The notes beneath the pieces were generated by a model that was not told the DNA's origin, did no database searches, and saw only the letters and a list, made by a program, of their open reading frames with translations. The position numbers were made by a program, and so were the translations under genes. From positions 1 through 49,154 of the forward strand of contig QIFB01000002.1 of NCBI GenBank assembly GCA_003230545.1: DNA of 49,154 nucleotides. The letters run 5' to 3'. The DNA comes from Gammaproteobacteria bacterium (GTDB lineage: Bacteria; Pseudomonadota; Gammaproteobacteria; UBA9214). Positions 1-49,154 of the stretch are shown here, piece after piece. Numbering within the stretch: position 1 is the stretch's first letter; every line of letters begins with the position of its first letter.

Positions 1-1
1 G

Positions 2-235
2 ATTGCCGGCGTGCTGCGCAACGGCCCGGCCGACGAGGCCGGCATTCAACCCGGCGACGTACTCACGGCAATCGGTGACATCGCGGTCAACGAACCAACC
101 GAGGCAATGAAAATCATTTCGGAACTGCGCCCGGAAACGGTGATCGAGCTCAGTGGCACACGCGATGGCAAGCAGTTCACCACCCGTGCAAAAATCATCC
201 AGCGCCCGCAGTCGAGTCCATTGAAGGACAGCTAG
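2..235 (+). CDS. 3' end of a DegS/DegP (HtrA)-family periplasmic serine endoprotease (C-terminal PDZ domain); the 5' part lies outside the window
   Basis: The frame is open from the window edge. Translation IAGVLRNGPADEAGIQPGDVLTAIGDIAVNEPTEAMKIISELRPE looks like an HtrA-family PDZ domain. Stop TAG at 233-235. Confidence 0.6.
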   Translation: MAGVLRNGPADEAGIQPGDVLTAIGDIAVNEPTEAMKIISELRPETVIELSGTRDGKQFTTRAKIIQRPQSSPLKDS

Positions 236-280
236 GTGCAGTTGCACCTGCGATATAACCCTGCCTGACACGCAGTGCAC

Positions 281-606
281 ATCCCTGATTGAGCAAATTG
301 CACCTTTCGAGCGTGAATCCGGTGTCCCTGGCAGGCCCCCTTGTCAGGGAACGCTGCAAGTCCATCCCTGGACGCTCAACGGCTTCATCCCTGAAGCCGA
401 TGTCCCTGACAAGGGGGCCACACCGGATTGCATGACGCAAAAATCTGTACGGTTACTCGGGGTACAGGGTGAATTCTCTAGACCGTTGGCCGCAGGGATG
501 CGGCCATCGAGCTTACAGGGACGTACTTGCAGCGTGTCTTGAGAAATCCCCCTGCACCCCGAGTGACCTTGCTCGGACCGTGCAACCTGCTCGATCAGGG
601 GAACAG
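281..606 (+). repeat. Nested-palindromic structured intergenic element, copy 1 (most degenerate copy)
   Basis: Same architecture as 25922-26253. It carries the invariant 68-nt core at 343-410 and the invariant 32-nt GACCGTTGGCCGCAGGGATGCGGCCATCGAGC at 481-512. Outer arms CCCTGATTGAGCAAATTGCAC / GTGCAACCTGCTCGATCAGGG are imperfectly complementary. It lies between the convergent protease and hisC stops. The strand label only gives orientation relative to the other copies. Confidence 0.85.
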
Positions 607-621
607 TCAAGTCCGGTGAAA

Positions 622-1704
622 TCAGAGGCATTCAGCGAGGGCTGCAAGGAACGCGGCATTTTCCTCCGGGCTGCCCACGGTCACCCGCAGGCAGTCCGCC
701 AGCGCCGTCACGGTTCCATTCAGGTTCTTGATCAAGATACCGCGCTCCTTGAGGCCGGCAAAAATTGCATCCGCACGACCCGGTGGTGTGCGTAACAGAA
801 TGAAATTGGCTTCGCTGGGAAACACGGTCAGCCCCGGCATTTCCTGCAATTGTGCAGACAGCGCTGCCCGGTCACGGCGCAAGCTGTCGGTCTGTTCGGA
901 AAACACGTCATAGTGCTGCAGGGCAAACACGCCGCATGCCTGGTTCAGCGTACTGATGTTGTAGGGCAGACGCGTTTTTTCGAACTCGGCAAGCCACGCT
1001 TCGGGCCCGGCCAGCAGACCAAGGCGCAGACCGGCAAAACCGATCTTGGACAGTGTTCGCAGCACCAGCAGGTTTTCCGTATCCGGTACTGCCGGCAGAA
1101 AACTGTGTTCGGTAAACGGCGCATAGGCCTCGTCGATCACCACCAGGCCGGGGGCATGTTCGATAATGGCCTCGACGGCGGTCCGGTCGAACAGGTTGCC
1201 GGTGGGATTATTCGGCCATGCCAGGAACACCACGGCCGGTTGCCGGTTGGCTATTTCAGCAAGCAGCGCCTCTGCGTCCAGCGTGAAGTCGGCGCGCAGC
1301 GGCACGCCGGCAAACTCCAGTCCGCACACCGTGGCAATCTGGCGATACATGACAAAGGTGGGTTCCGGCGCCATGATGACCCGGCCCGGAGCCGCGACGG
1401 TCTGGATGATCATCTGGATCAGCTCATCCGACCCGTTCCCGAGCATCACCGCGGCGCTGTCCGGCACCGCCATGCGCCGGCGCAGTTCCTGTTTCAATGC
1501 GGTGGCCTGCGGGTCCGGGTAGCGGTTCAGCTCGAGCGTACGCAACACCTCGAACCAGTCATCCAGCAGTGACTCCGGCCAGCGGTACGGGTTCTCCATC
1601 GCATCCAGCTTGATCAGGTTACCGGGGTCCGGCACGTGGTAGGCCGGGAGTGCACGCAGCTCGGGCCGCACCAGTTGGTCGATCCTGTCGTTTGCTGCCG
1701 TCAT
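622..1704 (-). CDS. hisC: Histidinol-phosphate aminotransferase
   Basis: 360-aa ORF with a HisC-like N-terminus ([11 protein letters not shown]...[10 protein letters not shown]) and class-II aminotransferase length. Its ATG overlaps the hisD stop (ATGA). Lies in a his operon context. Confidence 0.9.
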
Positions 1705-3005
1705 TTATCCCGGATCCGCACCTCGGCCGAGCGGGCGTGTGCCGTGAGCCCCTCGCCATGTGCAAGAACTGCGGCGCATTTGCCCAGCGTGCTGGCGCCG
1801 CACGGCGAACACTGGATCAGGCTGCTGCGCTTCTGGAAGTCGTAGACCCCAAGCGGTGAGGAAAACCGGGCCGTGCGCGAGGTCGGCAGTACGTGGTTCG
1901 GCCCGGCGCAGTAATCGCCCAGCACCTCGGCCGTGTAGCGGCCCATGAAGATGGCACCGGCGTGGCGGATTTGCCCGGCGAGCGCCTGTGGATCATCGAC
2001 CGACAGCTCCAGGTGCTCCGGTGCAATGATATTGGCCAGTTCGACGGCTTCATCCAGGTCGCGCACCGCGATCAGTGCACCCTGCCCCTGCAGGGATGCG
2101 CGAATCACATCGGCCCGCGGCATCTCCGGCAGCAGGCGTTCAATACTGGCCGCAACGGCGGACAAAAACTCCGCATCGGGGCTGATCAGAATCGACTGCG
2201 CATCCTCGTCGTGCTCGGCCTGGGAAAACAGGTCAACAGCGATCCAGTCCGGGTCGGTGCGGCCGTCACAGATCACCAGGATCTCCGACGGTCCGGCAAT
2301 CATGTCGATGCCGACCTTGCCGAACACCATGCGCTTGGCGGTTGTCACCCAGGTATTGCCCGGACCGACAATCTTGTCGACCGGCGGTACCGTGGCGGTC
2401 CCCCAGGCCAGCGCCGCAACCGCCTGGGCGCCGCCAATGGCAAACACGCGGTCCACCCCGGCAATGCGCGCTGCCGCGAGCACCATCTCATTGAGTTCAC
2501 CGCCCGGGGTTGGCACCACCATCACCAGTTCCGGTACCCCGGCCACCCTGGCGGGAATGGCACTCATCAGCACCGACGAGGGATATGCCGCCTTGCCACC
2601 GGGCACGTACAGTCCGACCCGGTCCAGCGGCGTGACCTGCTGGCCCAGCAAGGTCCCGTCGGCTTCCGTGTACGACCAGGACTCCATTTTCTGGTGTTCG
2701 GCATAGGCGCGAATTCTTTCTGCCGCAAATTCCAGTGCCACACGCTGGTCCGCCGGGATTGCTGCAAGCGCCTGTTCACAGCGTGCGGCCGGTATTCCCA
2801 GGTCGGCCGCCACGGACACACTCCAGTTATCCAGGCGGGCCGTCAGCTCCATCAGGGCCGCATCACCACGCGTGCGCACCTCCCCGATAATGTCGGTTAC
2901 CGTCGTGGCGATCTGCCGGTCGGCCTCTGCCTCACGGGTCAGCAACTGTTCCAGCGCTGCACGGAAACCGGCGTCCCGGCTGTTGAGTCGTGTTATGTCA
3001 GTCAT
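1701..3005 (-). CDS. hisD: Histidinol dehydrogenase
   Basis: The ORF contains HisD-like blocks ([37 protein letters not shown]). I chose the ATG at 3005 (MTDITRLNS...) over the longer ORF start at 3080, because the extension has no homology-like sequence. Confidence 0.9.
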
Positions 3006-3037
3006 GGGATTAGATTCAAAGTATTCACCATAGGACC

Positions 3038-3111
3038 GTAGGTCGGGCCAGGCGCACAGCGCCATAACCCGACAATACAACGTCGGATTACGCTGCGCTA
3101 ATCCGACCTAC
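3038..3111. repeat. REP-like palindromic units (inverted pair, GTAGGTCGG... family)
   Basis: GTAGGTCGGGCCAGGCGCACAGCGCCATAACCCGAC (3038-3073) and, inverted, GTCGGATTACGCTGCGCTAATCCGACCTAC (3082-3111). Each is a hairpin with a GTAG head. They sit in the hisD-hisG spacer. Confidence 0.6.
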
Positions 3112-3149
3112 GATTGCTGTGCGCCTTACCCTACCTATGACAATCAACT

Positions 3150-3782
3150 TCAGGAATGACATGCCGCCTTCAGGTCGGCAATGAATTTCGTGATGCGTTC
3201 ATGCTTCATTTTCATGGAGGCCTTGTTGACCACCAGTCGTGAACTGATGTCGGCAATGTGTTCCAGCGGGACCAGGCCGTTGGCCTTCAGGGTATTGCCG
3301 GTATCGACCACATCGACAATGCGGTCGGCGAGACCCACGATGGGTGCCAGTTCCATCGAACCGTACAGCTTGATGATTTCGACCTGTTCCTGTCGGTCGG
3401 CATAAAACCGGCGCGTGCTGTTGACATACTTGGTAGCGATGCGCAGGCGGCGCACCGATGCCGGCGCGGTTTCCGGGCCGGCAACCATCAGCCGGCAGCG
3501 GGCAATACCGAGATCCAGCGGTTCGTACAGGCCATTGCCACCGTGCTCCAGCAATACGTCCTTGCCGGCCACGCCGACATCGGCTGCGCCGTACTCGACA
3601 TAGGTTGGCACATCGGCCGCGCGGATGATGACCAGCTTGACGGCCGCGTCGCTGGTATCCAGGATCAGCTTGCGGCTGGTTTCCGGATCGTCAACCGGCT
3701 CGATACCGGCCTGCGCCAGCAGCGGCAGCGTCTCCTTGAAGATGCGTCCCTTCGACAGGGCAATGGTCAGCAAGTCATTCAT
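3150..3782 (-). CDS. hisG: ATP phosphoribosyltransferase (short form)
   Basis: About 210 aa. [22 protein letters not shown] is a HisG-like N-terminus. The ATG at 3782 is preferred over the TTG at 3791. Confidence 0.9.
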
Positions 3783-3863
3783 GGGTGACAAGTTTCAGGC
3801 AGAACCCGTTGATTTACAAGCATGCAGGGGAATAACCCGAGTGCCACGGTACCGGGTAGTGGC

Positions 3864-5457
<1,594 letters not shown>

Positions 5458-5461
<4 letters not shown>

Positions 5462-5928
5462 TTTTCTTCAGCGGAAGCAGTATTGTAAAGGAACTGGCCG
5501 ATCATCTGCTCGAGCACCAGCGCTGACTGCGTCAACTGGATCCGGTCACCCGGCATGATGTTGTCTTCGGACCCGCCGGGTTCCAGGGCAACGTACTGTT
5601 CTCCCAGCAGGCCGGCGGTAAAGATACTCGCCGTGGTATCTTCCGGAAACCGGTCGTACGAATTACCGATACGCAGTTGTACAACAGCTTCGTAGGTCTC
5701 GAAGTCGTAGACAATACTGTCTACCCTGCCAATACGCACGCCCGAGACCGTGACCGGGGAACGCACCTTGAGCCCGCCGATGTTATCGAATGACGCCGTA
5801 ATGGTGTAGCTTTCGCCATTTACACTGGTACTGAGGTTACTGACCTTCATCGCCAGTATGAATAACGCTGCCATGCCGGCCGCAACGAACAGCCCGACCG
5901 CGATTTCAACTGCCTTGCTCTGCTTCAT
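5458..5928 (-). CDS. mlaD: MCE-domain periplasmic component MlaD
   Basis: 156 aa with an N-terminal TM anchor followed by an MCE domain (GGLKVRSPVTVSGVRIGRV). Follows mlaE. Confidence 0.85.
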
Positions 5929-5934
5929 GATGTC

Positions 5935-6714
5935 CTAGTCTCCAAACATGAGTGCCGTCAGCACGAAGTCCAGCCCGAGTACCGCCAGGGCCCCGTGTAC
6001 CACGGTACGTGTTGTCGCCCGGCTGACACCCTCCGATGTCGGTACGGCGTCATAGCCCTCGAATACCGCAATCCATGTGGCCACAAACCCGAATACGATA
6101 CTCTTGATGACACCATTATAAATATCATCCTGCAGATCGACATTGGCCTGCATCTGTGACCAGTAGGCGCCCTCGTCCACTCCCAGCAGGCCGACGCCGA
6201 CAAAAAAGCCGCCGTAGACGCCGATGGCACTGAAGATCGCCGCGAGCAGCGGCATGGACAGGAAACCGGCAAGGAAGCGCGGCGCGATCACGCGCTTCAT
6301 TGGATCGACCGCCATCATCTCCATGCCGGACAACTGTTCCGTCGCCTTCATCAGGCCGATCTCGGCCGTCAGTGCCGAACCGGCGCGCCCGGCAAACAGC
6401 AGCGCCGTCACCACCGGCCCCAGTTCCCGCACCAGTGCCAGCGCCACGGCCACCCCGAGCGATTCCTCGGCGCCGAAATCCGACAGGGTATTGAAGCCCT
6501 GCAGTCCCAGCACCATGCCGACAAACAGCCCGGACACCAGGATGATCAGCAGGGTCAGTACGCCAACCGAATAGATTTGCCGGACGACCAGACCGGGACG
6601 CAACAGCAATGCCGGTAATCGCGCAAGGATTTGCAACAGGAATACATGACCGCGCCCGAGGCGTTCGAAAAAACCGATGCCGGTCCGGCCGAGTCGCTGC
6701 AAGGGGCCCAGCAT
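5935..6714 (-). CDS. mlaE: Mla ABC transporter permease MlaE
   Basis: About 259-aa polytopic membrane protein of the MlaE/Ttg2B type. Its ATG at 6714 overlaps the mlaF TGA by 1 nt (TGATG). Confidence 0.9.
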
Positions 6715-7541
6715 CACGTGGTTCGTCCCCCGCCGATCAGGTCATCACGAAATGCGGCCGCGGGATAATGAAACGCGACCGGGCCGTCCGGCTCGCCATT
6801 CAGGAACTGCTGTGACCACTCGGAAGCAGACTTCCACAGGGAATCGGGTGTTCCCTGGTCGACCACTTTGCCATCGGAGAGCAGGTAGACATAGTCGGCA
6901 ATGGCGGCCGTTTCCTGCACGTCATGGGACACCACGACGCTGGTCAGACCGAGCGCGCTGTTCAGTTCGCTGATGAGCTTGACAACGATCCCCATGGAAA
7001 TCGGATCCTGGCCGGTAAACGGTTCATCATACATGACCATCATCGGGTCCAGCGCGATGGCGCGCGCCATGGCCACCCGGCGCGCCATGCCGCCCGAGAG
7101 TTCATTTGGCATCATGCCGGCGGCGCCCCTCAGACCCACGGCCTGCAGTTTCATCAGCACCAGGTCACGCACCAGTGTTTCGGGCAGATCGGTATGTTCG
7201 CGTATCGGAAATGCAATGTTATCGAAAACACTCAGGTCGGTTAACAGGGCACCGCTCTGGAACATCATGCCCATGCGTTGCCGCAGTTTGTAGAGTGCCT
7301 TGATGCCCAGATCGGTCACACATTCGCCATCGACAACGATACTTCCCTGTTGCGGCTGCAACTGCCCGCCGATCAGTTTCAGCAGGGTTGTCTTGCCGGT
7401 ACCGCTGGGGCCCATGATGGCGGTGACAGAGCCGCGCGCAATATCCAGATCAATCCCGTCGAATATGCTGCGCTCGCCACGGGAGAAAGCCAGGTCGCGC
7501 ACCTGTACCACGAAATCCTGATTTTCCCGGCTTGTGTTCAA
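6714..7541 (-). CDS. mlaF: Mla ABC transporter ATP-binding protein MlaF
   Basis: Walker [13 protein letters not shown] signature [14 protein letters not shown], Walker B MVMYDEP. Start is uncertain: TTG at 7541 fits the usual N-terminal length, whereas the ORF track starts at TTG 7598. Confidence 0.88.
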
Positions 7542-7725
7542 ATATGTTTTACCCTGTTCCGGCGTGTCGCGCCTGACCCAACCTGCAAACAACCTCAATA
7601 GTTCATCGATGGAACGGCGTGTATGATAAAACAGTTCGCACCAAGAGCTCCATTGATGTCAGGAAATTCACTGAAAAACCTCCCTGCCCCACCTGCCTCC
7701 GTCAATCAATGCCCGGAACCCGACC

Positions 7726-8718
7726 ATGTGGCTTGAGTTACTGGCAATTATTGGCGGTTTTGTGCTGCTCACCTGGAGTGCGGACCGGTTTGTTATCGGG
7801 GCCGCGGCCATTGCCTTGAACCTGAATGTCTCGCCGCTGATCATTGGCCTGACCATTGTCAGTCTCGGCACCTCGGCACCGGAGATACTGGTATCGGGCA
7901 TGGCCGCACTGCAGGGGAATACCGGCCTGTCTATCGGCAATGCCCTCGGTTCGAACATTATCAACATCGGGCTGGTGCTCGGCATTACCGCCCTGATCGC
8001 CCCGCTGGATGTGCATTCACGTATCCTCAGCCGTGAGTTGCCGGTCCTGCTGGCGATCATGGCGATCGTCTGGCTGTTGCTGCTGGACGGGTCACTCGGG
8101 CAGCTCGATGGCACCCTGCTGCTGAGCGGCATGGCGCTGATGCTGGTCTGGATGACCTATGTCGGCATCCAGTCCAGGGGCAGCGGTGAACCGATGACCG
8201 AGGAATACGCGGAGAAAATCCAGACCGGCCTGGGTATGGGCCTGGCTGTCTTCTGGCTGGTGGTCGGCCTGATATTCCTGCTGATCAGTTCACGTTTCCT
8301 CATCTGGGGTGCCGTCTCCGTGGCGCAGCAGTTCGGCGTCAGCGATCTGATCATCGGCCTGACCATCGTGGCACTTGGCACCAGCCTGCCGGAACTGGCG
8401 GCCTCCGTAGCCGGCGTCATCAAAAAAGAGCATGACATCGTGGTCGGCAACATCATCGGCTCGAATATTTTCAACCTGCTGGCCGTTCTTGGCCTGCCCG
8501 GGATTATCCACCCCGGGCCCATCGATGCGGTGGTCATGGAGCGTGATTATATCGCCATGGTTATCCTGACGATCTTCCTGTTTGCCATGGCCTACGGGTT
8601 CCGCGGTGGCGCACGGCGCATCAACCGTTACGAGGGCGGCGTGCTGTTAATGATCTTTATCGGCTACCAGAGCCTGCTATACTTTTCCGTGACCGGAGAT
8701 GCCCGACTACCCTCATGA
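7726..8718 (+). CDS. yrbG: CaCA-family Na+/Ca2+ antiporter (YrbG-like)
   Basis: 330-aa polytopic protein with duplicated alpha-repeats (GTSAPEILVS... and GTSLPELAASV...). Sits in the conserved position upstream of kdsD. Confidence 0.85.
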   Translation: MWLELLAIIGGFVLLTWSADRFVIGAAAIALNLNVSPLIIGLTIVSLGTSAPEILVSGMAALQGNTGLSIGNALGSNIINIGLVLGITALIAPLDVHSRILSRELPVLLAIMAIVWLLLLDGSLGQLDGTLLLSGMALMLVWMTYVGIQSRGSGEPMTEEYAEKIQTGLGMGLAVFWLVVGLIFLLISSRFLIWGAVSVAQQFGVSDLIIGLTIVALGTSLPELAASVAGVIKKEHDIVVGNIIGSNIFNLLAVLGLPGIIHPGPIDAVVMERDYIAMVILTIFLFAMAYGFRGGARRINRYEGGVLLMIFIGYQSLLYFSVTGDARLPS

Positions 8719-9689
8719 GTGATCACAAATTCCAGGAACTCGCCCTTGCTGTCATCGACACCGAGGCCTGCGCCGTTGCTGCCCTCGCCGATGAGATTCG
8801 TAAACCCTCCTTTGTACAGGCCTGCGAGTTCATGCTGGCGTGCAAGGGGCGCGTCGTCGTTACCGGCATGGGCAAGTCCGGGCATATCGCCGGCAAAATT
8901 GCCGCCACCCTCGCCAGCACCGGCACCCCGGCCTTTTTCGTACACCCCGGTGAAGCCAGCCACGGCGATCTCGGGATGATCACGGCGGCCGACGTGGTGC
9001 TGGCCTTGTCGTATTCCGGTGAAACCGGAGAGATTATTACCATCCTGCCAATCATCAAGCGCCTGAAAGTGCCACTGATCGCGATGACCGGTAACCTGGA
9101 ATCGACCCTTTCCCGGAAAGCAACCGCCAGCATCACGGTGCGTGTTGACAAGGAAGCCTGTCCACTGGGCCTGGCGCCGACGGCCAGCACCACGGCAGCG
9201 CTGGCCATGGGAGATGCGCTGGCAATCGCACTGCTGGAGTCCCGCGGCTTCACCGAGGAGGACTTCGCCCGCTCGCATCCCGGCGGCACGCTCGGCCGGC
9301 GCCTGTTGCTGCTGATCGATGACCTGATGCATACCGGTGATGCCATCCCGATCGTCGAACCCGGTACTGCGCTCATTAACGCACTGATGGTAATGACCCG
9401 CAAGGGACTCGGCATGACCGTCGTGGTTGATGGCGACGGTCAGCTGGCTGGCGTGTTCACCGACGGTGACCTGCGGCGCGCCATCGATCACAAGATCGAT
9501 GTCCACGAGGCCAGCGTCAGCGACGTCATGACCACGGACTGCAAGACAGTACATCCCGGCATGCTGGCAGCCGAGGCACTGCAGATCATGGACAGTACCA
9601 AGATCAATGCCCTGCCGGTTGTCAACGACGACAACAAGCTCGTCGGTGCCCTGAACATGCACGACCTGCTCAGGGCCGGCGTGGTTTAA
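8715..9689 (+). CDS. kdsD: Arabinose-5-phosphate isomerase (SIS plus CBS-pair)
   Basis: Has the GMGKSGHIAGKIAATLASTGTP SIS motif and a C-terminal CBS pair. Its ATG overlaps the yrbG stop. Confidence 0.9.
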   Translation: MSDHKFQELALAVIDTEACAVAALADEIRKPSFVQACEFMLACKGRVVVTGMGKSGHIAGKIAATLASTGTPAFFVHPGEASHGDLGMITAADVVLALSYSGETGEIITILPIIKRLKVPLIAMTGNLESTLSRKATASITVRVDKEACPLGLAPTASTTAALAMGDALAIALLESRGFTEEDFARSHPGGTLGRRLLLLIDDLMHTGDAIPIVEPGTALINALMVMTRKGLGMTVVVDGDGQLAGVFTDGDLRRAIDHKIDVHEASVSDVMTTDCKTVHPGMLAAEALQIMDSTKINALPVVNDDNKLVGALNMHDLLRAGVV

Positions 9690-9700
9690 TACAGCTCCTC

Positions 9701-10222
9701 ATGCAAGACATCCTCGAGAAAGCGCGTCCCATCCGCCTGCTGATATTCGATGTCGACGGGGTACTCACTGACGGCAGCCTGTTCATTGGCGATGATGGCC
9801 AGGAATACAAGGCATTCAACTCGCGCGACGGCCACGGTATCAAGATGCTCATGGGCTACGGCATCGAGGTCGCCATCATTACCGGTCGCACTTCAAAGGT
9901 CGTTGAGCACCGCATGCAAAATCTGGGGGTCACCCGCGTTTACCAGGGGCAACTGGACAAACTGAAGGCATACGACGTCCTGTCCGAAGAACTCGGCATA
10001 GCACACGAGGAGATTGCCTATGTCGGTGACGATGTCGTCGACCTCCCGGTGATGCGCCGCGTTGGACTCGCCATTGCCGTGCAGGATGCCCACCCGCTGG
10101 TCATAAAACACAGTCACTGGCAAACACCGAGTCCGGGCGGTTGCGGTGCCGCTCGCGATGTTTGCGAAATGCTCATGGAGGCGCAGGGTGTGCTGGATGA
10201 CGAGATGAGCAAATACCTTTGA
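9701..10222 (+). CDS. kdsC: KDO-8-phosphate phosphatase (HAD superfamily)
   Basis: 173 aa. Has FDVDGVLTDG (HAD motif I) and YVGDDVVDLP (motif IV). Follows kdsD. Confidence 0.9.
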   Translation: MQDILEKARPIRLLIFDVDGVLTDGSLFIGDDGQEYKAFNSRDGHGIKMLMGYGIEVAIITGRTSKVVEHRMQNLGVTRVYQGQLDKLKAYDVLSEELGIAHEEIAYVGDDVVDLPVMRRVGLAIAVQDAHPLVIKHSHWQTPSPGGCGAARDVCEMLMEAQGVLDDEMSKYL

Positions 10223-10779
10223 ACGCCCGCTTTGCGTTGATTACCGGCCTGGTCTTTAGCGTACTCCTGAGTGGCTGGCTGCTGTACGAACAGGGCACCA
10301 TCAGCGGCCGTCTGCCCGCTTCCACCCAGGGCCCCGACCTGTTTGTCGAAGACATGGACCTGAAACTGATCAACACCGATGGCAGGCTGCGCTACCACGT
10401 CACGGCAGACCGGCTGGACCATTACCCGAGCGATGACCGTGCCGAACTCACCCGCCCCGTGATGCATGTCTACGCTGAAGACCGCCCCACCTGGGAGATC
10501 CAGTCGGACAGCGGCCGGATCTCCTCCGGGAACGAAACCGTCTGGCTGCTGGGCGCGGTCGAGGCCCGACGGCTGACCAACCCCGGAACCCGGTCACTGA
10601 CCATATATACCCGCGACCTGATGGTTAAACCGGAGGCGCAAACAGCCGAAACAGAATATATGACCCGTATCCGGTCCGACCGGTTCGAGATCGAGTCAAC
10701 CGGGCTGCATGCCGATTTCATCAACAATCGCCTGGAACTGAAGTCCGGGGTGCGTGGCAGGTTCGATGATGCCGGCTGA
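10219..10779 (+). CDS. lptC: LPS export system protein LptC
   Basis: 186 aa with a single N-terminal TM helix. Occupies the position between kdsC and lptA. Confidence 0.8.
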   Translation: MNARFALITGLVFSVLLSGWLLYEQGTISGRLPASTQGPDLFVEDMDLKLINTDGRLRYHVTADRLDHYPSDDRAELTRPVMHVYAEDRPTWEIQSDSGRISSGNETVWLLGAVEARRLTNPGTRSLTIYTRDLMVKPEAQTAETEYMTRIRSDRFEIESTGLHADFINNRLELKSGVRGRFDDAG

Positions 10780-11299
10780 CACTGCAAGGCTTGTCTGTGC
10801 CGTGTTGCTGTGGTATCTGCCGGCAAGCGTACTGGCACTGTCATCAGACCGTGACCAGCCGATCTATATCGAGGCTGACAGTGCGGTACTTATGGAAAAT
10901 GAAGGCCTCAGCACCTACACGGGCAATGTCGCAATACGCCAGGGCACACTCGAATTGCACGGTGACCACATGACGGTATATAACAGTGACAGCAATATCG
11001 ACCGAATCATCCTGACCGGCAGCCCGGCAACCATCGTGCAGCGTCCGGAAGGCAGCGACAAGGACCTGCATGCCGAAGCCGGTCAGATGGAATACCATGC
11101 TGCAAATGAACGCATTATACTGACCGGCGCAGCACGTATCTGGCAGGCAGACGGCAAGGAATTTCGCAGCGAGAAGATCATCTACAACATCAGGACCAAT
11201 ACGGTAAATGCCGGTGACAGCACCTCCGGTGAGCGGGTGCATATCACGCTGCAGCCAAAACAGAAACCGGATGATAACGGGGAGCCCGGGAGCGAATGA
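10754..11299 (+). CDS. lptA: LPS transport periplasmic protein LptA (OstA-like)
   Basis: About 180 aa. A signal peptide is followed by [14 protein letters not shown], an OstA_N-type repeat. Lies upstream of lptB. Confidence 0.8.
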
Positions 11300-12021
11300 G
11301 CCTGCTGTCAGCACAGCATATCGGCAAACACTACCAGTCGCGCTCAGTCGTCGATAATGTGTCCCTGTCGGTCAAGACTGGCGAGGTCGCCGGATTGCTG
11401 GGCCCGAACGGCGCGGGAAAAACCACCTGCTTTTACCTGATTGTCGGATTGATACCCTGCCACACCGGCAGTATCATGCTGGATGACACCGACCTGAGCG
11501 GGCAGCCCATGCATGTCCGGGCACGCCACGGTCTCGGTTACCTGCCGCAGGAAGCATCGATATTCAGAAAGATGACGGTCGCGGAGAATATCCTGTCCGT
11601 ACTGGAAATCCGCAAGGGGCTTGATAAACAGGAACAGGCCGGGCTGCTGGAGTCGCTGCTGCACGAACTGCATATCGGGCACCTTGCCGACCAGCCCGGC
11701 ATCAGTCTGTCCGGGGGCGAGCGGCGCCGGGTCGAAATTGCCAGGGCGCTGGCCGCCGAACCGCGCTTCATCCTGCTGGACGAGCCGTTTGCCGGTGTCG
11801 ATCCGATCTCCGTGCTGGATATCCAGCAGATTATCAAGCACCTGTGTGACCGGGACATCGGCGTGCTGATTACTGACCATAATGTCAGGGAGACCCTCGG
11901 CATTTGCGATCACGCCTATATCCTCAACAAGGGGCAGGTCATCTCCGAGGGGCCACCACAGGCCATTCTCGATGACCAGCAGGTCCGCGATGTCTACCTG
12001 GGCTCTGAATTCCGCCTGTAA
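11296..12021 (+). CDS. lptB: LPS export ABC transporter ATPase LptB
   Basis: Walker [10 protein letters not shown], signature [15 protein letters not shown], Walker B ILLDEPF. 241 aa. Confidence 0.92.
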
Positions 12022-12119
12022 CACACCGCACACCCACGGTTTTTAATAATGGCACGAATAATGCCCTATACTTGTCACAGAGGCCCCGGGGTGACCACCC
12101 TGCACCGCCTGAAGAATAT

Positions 12120-13625
12120 ATGAAGCAATCCCTGCAACTTCGCATTGGTCAGCACCTGACCATGACGCCGCAACTGCAACAGGCCATTCGCCTGCTGCAG
12201 CTTTCAACCCTCGAACTCCAGAACGAGGTGCAGACTCTGCTGGAATCCAACCCGATGCTGGAGCAGGAAGAGGGGGATGGCGGGACGGCGGAGGCTGCAG
12301 ACAACGAGGCGCCCGGTGAAGCGGCCGCAGACAGTCCCGGTGACGATGGCCTGAATGGCACGGAGGTCGACTCGTCCCTGACCGCTGAAAACACCGAATC
12401 CATCCCGGACGACCTGCCGGTCGACAGCAGCTGGGATGACGTCTACGACCCCGGCACCACCAGCTACAGCGCACCGAACCCGGATGACCGGCGCGATGCA
12501 CTCGACACGGTAACCGTCAGCGAGGAAGGCCTGCACAGCCACCTGTACTGGCAACTCGATCTCGCCAGCTTCAGCGATACCGACCGGATTATTGCCCATA
12601 CCCTGATCGATGCCATTGATGATGACGGCTTCCTGGTCCAGGACCTTGATTCGATCCACGAGCAACTTTCCGACCAGCCGGACTTTGCGGAGGACCCGCT
12701 GGATATCAGTGAGATCGAGGCAGTACTGCATCGCATCCAGCAGTTTGACCCGGTCGGCGTTGGTGCCCGCGATGTGGGTGAAAGCCTGCGCCTGCAGTTG
12801 CAGCATTACGACCCGGACGCACCGTGGCTGCGTGAAGCCAGAATCCTTATCAGAGACCACCTGCAACTGCTGGGTAACCGCGATTTCAACCAACTGGCCC
12901 GGCGCATGGGGCTCGCGAGGGACGACCTGCAGCACGTGGTCCATCTGATCCAGTCACTGAACCCGCGCCCGGGCTCGCAATTCAGCGACATGAAACCCGA
13001 GTACATCGTTCCGGATGTATTCATTACCCGCCACAATGACAGGTGGCGCGTTGAGCTGAATGTCGAATCGATCCCGAAACTGCGCATTAATGCCTTTTAT
13101 GCAGGCATGATCAAACGCGCCAACAACAGCAAGGACAATACCTATCTCAAGAACAATCTGCAGGAAGCGCGCTGGTTCCTCAAGAGCCTGCAAAGCCGGC
13201 ACGAAACCCTGCTCAAGGTCGCAAACAGTATCGTCAAACGCCAGCGCGCATTTTTCGATTATGGTGAAGAAGCCATGAAACCCATGGTACTGCGCAGTAT
13301 CGCGGAAGAAGTAGAGATGCACGAGTCAACCATCTCCAGGGTCACTACCCGCAAGTACATGCATACACCGCGCGGCATTTACGAATTCAAGTTCTTCTTC
13401 TCCAGTCACGTCAGCACTGATGCCGGTGGTGAATGTTCGGCTACTGCAATCCGGGCAATCATCAAGAAACTGGTTGCTGCCGAAAACCCGGTAAAACCGC
13501 TGAGTGACAGCAAGATGGCAAATATCCTGGCAGAACAGGGCATCCAGGTCGCACGTCGCACGATCGCAAAATACCGGGAGTCACTATCAATATCACCATC
13601 CAATGAGCGTAAACGCCTTGCATAG
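12120..13625 (+). CDS. rpoN: RNA polymerase sigma-54 factor
   Basis: N-terminus [33 protein letters not shown], acidic region II, C-terminal RpoN box ARRTIAKYR. The ATG at 12120 is chosen over the upstream ORF start at 12072. Confidence 0.95.
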
Positions 13626-13648
13626 GCATTACAAAAAGGAGCGTCATA

Positions 13649-13969
13649 ATGCAGATTAACCTGACCGGACACCATGTTGAACTGACCACACCCCTGCGTG
13701 ATTACGTCAACAACAAACTGGAACGCCTGGAACGGCATTTTGATCACGTAACCAATATCCACGTCATCCTCAGTGTCGAAAAACTGCGCCACAAAGCCGA
13801 GGCCACCATGCACGTCAGCGGCGGCAACCTGTTTGCCGATGCCACGGAAGAAGACATGTATGCCGCCATCGACGCACTGACAGACAAGCTGGACCGTCAG
13901 GTCAAGAAGCACAAGGAAAAAATTACCGACCACCACCAGAGTGAGGGATCCATAAAGAACCATGTATGA
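13649..13969 (+). CDS. hpf: Ribosome hibernation promoting factor / sigma-54 modulation protein (short HPF)
   Basis: 106 aa. MQINLTGHHVELTTPLRDYV is a typical HPF/YfiA N-terminus. Lies immediately after rpoN. Confidence 0.85.
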   Translation: MQINLTGHHVELTTPLRDYVNNKLERLERHFDHVTNIHVILSVEKLRHKAEATMHVSGGNLFADATEEDMYAAIDALTDKLDRQVKKHKEKITDHHQSEGSIKNHV

Positions 13970-14017
13970 CAAGCACGAAACTCCTGTCGCCCTGAGCGTG
14001 GCACTGGCAGGCAATTA

Positions 14018-14488
14018 ATGAACATCACCGAACTCATCAGCCCGGAGCGGGTACGCCGGCGCACGGACATCGGCAGCAAGAAACGGGTGCTGGAGCATGT
14101 CAGCGAACTGCTGGCAATGGATACTGTCAGGCTCGGCTGGAATGAAATCTTCGACAACCTGGTCACCCGTGAGAAACTCGGCAGCACCGGACTTGGCAAG
14201 GGTGTCGCCCTGCCCCACGGCCGCATGACAATGCTGGAGAAACCGGTCTGTGCCTTTGTCAAACTGGACAGGCCGGTGGATTTCGATGCGGCCGACAACC
14301 AGCCTGTGGACCTGGTGTTTGCCCTGCTGGTTCCGGAAGATTCGACTGAAGAACACCTGCAGGTCCTGTCCATGATTGCCGAGTTGTTCAGCAACCCTTC
14401 CTTTTGTTCCAGCATCCGCGCATGCGACAGCGACGGTTGTCTGTACCGCCTGCTCAGTCAACAGGAACAGCGGAAAATCCCTGCATGA
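14018..14488 (+). CDS. ptsN: Nitrogen-regulatory PTS EIIA-Ntr
   Basis: 156 aa with the active-site region GLGKGVALPHGR. Sits in the conserved rpoN-hpf-ptsN order. Confidence 0.85.
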   Translation: MNITELISPERVRRRTDIGSKKRVLEHVSELLAMDTVRLGWNEIFDNLVTREKLGSTGLGKGVALPHGRMTMLEKPVCAFVKLDRPVDFDAADNQPVDLVFALLVPEDSTEEHLQVLSMIAELFSNPSFCSSIRACDSDGCLYRLLSQQEQRKIPA

Positions 14489-15426
14489 GCACTTCGCTGA
14501 CTCTGGATATCCTGTTCAGGTCCCTCGATGAAAAACTGGGGTTTGCATGGGTCTCCGGGAATCATGACAAAGAGCATACTATCAACACGACAAACGATGA
14601 GAAGGCCGAGACCTCGCTGGTTGGAAATCTCAACCTGATACACCCGCACCGCATCCAGGTGCTGGGTAGCCGCGAACTGGAATATCTCGATTCTCTCAGG
14701 AAAAATTCCCGCAAGGATGCCATCGGCCAGCTGTTTTCCGGGCAGTCCGACCTGATCATCATGGCAAAACAGCTGTCCGCACCGGATGACCTGCTGCAGG
14801 CGGCTACTACCACCGGAATACCAGTGCTGTCCTCGGTCCTGCAAAGCCAGGAGGTCATCCAGAATCTGCAGTATTACCTGAGCAACCACCTGGCAGAGAA
14901 AATCACCCTGCATGGCGTATTCATGGAGGTGATGGGCACCGGCGTACTGATCACCGGACCATCAAGCATCGGCAAGAGTGAACTTGCACTGGAACTGCTG
15001 ACCCGCGGACACCGGCTGATCGCCGACGATGCACCCGAGTTTTCACGCCTCGCACCTGACATCCTCAACGGCACCTGCCCGGAGATGCTGCGCGATTTTC
15101 TCGAGGTGCGCGGACTCGGGATTCTCAATGTTCGTGCCATGTATGGCGCCAGTTCCATCAAGCAGAACCGCAACCTGCGCCTGATCATCGTGCTGCAGGA
15201 GATGGAGGATGCCATCAAGATGGACCGGCTGCATGGCAGCCGCAGGAACCGCCGCATCCTCGGCGTGGATATCCCCGAAATAACACTGCCCGTCGGCCCG
15301 GGCAGAAACCTGGCGGTACTGCTGGAGACCGCGGTCCGCAATCACATCCTCAATGCCAAGGGCTATGATGCCAGCCAGGCATTTATCGAGCGCCAGAAAC
15401 GTCGTCTTGAAAAAGTCCATCAATGA
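14485..15426 (+). CDS. hprK: HPr kinase/phosphorylase
   Basis: P-loop GPSSIGKSELALEL and a C-terminal HprK domain (LIADDAPEF...LEVRGLGILNV). The ATG at 14485 overlaps the ptsN stop (ATGA). Confidence 0.85.
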   Translation: MSTSLTLDILFRSLDEKLGFAWVSGNHDKEHTINTTNDEKAETSLVGNLNLIHPHRIQVLGSRELEYLDSLRKNSRKDAIGQLFSGQSDLIIMAKQLSAPDDLLQAATTTGIPVLSSVLQSQEVIQNLQYYLSNHLAEKITLHGVFMEVMGTGVLITGPSSIGKSELALELLTRGHRLIADDAPEFSRLAPDILNGTCPEMLRDFLEVRGLGILNVRAMYGASSIKQNRNLRLIIVLQEMEDAIKMDRLHGSRRNRRILGVDIPEITLPVGPGRNLAVLLETAVRNHILNAKGYDASQAFIERQKRRLEKVHQ

Positions 15427-16280
15427 AGCTGACGATCATCAGCGGCCTTTCGGGTTCCGGAAAAACGGTCGCCCTGCACACACTGGAGGATATGGGCTTT
15501 TACTGTGTCGACAACCTGCCGGTCGCCCTGCTGGAAGCCTTTATCCATGAGTTCGGGAAACAGCACCTCAAGGACATCTCGGAGGTTGCCGTGGGCATTG
15601 ACGCACGCAACCACCCTGATCAGATCAGCCAGTTCCCCGGAATCATCAGGAACTGCCGCGAGCGCGGCATCAATTGCAAGATCATCTTCCTGCAGGCAGA
15701 AAACCACACCCTGCTGAAACGCTTCAGCGAGACACGCCGCAAGCACCCGTTGACGGGCCCCGACACGGCACTGGCGGATGCGATTGACAGGGAACGCAAG
15801 CTGCTAACGCCGATTGCTGCCAATGCCGACCTGTTCATCGATACCAGCCAGACCAATCTTTACCAGTTGCGCGACCTGGTACAGGAAAGCATCGGTTCCG
15901 GTGACAGCCCGAAGCTGTCACTCGTATTGAAGTCATTCGGCTACAAGCACGGCCTGCCGGCCGACGCCGACTTCGTATTCGATGTGCGCTGCCTGCCGAA
16001 CCCGTACTGGGAACCAGGGCTGCGCGGCCTGACGGGGCTGGACAAACCAGTCGTGGATTATCTTGACAGCGATGCAACCGCACATAAACTCGGCGATCAT
16101 ATTGAACAGTTCCTGGAGACCTGGGTACCAAGCTTCAGTTCAGACAACCGCAGTTATCTTAATATAGCCATCGGTTGCACGGGCGGCCAGCATCGCTCGG
16201 TATACCTGGTTGAGCGCGTGGCCAGGCAACTGGGCAACCGCTTTGGTGAAGTTGTTATTCGACACAGGGAAATTCAATGA
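15423..16280 (+). CDS. rapZ: RNase adapter protein RapZ (YhbJ)
   Basis: 285 aa with Walker A GLSGSGKT at the N-terminus and RapZ-like sequence throughout. Confidence 0.9.
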   Translation: MKLTIISGLSGSGKTVALHTLEDMGFYCVDNLPVALLEAFIHEFGKQHLKDISEVAVGIDARNHPDQISQFPGIIRNCRERGINCKIIFLQAENHTLLKRFSETRRKHPLTGPDTALADAIDRERKLLTPIAANADLFIDTSQTNLYQLRDLVQESIGSGDSPKLSLVLKSFGYKHGLPADADFVFDVRCLPNPYWEPGLRGLTGLDKPVVDYLDSDATAHKLGDHIEQFLETWVPSFSSDNRSYLNIAIGCTGGQHRSVYLVERVARQLGNRFGEVVIRHREIQ

Positions 16281-16678
16281 GTGTCGGACTCCTGCTGATC
16301 ACCCATGACGGGATCGGACAGCAACTGCTGAACACCGTCGCCGGCATCACCGGCTGTACCCCGCTCCGGGTCAAGACCATCGGGGTCACCATTAACTGCG
16401 ATCCTGACCAGGTCGCCAGTGAGGCGGGCCGGTTGTGCAGCACACTCGACCAGGGCGACGGCGTGCTGGTACTGACCGACCTGTTCGGCAGCACACCAAG
16501 CAATATTGCCGTGCGGCTGCTGGAGGAACACCGCGTGCTGGTGCTTGCCGGGGTCAATGTCCCGATGCTGGTGCGAATATTCAATTACCCGTCACTGTCC
16601 CTGGTAGAGCTTGGCAACAAGGCCAACAGCGGCGCCCGCGATGGCGTCATAGTCACACCCGGAAACAAGGCTCAATAA
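16277..16678 (+). CDS. PTS EIIA component, mannose/fructose family
   Basis: 133 aa. The GLLLITHDGIGQ N-terminus (phospho-His context) is typical of EIIA-Man. No EIIB/C/D genes follow it. Confidence 0.75.
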   Translation: MSVGLLLITHDGIGQQLLNTVAGITGCTPLRVKTIGVTINCDPDQVASEAGRLCSTLDQGDGVLVLTDLFGSTPSNIAVRLLEEHRVLVLAGVNVPMLVRIFNYPSLSLVELGNKANSGARDGVIVTPGNKAQ

Positions 16679-16679
16679 C

Positions 16680-16949
16680 ATGCAGGAAAAGCAGGTAATC
16701 ATTGTCAACCGGCTGGGGCTACACGCCCGCGCAGCCGCCAAGTTTGTCACGCTGGCATCTTCCTTCTCGAGTGAGATCAATGTCAGCAAGGACGGACAAA
16801 CGGTCAACGGCAAGAGCATCATGGGCGTCATGATGCTGGCTGCTTCCAGGGGTACCAGTCTTGTGATCACCACCAGTGGCAACGATGAAGACACCGCTGC
16901 AATCCAGCTGGAAGAACTGGTACAGGAGAAATTCGGGGAAACTGAATAA
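16680..16949 (+). CDS. ptsH: HPr-family phosphocarrier protein
   Basis: 89 aa with the His15 motif NRLGLHARAA and the Ser46 region GKSIMGVMML. Confidence 0.85.
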   Translation: MQEKQVIIVNRLGLHARAAAKFVTLASSFSSEINVSKDGQTVNGKSIMGVMMLAASRGTSLVITTSGNDEDTAAIQLEELVQEKFGETE

Positions 16950-16966
16950 CCGGGGAAACCGCTGAC

Positions 16967-18700
16967 ATGAGTCTCGTCCTGCACGGTATTGGAGTTTCGC
17001 GCGGCATTGCCATCGGCAAGGCGCACATCATTATGCGCGGCAGCATCGAGGTCCTCGAAAGCGCTATCCCCTCCATTCTCATCGAGGATGAAGTCGCCCG
17101 CTTCCTGAAGGCGATTGAAACTGCACGCCTGCAACTGAGTTCGATCCGCGACCGTATACCGGTGGGCACCCGCCCTGACATCGCAGCATTCATCGATACG
17201 CACATACTGATGCTGGATGATGCCACCATCGTGAATACGCCGGTCGAAACGATACGCGAGCAGGGCTACAACGCGGAATGGGCACTGAAGTTGCAGCGCG
17301 ATGCCGTCGTCGGGGTATTCGAGCAGATGAATGATCCCTATCTGCGCACCCGCCGTGATGATGTGGACCATGTCATCAACCGTATCCAGCGCATCCTGCA
17401 GTCGACCAGCCAGGGAGATCTCCGCAGTGAAGACAGCCTGCAGGGCGCCATCGTACTGACCGATGACATGACCCCGGCTGAAACCGTACTGCTGGAACAC
17501 CAGGGCGCGAGCGCTTTTGCGACCGAATTCGGCGGCCCGCTGTCACATTCCGCCATCCTCGCGCGCAGCGTGCAGCTGCCGGCCATTGTCGGCGCCCACG
17601 GGCTGCGGCGTTATATCCACGATGGCGAGGAGATCATTCTCGACGGCATGCAGGGCATCCTGATCGCAGACCCGGGCCAGGACATTATTGATCATTATCG
17701 CGAGCTCAAGGCACAGGAAGCCCAGCGGCGCGCCGAACTGGCACGGCTGGCACATACCCCGGCAGTAACCCTCGATAACCACGCAATCCGGCTGATGGCC
17801 AACATCGAGCTGCCTGAAGACATCGATGCACTCAACCGTGAAAACACCAGCGGCATCGGGCTGTACCGTACCGAATTCCTGTTCATGAACCGCGTGTCGC
17901 TGCCGGATGAAGAAGAGCAGTATCTAAGCTACACCCGGGTGATCGATACGCTGAACGGCAAGCCGCTGACGATCCGTACGCTGGATATGGGTGCAGACAA
18001 GGAAATCGACGGCAGCGGCAGCCGCTGCAGCAATCCCGCCCTTGGCCTGCGCGCGGTGCGCCTGTGTCTCAAGGACCTCAGCCTGTTCTGTCCCCAGTTG
18101 CGGGCCATCCTGCGTGCCTCCGCCCACGGACCGGTACGCCTGATGATCCCCATGCTGTCCAACACCCGGGAACTCCACCAGGTACTCACGCTGATACGGG
18201 ATGCCGAAAACGCCCTGCAGCGCGAGGGTCTGGCATTTGATCCCAATATCCAGATCGGCGGCATGATCGAGGTACCGGCCGCCGCCATCTCGGCAATGGA
18301 CTTCGCCAGGCGCCTGGACTTTCTCTCCATCGGAACCAACGACCTGATCCAGTACACGCTCGCCATCGATCGTGTAGATGACGCGGTCAACTACCTGTAT
18401 GACCCGCTGCACCCGTCGGTGCTGCGGTTGATCAAGATCGTGATCGATGCCGGCAAGGAAACCGGTATACCCGTCGCCATGTGCGGCGAAATGGCCGGTG
18501 ATGCACGTTACACGCGGCTGCTGCTCGGCATGGGCCTGACAGAATTCAGCATGCACCACAGTGCAATGCAGGAGGTCAAGCGCGTCATTAACGACAGCTC
18601 CATCAGCGAGCTCATCCCGCGCGTCGATACATTGCTGCAATCGACCGAGCCGGAACAGCTTCCCACCGAGATTGAAGCTCTCAACCACCCGCCAGCCTGA
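16967..18700 (+). CDS. ptsI: Phosphoenolpyruvate-protein phosphotransferase (PTS enzyme I)
   Basis: 577 aa with the phospho-His region GGPLSHSAILARS and a PEP-utilising C-terminal domain (GTNDLIQYTLA...CGEMAG). It has no N-terminal GAF domain, so it is EI rather than EI-Ntr. Confidence 0.9.
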   Translation: MSLVLHGIGVSRGIAIGKAHIIMRGSIEVLESAIPSILIEDEVARFLKAIETARLQLSSIRDRIPVGTRPDIAAFIDTHILMLDDATIVNTPVETIREQGYNAEWALKLQRDAVVGVFEQMNDPYLRTRRDDVDHVINRIQRILQSTSQGDLRSEDSLQGAIVLTDDMTPAETVLLEHQGASAFATEFGGPLSHSAILARSVQLPAIVGAHGLRRYIHDGEEIILDGMQGILIADPGQDIIDHYRELKAQEAQRRAELARLAHTPAVTLDNHAIRLMANIELPEDIDALNRENTSGIGLYRTEFLFMNRVSLPDEEEQYLSYTRVIDTLNGKPLTIRTLDMGADKEIDGSGSRCSNPALGLRAVRLCLKDLSLFCPQLRAILRASAHGPVRLMIPMLSNTRELHQVLTLIRDAENALQREGLAFDPNIQIGGMIEVPAAAISAMDFARRLDFLSIGTNDLIQYTLAIDRVDDAVNYLYDPLHPSVLRLIKIVIDAGKETGIPVAMCGEMAGDARYTRLLLGMGLTEFSMHHSAMQEVKRVINDSSISELIPRVDTLLQSTEPEQLPTEIEALNHPPA

Positions 18701-18710
18701 CAAAACTTTT

Positions 18711-19105
18711 TGCTGTTCTCCTGATCGAGCAGACTGCATAGTCCGAGCAAGGTTACTCGGGGTCCAGGGAGAGACAGCTCAAGACCCGCTGTAAATACAT
18801 CCTGGTCACTCCCGGCATCCTGCCTCCCGCGACACTCGTACATCCCTGTACGTCGTACGCTCGATGGCCGCATCCCTGCGGCCAACGGTCTTGATCTATC
18901 TCTCCCTGGACCCCGAGTAACCGTACAGATTGTTGCGTCATGCAATCCGGTGCCCCCGGTCGTCCCCCTTGTCAGGGACATCGGCTTCAGGGATGAAGCC
19001 GTTGAGCGTCCAGGGATGGACTTGCAGCGTTCCCTGACAAGGGGGACGACCGGGGACGGCGGATGCACGCTCGACAGGTGCAGTCCGCTCGATCAGGAGA
19101 ACAGC
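18711..19105 (-). repeat. Nested-palindromic structured intergenic element, copy 2 (inverted relative to copies 1 and 3, with an extra ~55-nt module)
   Basis: The reverse complement aligns end to end with 25922-26253. The 68-nt core at 18971-19038 and the 32-nt block at 18859-18890 are identical to the other copies. Terminal arms TGCTGTTCTCCTGATCGAGC / GCTCGATCAGGAGAACAGC are perfect inverted repeats. It starts 11 nt after the ptsI stop and ends 92 nt before the mgtE ATG. Confidence 0.9.
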
Positions 19106-19197
19106 GAAACATTTACCCTGCCCTGCTTACTTACCGAATGTTGGGGAGGCTGTTACACTTCGCCCAACCCAGCCCGAAGTGTATTTGAGCCGCCGCC

Positions 19198-20556
19198 ATG
19201 ACCGACGTCGCAGAAACCGAGTCCATCAATACCCGGCGTGAACAGCTCATGCAGGCACTGGATGCCGGGGCCGCCGAGCAGATCGGTGCATTACTGTCAG
19301 GCCTGTACGCCGCAGAGATCGCCGACCTGCTGGAATCCTTCCCGCACGGCCCGCGCGAGATCCTGTGGGAACTGGTACACCCGGATGATCGTGGCGAGAC
19401 CCTGGTCGAGGTCAATGACGAGGTCCGTACCGGTCTCATCAATGAGATGGATCCCGAGCAACTGGTTGCCGCAACCGAGGGCCTGGATACCGACGACCTC
19501 GCCGATCTGCTGAACGACCTGCCGGGGGCCGTGATCCATGAAGTCCTGCGCTCCATGGACAAGCAGAACCGCGACCGGCTGGAAGCGGTGCTCCCCTACC
19601 CGGAAGACACGGCCGGCGGCATCATGAATGTGGACAGTGTTACGGTCCGGGCCGATGTCACCCTCGATGTCATTATGCGCTACCTCCGGGTACACCCGAA
19701 CATCCCGGAAACCACTGACCAGTTAATCGTGGTTGACCGCAACGACACTTACCGCGGTGTATTGCCGCTGACGACGCTGTTGGCCAATGACCCTGAACGG
19801 CTGGTTGCCGCGGTCATGAACCGCGAGGTTACCGCTATCCCTGCCGCATTACCGGACGTGGAGGTGGCACGCATGTTCGAGGACCGCGACCTGGTCTCGG
19901 CGCCGGTTGTCGATGACAACAACAAGCTGCTGGGACGCATCACCATTGACGATGTCGTCGATGTGATCCGTGAGGACGCCGACCACTCGCTGCTGAGCCT
20001 CGCCGGCCTCGACGAGGAGGACGACACCTTCGCACCGGTGTTCAAGAGTGCGCGGCGGCGTGCGGTCTGGCTGGGGATCAACCTGTTTACCGCCTTCATT
20101 GCCTCCTGGGTCATCGGCCTGTTCCAGGCCACACTGGAACAGGTAGTGGCCCTGGCCGTGCTGATGCCGATTGTTGCGAGCATGGGCGGTATTGCCGGCA
20201 GCCAGACGCTGATTATCGTCATTCGCGGTCTCGCACTGGGGCAGATTGGCCGCAGCAATGCGCGCTGGCTGATGTACAAGGAACTCTCGGTTTCCCTGCT
20301 GAATGGTATCGGCTGGGCACTGCTGGTCGCACTGATCACATGGCTGTGGTTTGAAGATGCCGGCATCGGGCTGGTGATCGCTGCGGCCCTGGTTATCAAT
20401 CTCGCGTGTGCCTCCATCGCCGGCATCACCATTCCCTTTGTACTCACCCGCATGAAGATTGACCCGGCGCACGCCGGCACCGTGCTGCTGACCACGGTCA
20501 CGGATGTGATCGGCTTCCTCGTCTTCCTGGGACTGGGAACAATCTTCCTGCTGTAG
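19198..20556 (+). CDS. mgtE: Magnesium transporter MgtE
   Basis: 452 aa with an MgtE N-domain, a CBS pair and a 5-TM C-terminal channel domain (GGIAGSQTL... motif). Confidence 0.9.
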   Translation: MTDVAETESINTRREQLMQALDAGAAEQIGALLSGLYAAEIADLLESFPHGPREILWELVHPDDRGETLVEVNDEVRTGLINEMDPEQLVAATEGLDTDDLADLLNDLPGAVIHEVLRSMDKQNRDRLEAVLPYPEDTAGGIMNVDSVTVRADVTLDVIMRYLRVHPNIPETTDQLIVVDRNDTYRGVLPLTTLLANDPERLVAAVMNREVTAIPAALPDVEVARMFEDRDLVSAPVVDDNNKLLGRITIDDVVDVIREDADHSLLSLAGLDEEDDTFAPVFKSARRRAVWLGINLFTAFIASWVIGLFQATLEQVVALAVLMPIVASMGGIAGSQTLIIVIRGLALGQIGRSNARWLMYKELSVSLLNGIGWALLVALITWLWFEDAGIGLVIAAALVINLACASIAGITIPFVLTRMKIDPAHAGTVLLTTVTDVIGFLVFLGLGTIFLL

Positions 20557-20610
20557 GACCCGCGCCTCGCGGGGAATATTTACCGTTCCCGGCGAGGACG
20601 CCGGTCCTAC
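20553..20610. repeat. REP inverted dimer (GTAGGACCGGCG...GGGAA family) between convergent mgtE and pmbA
   Basis: GTAGGACCCGCGCCTCGCGGGGAAT and the inverted copy of GTAGGACCGGCGTCCTCGCCGGGAACGG form one long hairpin. Both genes' TAG stop codons lie inside the GTAG heads. Confidence 0.75.
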
Positions 20611-21965
20611 CCCCCGGCGATGGTCATCTGCTCGATCAGCATCGAGCCGGTACGCACGTTGCCGCGATGGTCCACGTCATTGCCCACCTCGACGATCCCC
20701 ATGAACATGTCTTTCAGGTTGCCGGCCGCCGTGATCTCCTCGACCGGGTATTGAATCTCCCCGCCTTCCACCCAGAACCCGGCGACGCCACGTGAATAAT
20801 CGCCGGTCAGGATATTCACCCCGAAGCCGATGACCTCGCTGACCAGCAGCCCGGTATCCATGGTCCGCAACAGGCCGTCCAGATCCTGCGTGCCGGGAGT
20901 TACCGTCAGGTTGCGCACCCCGCCGGCATTGCCAGTGGTCTCCATACCGAGCTTGCGCGCGGCGTAGCTGTCGAGCACGTAGCCCTGCAGTACCCCGTCA
21001 CGGATGATGTCGCGTTCCCGGGTTGCAACGCCCTCGGCATCATATGGCGCACTGCCAAGACCCTTCTGCAACAACGGCTGCTCGTGGATATGCATGAACG
21101 GCTGGAATACCGGCTGGCCCAGATGATCGACCAGGAACGAGGACTTGCGGTACAGGTTGCTGCCACTGATGGCGTTAATGAAACTACCGACCAGGCCACG
21201 CGCCACGTCTGCCGCAAAAATTACCGGGGCCTGGCGGGTAGACAATTGCCGTGCACCAAGCCGCATCACGGTACGCTCCCCGGCCTTGCGCCCGACGTCA
21301 GCGGGACCGGCGAGATCCTGCGGGTCACGCACTGTATCGGCCCAGTGATCACGCTGCATCTCGTCCCCCTCGCGGCCAATCACCGCACAGCTGATACTGT
21401 GACGGCTGCTTCGATAACCCGCAAGAAAGCCGTGGCTGTTACCGGTCACCCGCATGCCGGAATAGCTCGACAGGGTCGCGCCCTCGGAATTCTCGATGCG
21501 TGCATCGACCGCGCGCGCGGCCGCTTCACACTCCCGGGCAACCTCGATGGCCCGCGCGACATCGAGATCCCAGGGGTGGTACAGGTCAAGGTCCGGTATC
21601 CCGGTGGCCATGCGATCGGCATCGGCCAGCCCGCCACAATCATCCTGGCTGGTATAGCGCGCTATATCACATGCCGCCCTGACCGTAGCAACGATACTTT
21701 CCGGTTCGAAGTCCGCGGTACTTGCCGAGCCCTTGCGCTGGTCAAACCAGACCGTCAGCCCGAGGCCACGGTCGCGGTTGTATTCCAGGGTCTCGGTCTC
21801 GCCCAGGCGCACCGTGACCGACAGACCGGCATCGATACTGACACCGGCGTCGACCTGGTCCGCACCCAGCGTGCGCGCCTGTGCAATGACATCCTGTACC
21901 AGCGTTTCCAGCATGGACGGGGCCGGAAAACCGGCAGTGTGAGTGTGTTCCTGGATTTCTGACAT
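20607..21965 (-). CDS. pmbA: Metalloprotease PmbA (TldE)
   Basis: About 452 aa, PmbA/TldD family. Divergent from yjgA as in E. coli. The ATG at 21965 (MSEIQEH...) is chosen over the ORF start at 22019. Confidence 0.9.
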   Translation of the reverse strand: MSEIQEHTHTAGFPAPSMLETLVQDVIAQARTLGADQVDAGVSIDAGLSVTVRLGETETLEYNRDRGLGLTVWFDQRKGSASTADFEPESIVATVRAACDIARYTSQDDCGGLADADRMATGIPDLDLYHPWDLDVARAIEVARECEAAARAVDARIENSEGATLSSYSGMRVTGNSHGFLAGYRSSRHSISCAVIGREGDEMQRDHWADTVRDPQDLAGPADVGRKAGERTVMRLGARQLSTRQAPVIFAADVARGLVGSFINAISGSNLYRKSSFLVDHLGQPVFQPFMHIHEQPLLQKGLGSAPYDAEGVATRERDIIRDGVLQGYVLDSYAARKLGMETTGNAGGVRNLTVTPGTQDLDGLLRTMDTGLLVSEVIGFGVNILTGDYSRGVAGFWVEGGEIQYPVEEITAAGNLKDMFMGIVEVGNDVDHRGNVRTGSMLIEQMTIAGG

Positions 21966-22051
21966 AAGGTGGCCCTGTTGGCAGCCACGAATTGTACCTG
22001 CCGCCATTCGGCCGGACAAATCCGTGTGGAATCGTTATCCTGTGCCCACCC

Positions 22052-22564
22052 ATGGACGACAGCGAACACAATGAGCATGCGCCGATCAGCAAGACCCGGC
22101 GCAAACGCGAAATGGAAGCCTTGCGCAAGCTCGGTGAAGAACTGCTGTCCTTCGATGCAGGGGCCCTGCTGAAACTCGGCTTGCCGGACCCGTTGCTGGA
22201 GGCCCTGCACGCGGCCAATCGCATCAGCTCACATGGCGCGCGCCGGCGCCAGCTGCATTACATCGGCAAGCTGATGCGCCAGGTGGATACCGCGCCAGTC
22301 GAGGCTGCCGTGCATGCCCGGCAGCACCAGGACATCACCAACACCCGGGGATTTCACCTGCTCGAGGAACTGCGCGAGGCACTGATCGTCGAGGAAGATG
22401 CCGCGCTGGCAACCATTCTGCAACATTTCCCGCTGGCCGACCGCCAGCGGCTGCGCAAGCTGGCCCGGCAGGCACGCAAGGAACGCGGAGACAGGCAGCC
22501 CCCGAAAGCATCACGCATCCTGTTCCGTTACCTGCGTGAGTTGCAGGAAGATAACGAACCGTAG
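22052..22564 (+). CDS. yjgA: Ribosome-associated DUF615 protein (YjgA/DarP-like)
   Basis: About 170 aa. The N-terminus is acidic, followed by SKTRRKREMEALRKLGEELL, typical of YjgA. Divergent from pmbA. Start taken at ATG 22052. Confidence 0.75.
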   Translation: MDDSEHNEHAPISKTRRKREMEALRKLGEELLSFDAGALLKLGLPDPLLEALHAANRISSHGARRRQLHYIGKLMRQVDTAPVEAAVHARQHQDITNTRGFHLLEELREALIVEEDAALATILQHFPLADRQRLRKLARQARKERGDRQPPKASRILFRYLRELQEDNEP

Positions 22565-22659
22565 GACCGGCCCTTTATACCCATTGGGGTGCCGGCTGGG
22601 AATGCCTTTCCCCGCGGGGCGCCGGTCCTACGTAGGACCGGCGCCCTCGCCGGGAATGG
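22561..22659. repeat. REP cluster of the GTAGGACCGG family (three units in alternating orientation)
   Basis: GTAGGACCGGCCC... (22561-), inverted GGGAATGCCTTTCCCCGCGGGGCGCCGGTCCTAC (22598-22631), and direct GTAGGACCGGCGCCCTCGCCGGGAATGG (22632-22659). Confidence 0.75.
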
Positions 22660-22662
22660 TTA

Positions 22663-23178
22663 TTACGACGAACGTCCACCGGTATCCGTTTCCCTGAGCA
22701 TCCCCAGGAACAGGTTAGCGCACAGCAGCAGCAAACCGGCGAGCAGAGCCGTCACACTGGTGTAGGTCAACATCTCGGTCAGGATGTGTTCATGGGCCGC
22801 TTCCCGGCCAATGCCCGGCGCCAGCAGGTACATGGAAAACCATGCCAGCGGGTACAGGTTGCCGAGTCCGATCAGCAACGCGGACACCGACTTTAGCCGC
22901 GCCCGCATGTTAGACAGGGCCAGCAGGATCACCAGGCCAAGGGAACACGCCGAAATGCCGGTGGCGTGAAAGTGGGCGCGCTGGGCATAGCGCCAGATCT
23001 TGTCCTTGCTCTTCGCGTCGTGAACTTCCGGGTTGGCGGTAATACCCTCGCTTACAAACTGCTTGTAGGCGTCCTCGTTGACGCCGAAGCTCACACCCAG
23101 GAAAAGCCCGAACAACAGTCCGGCGATCACCAGGAAGAGGCCTGCCCTTACATGGCAGAGATGCACATTGTTCGTCAT
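22663..23178 (-). CDS. Hypothetical 4-TM membrane protein
   Basis: 171-aa ORF with an ATG start and four clear hydrophobic helices. Conserved-looking His residues (RAHFHATG, AAHEHILTE). I do not recognise the family. Confidence 0.55.
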   Translation of the reverse strand: MTNNVHLCHVRAGLFLVIAGLLFGLFLGVSFGVNEDAYKQFVSEGITANPEVHDAKSKDKIWRYAQRAHFHATGISACSLGLVILLALSNMRARLKSVSALLIGLGNLYPLAWFSMYLLAPGIGREAAHEHILTEMLTYTSVTALLAGLLLLCANLFLGMLRETDTGGRSS

Positions 23179-23222
23179 ATTCCGGTACCGATTCAGTTTG
23201 CCAGGGGAAACGCAGCCTGATT

Positions 23223-24200
23223 CTAACCCGTTTTATCCAGCGAGGCAGCGAATTCATGGACGATGTCGCCCGCCGCCTCGACGCGGTTGATCTCTCCGGC
23301 ACTCTTGCCCGCCTGAAAGATGTCCCGGTAGCCCATCCCCTGCAGGGAGGCGCGCTTCAGTTTCCAGATCGATTGCAACGAGTAGAAGATACGCATCCAG
23401 TGCCGGCTGCGGCGCCCGCGCAGCAGCCATTGTGCCAGCGGACCAGCCTTGAGCCCCATGCGCCGGATGGCGGGTGTAGCGATCAGCGACACCGGCACGC
23501 CGGTAATCTTCTCACTGAGCACGATATCGTCTTCCCCGGCCTGCAGGATGGCCTGCTTGTAATCCTCGTGCGCGCTGCATTCGCGGCTGGCGATAAAGCG
23601 CGTCCCGAGCTGCACCCCGGCATACCCGGCACGCATGGCTGCAGCAAATCCCGGCGCATCCCCGATGCCGCCGGCACAGATCAGCGGCTTGCCCAGCGGC
23701 AGCAGCTCGTCCAGCAGCTGCTGTGGTGACAGTTCCCCCGCATGGCCACCGGCCCGGTTATTGACGCAGATTAACCCGTCGACCCCGCCATCGAGTGCCT
23801 TGTCGGCCCATTTCCGGGCGGTCACGTCGTGGTAGACAGTAACTCCCGCCGCCGCCGCGCGTTCGACCACCCAGCGCGGGTTGCCCAGCGCCGTGACCAG
23901 CAGCGGCACCTGTTCCTCCAGCGCGATGTCCAGCCAGCGGTGTACCCGCTCGAGATAGCGCTTTGAACTTTGCTCGATAATCAGATTGACCCCGATGGGC
24001 TTGTCCGTCAGCTGGCGGATAAAACGCAGGCCGGCGCGAAACTCATACCCGTGCACATAGGTGAGGCTCAGAGGCTGCACAATGCCGATCCCGCCTGCCG
24101 CGGACACGGCCGCCACCAGTTCCGGGTTGGAGCACGGGTACATGGCCCCGCAGATGAGCGGAACCTCGATACCGAGTGCCCGGGTAAATTCAGTCTGCAT
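23223..24200 (-). CDS. NMO-family FMN oxidoreductase (nitronate monooxygenase / FabK-like enoyl reductase)
   Basis: 325 aa. Has LGIEVPLICGAMYPCS and GGHAG...AGGIGD blocks typical of PF03060-type TIM-barrel flavoenzymes. Its ATG overlaps the upstream thioesterase stop by 1 nt. Confidence 0.8.
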   Translation of the reverse strand: MQTEFTRALGIEVPLICGAMYPCSNPELVAAVSAAGGIGIVQPLSLTYVHGYEFRAGLRFIRQLTDKPIGVNLIIEQSSKRYLERVHRWLDIALEEQVPLLVTALGNPRWVVERAAAAGVTVYHDVTARKWADKALDGGVDGLICVNNRAGGHAGELSPQQLLDELLPLGKPLICAGGIGDAPGFAAAMRAGYAGVQLGTRFIASRECSAHEDYKQAILQAGEDDIVLSEKITGVPVSLIATPAIRRMGLKAGPLAQWLLRGRRSRHWMRIFYSLQSIWKLKRASLQGMGYRDIFQAGKSAGEINRVEAAGDIVHEFAASLDKTG

Positions 24201-24697
24201 CAGGCTACCGGCTCCGGACCGATCAGCCAGCGTGCCTGTACCGTGGCGACGACCTCACCGGCACTGTCCCGGATTGCGCCATCAACCCTGAACGGCTGTT
24301 CCGCGTTGTCAGCCGGAACCGTGCAGCGACACTCGGCCAGCAGGCGACCGCGCGCCTTTTTCAGGTAGTCGATGGAAAACCCGGTGAGGATGCCGCGGGT
24401 GTTGTCCGGCAGTGAGTTCATCAGCGCCAACCCGGTCACCAGTTCGCCGAGATTGGTCAGCGCCATCGCATGGATGGAATGCAAGTGGTTGCGCACCCGG
24501 TGCCGGTCGCGCAGCGTCGCCTGGCAAAAGCCCGGCTCGAGTACCCGGATGTCAGCACCGATGCTGCCACTGTAGGGCGCATAGTGCCCGAGCAGGCGAC
24601 TGAACAGCCATTTCCCGCCTGGATATTCCGCGAGTCTCCCCCACCACAGCCGCAGGCCGGGTCCGGTCGACTGGCGTGTCACGACACCCCGCCACAT
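24200..24697 (-). CDS. Hotdog-fold thioesterase-like protein (PaaI/DUF4442-like)
   Basis: 165 aa. The HSIHAMALTNLGELVTG block resembles PaaI/YiiD_C hotdog proteins. Translationally coupled to the NMO gene. Confidence 0.6.
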   Translation of the reverse strand: MWRGVVTRQSTGPGLRLWWGRLAEYPGGKWLFSRLLGHYAPYSGSIGADIRVLEPGFCQATLRDRHRVRNHLHSIHAMALTNLGELVTGLALMNSLPDNTRGILTGFSIDYLKKARGRLLAECRCTVPADNAEQPFRVDGAIRDSAGEVVATVQARWLIGPEPVA

Positions 24698-24849
24698 TCA
24701 GGAAACTGGTCCACAGGCCCTACATTACAGTACGTACTGACGGGGTAAAGCCTTGTTACGACGCCGTAAATCCAGTCAGCAGTCACACCAGGCAATCCCG
24801 GCTGGCCTTGCGTATCTCCAGTTTCCCGGTGATGACGCGCTCACTCCCG

Positions 24850-25854
24850 CTATGAACCCGACAGCATCCGGTGCAGCACGGCCATCTGTACCAGCATGCG
24901 GTTGCGTGCCTCGGCAATAACAACGCTGCGCGACCCGTCGAGTATGCGATCCGTCACCGTAACTCCGCGGCGTACCGGCAGGCAGTGCATAAAGCGGCAG
25001 TCGCTGGCAGCCTTGTCGAACCAGGATTCATCGACACACCAGTCCCGCAGTTCCAGCTTGAACTTGTCTTGCGCATGCTTGTTGCCGTACTGTTGCATGG
25101 ATGACCAGGAATTGACGTAGATAACCTGGCTATCCTGCATGGCCGCAGCGCGGTCGTCGGTCTCCGTGACCGTGCCGCCGCTCGTTGCAGCCGCCTGGCG
25201 CGCCTTTTCCATGATGGTGTCCGGCAGTGCGAAGCCCTCTGGCCGCAGCACCGTGACATCCATCCCGCGCAGTGCGGCCATGTGCAGTGTCGCCGCCGGC
25301 ACCGCCAGCGGCAGCGGTTGTGGATGCCAGCTCCAGGACAGCACGAACTTTCCGCCGTTGGCAGGTATTCCCAGGTCACCCATGGTTTTCCAGTCGGCCA
25401 GGCTCTGGCACGGGTGATTGATTGCCGATTCCATGTTGATATATGGCGTATCGACCAGTGCGGTCAACTCGCGGAATTCGCGATCAGCAAGGTCGTCATC
25501 GAGATTTTCTCTCTTGGCAAACGCGCGAATCCCGATGGCGTCGCCATAGGACGCAATCACCGGAACGGCTTCGTGAATGTGCTCGGCCGCGACACCGTCC
25601 ATCACGATACCCGAGCGCGATTCTAGTCCGTGAATGGACATATTTGGCGCAATAACAAAGGTCCCGCCACCCAGCCGTATCATTGCTGACTGGAACGAGG
25701 CCAGTGTCCGCAACGACGGGCTCAGGAACAGCAGTGACAGTACCTTGCCCTCCAGTGCACGTGGCTCGGGTTTATCGTCAAGCCTGCGGGCAAGCGTAAT
25801 CAGTTCCCTGATTTCGGCGGCGCTGAAATCCGCCAGGTCATTGAAGCAATCCAT
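24850..25854 (-). CDS. Transcarbamylase of the N-acetylornithine carbamoyltransferase type (ArgF'-like)
   Basis: 334 aa. Has SLRTLASFQ (an STRTR-like carbamoyl-phosphate motif variant) and HPCQSLAD. Length and the VMDG...EHI...IGIRAF region resemble Xanthomonas-type AOTCase rather than classical OTCase. Confidence 0.75.
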   Translation of the reverse strand: MDCFNDLADFSAAEIRELITLARRLDDKPEPRALEGKVLSLLFLSPSLRTLASFQSAMIRLGGGTFVIAPNMSIHGLESRSGIVMDGVAAEHIHEAVPVIASYGDAIGIRAFAKRENLDDDLADREFRELTALVDTPYINMESAINHPCQSLADWKTMGDLGIPANGGKFVLSWSWHPQPLPLAVPAATLHMAALRGMDVTVLRPEGFALPDTIMEKARQAAATSGGTVTETDDRAAAMQDSQVIYVNSWSSMQQYGNKHAQDKFKLELRDWCVDESWFDKAASDCRFMHCLPVRRGVTVTDRILDGSRSVVIAEARNRMLVQMAVLHRMLSGS

Positions 25855-25921
25855 GGTTAGTTCATCTCCTGTTCACTGTGTCGGAATATTGTAGACAGCA
25901 CCCATGGAAATTTATATGTAT

Positions 25922-26253
25922 TTTCCCTGAGTGAGCGAACTGCACCTGCCGAGCGTGCATCCGCCGTCCCCGGCAGGCGCCCCTGTCAGGGAACGCTGCA
26001 AGTCCATCCCTGGACGCTCAACGGCTTCATCCCTGAAGCCGATGTCCCTGACAGGGGCGCCTGCCGCGTACACCGGATTGCATGACGCAACAGTCTGTAC
26101 GGTTACTCGGGGTCCAGGGGGGTTGCTCAAGACCGTTGGCCGCAGGGATGCGGCCATCGAGCGTACAGGGATGTATTTACAGCGGGTCTTGAGCAACCCC
26201 CCTGGGCCTCGAGTGACCTTGCTCGGACTGTGCAGTTCGCTCACTCAGGGAAA
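25922..26253 (+). repeat. Nested-palindromic structured intergenic element, copy 3 (best-preserved copy)
   Basis: A perfect 24-bp outer stem pairs 25922-25945 with 26230-26253. A perfect 21-bp stem (25972-25992/26045-26065) encloses two hairpins with TCCC loops. A 34-bp stem (26101-26134/26185-26218, only G:T exceptions) encloses two hairpins with GGGA loops. The element begins 67 nt upstream of the transcarbamylase ATG. Confidence 0.92.
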
Positions 26254-26355
26254 CAACCATTAAAATATTCAGAGGGAAAGACACCATATGCGCCGGGAAT
26301 CGGCGCAGTGCATGGTGTTGCTGCTGTCGCCTGATGCGACAGTCAGTCGTACCGC

Positions 26356-26775
26356 TTATTGTTTTTGCGGTATCGGATGTGTCCGTGACTTGGTCGGCAG
26401 GACGATTTTACCGGGACTGATACGTTCCGCAGTCAGTTCGGCGGCATTATCGAGTGCCGTCTGTCCGCCCAGCAGCAGGCGATCGACTTCCTGCTCGGCT
26501 TCCAGCCAGTCCTGCTCTGGATCACCATTGATAAAGCCGTGGCTCTCTGCCTTGTGGTAGGCGGTCAGCTGGATCAGCTCGTGGCGGATCTTGTTGCTGA
26601 TCACCATACTGCCCAGCCCCTCATCGTCCGCTGACAACCGGCGTTTCAGTTTCCGGGTGGTGCTCTTCAGGGTGTTTTCCAGCTTCCGGGAGAGCGTCAG
26701 TTCCAGCTCCTTGATCCGGCCCCACAGGATATCCATTTCCACGGACATCTTCTCGATGGTCATTTTGTCGGCCAT
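26356..26775 (-). CDS. DUF2934-like small protein with an N-terminal coiled coil
   Basis: 139 aa with a good GGAGG RBS 7 nt upstream of the ATG. The C-terminal half AYHKAESHGFINGDPEQDWLEAEQEV matches the DUF2934 signature (AY..AE.RG......DW..AE). Confidence 0.6.
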   Translation of the reverse strand: MADKMTIEKMSVEMDILWGRIKELELTLSRKLENTLKSTTRKLKRRLSADDEGLGSMVISNKIRHELIQLTAYHKAESHGFINGDPEQDWLEAEQEVDRLLLGGQTALDNAAELTAERISPGKIVLPTKSRTHPIPQKQ

Positions 26776-26927
26776 GGCATTGCCTCCGCGTCAGGTTCGC
26801 ACAGGTTTCTGCAACCACAGCATCTTGCGATGCTGAGCCTATCATAGCCCTTTATATTGAGATTGGAAGGTTTTTCTCGCCGCGGCGTCTGACATCAAAA
26901 AACGTCATTTTTCCGCCGGGGAACGGC

Positions 26928-28373
26928 TCAGGCACTGGTGCCGCCGACCGTGAGTTCATCGATCAGCAGCGTTGGTTGTCCGACACCGACCGGGACACTC
27001 TGGCCTTCCTTGCCACAGGTACCGACGCCGGAATCCAGCTGTAGATCGTTGCCGACCATGGACACCCGCTTGAGCACCTCCGGACCGTTGCCGATCAGGG
27101 TAGCCCCCCTGACCGGTGCAGTGACCTTGCCGTGTTCGATCAGATAGGCCTCGCTGGCCGTGAATACGAACTTGCCCGAGGTGATGTCGACCTGGCCACC
27201 GCCGAAGTTGACGGCATACAGTCCCTTGTCCACCGAGCGGATGATCTCATCCGGATCGGACTCGCCGGCCAGCAGGCAGGTATTGGTCATGCGTGGCATG
27301 GGCAGGTGTGCGTAGGATTCGCGCCGGCCATTACCGGTGGGGGCAACGCCCATCAGGCCGGCATTCATGCGGTCCTGCATGTAGCCTGTGAGGATGCCGT
27401 TTTCAATCAGCACCGTGTGTTGCGTTGGAATGCCCTCATCATCGACGTTCAGGGAACCGCGCCGCCCGGCAATGGTACCGTCATCAATGACGGTACACAG
27501 CGGTGAGGCCACCTGTTCGCCGACCCGACCTGCGAAGGCCGAGGTACCCTTGCGGTTGAAGTCACCCTCCAGCCCGTGACCGATGGCCTCGTGTAGCAGG
27601 ATGCCCGGCCAGCCGGGACCCAGCACCACCGGCATGGTACCTGCCGGTGTGGCCACGGCGTCGAGATTGACCAGGGCCTGGCGCACCGCCTCGCGCGCAT
27701 AGCCAAGGGCGCGTTCCTGTTCAATGAAGAAGCCGTAATCGGTACGCCCGCCGCCACCAGCCGACCCTTGCTCGCGCCGGCCATCCTGCTCGACAATGAC
27801 CATGACGTTAAAACGGATCAGTGGACGCACATCGCCCGACAGGGTACCGTCACTGACTGCCACCATCATGATTTCATGGACACCGGCAAGACTGACCACC
27901 ACTTCCCTGACGCGCGGGTCCTGGCGCCGTGCCTCGGCATCCACCTGCTGCAGCAGGGCGACCTTTTCATCCGCGGTCATTTGATCCAGCGGGTCGAGTG
28001 CCGGGTAGAGACTGTTTTCTGCACCGCGGTGCCAGGCCTGCAGCTTGCCCTCGCTGCCCTGGCGCGCAATCGCACGCGCCGCCTGCGAGGCATCCAGCAA
28101 CGCCGGCATCAGGATCTCGTCAGAATAGGCAAAACCGGTCTTGTCGCCACTGATGGCACGCACCCCCGCACCCTGCTCGATACTGTGCGTACCCTCCTTG
28201 ACGATGCCGTCTTCCAGCACCCAAGACTCGTAGCGTGTGGACTGGAAATACAGGTCACCGCTATCGACCGCGTGACCCAGCAGGCTGGCGAACACCCGGT
28301 CCAGATCATTTTCATCGAGGCCGGCCGGGGCCAGCAGGCGCTGGCGGGCGATATCGAGGTTGGAGGTACTCAT
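26928..28373 (-). CDS. tldD: Metalloprotease TldD
   Basis: About 481 aa with the [11 protein letters not shown] zinc motif. The ATG at 28373 ([10 protein letters not shown]...) overlaps the upstream hydrolase stop (ATGA). The longer ORF start at 28577 is rejected. Confidence 0.92.
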
Positions 28374-29185
28374 GACTGCAGGCGACGGTGTTCGATACTC
28401 GGGAAGTTGCATCGCGCATTGCCAAGACGTTCCAGGTCGAGGGTGGCACAGACCACGCCCGGCCCGCGCGCAAGACTGTTCAGTACCGTACCCCAGGGAT
28501 CCACGATCATGCTGTGACCCCAGGTCTCGCGCCCGTTGAGATGGTAGCCGCCCTGGTTGGGCGCGATCACGTAGCACTGGTTCTCGATCGCGCGTGCGCG
28601 TACCAGCACTTCCCAGTGCGCCACGCCGGTGATCGCGGTAAACGCAGATGGCAGGACCAGCAGTTCCATGCCGGCATCGAGCTGCTGCCGGAACAGTTCC
28701 GGGAAACGCAGGTCATAGCAGACTGACAGCCCCATGCGTCCGAACGGGCTGTCGATGACCACCACGTCACTGCCCGGCTCGATGGTTTCTGACTCGGTGT
28801 ATTGCTCGTCACTGTCAACAATCCGGACATCGAACAAATGAATCTTGTCATAGCGGGCGACCTGCCTGCCCGCGCTGTCGAATACCAGGCAGACGGCGCG
28901 CACCTTGTCATCGGCACTGGCGACCAGCGGGATCGTACCACCAACCAGCCAGATACCGTGGCGCGCGGCCTGTTCTGCAAGAAACGCCTGGATGGGACCG
29001 TCACCCTCCGGCTCCCGCACGGCAACCTTCTCGCGCTCCGACTTGCCCATGATGGCAAAGTTTTCCGGCAGTACCACCAGTTTTGCCCCCTGGTTGACCG
29101 CCTCGTCCACCAGGCGCTCGGCCTCCAGCAGGTTGGCACCGACATTGGGGCCCGAAGCCATTTGTATACAGGCAATTACACTCAT
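28370..29185 (-). CDS. Carbon-nitrogen hydrolase family protein (Nit-like amidohydrolase)
   Basis: About 271 aa with catalytic Cys context [12 protein letters not shown], Glu in LVVLPENF and Lys in YDKIHLF. Same yhdP-nit-tldD position as in pseudomonads. Confidence 0.85.
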
Positions 29186-29317
29186 GACATAACCATTCCG
29201 GCAATATAAACAGGCGTTGGTGCAGTGAACCAGGTTCAGACAGACCAGGGACAAAACAATAGCACAGTTCGATCAGACATCGCGGCCACTGCGACCGCAG
29301 TGTTTTCGGGGTTTTGT

Positions 29318-32300
29318 CTACTCGAAAATCTCAAAGACACCGGGTTCCTGTGATTCCGTAACCGGAGTCTCATGCGGCCCGATGTCGACCTCGGTATATA
29401 CCGGGTCGGCCCACGGCCCGGTTACCGTGTATTGCTTGTGTGCGAACTTCGTGTATTTTTCCAGTTCATCCCCAAGCAGATATTCTGCCACCAGCAGCGC
29501 CGCGCCCACAATCGGGCCACCGGCAATGACGCCGGCAATCGGCAGGCTGGAACCGACATGCGGTACCACGGTCACCAGTTCGTCATAGTCCTCATCTTCA
29601 AGGCCGATGCGCCCGGAAATTTCGATGCGCGCGGCCGGCCCCTCGATCACCAGGTCGCTGGTAAAGGCATCGCCGTCATTCAGGACAAAGTTGCCCTCGA
29701 TGCGGTCGAATGTGTAGCCTTTCTTGTACAGGTCATCAAAATCCAGCGACAGACGGCGCGGCAGCGTGTGCAGGCTGACCAGGCCGAACACGCGCCCGGC
29801 ACCCGGCTTGATGTTGAGTAGCTGGCCGTCCTGAATAAGGAGGTACAGCTTGCCGTCGACCACGGCCGGGCGAAGCGCCCACGGTGCACCCGGCCAGCTG
29901 GCGCGCAACGATCCCTGAATATCACCACCGGACACATCTTCCTGGTAGTTGAACTCCCTGAACAGGATCTCCAGCTTGCCATCGGTCACCTCGATATCGA
30001 ACTGCGAGACCTGCCGCCCGGATTCGGCACGCCAGTTACCGCTCGCATCCAGTGACAACATGTCCGATTTGACAGCAAAGCGGCTGACCTGCACCACGCC
30101 CGGCGCCGTGCTTGCCTGCAGCTGCACCTTGCCGAGCTTCATCCCCTCGTATTTGAGCAACTTGATCGCTATGTCGAGTTCCGGGAAGTCGTTCGGGTCA
30201 GCGGCAGTGGCTGTATCAGTGGCATCTGCCTGCCGCCTCAGCTTGAGCAGCTTGAGGTCGGCGGCAACCCGTTCGATGCCCCTGGTACCGCGCTCCAGCC
30301 GGACCTTGCCCTTAACGGTGGGTCCGCCGAGGATGAAGTTCTGTACCGTACCGGTTTCCACGGCAATCAGCGAAACATCCTTTAGGACGTGCTGCAGGAG
30401 TTCCAGCGTACCAATTTCCAGGTCGAGCCTGACCGGTGGCCCGGCAGCCCCGTCGAACCGCGCAAACACCGGCTGCCATTCCGCCAGGGAAAAGCGTTCC
30501 AGCCGGCCACCGACGAACAGCTCCCGGGATCCCGGCATGGCTACCGGTCGCAAGCCGGTCATGATATTGCCCTGCTGCAGTGCCATACCCTGCTCCCCGC
30601 CACCAATCCCGAGACTGAAACCGCAATACGTGCTCCGGGTGTACGATCTGCTCAACAGTTACCGACAGGGGGCGAGTGTCGGCTGCGGCCTTGCCGAACG
30701 GCGCCGGCAGATCAATGGCCATACCTTCAAGACTGGAGGTGAGCTCGAGAGTGATATCCGGTGTTTCCTTGCGGCCCTGCAGCCGCGCGATACGAAGCTG
30801 CACGTCCCAGTCACTGTTGCCGTGCAGAATGCGTCGAGCGCCGGCTGTTCGTCTGCCACAATTGAAACGATGTCGAGCGGTCCCCTGATGCTGATATTGG
30901 TAACCGCATCCTGTGGCTCGGTCCGGACACTGACCTTGACCGGTGCGCCCAGCATGCGGGCCTGCAGATCCTTGCCGGAAATGCCGTCTGAATCGAATGC
31001 AAGCTTCCCCCTGATGCGATCTAACTCGATTCCGCTGGCATTCACCTTCAGTCCACTGCCCTCCAGATGGATGATTCCCTTGATGCGGACTTCACGACCC
31101 TTACCGTGCAGCGGGACGAACACGTCCAGATCAAGTTTCGTCTTCCCGGTCCCGGTTACCCGGTCGACAAAACCGCCATAGAGTTCACCGAGCGGGCTGC
31201 TGCCAAGTTCCGCCAGCATCACCGGCAAGTCGCCCGTCACGGTACCCTTCAGCAGCAGGTCCGGTTTGGCCAGGTCCTTGATCCTGGCGTTTACCTGCGC
31301 CAGCGACGCCGTGCGGATATTCCCCTGACGACTGACGACATCCATCGACCGGCCGGTAATATTGACCTGCGCGGCCAGTCCCCGGATCGGTGTCCAGTCC
31401 GGGTTGAAATCCAGTACGGCACGGGTCACCGGCAAGCGCACTTCCAGCTGTCCCTCGCCGTTGTCGAAGGGCAACTTGTCCAGCGGCCCCTTCAGCACCA
31501 CGCTGCCGTCACGGATATCGCCACTGACCAGGCTGCGGTCCAGCCAAGCCACCCCCGTCGCCGGCATGACCCGGGCGGGCAAATAATGCCTGAGGCGGCC
31601 GAGCTGGCCGCGGTGCATTTCAAGCTGCAGATCAACCACCGGGGTTGCGCCATCTTCCGGAATTCCCAGGTCAAGCTCGCCGGTGAGCGCGAGGTCCGCG
31701 TTCTCAACATGCAATGCATTCCCGGTTATGGCGAGGTCTCCATCCTGCCACTGCCAGCCGATTTCACCGCTGACCGCGTCGAACTGCAGCTCGTCACGAA
31801 ATACACCGGCATCGGAAAAGCCGGCATGCCGGGTATTCAGCCAGATCGCCCCGGTATCCCGGGTTCCGGTCACACTGCCGCGCAGTCCGCTAAACCCCGG
31901 GCCATCCGCCGGACGAATCCCCAGGTCCCGGAAGGTCATATCAAATTCCTGCACTTCGCTGCGGTCCCCGGTGCGCCTGACATCGATGTAGAATTTTTCT
32001 ATCAATCCTTCCGGCTGCAGCCGGGCGATGCGGTGACGCTGCGCTTCCGGAATTCCGGGGGCTGTCCTGACCACTGATAGCAGGTCCTCCAGATACAACC
32101 CGGTAAATTCGCCGGAATAGTACGCATCCCCCTGGTGGCTGCGCTGTGCAATCGAGACACCTGCCGCCTCGCGCACGTCCGCGCCCTGCTCCACGACCAG
32201 GTGCTGTGCCGTGAATTGCCAGCCACTCGGCCGCTTGCGCCAGCCGAAGCGGCCACTGAAGCGGTCAATTGCGTAATCGGTACCGGCATCCTCGCCCTGC

Positions 32301-33136
32301 TGATGCAGTTGCAGCGCCGTGATCTCCAGCTCACCCCGCACCTGCTTGAGCTGTCCTGCACCCAGGTTTACCCAGCAACGCAGGTCAGCGGTTCCACTGA
32401 CATTGGTGTCGGCAGCGATAGAACGCAGGTTTTCCTCGCTGATCAACAGTGAGTGACCCTTGAGATAAACGCGGCCACCCCATTGTTCGGGCGGGCCCTC
32501 TGTTTCATGAATTTCCGCAGTAACATCGACACGGTGACCAAGCTGCGGAGGCAACATGACATAACCGGTCAGCAGTGGATGTTCGCCGGTATTGTCCAGA
32601 GTCAATGTTACATCGGTGAAACGCACCGGGTAGCGTTCCGCATGCCAGTCTTCATACGTGATAACGGAGTCGTGAATAGACAACCGGTCGATGTTGAACA
32701 GGTCGGCAAGCGATCTCTCATCCCCGGAATCCTGCGTCATTCTGCTGATATGGAAGTTACCGTCAGGATCCCGGATCACCGTAACATCGGCACCAATTAC
32801 GTCGATGCTTTCCAGTGACAGGCGGCGTTCCTGCAGGAAATTCATTGCGTCGATGCGGATCCAGATCTCACTGATGGAAAGTCCCGCTACCGGCTGCCCG
32901 GGTTCGGTGATAGCAACATCCAGGAGCCTGAGTACCGGGGTCAGTCCACGCCAGGCCCCCTCGATACGACCGATGGTGACGGTCTTGCGCAATACATCAG
33001 TGGCGAGTTCCTCGAGATCGGCACGGTAGTCGACCAGTGACGGCACCCACAGACGTCCGATCGCAATAACCACGGCCGCCAGGAACAATGCGGCAACGGT
33101 CAGCAGCCAGAAAAAATGAAGAATACGTGCCAGCAT
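29318..33136 (-). pseudogene. yhdP: YhdP/AsmA2-family (DUF3971, TIGR02099-like) large inner-membrane protein, interrupted as sequenced
   Basis: An N-terminal TM helix is followed by about 1270 codons in the conserved rng-yhdP-(nit)-tldD position. It is split into ORFs 30659-33136 and 29318-30655, which share one phase and are separated by TAA 30659-30661. The intervening ~190 nt is protein-like only in another phase (ORF 30312-30803). Confidence 0.75.
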
Positions 33137-33178
33137 GGTTGTCGTGTTTCCAGATGCGTGAAAAACCAGGCAGCCGGT

Positions 33179-34648
33179 CTACACGGGCACCACGTCATAT
33201 TGTTCCTGTGTGAACAGCGACTCCACCTGGAACTTGATGGGTTTGCCGATAAACGCCTCGAGTTCCGCGAGACTGGCCGACTCCTCGTCGAGCAGCAAAT
33301 CGACCACCTCCTGGGAGGCCAGCACCAGCAGCTGCTGCGCATCAAACTGGCGCGATTCGCGCAGGATTTCACGGAAAATCTCGTAACAGGCGGTTTCCGG
33401 CGTTTTCAGTGATGCCCGGCCACTACAGGTTGGACAGACCTCGCACAGCACATGTTCCAGGCTTTCACGGTTGCGCTTGCGCGTCATCTCGACCAGACCC
33501 AGCATGGAAACCTCGCTGATATGGGTCTTTGCGTGGTCTCTTTCCAGGTACTTTTCCAGCGCGCGCAGCACCTGGCGCTTGTGCTCTTCCTGGGTCATGT
33601 CGATAAAATCCGCAATAATAATGCCACCCAGATTGCGCAGCCGCAGCTGACGTGCAATCGCCTGCGCCGCTTCCAGGTTGGTCTTGAATATGGTTTCCTC
33701 GAGCGTGCGATGGCCGACGTAACCACCGGTATTCACATCGACCGTGGTCATCGCCTCGGTCTGGTCTATGATCAGGTAACCACCCGATTTCAGTTGCACC
33801 TTTTTGCCCAGCGCCTTCTGGATTTCATCCTCGACACCATACAGATCAAAAATCGGACGCTCCCCCGGGTAGTACTCGATCTGCACCGGCAGGTCCGGCA
33901 TGAACTGGCCGGTAAACTCCAGCACCCGCTGGTAACTCTCGCGCGAATCGATGCGTATCTTTTCGATCTGGTCGTCAATCAGGTCGCGCATTACGCGAAT
34001 ACTGAGCGGCAGGTCTTCATAGATGACCGAACCCCGTTCAGTCTGCGCCATGCGATCATTGATGGATGTCCACAGCTTGCGCAGGAACAGCATATCGGCA
34101 CGCAGAGCCTCGGCACTCGCACCTTCCGCCGCGGTGCGTGCAATGTATCCACCCTCGTCCTGTTCCATCATGAACAGCTGGATGATGTCGCGCAGCCGGA
34201 TGCGCTCGTTTTCATCCTCGATCTTTTGCGAGATACCGACGTTGTCGACCTTCGGGATGAACACCAGGAAGCGTGACGGGATGGTGATCTGTGTGGTCAG
34301 GCGGGCACCCTTGGTCCCGAGGGGGTCCTTGATGACCTGCACAATGACTTCCTGTCCCTCACGCAACAACTCACTGATACTGCCGTCATTGGTACTGTCG
34401 GCAGACTCGCTGCCGTTATTGCGTGGCAGGATATCGGATGCATGCAGGAAGGCGGCCCGCTCCAGACCGATCTCCACGAACGCGGCCTGCATACCAGGCA
34501 GCACCCGGCACACCTTGCCCTTGTAGATATTTCCGACCAGACCCCGGCGACGTGCCCGCTCGATCATGACTTCCTGCAATACCCCGTTTTCCACCAGCGC
34601 CACGCGCGTTTCCCTCGGGGTTACATTGATCAGAATCTCTTCACTCAT
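33179..34648 (-). CDS. rng: Ribonuclease G
   Basis: 489 aa with an N-terminal S1 domain (GNIYKGKVCRVLPGMQAAFVEIG) and an RNase E/G catalytic core. Lies downstream of maf. Confidence 0.92.
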   Translation of the reverse strand: MSEEILINVTPRETRVALVENGVLQEVMIERARRRGLVGNIYKGKVCRVLPGMQAAFVEIGLERAAFLHASDILPRNNGSESADSTNDGSISELLREGQEVIVQVIKDPLGTKGARLTTQITIPSRFLVFIPKVDNVGISQKIEDENERIRLRDIIQLFMMEQDEGGYIARTAAEGASAEALRADMLFLRKLWTSINDRMAQTERGSVIYEDLPLSIRVMRDLIDDQIEKIRIDSRESYQRVLEFTGQFMPDLPVQIEYYPGERPIFDLYGVEDEIQKALGKKVQLKSGGYLIIDQTEAMTTVDVNTGGYVGHRTLEETIFKTNLEAAQAIARQLRLRNLGGIIIADFIDMTQEEHKRQVLRALEKYLERDHAKTHISEVSMLGLVEMTRKRNRESLEHVLCEVCPTCSGRASLKTPETACYEIFREILRESRQFDAQQLLVLASQEVVDLLLDEESASLAELEAFIGKPIKFQVESLFTQEQYDVVPV

Positions 34649-34726
34649 AGTGCGTTCCCTGACAGTGTGCGGCCGGGCGTGAATGCCGGTCGAGCTAGTA
34701 TGCCATACCGGCCAACTATCAATAAG

Positions 34727-35323
34727 TTACAATAAATTAATTTTAAATTCCCTGAACAACAGCGTGGTCTCGTAAAGCGGCAGCCCCATGACCCCCGAGT
34801 AACTGCCTTCCAGCCACTCGACAAACTGTGCTGCCCGGCCCTGGATGGCATATGCGCCCGCCTTGTCGCGTGGCTCACCGGTGTTCCAGTATGCCTGACA
34901 TTCTGCCGCAGTTAACGTGCGAAATTTCACGTTGCTGGTACATACGTGTACGGCCGTATGTCCACCGGCAAGTGCAACCGCGCTGACCACCTGGTGGACG
35001 CACCCGGACAGGCTCAGCAGCATGGCAACTGCATCGTCCCGGTCACGCGGCTTGCCCATCACCCTGTCTGCGGCAACTACCGTGGTATCCGCGCCCAGTA
35101 CCGGGCAGGAATCACCGGCATCCAGCAGGGACTTGCCGGCGCGCGCCTTTGCCAGTGCCAGGCGGGTGACATAATCTGCCGGGGATTCACCGGTCAGGTG
35201 CTGCTCGTCCACCTCGACCTGCAACACACTAAAGGTGACACCGATCTGCTCAAGCAGCTCCGCGCGCCGCGGCGAGGCGGAAGCGAGGTAGATGTCCGGT
35301 CCTGAAATCATGTTATTCGGCAT
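34727..35323 (-). CDS. maf: Maf-like nucleoside-triphosphate pyrophosphatase
   Basis: Has the LASASPRRAELL motif and GAYAIQG. Start taken at ATG 35323 (or 35311). The longer ORF start at 35470 would run into rlmH. Confidence 0.85.
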   Translation of the reverse strand: MPNNMISGPDIYLASASPRRAELLEQIGVTFSVLQVEVDEQHLTGESPADYVTRLALAKARAGKSLLDAGDSCPVLGADTTVVAADRVMGKPRDRDDAVAMLLSLSGCVHQVVSAVALAGGHTAVHVCTSNVKFRTLTAAECQAYWNTGEPRDKAGAYAIQGRAAQFVEWLEGSYSGVMGLPLYETTLLFREFKINLL

Positions 35324-35371
35324 CCGCAGGGCGCAATGAATGAAATGACGCGCCGCATCAATATAATACCC

Positions 35372-35397
35372 GGTGCAATACGCTGCGCTATTGCACC
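35372..35397. repeat. REP-like palindrome (GGTGCAATA-CGCTGCGC-TATTGCACC)
   Basis: A 9-bp stem with the same CGCTGCGC loop as the unit at 3082-3111. Lies in the rlmH-maf spacer. Confidence 0.45.
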
Positions 35398-35408
35398 CTG
35401 CATGGAGA

Positions 35409-35879
35409 TCATGCGCGGTGATAGGGATGACCGGAGAGGATGCTCCAGGCACGGTAGAGCTGCTCGGCAACCACTACGCGCACCAGCGCGTGTGGCAGGG
35501 TATGTGCCGACAGCGACCAGTGCAGGTCGGCCCGTTGCAGACACTCCTCCGACAGGCCGTCCGCACCGCCGACCAGCAGGGCCACTTCGCGGCCGTCCTG
35601 CAGCCAGCCCTGCAGCCGGGTCGCCAGGGTCTCCGTGTCCCAGGGTTTGCCGTTCACTGCAAGGGCAACAACGGTTGCCCGCGGCGGCAACGCAGCAAGC
35701 AGCTGCCGGCCTTCCTCGGCCTGGATGCGTTTGGTATTCAGGGTCTTGCGGCGCTTGCAGGGGGCGATCTCGACCAGTTTCAGGGAACACTCGCGCGGCA
35801 GCCGGTTGGCGTACTCACGATAACCTTCCGTGACCCAGGCCGGCATCCGGGTGCCGACCGCGACCAGGTGAATCAGCAC
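35409..35879 (-). CDS. rlmH: 23S rRNA (pseudouridine1915-N3)-methyltransferase RlmH
   Basis: About 156 aa SPOUT protein (LIHLVAVGTRMPAWV..., C-terminal GHPYHR). GTG start at 35879 or 35894. Confidence 0.9.
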   Translation of the reverse strand: MLIHLVAVGTRMPAWVTEGYREYANRLPRECSLKLVEIAPCKRRKTLNTKRIQAEEGRQLLAALPPRATVVALAVNGKPWDTETLATRLQGWLQDGREVALLVGGADGLSEECLQRADLHWSLSAHTLPHALVRVVVAEQLYRAWSILSGHPYHRA

Positions 35880-35913
35880 GGCTGTGGCCAGCACTTCACT
35901 GTGGAACGGTCAT

Positions 35914-36291
35914 TCAGGACCCGGTCCGGGGCTCACTACCGACCGACCAGAGTTTCTCCAGCGCATAGAACTCGCGGACCCCGGGTATCATGACATGCAC
36001 GACCACATCGCCCAGGTCAACCAGCACCCATTCCGCTACCTGCTCGCCTTCCACCCCCAGCGCCCGGAACCCGGCCTCCCTGGTCCTGCGGGTCACGCTG
36101 TCCGCCAGCGATTTCACATGACGGGTCGAGGTACCGCTGGCGATCACCATGTAATCGGTAATGGAAGTGAGCCCCCGGACATCCAGTATTCTGATATCAA
36201 CAGCCTTGAGGTCCTCCAGGGCTTCGATAACCAGCTCCAGCAGCCGGTCTTCCTGCGCATTCGCCACGGTCTCTGTCGTTTCAGGCTTCAT
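35914..36291 (-). CDS. rsfS: Ribosomal silencing factor RsfS
   Basis: About 125 aa with [28 protein letters not shown], typical of RsfS/YbeB. Its ATG at 36291 overlaps the nadD TGA by 1 nt. Confidence 0.9.
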
Positions 36292-36929
36292 CAATCACTC
36301 CCGGCCTGGTACAGGCCCTCGTACCGGATGATCTCCAGTACCGTTTCCGGTACCAGGAATCCGGCATTCTCGCCCTTTGACAGCAAGGCGCGTATCCGGG
36401 TGCCGGAAATTTCCAGTTGGGTTACGTCGTGGAACAGGATGCGACCGGCTGCATGGCTTTCCAGTTCTGCAGGATCCACGACCCGGTGCAGGCCGATAAA
36501 ATCTTCCAGCTCGCCCGCAGCACGCACTTCACTGCCGGGCCGGGTCATGACGACCATGTGACACAGGTCGATCAGCTCGTGCCAGCGGTGCCATGTCGGC
36601 AACCCGTGAAACGTATCCATCCCGATCAGCAGGTACAGGCCTCTGGAGCCCAGCTCATCGCGCAGCGAGGTCAGCGTATCGAACATCCACGACGGTCCGT
36701 CGCGTTCCAGTTCGCGCCGGTCGATACTGAATTCCGGATAATTGCGAACGGCTGCCTCCAGCATTGCAACCCGTTGTGCCGCATCTGCAAGCGGAGGCGG
36801 GCGATGCGGGGGAATATGACACGGGAGCAGTCGCACTTCCTCCAGTCCCAGCGCCTGCTGGATGTCGAGTGCCGGCCGCAGGTGACCGAAGTGCACCGGG
36901 TCAAAGGTTCCGCCGAGGATGCCTAGCAT
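36291..36929 (-). CDS. nadD: Nicotinate-nucleotide adenylyltransferase
   Basis: 212 aa with the [11 protein letters not shown] nucleotidyltransferase motif. Confidence 0.9.
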
Positions 36930-36949
36930 TGAACCGGACCCTGGTTGAT

Positions 36950-38233
36950 TCAGGTGCGAATATGGCCGTCACCCAGGACGATGTATTTCAGTGTCGTCAA
37001 TCCTTCCAGGCCGACCGGGCCACGCACGTGCAGCTTGTCGGTACTGATGCCGATCTCGGCACCGAGTCCGTACTCGAAGCCGTCTGCGAAGCGGCTGGAG
37101 GCATTCACCATCACCGAGCTGGAATCAACCTCGCGTAAAAAGCGCTGCGCGCGCGGCAGCGATTCGGTAATGATGGCATCGGTATGGTCGGAACCGTAGC
37201 GGTCGATGTGTTCGATCGCCGCATCCAGGTCGTCGACGACACGCACTGCCAGTACCGGTGCCAGATATTCCTCCGACCAGTCTGCATCGGTTGCCGCCTT
37301 GATGTCCGGCAGGATCCGGCGGGTCGCTTCACAACCGCGCAGCTCGACACCGGCCTCGCGGTAGCGTGCACCGAGTTCCGGCAGCACCCGGTCGGCGATG
37401 CCGGCTGCGACCAGCAGGGTCTCCATGGTGTTGCAGGTGCCGTAACGCTGTGTCTTTGCATTGACGGACACCGTGACCGCCTTGTCGATATCGGCCAGGT
37501 CATCAATATAGGTATGGCACACGCCGTGCAGGTGCTTGATGACCGGGACCCGGGACTCCCTGCTGATGCGTTCAATCAGGCCCTTGCCGCCACGCGGCAC
37601 AATCACATCAACATAATCCCCCATGCGCACCAGCTCACCGACCGCCGCGCGATCGGTGGTCTCGATGACCTGGACCACATCAGCCGGCAAGCCGGCACTG
37701 GCCAGACCCTCGTGGATACACGCGGCGATGGCCTGGTTGGAATGGATGGCTTCCGAACCGCCGCGCAGAATGGCGGCATTACCCGATTTCAGGCACAGGC
37801 CGGCGGCATCGGCGGTCACGTTGGGCCGTGATTCATAAATAATCCCGATCACGCCCAGCGGCACGCGCATGCGCCCGACCTGGATACCCGAGGGGCGGAA
37901 GTTCATTTCGGAAATACTGCCAACCGGGTCCGGCAGCAGCGCGATTTCGCGCAGCCCCTCTGCCATGGCGGCAATACGCGCGGTGTTCAGTTCCAGCCGG
38001 TCCAGCAGTGCTGCATCGAGACCGTGCTGACGGCCGGCTGCGAGGTCTTTTCCGTTTTCTGTCGCCAGCCGGTCGGCCGCTGCCTCGATGGCCGCGGCAA
38101 TGGCATGCAACGCTGCATCTTTCATCCCCGACTCGGCACGGCTGATCTGTTTCGCGGCGGCGCGCGCGCGCCGGCCTACCGCCTGCATGTGGGCAGGTAC
38201 ATCAACAGTCACCGCTTCAGCCTTTGCACTCAT
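36950..38233 (-). CDS. proA: Gamma-glutamyl phosphate reductase
   Basis: 427 aa of the aldehyde-dehydrogenase superfamily, ProA-like throughout ([13 protein letters not shown], catalytic Cys in [12 protein letters not shown]). Confidence 0.92.
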
Positions 38234-38245
38234 GGTTTTTGATGG

Positions 38246-39286
38246 TCACATGGATTCAGCCAGGGCCGGCGGTTGCAGTGCAGTTACACCGGCCAGTTGC
38301 AGGGTCAAGTGTAACAGTTCGTCCCAGTCGCTGCCTGCTGCCCGCCCCTTGATTACCCTGTCAACCGTGGCACATTGATGCAACAGGTCATGGCAATCAC
38401 GGCGTTTGAGGCGCTTCAATGCAACGGTAAACTGTGACTTGCGCTTGGCCCATATCCGAAACCGGGACAGCACGGCAGTAATGCGGTCACCGCCGGCAAC
38501 ACTATCCGCCATCTGTACCAGTTGCCGGATGTCCTTCGCCAGCGCCCACAGCACCACCGGCGCCGCGACCCCTTCAGCACGCAGCCCGTTCAGGATGCGT
38601 ACGCTGCGAACCCCCTCCCCGGCCAGCGCGCTGTCGGCGAGGCCGTACACGTCAAAGCGGGCACTGTCGACTACTGCCTGGTCAATGTCATCGACATCGA
38701 CCGGCCCGGCGCCCCGGAGCAGGTACAGCTTTTCGATTTCCTGCACACCGGCCAGTAAATTCCCCTCGATACGCTCCGCCAGCCGAGCCACGGCAGTGTC
38801 CGTGGCTTGCAGGCCACGTTGCTGCATGCGCCTGCGCACCCACACCAGCAACTCGTTCGAATCCGGCGGCCAGACGAACACCACGACACCGGCACTGTCG
38901 AGCGCCTGCACCCACTTGCTCTTGCGCGCCGCAGACTCCAGTTTACCGGCCGTCACCAGCAACAGGGTGTCCTCCGGCAACTGTTCGGCAAAATCCCGCA
39001 AGGCCTGCGCACCTTCCTTGCCAGGCCGCCCGGTGGGTATGCGCAGGTCGATGATGCGCCGCTCGGAAAACAACGAGAGATTGCCGCCGGCCGACGCCAG
39101 CGCACCCCAGTCGAAGCCGGGCTGGGCAGTCAGTACATCACGCTCTGCAAACCCCTGCTGCCGTGCCTGCGAGCGCACGGCATCGGCGGCCTCCGTGACG
39201 CGCAGGGGTTCATCCCCGCTGATGAAATACACCGCTGCAAGTGACTTCTGTAACTGCTTTTCCAGTTGTTCCGGTTTTAACTGCAT
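38246..39286 (-). CDS. holA: DNA polymerase III delta subunit
   Basis: 346 aa. MQLKPEQLEKQLQKSLAAVYFISGDEPL is a HolA-like N-terminus. Sits in the lptE-holA-nadD order. Confidence 0.85.
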   Translation of the reverse strand: MQLKPEQLEKQLQKSLAAVYFISGDEPLRVTEAADAVRSQARQQGFAERDVLTAQPGFDWGALASAGGNLSLFSERRIIDLRIPTGRPGKEGAQALRDFAEQLPEDTLLLVTAGKLESAARKSKWVQALDSAGVVVFVWPPDSNELLVWVRRRMQQRGLQATDTAVARLAERIEGNLLAGVQEIEKLYLLRGAGPVDVDDIDQAVVDSARFDVYGLADSALAGEGVRSVRILNGLRAEGVAAPVVLWALAKDIRQLVQMADSVAGGDRITAVLSRFRIWAKRKSQFTVALKRLKRRDCHDLLHQCATVDRVIKGRAAGSDWDELLHLTLQLAGVTALQPPALAESM

Positions 39287-39319
39287 TTAATAACCAGCCC
39301 TGTTCACCTGAAAAAATCT

Positions 39320-39407
39320 GTAGCCCGGATGCAGCGTTGCGGAATCCGGGGCTTAAATTGAGACAAGTCCCCCGGGTTCCGGCCCTCCGGGCCTGCACCC
39401 GGGCTAC
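39320..39407. repeat. REP inverted pair of the GTAGCCCGGAT family
   Basis: GTAGCCCGGATGCAGCGTTGCGGAATCCGGGGC (39320-39352) and inverted CCCGGGTTCCGGCCCTCCGGGCCTGCACCCGGGCTAC (39371-39407). Lies in the lptE-holA spacer. Confidence 0.75.
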
Positions 39408-39417
39408 GGTTGCTGCA

Positions 39418-39915
39418 TTACCTGCTTGCCGCCGCAATCCGCAGCATCGCCATGTTCACGATATCGCGCTGCAACTCGGTGCTGATCAGGTCGGCCTCGC
39501 GCTCCTTGGCGAGAATATCATCCTTGTTGAATACGAAATCCCGGCTGAGCGTAACGGTCTGCTTCTCGACCAGTGGCTGGTTATCGGGTGTAACGACGTC
39601 GAAGCGGATGGTCTGGCGGATCAGGATTTCCTGTACCTTGCCGCCGATATCCACCGTGAGCACGTCCTTTTCGTCCCGGTTGCCGAGAATTCGCAGGATG
39701 GCGGTCGCCTCGTCCCGGGTCTCTGTGACGCGTGCACCACGACCCTCCAGCGCATCGCGAAAATCATCATTCAGGGTATCGAACGGTTTTTTCACCTGGA
39801 TGTAGGTGACCGCCATGGCCTCCGGCAGGTCGCTGTCACCGCGCAGGTGGAATCCGCAGGCAGTGAGCACAGCAATTACCAGCACCAGAATTTGTATTCT
39901 TACGACGCTTCGCAC
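39418..39915 (-). CDS. lptE: LPS-assembly lipoprotein LptE
   Basis: 165 aa with lipobox VLTAC followed by GFHLRG, the typical LptE mature N-terminus. Lies downstream of leuS. Confidence 0.8.
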   Translation of the reverse strand: MRSVVRIQILVLVIAVLTACGFHLRGDSDLPEAMAVTYIQVKKPFDTLNDDFRDALEGRGARVTETRDEATAILRILGNRDEKDVLTVDIGGKVQEILIRQTIRFDVVTPDNQPLVEKQTVTLSRDFVFNKDDILAKEREADLISTELQRDIVNMAMLRIAAASR

Positions 39916-39931
39916 GGTGTATCCGAAGTCT

Positions 39932-40021
39932 CGTCATTGCGTGCGCAGCAAAGCAATCTCATAACCCTGCACCCGGCAATGATCGGGAGATTGCTTCGTC
40001 ACTTTGTTCCTCGCAATGACG
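39932..40021. repeat. Inverted pair of CGTCATTGCG...GCAATCTC palindromic units
   Basis: CGTCATTGCGTGCGCAGCAAAGCAATCTC (39932-39960) and inverted GAGATTGCTTCGTCACTTTGTTCCTCGCAATGACG (39987-40021). Lies in the leuS-lptE spacer. Confidence 0.6.
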
Positions 40022-40034
40022 GCTTGTATCTGAC

Positions 40035-42500
<2,466 letters not shown>

Positions 42501-42609
42501 TCAGTCAGGCGAATCAGGGGCGGAAGAATACCCCAGCCCAAGGGGAACTTCACCTTGGGCCGGGATTGGTCCACACTTGGACAGTACCGGTTCATACAGG
42601 ATGCCCGAA

Positions 42610-43149
42610 ATGAGTGAGGAAAAATCCACCCGTGAAAAATGGCTCGCTGCCTATGACGACATGATGGTGCGGGTAAAAACCGCCATCGAGGAAGCCGGGG
42701 AAGCCGCGGGCCCTGTCCTGCAGCGCTATATTCACAATGCCCGGGACACGGCCATCGAACTCGGCGAGCTGACGCGGGAAGAGGCCGATAAGATCGCCAC
42801 CTACCTGGAACGGGATGTCGCGGACGCCGGCAGGCACCTTGCAGACACCGGCCACCAGCTCGGCGACTGGCTGCGCTTCGATATCGACCTGATCGAGGAC
42901 CGCCTGCTGGATGCACTGTTACTGGCCGCCGACCACACCCGGCTGGAAATCCAGCAGTTCGAGCACGACATCCAGGAAGGGCCGGCATGGAATACCGGCG
43001 AGGTCACCGGACCTGGTACCCTGGTATGCGTATCCTGCGGCAGCATCATGCGCTTCCATGCCACCGGGTATATCCCGAACTGCCCCAATTGCGAGCACAC
43101 GGTGTTTCATCGCAAGACCGCCCGCGATGAGCTGGATGATAAAACGTAG
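42610..43149 (+). CDS. Zinc-ribbon DUF1451 protein (YbeL-like)
   Basis: About 179 aa with a helical N-terminal part and a C-terminal CxxC...CPNC zinc ribbon (LVCVSCGSIMRF...IPNCPNCEHTVF). Adjacent to and divergent from leuS, like E. coli ybeL. ATG 42610 has an AGGA RBS; alternative starts are 42601 and 42577. Confidence 0.7.
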   Translation: MSEEKSTREKWLAAYDDMMVRVKTAIEEAGEAAGPVLQRYIHNARDTAIELGELTREEADKIATYLERDVADAGRHLADTGHQLGDWLRFDIDLIEDRLLDALLLAADHTRLEIQQFEHDIQEGPAWNTGEVTGPGTLVCVSCGSIMRFHATGYIPNCPNCEHTVFHRKTARDELDDKT

Positions 43150-43185
43150 CCCGGATGCAGCGCAGCGATAAAGGGGCCGGATACA
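43146..43185. repeat. Single REP unit of the GTAGCCCGGAT family
   Basis: GTAGCCCGGATGCAGCGCAGCG... Its TAG is the stop codon of the preceding DUF1451 gene. Confidence 0.55.
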
Positions 43186-43200
43186 TTTTTCAAGATTGCG

Positions 43201-43286
43201 CGAAACAGGGGACAGACCACGTTTTTCCATGTGGAGGTACCGGTGCCAGACAAGGTAGAGAAAAACGTGGTCTGTCCCCTGTTTCG
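43201..43286. repeat. Perfect 26-bp inverted repeat with a 34-nt spacer
   Basis: CGAAACAGGGGACAGACCACGTTTTT (43201-43226) is the exact reverse complement of 43261-43286. The right arm encodes the start of the Dabb protein signal peptide. Confidence 0.85.
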
Positions 43287-43656
43287 GGCTACCCTCTGTT
43301 TTGTTTTTCTTGCCTGCCTGCCACTGGCCGCTCAAGCCAGCGACGACAGCGGAACCGTCGAGCACGTCGTCGTGGTGTGGCTGAAAACCCCCGGCGACCG
43401 TACAGCACAGCAACAGGTCATCCGTGCAAGCCAGTCACTGAAATCGATTCCCGGCGTGGTGTCACTGAAGGCCGGTACCATGATCCCGAGCGAACGCCCG
43501 ATCGTCGACAGCAGTTTCGATATCGCGCTGACCGTCACCTTCACGGATGAGCAGGCCATGCAGCACTACCTCACCCATCCGACCCACGTGCAGCTGCTCG
43601 AGGAAACCCTGAAACCGCTGGTCGATAAAATTCAGGTGTACGATTTTCGTTATTGA
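43267..43656 (+). CDS. Secreted Dabb (stress-responsive alpha/beta-barrel) domain protein
   Basis: Signal peptide VVCPLFRATLCFVFLACLPLAAQA is followed by VEHVVVVWLK...HPTHVQL...IQVYDF, typical of a Dabb domain. The GTG at 43267 is preceded by a GGTAGAG RBS-like sequence. The ORF-track start is GTG 43231. Confidence 0.65.
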   Translation: MVCPLFRATLCFVFLACLPLAAQASDDSGTVEHVVVVWLKTPGDRTAQQQVIRASQSLKSIPGVVSLKAGTMIPSERPIVDSSFDIALTVTFTDEQAMQHYLTHPTHVQLLEETLKPLVDKIQVYDFRY

Positions 43657-43657
43657 G

Positions 43658-43689
43658 GAATGCCTTTCCCCGCAGGGCGCGGGTTCTAC
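43658..43689. repeat. REP unit of the GTAGGACCGG family (inverted, slightly diverged)
   Basis: GGAATGCCTTTCCCCGCAGGGCGCGGGTTCTAC. Its first 17 nt are identical to 22599-22615. The lnt TAG stop lies in its GTAG head. Confidence 0.65.
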
Positions 43690-45191
43690 GTGGGATTCAT
43701 GCTGCTGCGTTTACGCGTCACAACCCGGGTTATTAACAGCAACACCACGCACAATACAATCACCGGCACATTACCGACCCGCACATACGGTGTGGCACCC
43801 TGGCGCGGTATCACGCTACCGGTCAGCACGATTTCCTCATCCTGCGCGCTGCGGGCCGTGATATTCCCGCGGTAATCGATGATTGCAGAGATACCGGTAT
43901 TGGTCGCGCGCAGCATCGGTCGCCCGGTCTCGCGTGCGCGCATACGCGCCATTTCCAGATGCTGGTGCGGCGCCAGTGACCTGCCGAACCAGGCATCGTT
44001 ACTGACATTGACCAGCATGGCCGCCTCAGGCAAGTCCCGGATGAGCTGCTCGCCGAAGATCACCTCGTAACAGATCGAGGTGGCGACCGGGTAGCCGGCC
44101 GCGAGCAACAGTGGCTGGCCGGCCTTGCCGCTGGTGAAGTCCGCATTCGGGACTGCCAGTGCATCCAGGGTGTGGCCGATCACGCCGCGCAACGGCAGGT
44201 ATTCACCATACGGGACCAGGTGCTGCTTGTGGTAGAACGAGCGGGTACCGTTGATCGAGATCACGCTGTTGTAATAATCCCAGGAGTCCCGATCGAGTAC
44301 CGGGATGCCGGTCAGCACTGTCATGTTGGCCGCACGCAGTTCCGTCTCGAGGTACGGGATAAAGGTGTCCTCGACCTGGTGGTAAAATGCGGGTATCGCC
44401 GTTTCCGGCCACACGACGATATCGACGTCCTGCAGTGCGAAAGTAGCACTCGAATAACGCTCCAGTATGGCCGCCAGGTTTGCCGGCGCCCACTTGTCCT
44501 CCTGTGCGATATTGCCCTGCACCAGAGCCACCTCCAGTGCGGCGCCGCGCGGCTGTGTCCACTCGACCCGCTCCAGCAGCAGTCCGCCGGCCCACAATGC
44601 AATCAACAGGCCGAAACTGAAGACACGTTTGCAGTCCCGGAGGATCGCCAGCAGCAGACCGGCGCTCACGGCCACCACCAGTCCGGTGCCGAACACGCCG
44701 GCCACCGGGGCAAAACCTGCCAGCGGACTGTCCACCTGGCTGCTGCCGATCGTCAGCCACGGAAACCCCGAAAACAGCCAGCCACGCACCCATTCACTGA
44801 GGATCCAGCCGGCCGGCAATGCCAGCACCATGAACGCCCAGCCCGGCTTCCCGGGTAGCAGGCGCCGGGTGCAATAACCAGCGCCCGCCGGGTACAGGCT
44901 CAGGAAGGCCACCAGCCCCGCCGTGACCAGCAGGGCGGGTACGACCGGCACATGGCCGTAATGATGGATACTGATATATACCCAGGAGATACCGGCCCCG
45001 AAGAAACCGAGCCCGAACAGGTAGCCATGCCGGAAAGCGCGGCGCGGCGTATCACCGAGCCAGCGGTTGAACAGGACGACAAGCGAGAGTAACACCAGCG
45101 GGTACCAGCCGAACGGGGCAAACGCCGTGACGGCGAGGGCGCCGGCAAGCAGCACAGTCAGCCAGCCAAACCGGTCAACAATTGCTGTCAC
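43686..45191 (-). CDS. lnt: Apolipoprotein N-acyltransferase
   Basis: 501 aa with a polytopic N-terminal half and a C-terminal C-N hydrolase domain (VVWPETA..., SICYE catalytic Cys). Its GTG start overlaps the corC stop. Confidence 0.9.
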   Translation of the reverse strand: MTAIVDRFGWLTVLLAGALAVTAFAPFGWYPLVLLSLVVLFNRWLGDTPRRAFRHGYLFGLGFFGAGISWVYISIHHYGHVPVVPALLVTAGLVAFLSLYPAGAGYCTRRLLPGKPGWAFMVLALPAGWILSEWVRGWLFSGFPWLTIGSSQVDSPLAGFAPVAGVFGTGLVVAVSAGLLLAILRDCKRVFSFGLLIALWAGGLLLERVEWTQPRGAALEVALVQGNIAQEDKWAPANLAAILERYSSATFALQDVDIVVWPETAIPAFYHQVEDTFIPYLETELRAANMTVLTGIPVLDRDSWDYYNSVISINGTRSFYHKQHLVPYGEYLPLRGVIGHTLDALAVPNADFTSGKAGQPLLLAAGYPVATSICYEVIFGEQLIRDLPEAAMLVNVSNDAWFGRSLAPHQHLEMARMRARETGRPMLRATNTGISAIIDYRGNITARSAQDEEIVLTGSVIPRQGATPYVRVGNVPVIVLCVVLLLITRVVTRKRSSMNPT

Positions 45192-46072
45192 AGTTCAGCG
45201 CTGGCTTCGACTTTCGATACTTCGACAGGTTTCGGCAACACGGTCAACTGCAGCATGTGCACACGCCGGTTGTCCGCGCGCAGAATCTTGAACAGCAGGT
45301 TATCAAAGACAACACGCTCGCCGCGCTTCGGCAAGTGCCCTATTTCATTGACAACCAGCCCGCCGATGGTATCGAATTCCTCGTCTGACAGGTGAGTACC
45401 GAAATATTCATTGAAGTCCTCGACCTGTGTGAGCGCCTTGATGGTGTAGTGCATATCGCTGTGTTTGCGGATGGTATCTTCCTCTTCCACATCGTGCTCG
45501 TCCTCGATCTCGCCGACAATCTGCTCCAGTACATCCTCGATGGTCACCATGCCGGCCACACCGCCATACTCGTCCACCACGATCGCCATGTGATTGCGAC
45601 TGGAACGAAATTCCTTCAGCAGAATATTGAGGCGCTTGCTCTCGGGAACAAAAATCGCGGGGCGCAGGATCTCGCGTACATTGAAACGCCCATCGGTCTG
45701 CTGGTAGGCGTGCAACAGCAGGTCCTTGGCCAGCAGGATACCAACCACCTCGTCCCGGCTGTCGGAAATTACCGGAAAGCGCGAGTGGCCGGACTCGACC
45801 ACGGTTCGCAGCAATACCTGCGGACTGGCATCACGGTCCAGCACCACGACCTGGGAACGCGGGATCATGATGTCACGCACCTGCATGTCATCGACCTGCA
45901 GCACGCCCTCGAGCATGCCCAGCAGATCAGCATCAAACAGGTTGTTCTGGTGGGAAGCACGCAGCAGCTCGACCAGCTGCTCGTTGTCGGTGGGCACCCG
46001 GGACAGCGCCGTCCTGATCCTGGCAAGCCAGGGGCGCCGACCGGGACCGTTGGGAGGTCGGTCTTTATTCAT
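45188..46072 (-). CDS. corC: CBS-pair / CorC_HlyC domain magnesium-cobalt efflux protein CorC (YbeX)
   Basis: 294 aa with a CBS pair (VRDIMIPR...) and a C-terminal transporter-associated domain. Sits in the ybeZ-ybeY-corC-lnt order. Confidence 0.9.
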
Positions 46073-46203
46073 TGAGTAACAGCTGGTTACCTCGATATCA
46101 TCAGGTTATTTGTCGACATGTGGAAGTCCATGCTTAACCACCGCCATGCCGCTATCTCAAGTGTATGGAAATTTGGGCAATATTGACAACTTGCCGGTGC
46201 GGG

Positions 46204-46674
46204 CTAGCTGTCAACGCGCGGCTGGTACGGGTCGGAAAACCCGATCTGTCCCAGCAGTTGCGCTTCCAGTCGTTCCATGTCCACGGCCTGTTCTGCTTGC
46301 TGGTGATCATGTCCGAGCAGGTGCAATACACCATGGATGGTGATGTGGGCCCAGTGCGCTTCCAGCGACTTGGATTGCGCTACCGCTTCCCGCGCTACGA
46401 CCGGTGCGCAGATCACGATATCTCCCAGCAGTCCGGACTCGACACCCGGCAGTGGCTGGTAGGGAAACGAGAGGACATTGGTGGCGCCGTCCTTGCCCCG
46501 GTAGCGGTAATTGAGCGCCGTGATCTCCGCTTCATCGACAATACGCAATGTCAGTTCGGAATCTGCAATCCGGTCCTGCAGGGCAAGCTGCAACCACTGG
46601 TACAATTGTGCCGTCGATGGCAGGCCATCTGCGATGATCGCACACTGAATGTTAATGTCGGCAGTTCTCGTCAT
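46204..46674 (-). CDS. ybeY: Endoribonuclease YbeY (rRNA maturation)
   Basis: 156 aa with the zinc motif HGVLHLLGHDH. Confidence 0.9.
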   Translation of the reverse strand: MTRTADINIQCAIIADGLPSTAQLYQWLQLALQDRIADSELTLRIVDEAEITALNYRYRGKDGATNVLSFPYQPLPGVESGLLGDIVICAPVVAREAVAQSKSLEAHWAHITIHGVLHLLGHDHQQAEQAVDMERLEAQLLGQIGFSDPYQPRVDS

Positions 46675-46691
46675 GTAGCGTCAGTTATACC

Positions 46692-46792
46692 GTAGCCCGG
46701 ATGGAGCATGGCGGAATCCGGGGAACTTGTTTGCAACAGCTTCCCGGATTCCGGCCTTCGGCCTCCATCCGGGCTACGACTATCCGGGCTAC
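46692..46792. repeat. REP cluster of the GTAGCCCGGAT family (direct, inverted, plus a partial unit)
   Basis: GTAGCCCGGATGGAGCATGGCGGAATCCGGGG (46692-46723), inverted CCCGGATTCCGGCCTTCGGCCTCCATCCGGGCTAC (46743-46776), and partial ATCCGGGCTAC (46782-46792). Lies in the ybeZ-ybeY spacer. Confidence 0.75.
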
Positions 46793-46797
46793 AACTG

Positions 46798-47853
46798 TCA
46801 GTCCGAACGATCATGGGATTCATAGGCCGAGATAATACGCTGTACCAACGGGTGCCGTACAACATCCTGCGAGGTAAAAAAGGTAAAGCTGATGCCCTGC
46901 TCGTCACTGAGCACATCGATCACCTGGCGCAGCCCGGACGGTGTCTGCTTGGGCAGGTCCACCTGGGTTATATCGCCGGTAACCACGGCCGTGGAACCGA
47001 ACCCGATGCGGGTTAGAAACATTTTCATTTGTTCAGCCGTTGTGTTCTGCCCTTCATCAAGAATGATAAAGGCATCGTTCAGGCTGCGGCCGCGCATGAA
47101 GGCCAATGGCGCCACCTCGATCACATTGCGCCCGATCAGCCTGGCGACACGGTCCAGTCCCAGCATTTCGTAAAGCGCGTCATACAGCGGGCGCAGATAC
47201 GGGTCGACTTTCTGGGTCAGATCACCCGGCAGAAACCCGAGCCGCTCGCCAGCCTCGACCGCAGGCCGCACCAGCACCAGGCGGCTGACCTTTTCCTGCT
47301 CCAGCGCCTGCACGGCACAGGCCACTGCGAGATAGGTCTTGCCGGTACCCGCCGGCCCGATCCCGAAGTTCAGGTCGTTCTTGAGGATGTTCTGCTGATA
47401 ATGCTTCTGGTTGACACCGCGCGGTGATATTGCGCGGCCGGGCGTGTGGATCACCAGCCCGTCATCCCTCACCGCCACACCGGTGACCTTCTCGTTGGCG
47501 CTGGCCTGGCCGGCGCCGGCCTCCTGCAGGAACAGGTGGATTTTCTCGGGCGACAGCCCTCCCGTGCCGGTTTCGGCATACAGGCCCTTGAGGATGCTGC
47601 CGGCACGCTTTACCGCAGCGGTATCGCCGATAATGCGAAAGTCGTTGCCGCGGCTGCTGATCTCCACTCCGAGGCGCTGCTCGAGCTGGTGCAGGTGATC
47701 ATCGAACTGCCCGCACAACTCGGCGAGACGCTCGTTGTCCGCAGGCTCCAGGGACAGGTCGATGGAATGAATCCGGGAATTCAAATCGGTATCAGGCGAT
47801 AGTGGCCACTGCCCCCTTGCTGGTGGACTCTTCTGTTGAGACAACCTCACCAC
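46798..47853 (-). CDS. ybeZ: PhoH-like ATPase YbeZ
   Basis: Walker [12 protein letters not shown] and PhoH-like sequence throughout. Start is uncertain. GTG 47853 overlaps miaB by about 60 nt. TTG 47784 ([17 protein letters not shown]...) fits the usual N-terminus but has no clear RBS. Confidence 0.88.
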
Positions 47854-49154
47854 GCAACGAGTTTGGCAGGGCCTCGGTTATTTTCACGTCCACGAATTTC
47901 CCGATGAGTGCCGGGTCGGCGTCGAAATTGACCACGCGGTTGTTTTCCGTACGGCCACTCAGCTGATCGGCACGCTTGCGCGAAAATTTTTCGACCAGCA
48001 CGCGCTCAATATTACCGACCATGGCTGTACTGATCTCCGCTGCCATAACATTGTTACACTGCTGCAGTCGCGCCAGCCGCCGTTTCTTGACATCCAGCGA
48101 CACGTCGTCGGGCAGGCCGGCCGCCGGTGTGCCGGGACGGGCACTGTAGACAAAGCTGAAGGAATGATCGAAACCAATCTCCTCGATCAGCGCCATGGTG
48201 TCCTCGAAGTCCGCGTCCGTCTCTCCCGGAAAGCCGATAATAAAATCCGATGACAGGCTGATACCCGGACATGCCTTGCGCAGGCGCCGGATAATCGACT
48301 TGTATTCCAGTATCGTGTGGTTACGCTTCATCAGCGCGAGCACGCGGTCCGAGCCACTCTGGACCGGCAGGTGCAGGTGCCCGACCAGCTCCTGTACATC
48401 GGCATGGGCCTGGATCAGGCTGTCACTCATTTCCAGCGGGTGCGAGGTGGTATAACGGATACGGTCGATCCCGTCGACAGCGGCAATCCAGGTAATCAGC
48501 AATGCCAGGTCGGCGGTCTCGCCGTCATGCATTACGCCGCGGTAGGCGTTGACGTTCTGCCCGAGCAGCGTAATTTCCCGCACGCCCTGTTCGGCGAGTG
48601 CCGCGACCTCGGCGATGAGGTCATCAAACGGGCGGCTGACTTCCTCGCCGCGCGTGTACGGCACCACGCAGAAACTGCAATACTTGCTGCAACCCTCCAT
48701 CACCGATACAAAGGCCGTGGGACCCTCAGCCTTTGGCGCCGGCAGGGAATCGAACTTCTCGATCTCGGGAAAACTCACATCGATCACCGGAAGCCGTGCG
48801 CGGCGGGCTTCGTCCAGCATGGCCGGCAGGCGATGCAGGGTCTGCGGGCCGAACACCAGGTCGACACAGGGTGCGCGCTCGCGCAAGGCCGCGCCCTCCT
48901 GGCTGGCGACACAGCCACCGACACCGATGACCATGTCCGGACGGTTATCCTTGAGCTCCTTCCAGCGGCCGAGCTCGGAGAACACCTTCTCCTGCGCCTT
49001 CTCGCGAATCGAGCAGGTATTCAGCAACAGCACGTCGGCTGCGGCCGGATCATCCGTCACCTCGAGTTGATGTGATGCGGCCAGCACGTCCGCCATTTTC
49101 GACGAGTCATACTCGTTCATCTGGCAACCGTGGGTCTTGATATAAAGCTTGCGG
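47792..49154 (-). CDS. miaB: tRNA-2-methylthio-N6-dimethylallyladenosine synthase MiaB (5' end runs off the window)
   Basis: Radical-SAM motif [15 protein letters not shown] and a TRAM C-terminus. The frame stays open upstream of the first ATG ([16 protein letters not shown], the conserved N-terminal Cys motif), so the true start lies beyond 49154. Confidence 0.92.

Follow-up and report, generated by a model that had tools for sequence, protein, structure and literature searches.

A dispersed palindromic repeat of Gammaproteobacteria carries paired hairpins resembling CsrA/RsmA binding sites

Results

Three copies of a composite intergenic element

The window, by which we mean the whole stretch of 49,154 nucleotides analysed here (contig QIFB01000002.1), contains three copies of an intergenic element of about 325-385 nt, consisting of two long arms and terminal inverted repeats. 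LptB and MgtE assign the host to the uncultured Gammaproteobacteria. Each arm is a single module of ~97 nt. The two modules of an element are inverted relative to each other and separated by a 48-nt linker, with the terminal inverted repeats lying outside them, and a search with model R1 finds six modules in the window and no more. Copy 1 (282-606, + strand) separates the 3′ end of a PDZ-protease gene from that of an aminotransferase gene, has terminal inverted repeats at about 282-303 and 580-602, and has an ortholog in the metagenome contig L124. The module in its arm 1 (327-423, 86.5 bits against model R1) has its GGA-loop strand on the − strand, and that in arm 2 (463-559, 71 bits) has its GGA loops on the + strand, the second of them decayed to CAGGGACG.

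Copy 2 (18703-19114, − strand) occupies the spacer between ptsP and mgtE, with terminal inverted repeats at 18703-18738 and 19079-19114. Its arm 1 module is found at 18958-19054 (GGA loops on the + strand, 90.5 bits) and its arm 2 module at 18762-18908 (− strand, 66 bits), the latter placed by alignment and fold as well as by model R1. An insertion of ~50 nt at about 18804-18854 brings extra GGA-bearing hairpins into arm 2 on the same strand, and this strand of the arm has four GGA motifs, CAGGGAUG twice and CAGGAUG twice. Copy 3 (25911-26264, + strand) has − strand genes on both sides, being 70 nt upstream of one for an ornithine/aspartate carbamoyltransferase and downstream of one for a DUF2934 protein, and the core of its terminal inverted repeat is at 25925-25945 and 26230-26250. 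On the GGA strand of its arm 1 module (25969-26065, − strand, 91.6 bits) we find GGCUUCAGGGAUGAAGCC and GUCCAGGGAUGGAC, and in the arm 2 module (26113-26209, + strand, 92.2 bits) GGCCGCAGGGAUGCGGCC and GUACAGGGAUGUAU. The predicted fold of copy 3 has an energy of −238.9 kcal/mol (z = −19; z = −15 for the other strand), and complementarity between the 36-44-nt arms of the terminal inverted repeats is 82-89% in copies 2 and 3. Palindromes of this kind disrupt short-read assemblies and yield spurious ORFs of about 110 aa. Because the two modules are in inverted order, a transcript from either strand would contain one GGA-sense module and one antisense module with UCCC loops.

A preliminary description of this DNA had reported two blocks of identity among the copies, and both are exact. 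The 68-mer, for which no match is expected in shuffled sequences, is found at 343-410 (+), 25985-26052 (+) and 18971-19038 (−), in each case within an arm 1 module, and the 32-mer at 481-512 (+), 26131-26162 (+) and 18859-18890 (−), in arm 2. The 68-nt coordinates mark the tip of a single arm within the full element. None of the 68 columns of the first core varies among the three copies, and 2 of 40 vary in the second, compared with 57 of 217 in the rest of the element; at this last rate of variation, 0/68 has a probability of about 1e-9. That invariant cores sit in copies otherwise 26% diverged argues for selection after insertion.

The stems around these cores had been described as differing between copies by compensatory changes. 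All of the stem sequences quoted in support are found as written, and to quantify the changes we took the fold of copy 3, with its 131 base pairs, and scored each pair across the three copies. Invariant pairs account for 96 of the 131. Another 11 are altered on both sides and still paired in every copy, as the description had it, while 6 are altered on both sides and unpaired in at least one copy; 5 one-sided changes are kept as wobble pairs, 7 pairs are broken and 6 are gapped.

Architecture, covariation and the folding strand

The 68-nt invariant core corresponds to the apical three-way junction of the ~97-nt module. A long closing stem of 20-35 bp, free in sequence and always paired, encloses two small hairpins and short, conserved junction strands, GAGCG and ACAGCG. 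Both hairpin loops have the profile C-A-N-G-G-A-N-G, which is CAGGGAUG in this genome, so that each unit presents two GGA sites.

Among 121 related modules from other genomes, compensatory changes are seen at 24 of 28 pairs. Paired cells make up 86.8% of this alignment, compared with 56% in shuffles and 34-48% when the partners are slid, and the covariation score is 0.757 against 0.21. The earlier idea that pairing rather than primary sequence is maintained in the stems is thus borne out well beyond the window. These first 121 modules were gathered with a pattern in which both loops were fixed, so that loop invariance among them is circular. A set of 38 modules outside the pattern selection escapes this problem, and here the octamer varies solely at positions 3 and 7, in both hairpins; the retention of C-A-N-G-G-A-N-G in these modules agrees with the proposal that the loop-bearing cores are under sequence constraint. 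Covariation and loop conservation in the wider family also favour the suggestion that the pattern could reflect a structure recognised by a protein.

The asymmetry between G·U and A·C mismatches, proposed earlier as a way to tell which strand folds, identifies the GGA-loop strand: on this strand we count 142 G·U against 87 A·C, about 2:1. When stems are collapsed into 82 types, G·U is in excess in 42 and A·C in 13 (p = 1e-4). Arms that were exact copies of each other, with no such asymmetry, had been named as the signature that would speak against a selected structure; the arms observed carry wobbles and mismatches, and G·U exceeds A·C. Selection thus acts on the module both for pairing of the GGA strand and for loop sequence, and gene conversion inside the DNA palindrome may contribute too.

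Distribution and mobility

Many Gammaproteobacteria carry the module as a dispersed intergenic repeat in multiple copies, among them Yersinia pseudotuberculosis, Pectobacterium, Halomonas, Marinobacter and Shewanella. We find it at a minimum of 118 loci, nearly all of them gammaproteobacterial, and several loci per genome are common, with stems that are identical within a genome and specific to it. The tip is 90-97% identical over about 60 nt between different bacterial orders. Most family members are single modules without a partner arm. When two modules lie close together, the inverted (−)(+) layout is the usual one, being seen in 9 of 15 close pairs in other taxa and in all three window elements. 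A metagenome scan for further composite elements, in which the 20-nt linker sequence served as the query, returned a single contig, whose element is orthologous to copy 1 and which has a fold-back artefact, and a plasmid collection gave no module match.

The ptsP-mgtE spacer allows a direct comparison of occupied and empty sites. It measures 497 nt with the element in the window and 109 nt, empty, in the relative L126; in three further relatives (L125, L127 and L128) it has other content and no module. The element is therefore present or absent at the same site among close relatives, i.e., it is insertion-polymorphic. No target-site duplication was found, as the flanks of the three window copies have no direct repeat in common. 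The T-run and A-run that flank the copies merely extend the palindrome.

Neither a recurrent transposase-like gene nor an HUH...Y..NP motif occurs among 2741 ORFs at the 118 loci (about 0.9 Mb around them), where the recurrent neighbours are housekeeping genes such as recJ, lysS, hom and ABC transporters. In L016, where modules bracket a gene, that gene is aroA and no transposase. Modules lie between convergent genes at 30 sites and between divergent genes at 12. Relative to co-directional genes, 23 are sense and 17 antisense with improved gene calls, which is not significant; cruder calls had pointed to an orientation bias of 30 vs 14.

Loops of the CsrA/RsmA type

The module loop profile coincides, in both hairpins, with the published Rsm-binding motif 5′-CANGGANG-3′, whose consensus is (A/U)CANGGANG(U/A), and the SELEX consensus for CsrA is RUACARGGAUGU (PMC6849547). 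In copy 3, GUACAGGGAUGU at 26163-26174 agrees with the SELEX consensus at 12/12 positions, and the window hairpin GGCUUCAGGGAUGAAGCC differs at one N base from GGGCUUCACGGAUGAAGCCC, the hcnA RNA in the RsmE complex 2JPP. All modules have a GGA-to-GGA distance of 21-25 nt, those of the window 23 nt. Mercante et al. (2009) reportedly found that one dimer can bridge sites from about 10 to 63 nt apart and does so best near 18 nt, a range that includes the spacing in the modules. With GGA in the loop of a short hairpin and a good fit to the consensus, the modules qualify as candidate CsrA/RsmA sites. We also considered GGGA as a GNRA tetraloop, which is ruled out by the UGGA, CGGA and AGGA loops of other family members; given these loops, the constraint is on GGA rather than on a GNRA tetraloop or on perfect loop-loop complementarity. 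The csrA gene itself was not seen within the DNA stretches examined, which are genome segments.

The modules share with CsrB, CsrC, RsmX/Y/Z and the hcnA-RsmE hairpin the display of GGA in short hairpin loops that fit both consensus sequences, and with the Csr/Rsm decoy sRNAs the arrangement of hairpins in neighbouring pairs, suiting a CsrA dimer. Unlike genes for such decoys, however, they are dispersed, in many copies and either orientation, and insertion-polymorphic, and unlike the decoys themselves a module has just two sites, placed inside its long stem. A GacA/UvrY box (TGTAAGN6CTTACA, up to 2 mismatches) was found upstream of 0/102 modules and near none of the window copies, and copy 3 has no promoter-like or terminator-like site. 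A stand-alone sRNA gene of the Rsm type is rejected for want of GacA box, promoter and terminator.

Ysr224 and other known families

At gathering score no Rfam family matches the window, and the Csr/Rsm models match neither the window nor 36 loci, nor window positions 200-700 at E up to 10. A permissive scan gives weak matches to Ysr224 and Xoo2 only. The Ysr224 covariance model (RF02770) gives the window modules 23.3 bits (E = 0.005) and 13 bits, below the gathering score of 70, but a Pectobacterium relative of the module (L055, 5742-5848) reaches 95.1 bits, above it. Model R1 bridges the two, with 71.9 bits for the Pectobacterium sequence and about 66-92 bits for the window modules. Ysr224 also has the same plan as the module: a long stem, a GCGCC-loop-GGCGC hairpin, a GAGCG junction, a UACA-loop-UGUA hairpin and a UUUACAGCG junction. 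It is the only Rfam family related to the module. Two differences stand out: the Rfam model describes the opposite, UCCC-loop strand, complementary to the GGA strand of the module, and the family is in practice confined to Enterobacterales, whereas the module spans Gammaproteobacteria. A review places Ysr224 among the most abundant annotated 'sRNAs', counting every instance per strain, an abundance that fits a repeat. The Ysr224 literature we searched records no function, CsrA link, repeat or mobile nature, or class-wide distribution, and searches by name, sequence and concept returned no description of the module family.

Like REP, BIME and REPIN sequences, the modules are extragenic palindromic repeats with species-specific stems, frequent between convergent genes, forming inverted doublets of favoured polarity and leaving no target duplication. 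Unlike a REP, which is a 20-40-nt hairpin with a GTAG/CTAC head, the module is about 97 nt long, forms a three-way junction and lacks a conserved GTAG, and its tip has been conserved from order to order, in contrast to the lineage-specific REPs. The flanks of the 118 loci revealed no RAYT. The window has separate, canonical GTAG-headed REP doublets as well. Of the features that define a MITE, the window elements show terminal inverted repeats and presence or absence at an orthologous site but no target-site duplication. ERIC/IRU in enterobacteria and Correia elements in Neisseria, bacterial MITEs with effects at the RNA level upon co-transcription, share with the element terminal inverted repeats, a length of 100-400 nt, an intergenic position, a whole-length hairpin fold and strain-variable presence. 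In contrast to them, the element shows no target-site duplication, and it has no sequence similarity to them; neither is known to carry a conserved RNA-binding-protein motif. The TwoAYGGAY motif of Rfam, found partly in Gammaproteobacteria, likewise has two adjacent hairpins with a conserved GGA-containing loop, but its loop reads AYGGAY, where that of the module is ANGGAN with a closing C-G, and there is no long enclosing stem; cmscan gave no match to it at gathering score or at E = 10.

Discussion

Identical cores beside differing flanks can be produced by conversion between copies, and there are just three copies in this genome. The element could then be a functionless palindrome, in which gene conversion between the arms or hairpin-templated repair preserves complementarity and concerted evolution between copies preserves the cores. 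We regard this as highly improbable, because the two arms deviate from exact complementarity (5 wobble and 7 broken pairs), the asymmetry between strands is significant, loop variation is limited to two specific positions, and near-identity of the tip across orders is beyond the reach of conversion. More weight is due to the idea of a selfish repeat that acts at the DNA level, like a REP/REPIN or MITE, although we still consider it rather unlikely. Here the tips and junction strands would form the site of a transposase or recombinase, recognised on extruded or single-stranded DNA, and the likeness to CsrA sites would be coincidental or secondary; the enzyme could be of the HUH/Y1 type acting in trans, leaving no target-site duplication. 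This would agree with repeats that are multi-copy, extragenic and insertion-polymorphic, with the REPIN-like preference for one polarity of inverted doublets, with terminal inverted repeats lacking a target duplication, with the excess of convergent over divergent sites (30 vs 12) and with the lack of a clear transcriptional orientation bias. It would also agree with the conservation of AGCG tetranucleotides on both sides of hairpin 2, which resemble the guide/cleavage sequences of IS200/IS605-type systems. However, about 0.9 Mb around the 118 loci revealed neither a recurrent transposase-like gene nor an HUH-Y1 motif, and the REPs recognised by RAYTs are species-specific with a GTAG head, whereas the module tip lacks GTAG and has been conserved from one order to another. 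The excess of G·U over A·C marks one specific folding strand, a selfish repeat does not predict loop variation limited to the two N positions of CANGGANG, and the cores stay invariant in situ in inserted copies that are elsewhere so diverged.

A structured RNA with no link to CsrA would explain the very stable folds on both strands (z = −19 and −15) and the strong covariation. It could be an RNase barrier or a terminator-like insulator, or regulate neighbouring genes by kissing between the UCCC loops of one arm and the GGGA loops of the other or by pairing with Shine-Dalgarno-like GGGA, and the active strand could be the UCCC strand, as in Ysr224, whose Yersinia transcript comes from that strand and is reported to be temperature-responsive. 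The constant combination of complementary loop sets in inverted dimers and the conservation of the junction strands beyond what CsrA requires point the same way. We nevertheless find this account improbable: the wobble asymmetry points to the GGA strand and against the UCCC strand, UGGA, CGGA and AGGA loops speak against GNRA and perfect loop-loop complementarity, the majority of members lack a partner arm, and U-tracts after the stems are nearly absent, with a terminator-like site nearby at 15/109 loci. The association with terminators is in itself uninformative (9 vs 5 sites, and 94 loci with none).

On balance, the modules probably form a REP/MITE-like repeat family that is spread as a DNA palindrome and would show paired candidate CsrA-binding hairpins once transcribed. 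The element lacks its own promoter, GacA box and terminator, and we infer from this that it would be transcribed by read-through from adjoining genes. The GGA-sense module in such a transcript would provide a high-affinity, two-site clamp for one CsrA/RsmA dimer, and could act in cis as a handle on the mRNA it adjoins, contribute one unit to a distributed CsrA decoy, or do both. The long stem would have a stabilising role like that of REPs, and the DNA palindrome would be what some mechanism copies around the genome.

Several observations weigh against the CsrA part of this explanation. Orientation relative to co-directional genes has no significant bias (23 vs 17), and Ysr224, the sole curated relative, was defined from the opposite transcript. 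The (−)(+) dimer would put the antisense module first in any read-through transcript, and a purely selfish element is not expected to require a host RNA-binding protein. Conservation of the GAGCG and ACAGCG junction strands also makes recognition by CsrA alone an insufficient explanation.

More tentatively, we propose a stronger form of the preferred reading, in which mobile intergenic repeats across the class carry a ready-made, high-affinity, two-site CsrA/RsmA clamp, recruit genes to Csr control, and collectively form a transcription-dependent CsrA sponge. CsrA binding could become conditional in inverted dimers if UCCC loops on the antisense arm mask the sense-arm GGA loops.

Should CsrA be the wrong partner, there would still be good support for the module as a structured, covarying element that is conserved from order to order and that Rfam lacks for non-enteric bacteria. 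Gammaproteobacteria rely on CsrA/RsmA as a master post-transcriptional regulator, and for many lineages, including most carriers of the module, the RNAs that antagonise it and a large part of its regulon are undescribed. To judge from its loops, a spreading repeat may scatter putative regulator-binding sites around these genomes. If the CsrA reading is true, CsrA would have a class of partner that had so far gone unrecognised, a spreading repeat that displays its optimal ligand, and insertion into untranslated regions would offer a simple route for change of the Csr regulon. This reading would also account for Ysr224, an abundant yet uncharacterised Rfam 'sRNA', and the repeat family would represent a bacterial counterpart of the eukaryotic transposable elements that spread regulator-binding sites.

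Results

A composite palindrome in three intergenic spacers

The preliminary description had reported a 68-nt block and a 32-nt block, each identical at three sites. Both are exact: the 68-mer, for which no matches are expected by chance, at 343-410 (+), 25985-26052 (+) and 18971-19038 (-), and the 32-mer at 481-512, 26131-26162 and 18859-18890 (-). While the repeat stands, its extent does not, since a three-region alignment and a repeat search reveal a much larger unit with two inverted arms and terminal inverted repeats. Copy 1 (282-606, about 325 nt) is flanked by genes for a PDZ protease and an aminotransferase, copy 2 (18703-19114, about 385-410 nt, oriented opposite to the other copies) by ptsP and mgtE, and copy 3 (25911-26264, about 330-350 nt) by genes for a DUF2934 protein and a carbamoyltransferase. 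All three are intergenic among housekeeping genes, and the window contains no transposase genes. At 25912-26263 and 18508-19068 the palindromic elements give rise to spurious ORFs of 110-186 aa that mirror one another across the two strands, and gene callers could label these as hypothetical proteins.

Either strand folds so that the terminal inverted repeats form an outer stem followed by two long arms (-239 and -230 kcal/mol for the two strands; z = -19 and -15). Both arms terminate in a three-way junction bearing two small hairpins, whose loops on the element's strand are CAUCCCUG in arm 1 and CAGGGAUG in arm 2. The arm 1 module recurs in arm 2, inverted and diverged, with a similar tip and different hairpin stems and long stems. 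A scan of the window with R1, our covariance model of the ~97-nt module, yields exactly six modules and nothing beyond them: two per element, always in the order (-)(+). Within a module, 21-25 nt separate the two GGA motifs, a spacing that one CsrA dimer can bridge. Arm 2 of copy 2 also carries a 50-nt insertion with further GGA-bearing hairpins on the same strand, which brings its GGA motifs to four (CAGGGAUG and CAGGAUG, each present twice).

In the three-copy alignment the two cores vary at 0/68 and 2/40 columns and the rest of the element at 57/217, a rate at which 0/68 has a chance probability of ~1e-9. The stem sequences quoted in the preliminary description all occur in the window, and the stems do change between copies while staying paired: of 131 base pairs in the predicted structure, 11 are changed on both sides and paired in all copies. 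A further 96 pairs are invariant, five have one-sided changes leaving wobble pairs, six have both-sided changes with pairing lost in at least one copy, seven are broken and six are gapped.

Covariation, folding strand and distribution

Using the two loops and four junction bases as a pattern, we found the module at no fewer than 118 loci in species-representative genomes. Among the matches listed nearly all are gammaproteobacterial, with hosts in Halomonadaceae, Marinobacter, Microbulbifer, Shewanella, Aeromonadaceae, Pectobacterium, Pantoea, Enterobacter, Morganella, Thiohalobacter, Thiogranum, Sedimenticola, Thiodiazotropha, Lysobacterales and Legionellales. Across these orders the apical ~60 nt share 90-97% identity with those of the window, and the stems are unrelated in sequence and always paired, as expected if pairing and not stem sequence is maintained. 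Covariation of the module stems is strong: 24 of 28 pairs show compensatory changes, 86.8% of cells are paired (56% in shuffles, 34-48% with slid partners), and the covariation score is 0.757 vs 0.21.

Because an A·C mismatch on one strand is a G·U pair on the opposite strand, the two can be compared to find the folding strand. Read on the strand whose loops contain GGA, the outer stems hold 142 G·U against 87 A·C; when each of the 82 different stem types is counted once, 42 have more G·U than A·C and 13 have more A·C than G·U (p = 1e-4). The GGA strand is thus the one under selection to fold single-stranded. Module orientation relative to neighbouring genes gives no firm answer (30 vs 14 with crude gene calls, 23 vs 17 with better calls). 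Sites between convergent genes outnumber those between divergent genes by 30 to 12, and terminator scans around the modules were uninformative.

Several genomes have multiple loci sharing stems, which is repeat-family behaviour. Nine of 15 close module pairs are inverted in the window's (-)(+) order, and such pairs recur in Marinobacter, Microbulbifer, Lysobacterales and several MAGs. In E. coli the enterobacterial form is rare, occurring in 5 of 5426 complete genomes; the copies, for example those on a plasmid and a chromosome at loci L119 and L120 (6001-6133), lie on acquired DNA, always downstream of a gene for an iron-containing alcohol dehydrogenase and amid IS5, IS26 and Tn3 fragments. 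Other arrangements were also seen. A Shewanella carassii locus (L015, 1-1500) has ~1.4 kb of non-coding DNA made of ~440-nt tandem units with one module each in the same orientation, one of them interrupted, a layout unlike the inverted dimers found elsewhere. In two other Shewanella loci (L080, 3775-4930; L071, 4893-6170) (-)...(+) modules flank one AT-rich ORF, of 186 and 234 aa respectively, which may be cargo. At locus L083 (5175-5753) an inverted dimer lies in the map-rpsB spacer, directly upstream of a t44 RNA (Rfam RF00127, 64 bits).

Insertion polymorphism

The host is an uncultured gammaproteobacterium, and its relatives offer a comparison for copy 2. With copy 2 in it, the window's ptsP-mgtE spacer measures 497 nt. 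The corresponding spacer is 109 nt without the element in L126 (88% MgtE identity), 288 nt without a module in L125 and L127, and 224 nt in L128. The last is a very close relative: its LptB is identical, and so are the 70 nt preceding mgtE. In L128 (GCA_048061175.1, 14932-15060) an unrelated ~85-nt hairpin element (CTGCAGGGCCGAA...TTCGGCCCTGCA) replaces the composite element, and this intergenic region looks like a hot spot for the insertion of palindromes. Syntenic DNA of relatives, about 58 kb in all, holds no modules, against six in the window's 49 kb. No target-site duplication is visible. At the copy 1 ortholog in a metagenome contig (VAPA010109527.1; locus L124, 1519-1594) the contig end folds back inside arm 1, a misassembly due to the palindrome; in a relative, a short-read contig likewise seems to break off close to copy 3.

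Loop sequences and known families

Since the search pattern itself had set the loops of the first collection, we profiled them in 38 modules recovered by R1 without the loop pattern. The octamer C-A-N-G-G-A-N-G is kept, as the proposed sequence constraint on the loop-bearing cores would have it, and varies at positions 3 and 7 only. For hairpins 1 and 2 respectively, C1 is found in 34/36 and 37/38, A2 in 35/36 and 37/37, G4 in 35/35 and 37/37, G5 in 33/35 and 37/37, A6 in 34/34 and 37/37, and G8 in 34/36 and 37/38; N3 is G22/T11/C2/A1 and G27/T6/C3/A1, and N7 is T24/C7/A3 and T22/C8/A4/G2. The non-G bases at N3 rule out GNRA tetraloops. The same C-A-N-G-G-A-N-G is the Rsm-binding motif, part of the consensus (A/U)CANGGANG(U/A), and GUACAGGGAUGU agrees at every position with the SELEX consensus RUACARGGAUGU (PMC6849547). 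The window hairpin GGCUUCAGGGAUGAAGCC differs by one N base from the hcnA RNA GGGCUUCACGGAUGAAGCCC in the RsmE complex (PDB 2JPP).

In the window and 36 loci no Rfam family reached its gathering score except Ysr224 (RF02770) in Pectobacterium, which leaves the module outside the curated Csr/Rsm families. The Ysr224 model gives 95 bits for the Pectobacterium module and 23 and 13 bits for window modules, and it describes the strand complementary to the GGA strand; that Ysr224 is among the most abundant annotated 'sRNAs' in a review fits a repeat. A stand-alone sRNA gene was rejected, as GacA/UvrY box, promoter and terminator are all missing. The module is not a canonical REP either, having no GTAG head, and the surroundings of the 118 listed loci show no recurrent transposase gene, RAYT-like or other.

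Separate GTAG-headed REP doublets are also present in the window. One family (GTAGGACCGGCGYCC; 20553-20610, 22617-22646 and 43675-43689; 5 copies vs 0.26 expected) is arranged as inverted doublets, which sit at the 3' ends of mgtE/pmbA and of genes nearby, and a second (GTAGCCCGGATGSAGC; 39320-39407, 43146-43161 and 46692-46777; 5 copies vs 0.06 expected) has two sites that are inverted doublets of the REPIN kind. A lone palindrome at 43198-43289 (30-nt arms 97% complementary, 32-nt spacer) is unrelated to the module, with only 13 bits to R1. Literature searches by name, sequence and concept returned no description of the module family or of a CsrA-site-bearing repeat.

Discussion

What emerges is a family of repeated palindromes with insertion polymorphism, in which the sequence of the tip is strongly constrained and the stems are constrained to pair on the GGA strand. 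The element resembles both REP/MITE-like repeats and Csr decoys. We lean towards a mobile palindrome whose GGA-sense module, when transcribed, is predicted from its sequence to bind a dimer of CsrA/RsmA, the global RNA-binding regulator. Against CsrA, orientation relative to genes shows no clear bias, the conservation of the junction bases is not explained by it, and the sole experimentally detected family member was observed on the other strand. A purely DNA-level, REPIN-like element is possible though on the unlikely side; the inverted dimers and empty sites in relatives are of that character, and the G·U excess points to a folded single strand. Rather less probable is an RNA structure that has nothing to do with CsrA and may act through the UCCC-loop complement, the strand of the Ysr224 model, or through loop-loop contacts; the conserved junction bases speak for it. 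That the palindrome is functionless and maintained by gene conversion strikes us as very improbable.

If the CsrA/RsmA reading is right, read-through transcription would produce a GGA-sense module that captures a CsrA/RsmA dimer. The bound module could then act as a cis handle, belong to a distributed decoy, or combine the two roles, while the DNA palindrome would be the substrate of some copying mechanism.

Follow-up and report, generated by a model that had tools for sequence, protein, structure and literature searches.

A nested palindromic repeat, very probably of the YPAL superfamily, in intergenic gaps of a gammaproteobacterial genome

A complex palindromic element of 330-395 bp is present in three copies on a 49,154-nt stretch of a metagenome-assembled gammaproteobacterial genome (contig QIFB01000002.1, positions 1 to 49,154; hereafter the window). 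The locus raises the question of what kind of object this is, a structured RNA or a mobile repeat, and what role its most conserved part may play. The window itself is core genome, including hisGDC, murA, mlaFED, kdsD, rpoN, hprK, a ptsP-like gene, mgtE, pmbA/tldD, argF', yhdP, rng, leuS, lnt, ybeY and miaB. The closest protein relative (99% identity) comes from a Thiohalobacterales MAG, and exact-protein look-ups of the window proteins returned no match.

The preliminary description of this DNA had reported copies at 281-606, at 18711-19105 (inverted) and at 25922-26253, each filling an intergenic gap, and all of this was confirmed. The gaps lie between an unnamed ORF and hisC, which are convergent, between the ptsP-like gene and mgtE and, in the case of copy 3, between a DUF2934 gene and the gene for N-acetylornithine carbamoyltransferase (argF'). 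Equally, no transposase was found in the window and no target-site duplication flanks the composite copies, as had been noted by eye. The surroundings of copy 3 contain neither a sigma-70-like promoter nor a T-tailed terminator. In a three-way alignment, the window copies showed a mean column identity of 80% and an invariant core of 68 nt. A 20-nt word from the linker and an 18-nt word from a hairpin each occurred exactly three times in the window, compared with 0.01 and 0.05 occurrences, respectively, expected from shuffles.

The architecture of the element becomes clear when its two arms are compared. Arms 1 and 2 are paralogues in inverted orientation, and since a single degenerate pattern, CATCCCTGNACGCTCNANGGCNNCATCCCTGNNGCC, fits both, each arm represents one unit. 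Such a unit consists of a near-perfect stem of 20-35 bp, on top of which sits an asymmetric conserved core of 52 nt, (N)CGCTGTRAATACATCCCTGTACGCTCGAYGGCNGCATCCCTGCNGCCRACG, that folds into a three-way junction bearing two short hairpins. The interior of hairpin 2 contains a conserved T.T/A.A mismatch, and a semi-conserved TTAC adjoins the core. A covariance model of the unit, whose construction is given below, detects six units in the window and no more, one pair in each composite, and matches unit 2 of copy 3 at 26109-26210 with 109.7 bits. The features of the three copies, with copy 3 in detail, are the following.

281..606, + strand: composite copy 1, with units at 326-427 (- strand) and 459-560 (+ strand) scoring 90.4 and 85.1 bits with the covariance model
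18711..19105, - strand: composite copy 2, inverted, with units at 18954-19055 (+ strand) and 18779-18894 (- strand)
25922..26253, + strand: composite copy 3; two YPAL-like hairpin units form a nested dimer, closed by a perfect 24-bp outer inverted repeat
25922..25945, no strand: left arm of the outer inverted repeat, pairing with 26230-26253
26230..26253, no strand: right arm of the outer inverted repeat
25968..26069, - strand: unit 1 (arm 1), with a 21-bp stem and a 52-nt core at 25993-26044; 100.9 bits with the covariance model
within 25968..26069, - strand: GGGA/CsrA-like loops of unit 1
26066..26100, no strand: linker, in which the 3' half of unit 1's imperfect outer stem is followed by the junction with the left stem of unit 2
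26101..26218, + strand: unit 2 (arm 2), with a 34-bp stem containing three G.T wobbles, a core at 26135-26184 and GGGA loops on the + strand
26138..26155, + strand: hairpin 2, GGCCGCAGGGATGCGGCC, with CANGGANG in the loop; 23 nt separate its GGA from that of hairpin 1
26163..26174, + strand: hairpin 1, GTACAGGGATGT, the hairpin tip; an exact match to the CsrA SELEX consensus RUACARGGAUGU

The stems of copy 3 proved to be as first reported. All 24 bp of the outer stem (25922-25945/26230-26253) pair, with 0 mismatches in 24 positions, and the 21 bp of the arm-1 stem (25972-25992/26045-26065) are likewise perfect. The arm-2 stem (26101-26134/26185-26218) does have the length of 34 bp assigned to it, with three mismatches, all of which are G.T wobbles on the + strand. 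The linker CACCGGATTGCATGACGCAA-N3-TCTGTACGGTTACTCGGGG was recovered in all three copies; it does not form a module of its own but is made up of the outer stem of unit 1 and the left stem of unit 2. This assignment is based on the predicted fold, in which the linker segment CGGATTGCATG pairs with CGTGCATCCG at ∼25955-25966, and on comparison with a single-unit relative (locus L019). In copy 2, the unit at 18779-18894 carries a 50-nt insertion that brings two extra hairpins, GUACAGGGAUGUAC and GGCAGGAUGCC, both with a GGA predicted to lie in the loop. The terminal inverted repeats of the composite measure 24-30 bp and are conserved among the composite copies. As termini of the elements, GGCTCTTCCCCTGATCG... 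or CAGGGTGAACGCATACT are read, the latter being the terminal repeat of the JAWLGP family described below.

The predicted fold of copy 3 reaches -240.8 kcal/mol on the + strand (z = -18.8 versus shuffled controls) and -234.5 kcal/mol on the - strand (z = -17.0), and these similar energies indicate that the palindrome folds equally well from either strand. Two other readings were rejected. ORFs of 110 aa, present on either strand of copy 3, are not taken as protein-coding but as a by-product of the palindrome, as the conservation resides in base pairs and not in codons, and an assembly artefact is contradicted by the recurrence of the composite in independent assemblies and samples.

In terms of kinship, the preliminary description had recognised no named family, a view that does not hold for the arms, since their 52-nt core shares homology with the central part of the Yersinia palindromic sequence, YPAL/RU-2, reportedly treated by De Gregorio et al. 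2006 (J Bacteriol 188:7876). An HMM of the core matched RU-2 of Y. pestis CO92 in colinear fashion with 25.6 bits, against at most 6.6 bits in 300 shuffles (nhmmer). The homology covers the central 57 nt only; no alignment of the outer arms is possible. The RU-2/YPAL sequence of Y. pestis used here, 168 nt in length, is the one printed by Delihas (PMC2759123). YPAL is known as a MITE-like repeat of Yersinia and Erwinia carotovora with internal inverted repeats; it is reported to be mobile, to duplicate 3-26 bp of the target site and to have targets close to dyad symmetry, and its elements are said to be co-transcribed and perhaps to affect stability (PMC2759123, PMC2229807). Like the units described here, YPAL is an intergenic, multi-copy, GC-rich long hairpin of ∼167 bp (the JAWLGP element has 166 bp), and its centre shares the two GGA-loop hairpins together with the TTTAC/GTAAA motif that adjoins the core. 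Dispersed intergenic long hairpins of this type are represented in the window by three composites (six units) in 49 kb, all of them intergenic. In contrast, descriptions of YPAL are confined to Yersinia and Pectobacterium (Erwinia carotovora), where it forms single units and the stems are imperfect. The window element belongs to a Thiohalobacterales-like MAG; it measures 330-395 bp, nests two units in one composite and has near-perfect stems, other termini and no detectable target-site duplication. Judged by this homology, the arms are distant members of the YPAL superfamily, and the element as a whole is very probably a MITE-like nested repeat of that superfamily.

The comparison with Rfam that had been proposed for this DNA gave a divided outcome. 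The whole window had no match at the gathering thresholds. Below them, a colinear match of the core was obtained to Ysr224 (RF02770), the Yersinia sRNA under which YPAL/RU-2 is modelled in Rfam, at 27.6 bits against a gathering score of 70, and the canonical unit reached 25.6 bits against the same model (cmscan). The core is aligned base by base to model positions ∼40-107, both hairpins included. Ysr224 is multi-copy, as is the element here; its Rfam model treats it as an sRNA gene and is built on the UCCC strand, opposite to the GGGA strand of the core.

Several other systems resemble the element in part. Gardner and Eldai 2015 (PMC4333381) predicted that CsrA binds TwoAYGGAY (RF01731; Weinberg 2010), an RNA whose three-way junction carries A-Y-GGA-Y in two hairpin loops; the AUGGAU loop of YPAL fits AYGGAY. 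The loops of the window element read AGGGAU, and the match of the arm 1 GGGA strand was weak and not significant (23 bits versus a gathering score of 43, E = 0.32; cmscan). The RAYT-mobilised REP/REPIN repeats likewise form hairpins in intergenic, multi-copy inverted doublets. In REPINs the arms are conserved, with GTAG, and the loop is free, whereas in the window element the core (the loop) is conserved and the arms are free. Membership in the REP/REPIN-RAYT system was rejected on the grounds that the arms are variable and that no GTAG tag was seen by eye at the feet of the stems. True GTAG REPINs occur separately in the window, at 20553-20610 and 22560-22656. Finally, CsrB, CsrC and RsmX/Y/Z share with the element repeated hairpins with A(N)GGA loops, but these are single-copy genes under GacA/UvrY control with their own promoter and terminator, features that were not found in the window element, and the Rfam Csr/Rsm families produced no match up to E = 10.

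Relatives of the core are widespread. An exact-pattern scan covering one genome per species detected the core pattern in 70 loci from 36 assemblies, all of which are Gammaproteobacteria or unclassified Pseudomonadota; the hosts include Chromatiales, Sedimenticola, Thiogranum, Thiohalobacter, Thiotrichaceae, Competibacteraceae, Lysobacteraceae, Marinobacter and Aquisalimonadaceae. An exact-pattern scan of viral contigs gave no match. The blastn search suggested earlier as a means of counting copies returned no match of the element in plasmids or phages and none of the core in 5,426 E. coli genomes, the 70 loci being the product of the pattern scan. Across these loci the core is near-identical, even at bases that had been left free in the search pattern. 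The stem sequences, in contrast, differ from locus to locus without relation to one another, also inside a single genome. The stems have a median length of 27 bp and a maximum of 97 bp, and 42 of 73 are perfect.

The pairing of the stems was quantified in an ungapped alignment of 61 units. Among these units, which were admitted only with at least 19 of 25 stem positions paired, 97.7% of the cells are paired, both sides change in 25 of the 25 outer-stem pairs, and the covariation score is 0.80, compared with 0.16 for shuffles and ∼0.12 for slid partners. The hairpin pairs of the core covary as well. Covariation alone cannot distinguish pairing in RNA from pairing in DNA in the case of palindromes. 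The covariance model built from this alignment detected 98 units in 81 loci. Fold-back artefacts were seen at the contig ends of two loci, L072 and L075.

The preliminary description had left the choice between a structured RNA and a MITE/ERIC-like mobile element. The second alternative is supported, in the form of a palindromic mobile repeat, by the dispersal of the core among 36 assemblies and by the duplications of a sister family, and the RNA reading is not contradicted. In this sister family, JAWLGP (MAG JAWLGP and its relative JAWLHA), the unit is located inside a 166-bp element with terminal repeats CAGGGTGAACGCATACT. Clean 10-bp target-site duplications were recognised by eye in 8 of 10 copies, 7 being found again in an exact-match scan, and the remaining two copies have an imperfect or unclear duplication. 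No such duplications were found for the composite or for most other units.

Four independent loci, from at least two genomes, contain the complete composite: the three window sites and the L058/L071 site (in CSMAG_610 and a metagenome), where the identity is 86% over 316 nt. This indicates that the composite was copied as a unit. Moreover, the 50-nt arm 2 insertion of window copy 2 is almost unchanged in L071, at another locus, which indicates that variants of the composite are also copied as units. The nested dimer may have arisen when unit 1 entered the left stem of unit 2 in the reverse orientation; this is suggested by the single-unit relative L019, whose right terminus, GATCAGGGGAAGAGCC, is also that of the composite. 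At this junction the expected duplication is too degenerate to call.

The source of mobility was sought in the surrounding DNA. Clustering of the ORFs around the 70 loci revealed housekeeping synteny only and no recurrent transposase; no IS200-like TnpA was found in ∼600 kb of related loci (tblastn with an IS200 TnpA query), and no IS with ends matching the composite was found in the DNA searched. Candidates for the mobilising IS family are suggested by the ends: CAGGG ends with a 10-bp duplication, which we take to be ISAs1-like, and GGCTCTTC ends, presumably ISL3-like; a literature search yielded nothing further on either. An empty site for the composite was not found, as the single orthologous site compared is filled in all relatives, and in the distant argF' relatives the neighbours differ, so that no empty site is definable.

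Once in place, the units are long-lived. The aroA-cmk and tyrA-aroA spacers of Thiogranum and Thiohalobacter MAGs, in which the flanking proteins are 79-84% identical, have units in common, and their many stem differences are each compensated on the opposite arm, including a symmetric 3-bp indel. The copy-3 site (DUF2934 to argF') is also filled in relatives in which the argF' protein is 90-91% identical. Units persist for long at orthologous sites by vertical descent. Compared with the window, the copy-3 site of L074 and L077 shows the entire interior turned round between unaltered flanks; in L043 the core alone is flipped in an otherwise identical element, and the second unit of L048 has kept its stem pairing though its core decays. 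We infer that the interior may flip when the inverted repeats of the element recombine with each other or allow template switching from one to the other. The stems, in turn, would be kept perfect by arm-to-arm templating and not by selection alone. Such quasipalindrome template switching is said to have been studied by Ripley and by Lovett, and it is favoured here because the matched indel would be hard to obtain by independent mutation and selection.

The role of the conserved core is a further question. On the GGGA strand, hairpin 1, GUACAGGGAUGU, agrees with the CsrA SELEX consensus RUACARGGAUGU at 12 of 12 positions, and the chance of such a 12-mer match over the ∼104 core positions amounts to ∼2.5e-5 by hand arithmetic. 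In this consensus, ACA and GGA are 100% conserved and the GGA is placed in a hairpin loop (PMC4347634). Hairpin 2, GCAGGGAUGC, fits CANGGANG on the same strand. The core thus presents what CsrA/RsmA sites have at the level of sequence, namely GGA hairpin loops and two sites, here 23 nt apart. According to Mercante 2009, a GGA spacing of 23 nt is reportedly within the range bridged by the CsrA dimer. In 23 divergent cores (matches of the model outside the search pattern), the loops read A-N-GGA-N-G, the GGA being essentially fixed and only the N positions varying: the first N positions are G14/T5/C2/A2 and G18/C2/T2, and the second are T16/C6/G1 and T15/C5/A2/G1. The loops of YPAL are AUGGAU and AAGGAU (PMC2759123). 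A reading of the GGGA loops as GNRA tetraloops was excluded, since the UGGA, CGGA and AGGA of divergent copies and YPAL fit A-N-GGA and not GNRA.

The stems also distinguish the two strands. On the GGGA strand their mismatches comprise 54 G.U versus 18 A.C (p = 2.6e-5), a bias that is unchanged whichever direction the flanking genes run, and in hairpin 1 the GGGA strand alone has G.U or G-C as its fifth pair. The strand-asymmetric G.U wobbles and the CsrA-consensus loops together point to an RNA-level role on one strand. Conversely, the orientation of the core relative to flanking genes is unbiased (20 versus 19 and 24 versus 19), which argues against a cis-acting CsrA role, as a host-selected mRNA element should show such a bias.

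If the core does act in this way, RNA of the GGGA strand would display two CsrA/RsmA-consensus hairpins, and a CsrA dimer would bind transcripts through the element. As the composite holds one core per orientation, a transcript from either direction would present one pair. The likeliest molecular role of the core would lie at the RNA level, as a CsrA/RsmA-consensus hairpin pair, an assignment offered tentatively. CsrA binding as the selected role of the core is a prediction that we make with some reserve, and binding of CsrA to core RNA in vitro would be likelier than that. More doubtful is the broader proposal that the core may be a portable dual CsrA/RsmA module, spread by different MITE-like hairpins from Yersinia YPAL to the MAGs of sulfur oxidisers.

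As a whole, the element is best explained, and probably so, as a non-autonomous palindromic MITE-like repeat of the YPAL/RU-2 superfamily, the core of which would act as an RNA/CsrA site. Several points count against this reading. The outer termini are not the same in all families, an unusual feature for ends recognised by a transposase; neither a target-site duplication nor an empty site was found for the composite, and no partner transposase in the window or in ∼600 kb of related loci; and the Ysr224 model lies on the other strand, with scores below the Rfam threshold. As a rival, a purely selfish mobile element, the core of which would serve as the recognition module of a hairpin or single-stranded-DNA transposase or recombinase, in the manner of the hairpins bound by IS200/IS605 TnpA or RAYTs, is rather unlikely; the CsrA match would then be coincidental. 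It would account well for a core that is the sole part conserved across families with differing termini, for its indifference to the orientation of host genes, for the missing target-site duplications of most units and for the semi-conserved TTAC beside the core. The conserved T.T/A.A mismatch in hairpin 2, together with the design of a conserved centre and free arms, would suit a hairpin-binding transposase, and the G.T bias, for which an intermediate with one strand as single-stranded DNA could equally be responsible, fits the deamination of cytosines in such an intermediate. However, no transposase, whether Y1/HUH or any other recurrent one, was found in the neighbourhood of the 98 copies, and the classical terminal repeats and 10-bp duplication of the JAWLGP family are DDE-like, not HUH-like. 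Moreover, the pattern of free N and fixed GGA exactly matches a known RNA-binding specificity.

Two further explanations also place the function in RNA. It is improbable that the element is a generic RNA hairpin, in which the stem matters, the core is incidental and no specific protein partner is involved, and which affects the fate of transcripts by 3'-end protection, as a decay barrier or by pausing transcription or translation, as has been reported for YPAL, REP and ERIC. The consistently intergenic position close to gene ends, the extremely stable fold of both strands, the stem pairing that outlasts the decaying core in L048 and the co-transcription and possible effect on stability described for YPAL all agree with it. 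Such a hairpin leaves unexplained why an asymmetric 52-nt tip is near-identical across bacterial orders while the stem is free, and why the wobbles are strand-asymmetric; there is also no T-tail for intrinsic termination. An independently transcribed sRNA gene family, i.e., a CsrB/RsmZ-like sponge multiplied in the genome, is far less probable still. It could draw on the multiple GGA hairpins per copy (six in copy 2) and on the record of the Yersinia relatives as expressed multi-copy sRNAs, but promoter-like or terminator-like signals were not found, the search of the Rfam Csr/Rsm families mentioned above was negative to E = 10, and the target-site duplications of the sister family, the random orientation and the nesting are properties of a repeat and not of a gene.

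As a YPAL-like palindromic MITE, the element is an already known kind of object. In the literature searched, the coverage of which was incomplete, the sequence strings of the element did not occur in any of 8 million papers, CsrA was not linked with YPAL, Ysr224 or MITEs, and conservation of the core across many gammaproteobacterial orders was not reported. Relative to that literature, three aspects are new: the nested inverted-dimer architecture, the presence of the core in many gammaproteobacterial orders with stems that are free yet perfectly paired, and the match of the core to a CsrA site.

These observations extend a repeat family thought to be specific to Yersinia and Pectobacterium to many environmental Gammaproteobacteria, and the repeat explains why MAG contigs of the window's lineage break at the sites of the element. 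They also describe an unusual course of evolution for a mobile repeat, in which the centre is conserved, the arms are free but perfectly paired, matching indels included, and the interior is often flipped; the element is therefore a good natural system for studying the maintenance of palindromes. If the core is indeed a portable CsrA module, the repeats would wire neighbouring transcripts into the Csr/Rsm network or jointly titrate CsrA, the nested inverted dimer would guarantee one binding pair on transcripts from either direction, and the reported accumulation of YPAL-bearing mRNAs in Yersinia would be accounted for. The sites of a global post-transcriptional regulator would then have been spread by a mobile element, rewiring its regulon.

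The copy of the nested palindromic element upstream of argF', the N-acetylornithine carbamoyltransferase gene, differs among relatives. In two of them, L075 and L077, an extra module of ∼45 nt (GGTGAGACCGGGAAYCGGTCRAGARGCTGGCCTGGGCCAT) is inserted within or beside arm 1, the first of the two units; this module is absent from the window. A second variable stretch, of ∼23 nt, lies next to the right end of the window copy and is listed here together with the other features of the window considered in this section.

26251-26276, ∼23-nt stretch AACAACCATTAAAATATTCAGAG separating copy 3, at its right end, from the conserved flank GGAAAGACACC
20553-20610 and 22560-22656, REPIN-like doublets of GTAG-tagged REPs (GTAGGACCGGCGCC...)
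29318-33136, minus strand, yhdP as two adjacent ORFs of 825 and 445 aa
43201-43286, long hairpin between the DUF1451 gene and the Dabb-domain gene

The window and L077 both have the ∼23-nt stretch, which is missing in L074. It is closed by TCAGAGG, similar to the element terminus TCAGGGG, and a like tail is also carried by copies 1 and 2.

In the MAGs JAWLGP and JAWLHA, the same core as that of the window units is found in a MITE of 166 bp, which has CAGGGTGAACGCATACT as its terminal repeats and is flanked by target-site duplications of 10 bp (loci L003, L005, L015, L021, L026, L040, L042, L043, L056 and L067). The L043 copy has its core in the reverse orientation with respect to the asymmetric outer part. 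A further unit was observed in the Lysobacteraceae MAG27:

L027 2552-2773, unit with a 97-bp stem containing one mismatch

The outer motif of this unit, TTCAGTGACTGCGTTCGATGATG, recurs in L055, from a different MAG, and some families are thus ∼250 bp in length. Partial assembly fold-back may be an alternative origin of the 97-bp stem.

The GTAG REP doublets, located in the mgtE-pmbA spacer and in the spacer downstream of darP, are a different family from the nested palindromic element. The hairpin at 43201-43286, with a perfect 27-bp stem (CGAAACAGGGGACAGACCACGTTTTTC) and a 32-nt loop, lacks the YPAL-like core; it scores ∼30 bits on either strand with our covariance model of the unit, the stem alone accounting for the score. 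A stop at 30656-30658 divides the yhdP ORFs; possible explanations are pseudogene formation, a sequencing error and a genuine split.

Contigs from related metagenomes and MAGs terminate within these palindromic elements at L072 1-90 (reverse strand) and at L075 1-30, where the joins are palindromic fold-backs. In L073 and L076 the breaks lie directly beside the element. Assemblies of this lineage are fragmented by the palindromic repeat.

Follow-up and report, generated by a model that had tools for sequence, protein, structure and literature searches.

A dispersed gammaproteobacterial repeat module whose paired GGA hairpins may form a bipartite CsrA/RsmA site

CsrA/RsmA is a master post-transcriptional regulator, and its dimers bridge two sites lying 10–63 nt apart. 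The consensus selected by SELEX for Escherichia coli CsrA is RUACARGGAUGU, the RsmE(-hcnA) consensus is A/U-CANGGANG-U/A, and the repeat of CsrB reads CAGGA(U/C/A)G. The decoy RNAs of this system, CsrB and CsrC along with RsmX, RsmY and RsmZ, are restricted to Gammaproteobacteria and present GGA in C-G-closed hairpin loops, with 5 to 22 sites per RNA; each is encoded by a single-copy gene that has a GacA/UvrY-dependent promoter and ends in an intrinsic terminator. The known antagonists of CsrA are thus a few dedicated sRNA genes and, to our knowledge, none is known for many marine and environmental Gammaproteobacteria.

Two Rfam entries and several classes of chromosomal repeats also bear on the element described here. 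TwoAYGGAY (RF01731, clan CL00106; Weinberg et al. 2010, PMC2864571) is an orphan motif whose sources are gut metagenomes, Gammaproteobacteria and Clostridiales, and for which a motif-annotation study predicted CsrA binding (PMC4333381). Ysr224 (RF02770) has been reported as a multi-copy, expressed and temperature-responsive sRNA of Yersinia. REP/REPIN elements, which RAYT transposases mobilise, and MITEs, in turn, are short, non-coding, intergenic, high-copy palindromic repeats enriched at 3′ gene ends. Our literature searches turned up no study that ties CsrA sites to bacterial REPs or MITEs.

Here, we analyzed a 49,154-nt stretch of gammaproteobacterial DNA (hereafter, the window), in which a local repeat with CsrA-like loops had been predicted. 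The repeat is real, but its basic unit turned out to be a single Y-shaped module of ~120 nt, which belongs to a broad family and, in this lineage, is an insertion absent from relatives. The window contains six copies of the module, arranged as three inverted doublets within repeats of 320–390 bp, and a covariance model finds exactly these six:

283..600, no strand assigned: composite copy 1, with modules at 334-419 (minus) and 451-568 (plus) scoring 86.5 and 75.8 bits; covariance-model matches at 336-417 (minus) and 469-550 (plus)
18712..19105, no strand assigned: composite copy 2, in the opposite orientation to copies 1 and 3, with modules at 18751-18922 (minus) and 18945-19064 (plus); covariance-model matches at 18831-18890 (minus, with insertion) and 18964-19045 (plus)
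25925..26250, no strand assigned: composite copy 3, with outer inverted repeats 25925-25945 and 26230-26250 (I2) around modules 3L and 3R; covariance-model matches at 25978-26059 (minus) and 26119-26200 (plus)
25959..26078, minus strand: module 3L, holding the minus-strand hairpins 26023-26040 and 26002-26015 (inverted repeat I4)
26101..26218, plus strand: module 3R, a 34-bp stem and an apex with two GGA hairpins (inverted repeat I3)

Each repeat is a nested palindrome, in which outer inverted arms surround two Y-shaped arms that are diverged inverted copies of one module (I1), and in all three repeats the 5′ ends of both modules face the centre. The outer arms, 21–44 nt long and 82% complementary, are terminal inverted repeats. 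The 320–390 bp units lack coding signal and fold far better than shuffled sequence on both strands (z ~ −18). Module 3R, which scores 99 bits with covariance model R1 (E = 1.5e-23), folds at −92.1 kcal/mol on the GGA strand against −76.3 on the opposite strand (z = −12.7), and module 3L (86 bits with the same model) at −88.4 against −78.5 kcal/mol. The right module of copy 1 is partly decayed, with a mismatched stem and the loop CAGGGACG, and the minus-strand module of copy 2 carries an insertion of ~50 nt with extra GGA hairpins. The genes flanking the repeats are housekeeping ones, namely hisC/hisD, ptsI, mgtE, the gene for N-acetylornithine carbamoyltransferase and tldD; the closest homologues of the window MgtE come from uncultured Gammaproteobacteria and are 84–90% identical.

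The four small hairpins of the original prediction are present letter for letter and at exactly the positions it gave:

26138-26155, plus strand: hairpin 1 of module 3R, GGCCGCAGGGATGCGGCC, that is GGCCG-CAGGGAUG-CGGCC; the variable-stem GGA hairpin of the family
26163-26176, plus strand: hairpin 2 of module 3R, GTACAGGGATGTAT, that is GUAC-AGGGAU-GUAU; the most conserved part of the family
26023-26040, minus strand: hairpin of module 3L, GGCTTCAGGGATGAAGCC
26002-26015, minus strand: hairpin of module 3L, GTCCAGGGATGGAC

The motif CAGGGATG occurs 13 times on the two strands of the window, against 2.83 ± 1.55 expected, a count of at least 13 being reached in 0 of 100 shuffles of the window, and 12 of the 13 occurrences fall inside the three repeat copies. 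The predicted SELEX match is exact, since GUACAGGGAUGU equals RUACARGGAUGU letter for letter, and the predicted spacing of ~20–25 nt between paired sites agrees with the 23 nt, start to start, measured between the two GGA sites of module 3R (26143 and 26166). The claim of an identical CA-GGGA-TG centre in every hairpin holds for the four named here but not for the second loop in the right arm of copy 1 (CAGGGACG) or for the extra hairpins of copy 2 (CAGGATG); the latter do bear out the expectation of additional CsrA-type sites in that copy. RNAfold draws 4-nt GGGA loops for the window hairpins because A and U can pair within these loops. We dropped a reading of the loops as GNRA (GGGA) tetraloops, given that across the family the last loop base varies freely and the first stays A; what the family conserves is thus a hexaloop closed by C-G, A-N-G-G-A-N.

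The family extends well beyond the window. A 31-nt search pattern spanning both loops, with 22 specified bases and, by our own calculation, ~0.07 chance matches expected in 596 Gb, matched at least 110 loci in a species-representative genome set, and at least 120 metagenome loci carry the module. The named taxa among the genome matches listed are all Gammaproteobacteria; the carriers among these matches include Marinobacter, Zobellella, Microbulbifer, Morganella, Sedimenticola, Litchfieldella and a Pseudomonas sp., as well as MAGs labelled Lysobacterales, Legionellales, Alteromonadaceae and others. Viral contigs gave no match to the pattern, the apex core had no BLAST match in the plasmid and E. 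coli collections, and composite copy 3 had none in the plasmid collection. A lone module makes up the unit in most of these loci. Its apex has the consensus ..CCGT-[hairpin 1]-c-GAGCGTAC-loop-GTATTyACmGCG-nGTC.. and forms a conserved three-way junction, ..CCGU-[hairpin 1, variable stem, loop C-ANGGAN-G]-c-GAGC-[hairpin 2, GUAC-ANGGAN-GUAU]-UYACMGCG...

Some members depart from this plan. Three or four tandem GGA hairpins are found, for example, in window copy 2 and in the metagenomic locus L174 (~1286-1389, minus strand), where at least three tandem GGCCAUGGAUGGCC hairpins replace hairpin 1, so that the GGA sites are expanded within one module. In eight other loci (L115, L153, L154, L185, L191, L199, L203 and L211), the module lies inside a larger repeat unit of ~190 nt with a conserved 45-nt 5′ extension (GAAAGGTTCGGCGTCAGCGATAACCCGG...), on contigs rich in Pseudomonas-type REPs and in several flanking contexts. 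The possibility that the L115-type metagenome contigs represent one locus from different samples was rejected, as they are separate copies of the larger repeat unit with different flanks. In Zobellella denitrificans (L011, 3473-5226), a group II intron is found a few kb away from a module, which is probably a coincidence.

The Y shape is maintained by covariation. Among 69 fixed-length modules, in which helix 1 but not hairpin 1 had been pre-filtered for pairing, pairing is intact in 97.3% of cells and compensatory changes occur at 21 of the 26 pairs; in the stem of hairpin 1, 6 of 7 pairs covary. Covariation scores 0.855, compared with 0.19 for shuffles and no more than 0.17 for slid registers. 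Fold z-scores range from −9 to −19. The structure is, moreover, strand-biased. When stem mismatches were counted under a scoring scheme blind to mismatch type, the G·U type outnumbered the A·C type on the GGA strand by 59:23 in genomes (p = 9e-5) and by 96:28 in metagenomes (p = 7e-10), and per-element sign tests gave 33:12 and 47:6, respectively. This excess persists in every gene context, beside convergent and divergent genes as well as in both tandem orientations. The fold is more stable on the GGA strand in 156 of 173 modules, and the pair at the foot of hairpin 2 is G·U without exception, and on this strand only. The mismatch bias, the fold energies and the invariant G·U together indicate that the selected object is the GGA strand in single-stranded form, which, judging from these sequence data, is probably RNA.

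The loops are constrained in a particular way. In a metagenome scan that fixed only the stem and 3′ junction of hairpin 2 and left all six loop bases free, the loop was A-N-GGA-N in 124 of 124 matches, with G 91, T 21, A 6 and C 6 at position 2 and T 57, C 43, G 16 and A 8 at position 6. Among 142 covariance-model matches, ~40 of which the 31-nt pattern had missed, hairpin 2 contains GGA in 141 and CANGGANG in 137, and hairpin 1 contains GGA in 133. At the level of sequence, the fixed positions (A, GGA and the C-G closing pair) and the free ones (N) match the CsrA/RsmA core CANGGANG exactly, and they are those of the SELEX, RsmE and CsrB sequences given above.

How, then, does the module relate to the systems outlined above? 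In searches of the window and 30 loci at gathering thresholds, it reached no Rfam family. Sub-threshold matches to miRNA precursors were artefacts of long hairpins, and RsmU of Xanthomonas is an unrelated 3′-UTR sRNA. By model score, TwoAYGGAY and Ysr224 are the nearest Rfam entries, both below threshold. The TwoAYGGAY model aligns on the same strand as the GGA loops at 23 bits against a gathering threshold of 43 (E = 0.32), and none of the 30 loci, AYGGAY-loop variants included, gave a gathering-level match. The two share a long, poorly conserved outer stem, two hairpins with A-x-GGA-x loops and short conserved junction bases, with AG between the hairpins and CG following hairpin 2; each has been reported from Gammaproteobacteria, and neither has an experimentally known function. 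However, the module loops are ANGGAN, with the first N being G in ~73% and Y in ~22% of cases (AGGGAU in the window), where TwoAYGGAY has Y; hairpin 2 of the module has a fixed 4-bp stem, whereas that of TwoAYGGAY is long; and the junction sequences differ. Also unlike TwoAYGGAY, the module family is high-copy, varies in presence between related genomes and often forms inverted doublets. The Ysr224 model aligns at 27.6 bits, against a gathering threshold of 70, on the strand opposite to the GGA loops. The two have an apex core in common, the reverse complement of Ysr224 reading ..GCGU-ccGCGCC-AGGGAU-GGCGCgg-CUCGAGCCUACAUGGAUGUAUUUACGGC.., and both are multi-copy within genomes, but Ysr224 is modelled on the opposite strand with a different fold and a short outer stem and is confined, as far as is known, to Yersinia and close relatives.

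With the Csr/Rsm decoys, the module shares GGA in C-G-closed hairpin loops, with several such motifs exposed (two per module, more in copy 2), variants identical to CsrB-type repeats (CAGGAUG and CAGGGAUG), and a restriction to Gammaproteobacteria, which for the module applies to the named taxa among the matches listed. By contrast, it offers two sites rather than 5 to 22, a number suited to a single CsrA dimer, its copies are dispersed and apparently mobile, no decoy-type promoter or terminator was found with it in the stretches scanned, and it has no Rfam match to the decoys. Like REP/REPIN elements and MITEs, the module is a short, non-coding, intergenic, high-copy palindromic repeat enriched at 3′ gene ends; it shares with REPINs the preference for inverted doublets, although 80% of modules are singletons, and the window composites share with MITEs their small size, terminal inverted repeats, lack of coding capacity and presence/absence polymorphism. 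Nevertheless, the conserved core lacks GTAG, the apex is a three-way junction rather than a simple hairpin, no cognate transposase was found near the modules, and it is the centre that is conserved, whereas the stems, the counterpart of the terminal repeats, vary. A second, unrelated repeat of the GTAG type (GTAGCCCGGAT...) forms nested palindromes in the window at 39320-39407, 43146-43156 and 46692-46792; with 6 matches in the window against 0.8 expected, it indicates that this genome has ordinary REP-like elements besides the GGA modules.

The modules are intergenic and lie near gene ends, in 34 convergent, 16 divergent, 32 tandem sense and 28 tandem antisense contexts. The nearly equal tandem counts imply no co-orientation with host transcription. 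There is no recurrent neighbour gene among 681 flanking ORFs, the largest cluster being generic ABC ATPases, and no transposase near 225 modules; after this survey, an association with a transposase or with a specific gene family was rejected. Of 275 modules, 20% occur in close pairs, of which 23 have the 5′ ends facing inward, 3 the 3′ ends facing inward and 2 are tandem (p = 9e-5), so that the doublets of the window represent a general form in the family. Doublet members favour their own GGA strand, in 20 of 23 left and 18 of 23 right modules, a preference that RNA made from both DNA strands fits better than a one-strand transposition intermediate. Short motifs recur at the centres of several doublets (L209 713-803, L210 5873-5963, L180 2736-2823 and window 26079-26100), namely ATTGCATG and, immediately ahead of the right module, TTTGCAC; no sigma-70-like promoter was detected there.

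The presence of the module varies between related genomes. In three syntenic relatives (L231–L233), whose MgtE is 86–88% identical, the module is missing both from the ptsI-mgtE spacer and from the rest of the 58 kb of syntenic sequence. In the window, copy 2 is located between the stop codon of ptsI and conserved sequence upstream of mgtE, and the spacer measures 497 nt with the element, compared with 109 nt in L232 and 287–288 nt in L233 and L231. Given its absence from all three relatives, the element is an insertion in the lineage of the window. No target-site duplication is definable, as the copy ends are not sharp and the empty sites of the relatives are too diverged for base-by-base alignment. 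The conserved sequence upstream of mgtE is a block of ~37 nt (CTTACCGAATGTYGGGGAGRCTGYTACACTTCGCCC), retained in the relatives in otherwise diverged intergenic sequence, and may be the mgtE promoter or belong to the mgtE leader; in L231 and L233, ~180 extra nt lie between this block and the mgtE start codon. Its positions are:

Window 19128-19165: ~37-nt block upstream of mgtE
L231 ~9736-9772: the same block
L232 ~9919-9955: the same block
L233 ~9737-9773: the same block

The stems evolve very differently from the apex. The module stem of 25–35 bp (mean ~30) differs in sequence in almost every copy, and its arms still remain complementary. Within the window, the three copies agree at every base of the left module's 84-nt apex, whereas the adjoining 12-bp stem segment has up to 5 differences between copies, each compensated on the other arm. 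Four copies in one MAG have identical hairpin 1 and apex and unrelated 27-bp stems. Compensated hypervariable stem patches were seen in the window at 25959-25992 and 26045-26078 and in the same arms of copies 1 and 2, and likewise near a perfectly conserved apex in L041, L047, L092 and L100. Possible causes include gene conversion among diverged copies, arm-to-arm template switching and regeneration of the stem at insertion. Insertion into pre-existing long palindromes was rejected, because the loci of one MAG show no comparable long hairpins that are empty. Fully diverged yet paired stems beside an invariant apex pose a puzzle for the evolution of palindromic repeats.

We propose, with moderate confidence, that this dispersed gammaproteobacterial Y-module acts as RNA of the GGA strand and that its apex hairpins form a bipartite CsrA/RsmA dimer site. 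The putative CsrA binding by the module is well motivated: the loop bases, the pair of sites 23 nt apart on a rigid scaffold, selection on the GGA strand, the gammaproteobacterial affiliation of the named taxa among the matches listed and the position of TwoAYGGAY, a predicted CsrA binder, as the nearest Rfam relative all argue for it. The active RNA would present its two CANGGANG hairpins to both faces of one CsrA/RsmA dimer and bind it with high affinity. Because a doublet places one module on each DNA strand, a transcript crossing it in either direction would carry one functional module; similarly, the idea that either strand of the window elements presents a functional site pair holds for the predicted sites, since these elements are inverted doublets. 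The accompanying suggestion that complementary UCCC loops mask the GGA sites by loop-loop pairing found no support. More speculatively, the many dispersed sites could titrate free CsrA, or CsrA could be recruited to the host transcript and alter its stability or translation.

Several results count against this proposal as formulated. As the original prediction had indicated for the window, there is no csrA gene or GacA-box promoter there; no csrA gene was found in the genome loci either, although this is uninformative given that they are fragments of 8–21 kb, and the GacA/UvrY box (TGTAAGN6CTTACA) has no match with fewer than 3 mismatches and none near the elements, its count being at chance level. 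In copy 3 with its flanks and in two doublets from other loci, we detected no sigma-70-like promoter in or beside the elements and no Rho-independent terminator-like site. The lack of co-orientation (32 sense, 28 antisense) would be unexpected for a purely cis-acting mRNA element. To this should be added the lack of a recurrent neighbour gene, the alignment of the Ysr224 model to the opposite strand (UCC loops) and the failure to reach the gathering score of any family in the Csr/Rsm clan.

The main rival explanation is that the module is selfish mobile DNA of the REPIN/MITE kind, with the hairpins and GGA loops serving as recognition structures for a transposase or an enzyme acting on single-stranded DNA, so that the likeness to CsrA sites is incidental. 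Multi-copy, intergenic dispersal without a fixed neighbour gene, presence/absence polymorphism at ptsI-mgtE, the outer terminal inverted repeats of the window composites, the REPIN-like dominance of inverted doublets (23 to 3) and orientation independent of host genes are all what such an element would display. Furthermore, G·T pairs, being stable, are tolerated and favoured in single-stranded DNA hairpins too, a point that also counts against the CsrA reading. However, no transposase was found near the 225 modules, the plasmid and viral collections searched did not yield the module, and the GTAG signature of classical REPs, which occur separately in the window, is missing from it. The two members of a doublet are, moreover, optimised on opposite DNA strands, which is not expected of an IS200/RAYT-type mechanism confined to the top strand, and the agreement of fixed and free loop positions with CsrA specificity is exact. 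On balance, we consider this explanation fairly unlikely; it could, in any case, coexist with the CsrA reading, in which case the element would be both mobile and CsrA-binding. A more novel reading is that of a transposable CsrA decoy cassette: in whichever direction a transcript crossed the inverted doublet, RNase III would cut the perfect ~30-bp stem of its RNA, the stable twin-GGA apex so freed would sequester one dimer, genome-wide copy number and local transcription would govern how much free CsrA there is in lineages without classical CsrB/Rsm sRNAs, and the stems would be renewed by template switching or gene conversion. Such renewal would explain the extreme, compensated variability of the stems beside an unchanging apex, but we regard the scheme as a whole as distinctly unlikely.

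Two further explanations invoke RNA without CsrA. The module might be a generic, long and stable REP-like hairpin that sits in 3′ untranslated or intercistronic stretches and stops exonucleases, acts as an insulator of transcripts or is a target of RNase III, its loops binding another factor or none. The excess of convergent over divergent gene contexts (34 vs 16, p = 0.015), the location near gene ends and the very stable stems of uniform length (mean ~30 bp) are in line with such a role, which nonetheless seems very doubtful to us: it leaves unexplained the invariant A and GGA in two loops beside free stems as well as the conserved junction, no T-run or terminator-like site was found in copy 3 with its flanks or in two other doublets, and a plain hairpin would serve either strand, contrary to the preference seen for the GGA strand. 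Finally, the functional strand could be the complement, with CAUCCCUG loops; it would be a C-rich sRNA whose targets for pairing are G-rich or Shine-Dalgarno sequences. It is this strand to which the model of Ysr224, an sRNA reported as expressed, temperature-responsive and multi-copy, aligns. The spectrum of stem mismatches and the fold energies favour the GGA strand instead, the invariant G·U pair that forms the foot of hairpin 2 turns into an A·C mismatch on the complement, and the variable N positions of the loops would weaken a fixed antisense pairing, all of which makes this the most improbable of the alternatives.

If the CsrA reading is correct, a high-copy, insertion-polymorphic module around a nearly ideal bipartite CsrA site would constitute a new layer of the Csr system. 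Mobile DNA could then rewire which transcripts recruit CsrA, and the dispersed sites could titrate the protein. Cultured hosts exist in Marinobacter, Zobellella, Microbulbifer and Morganella. The same reading would also provide a concrete function for the orphan Rfam entries TwoAYGGAY and Ysr224.
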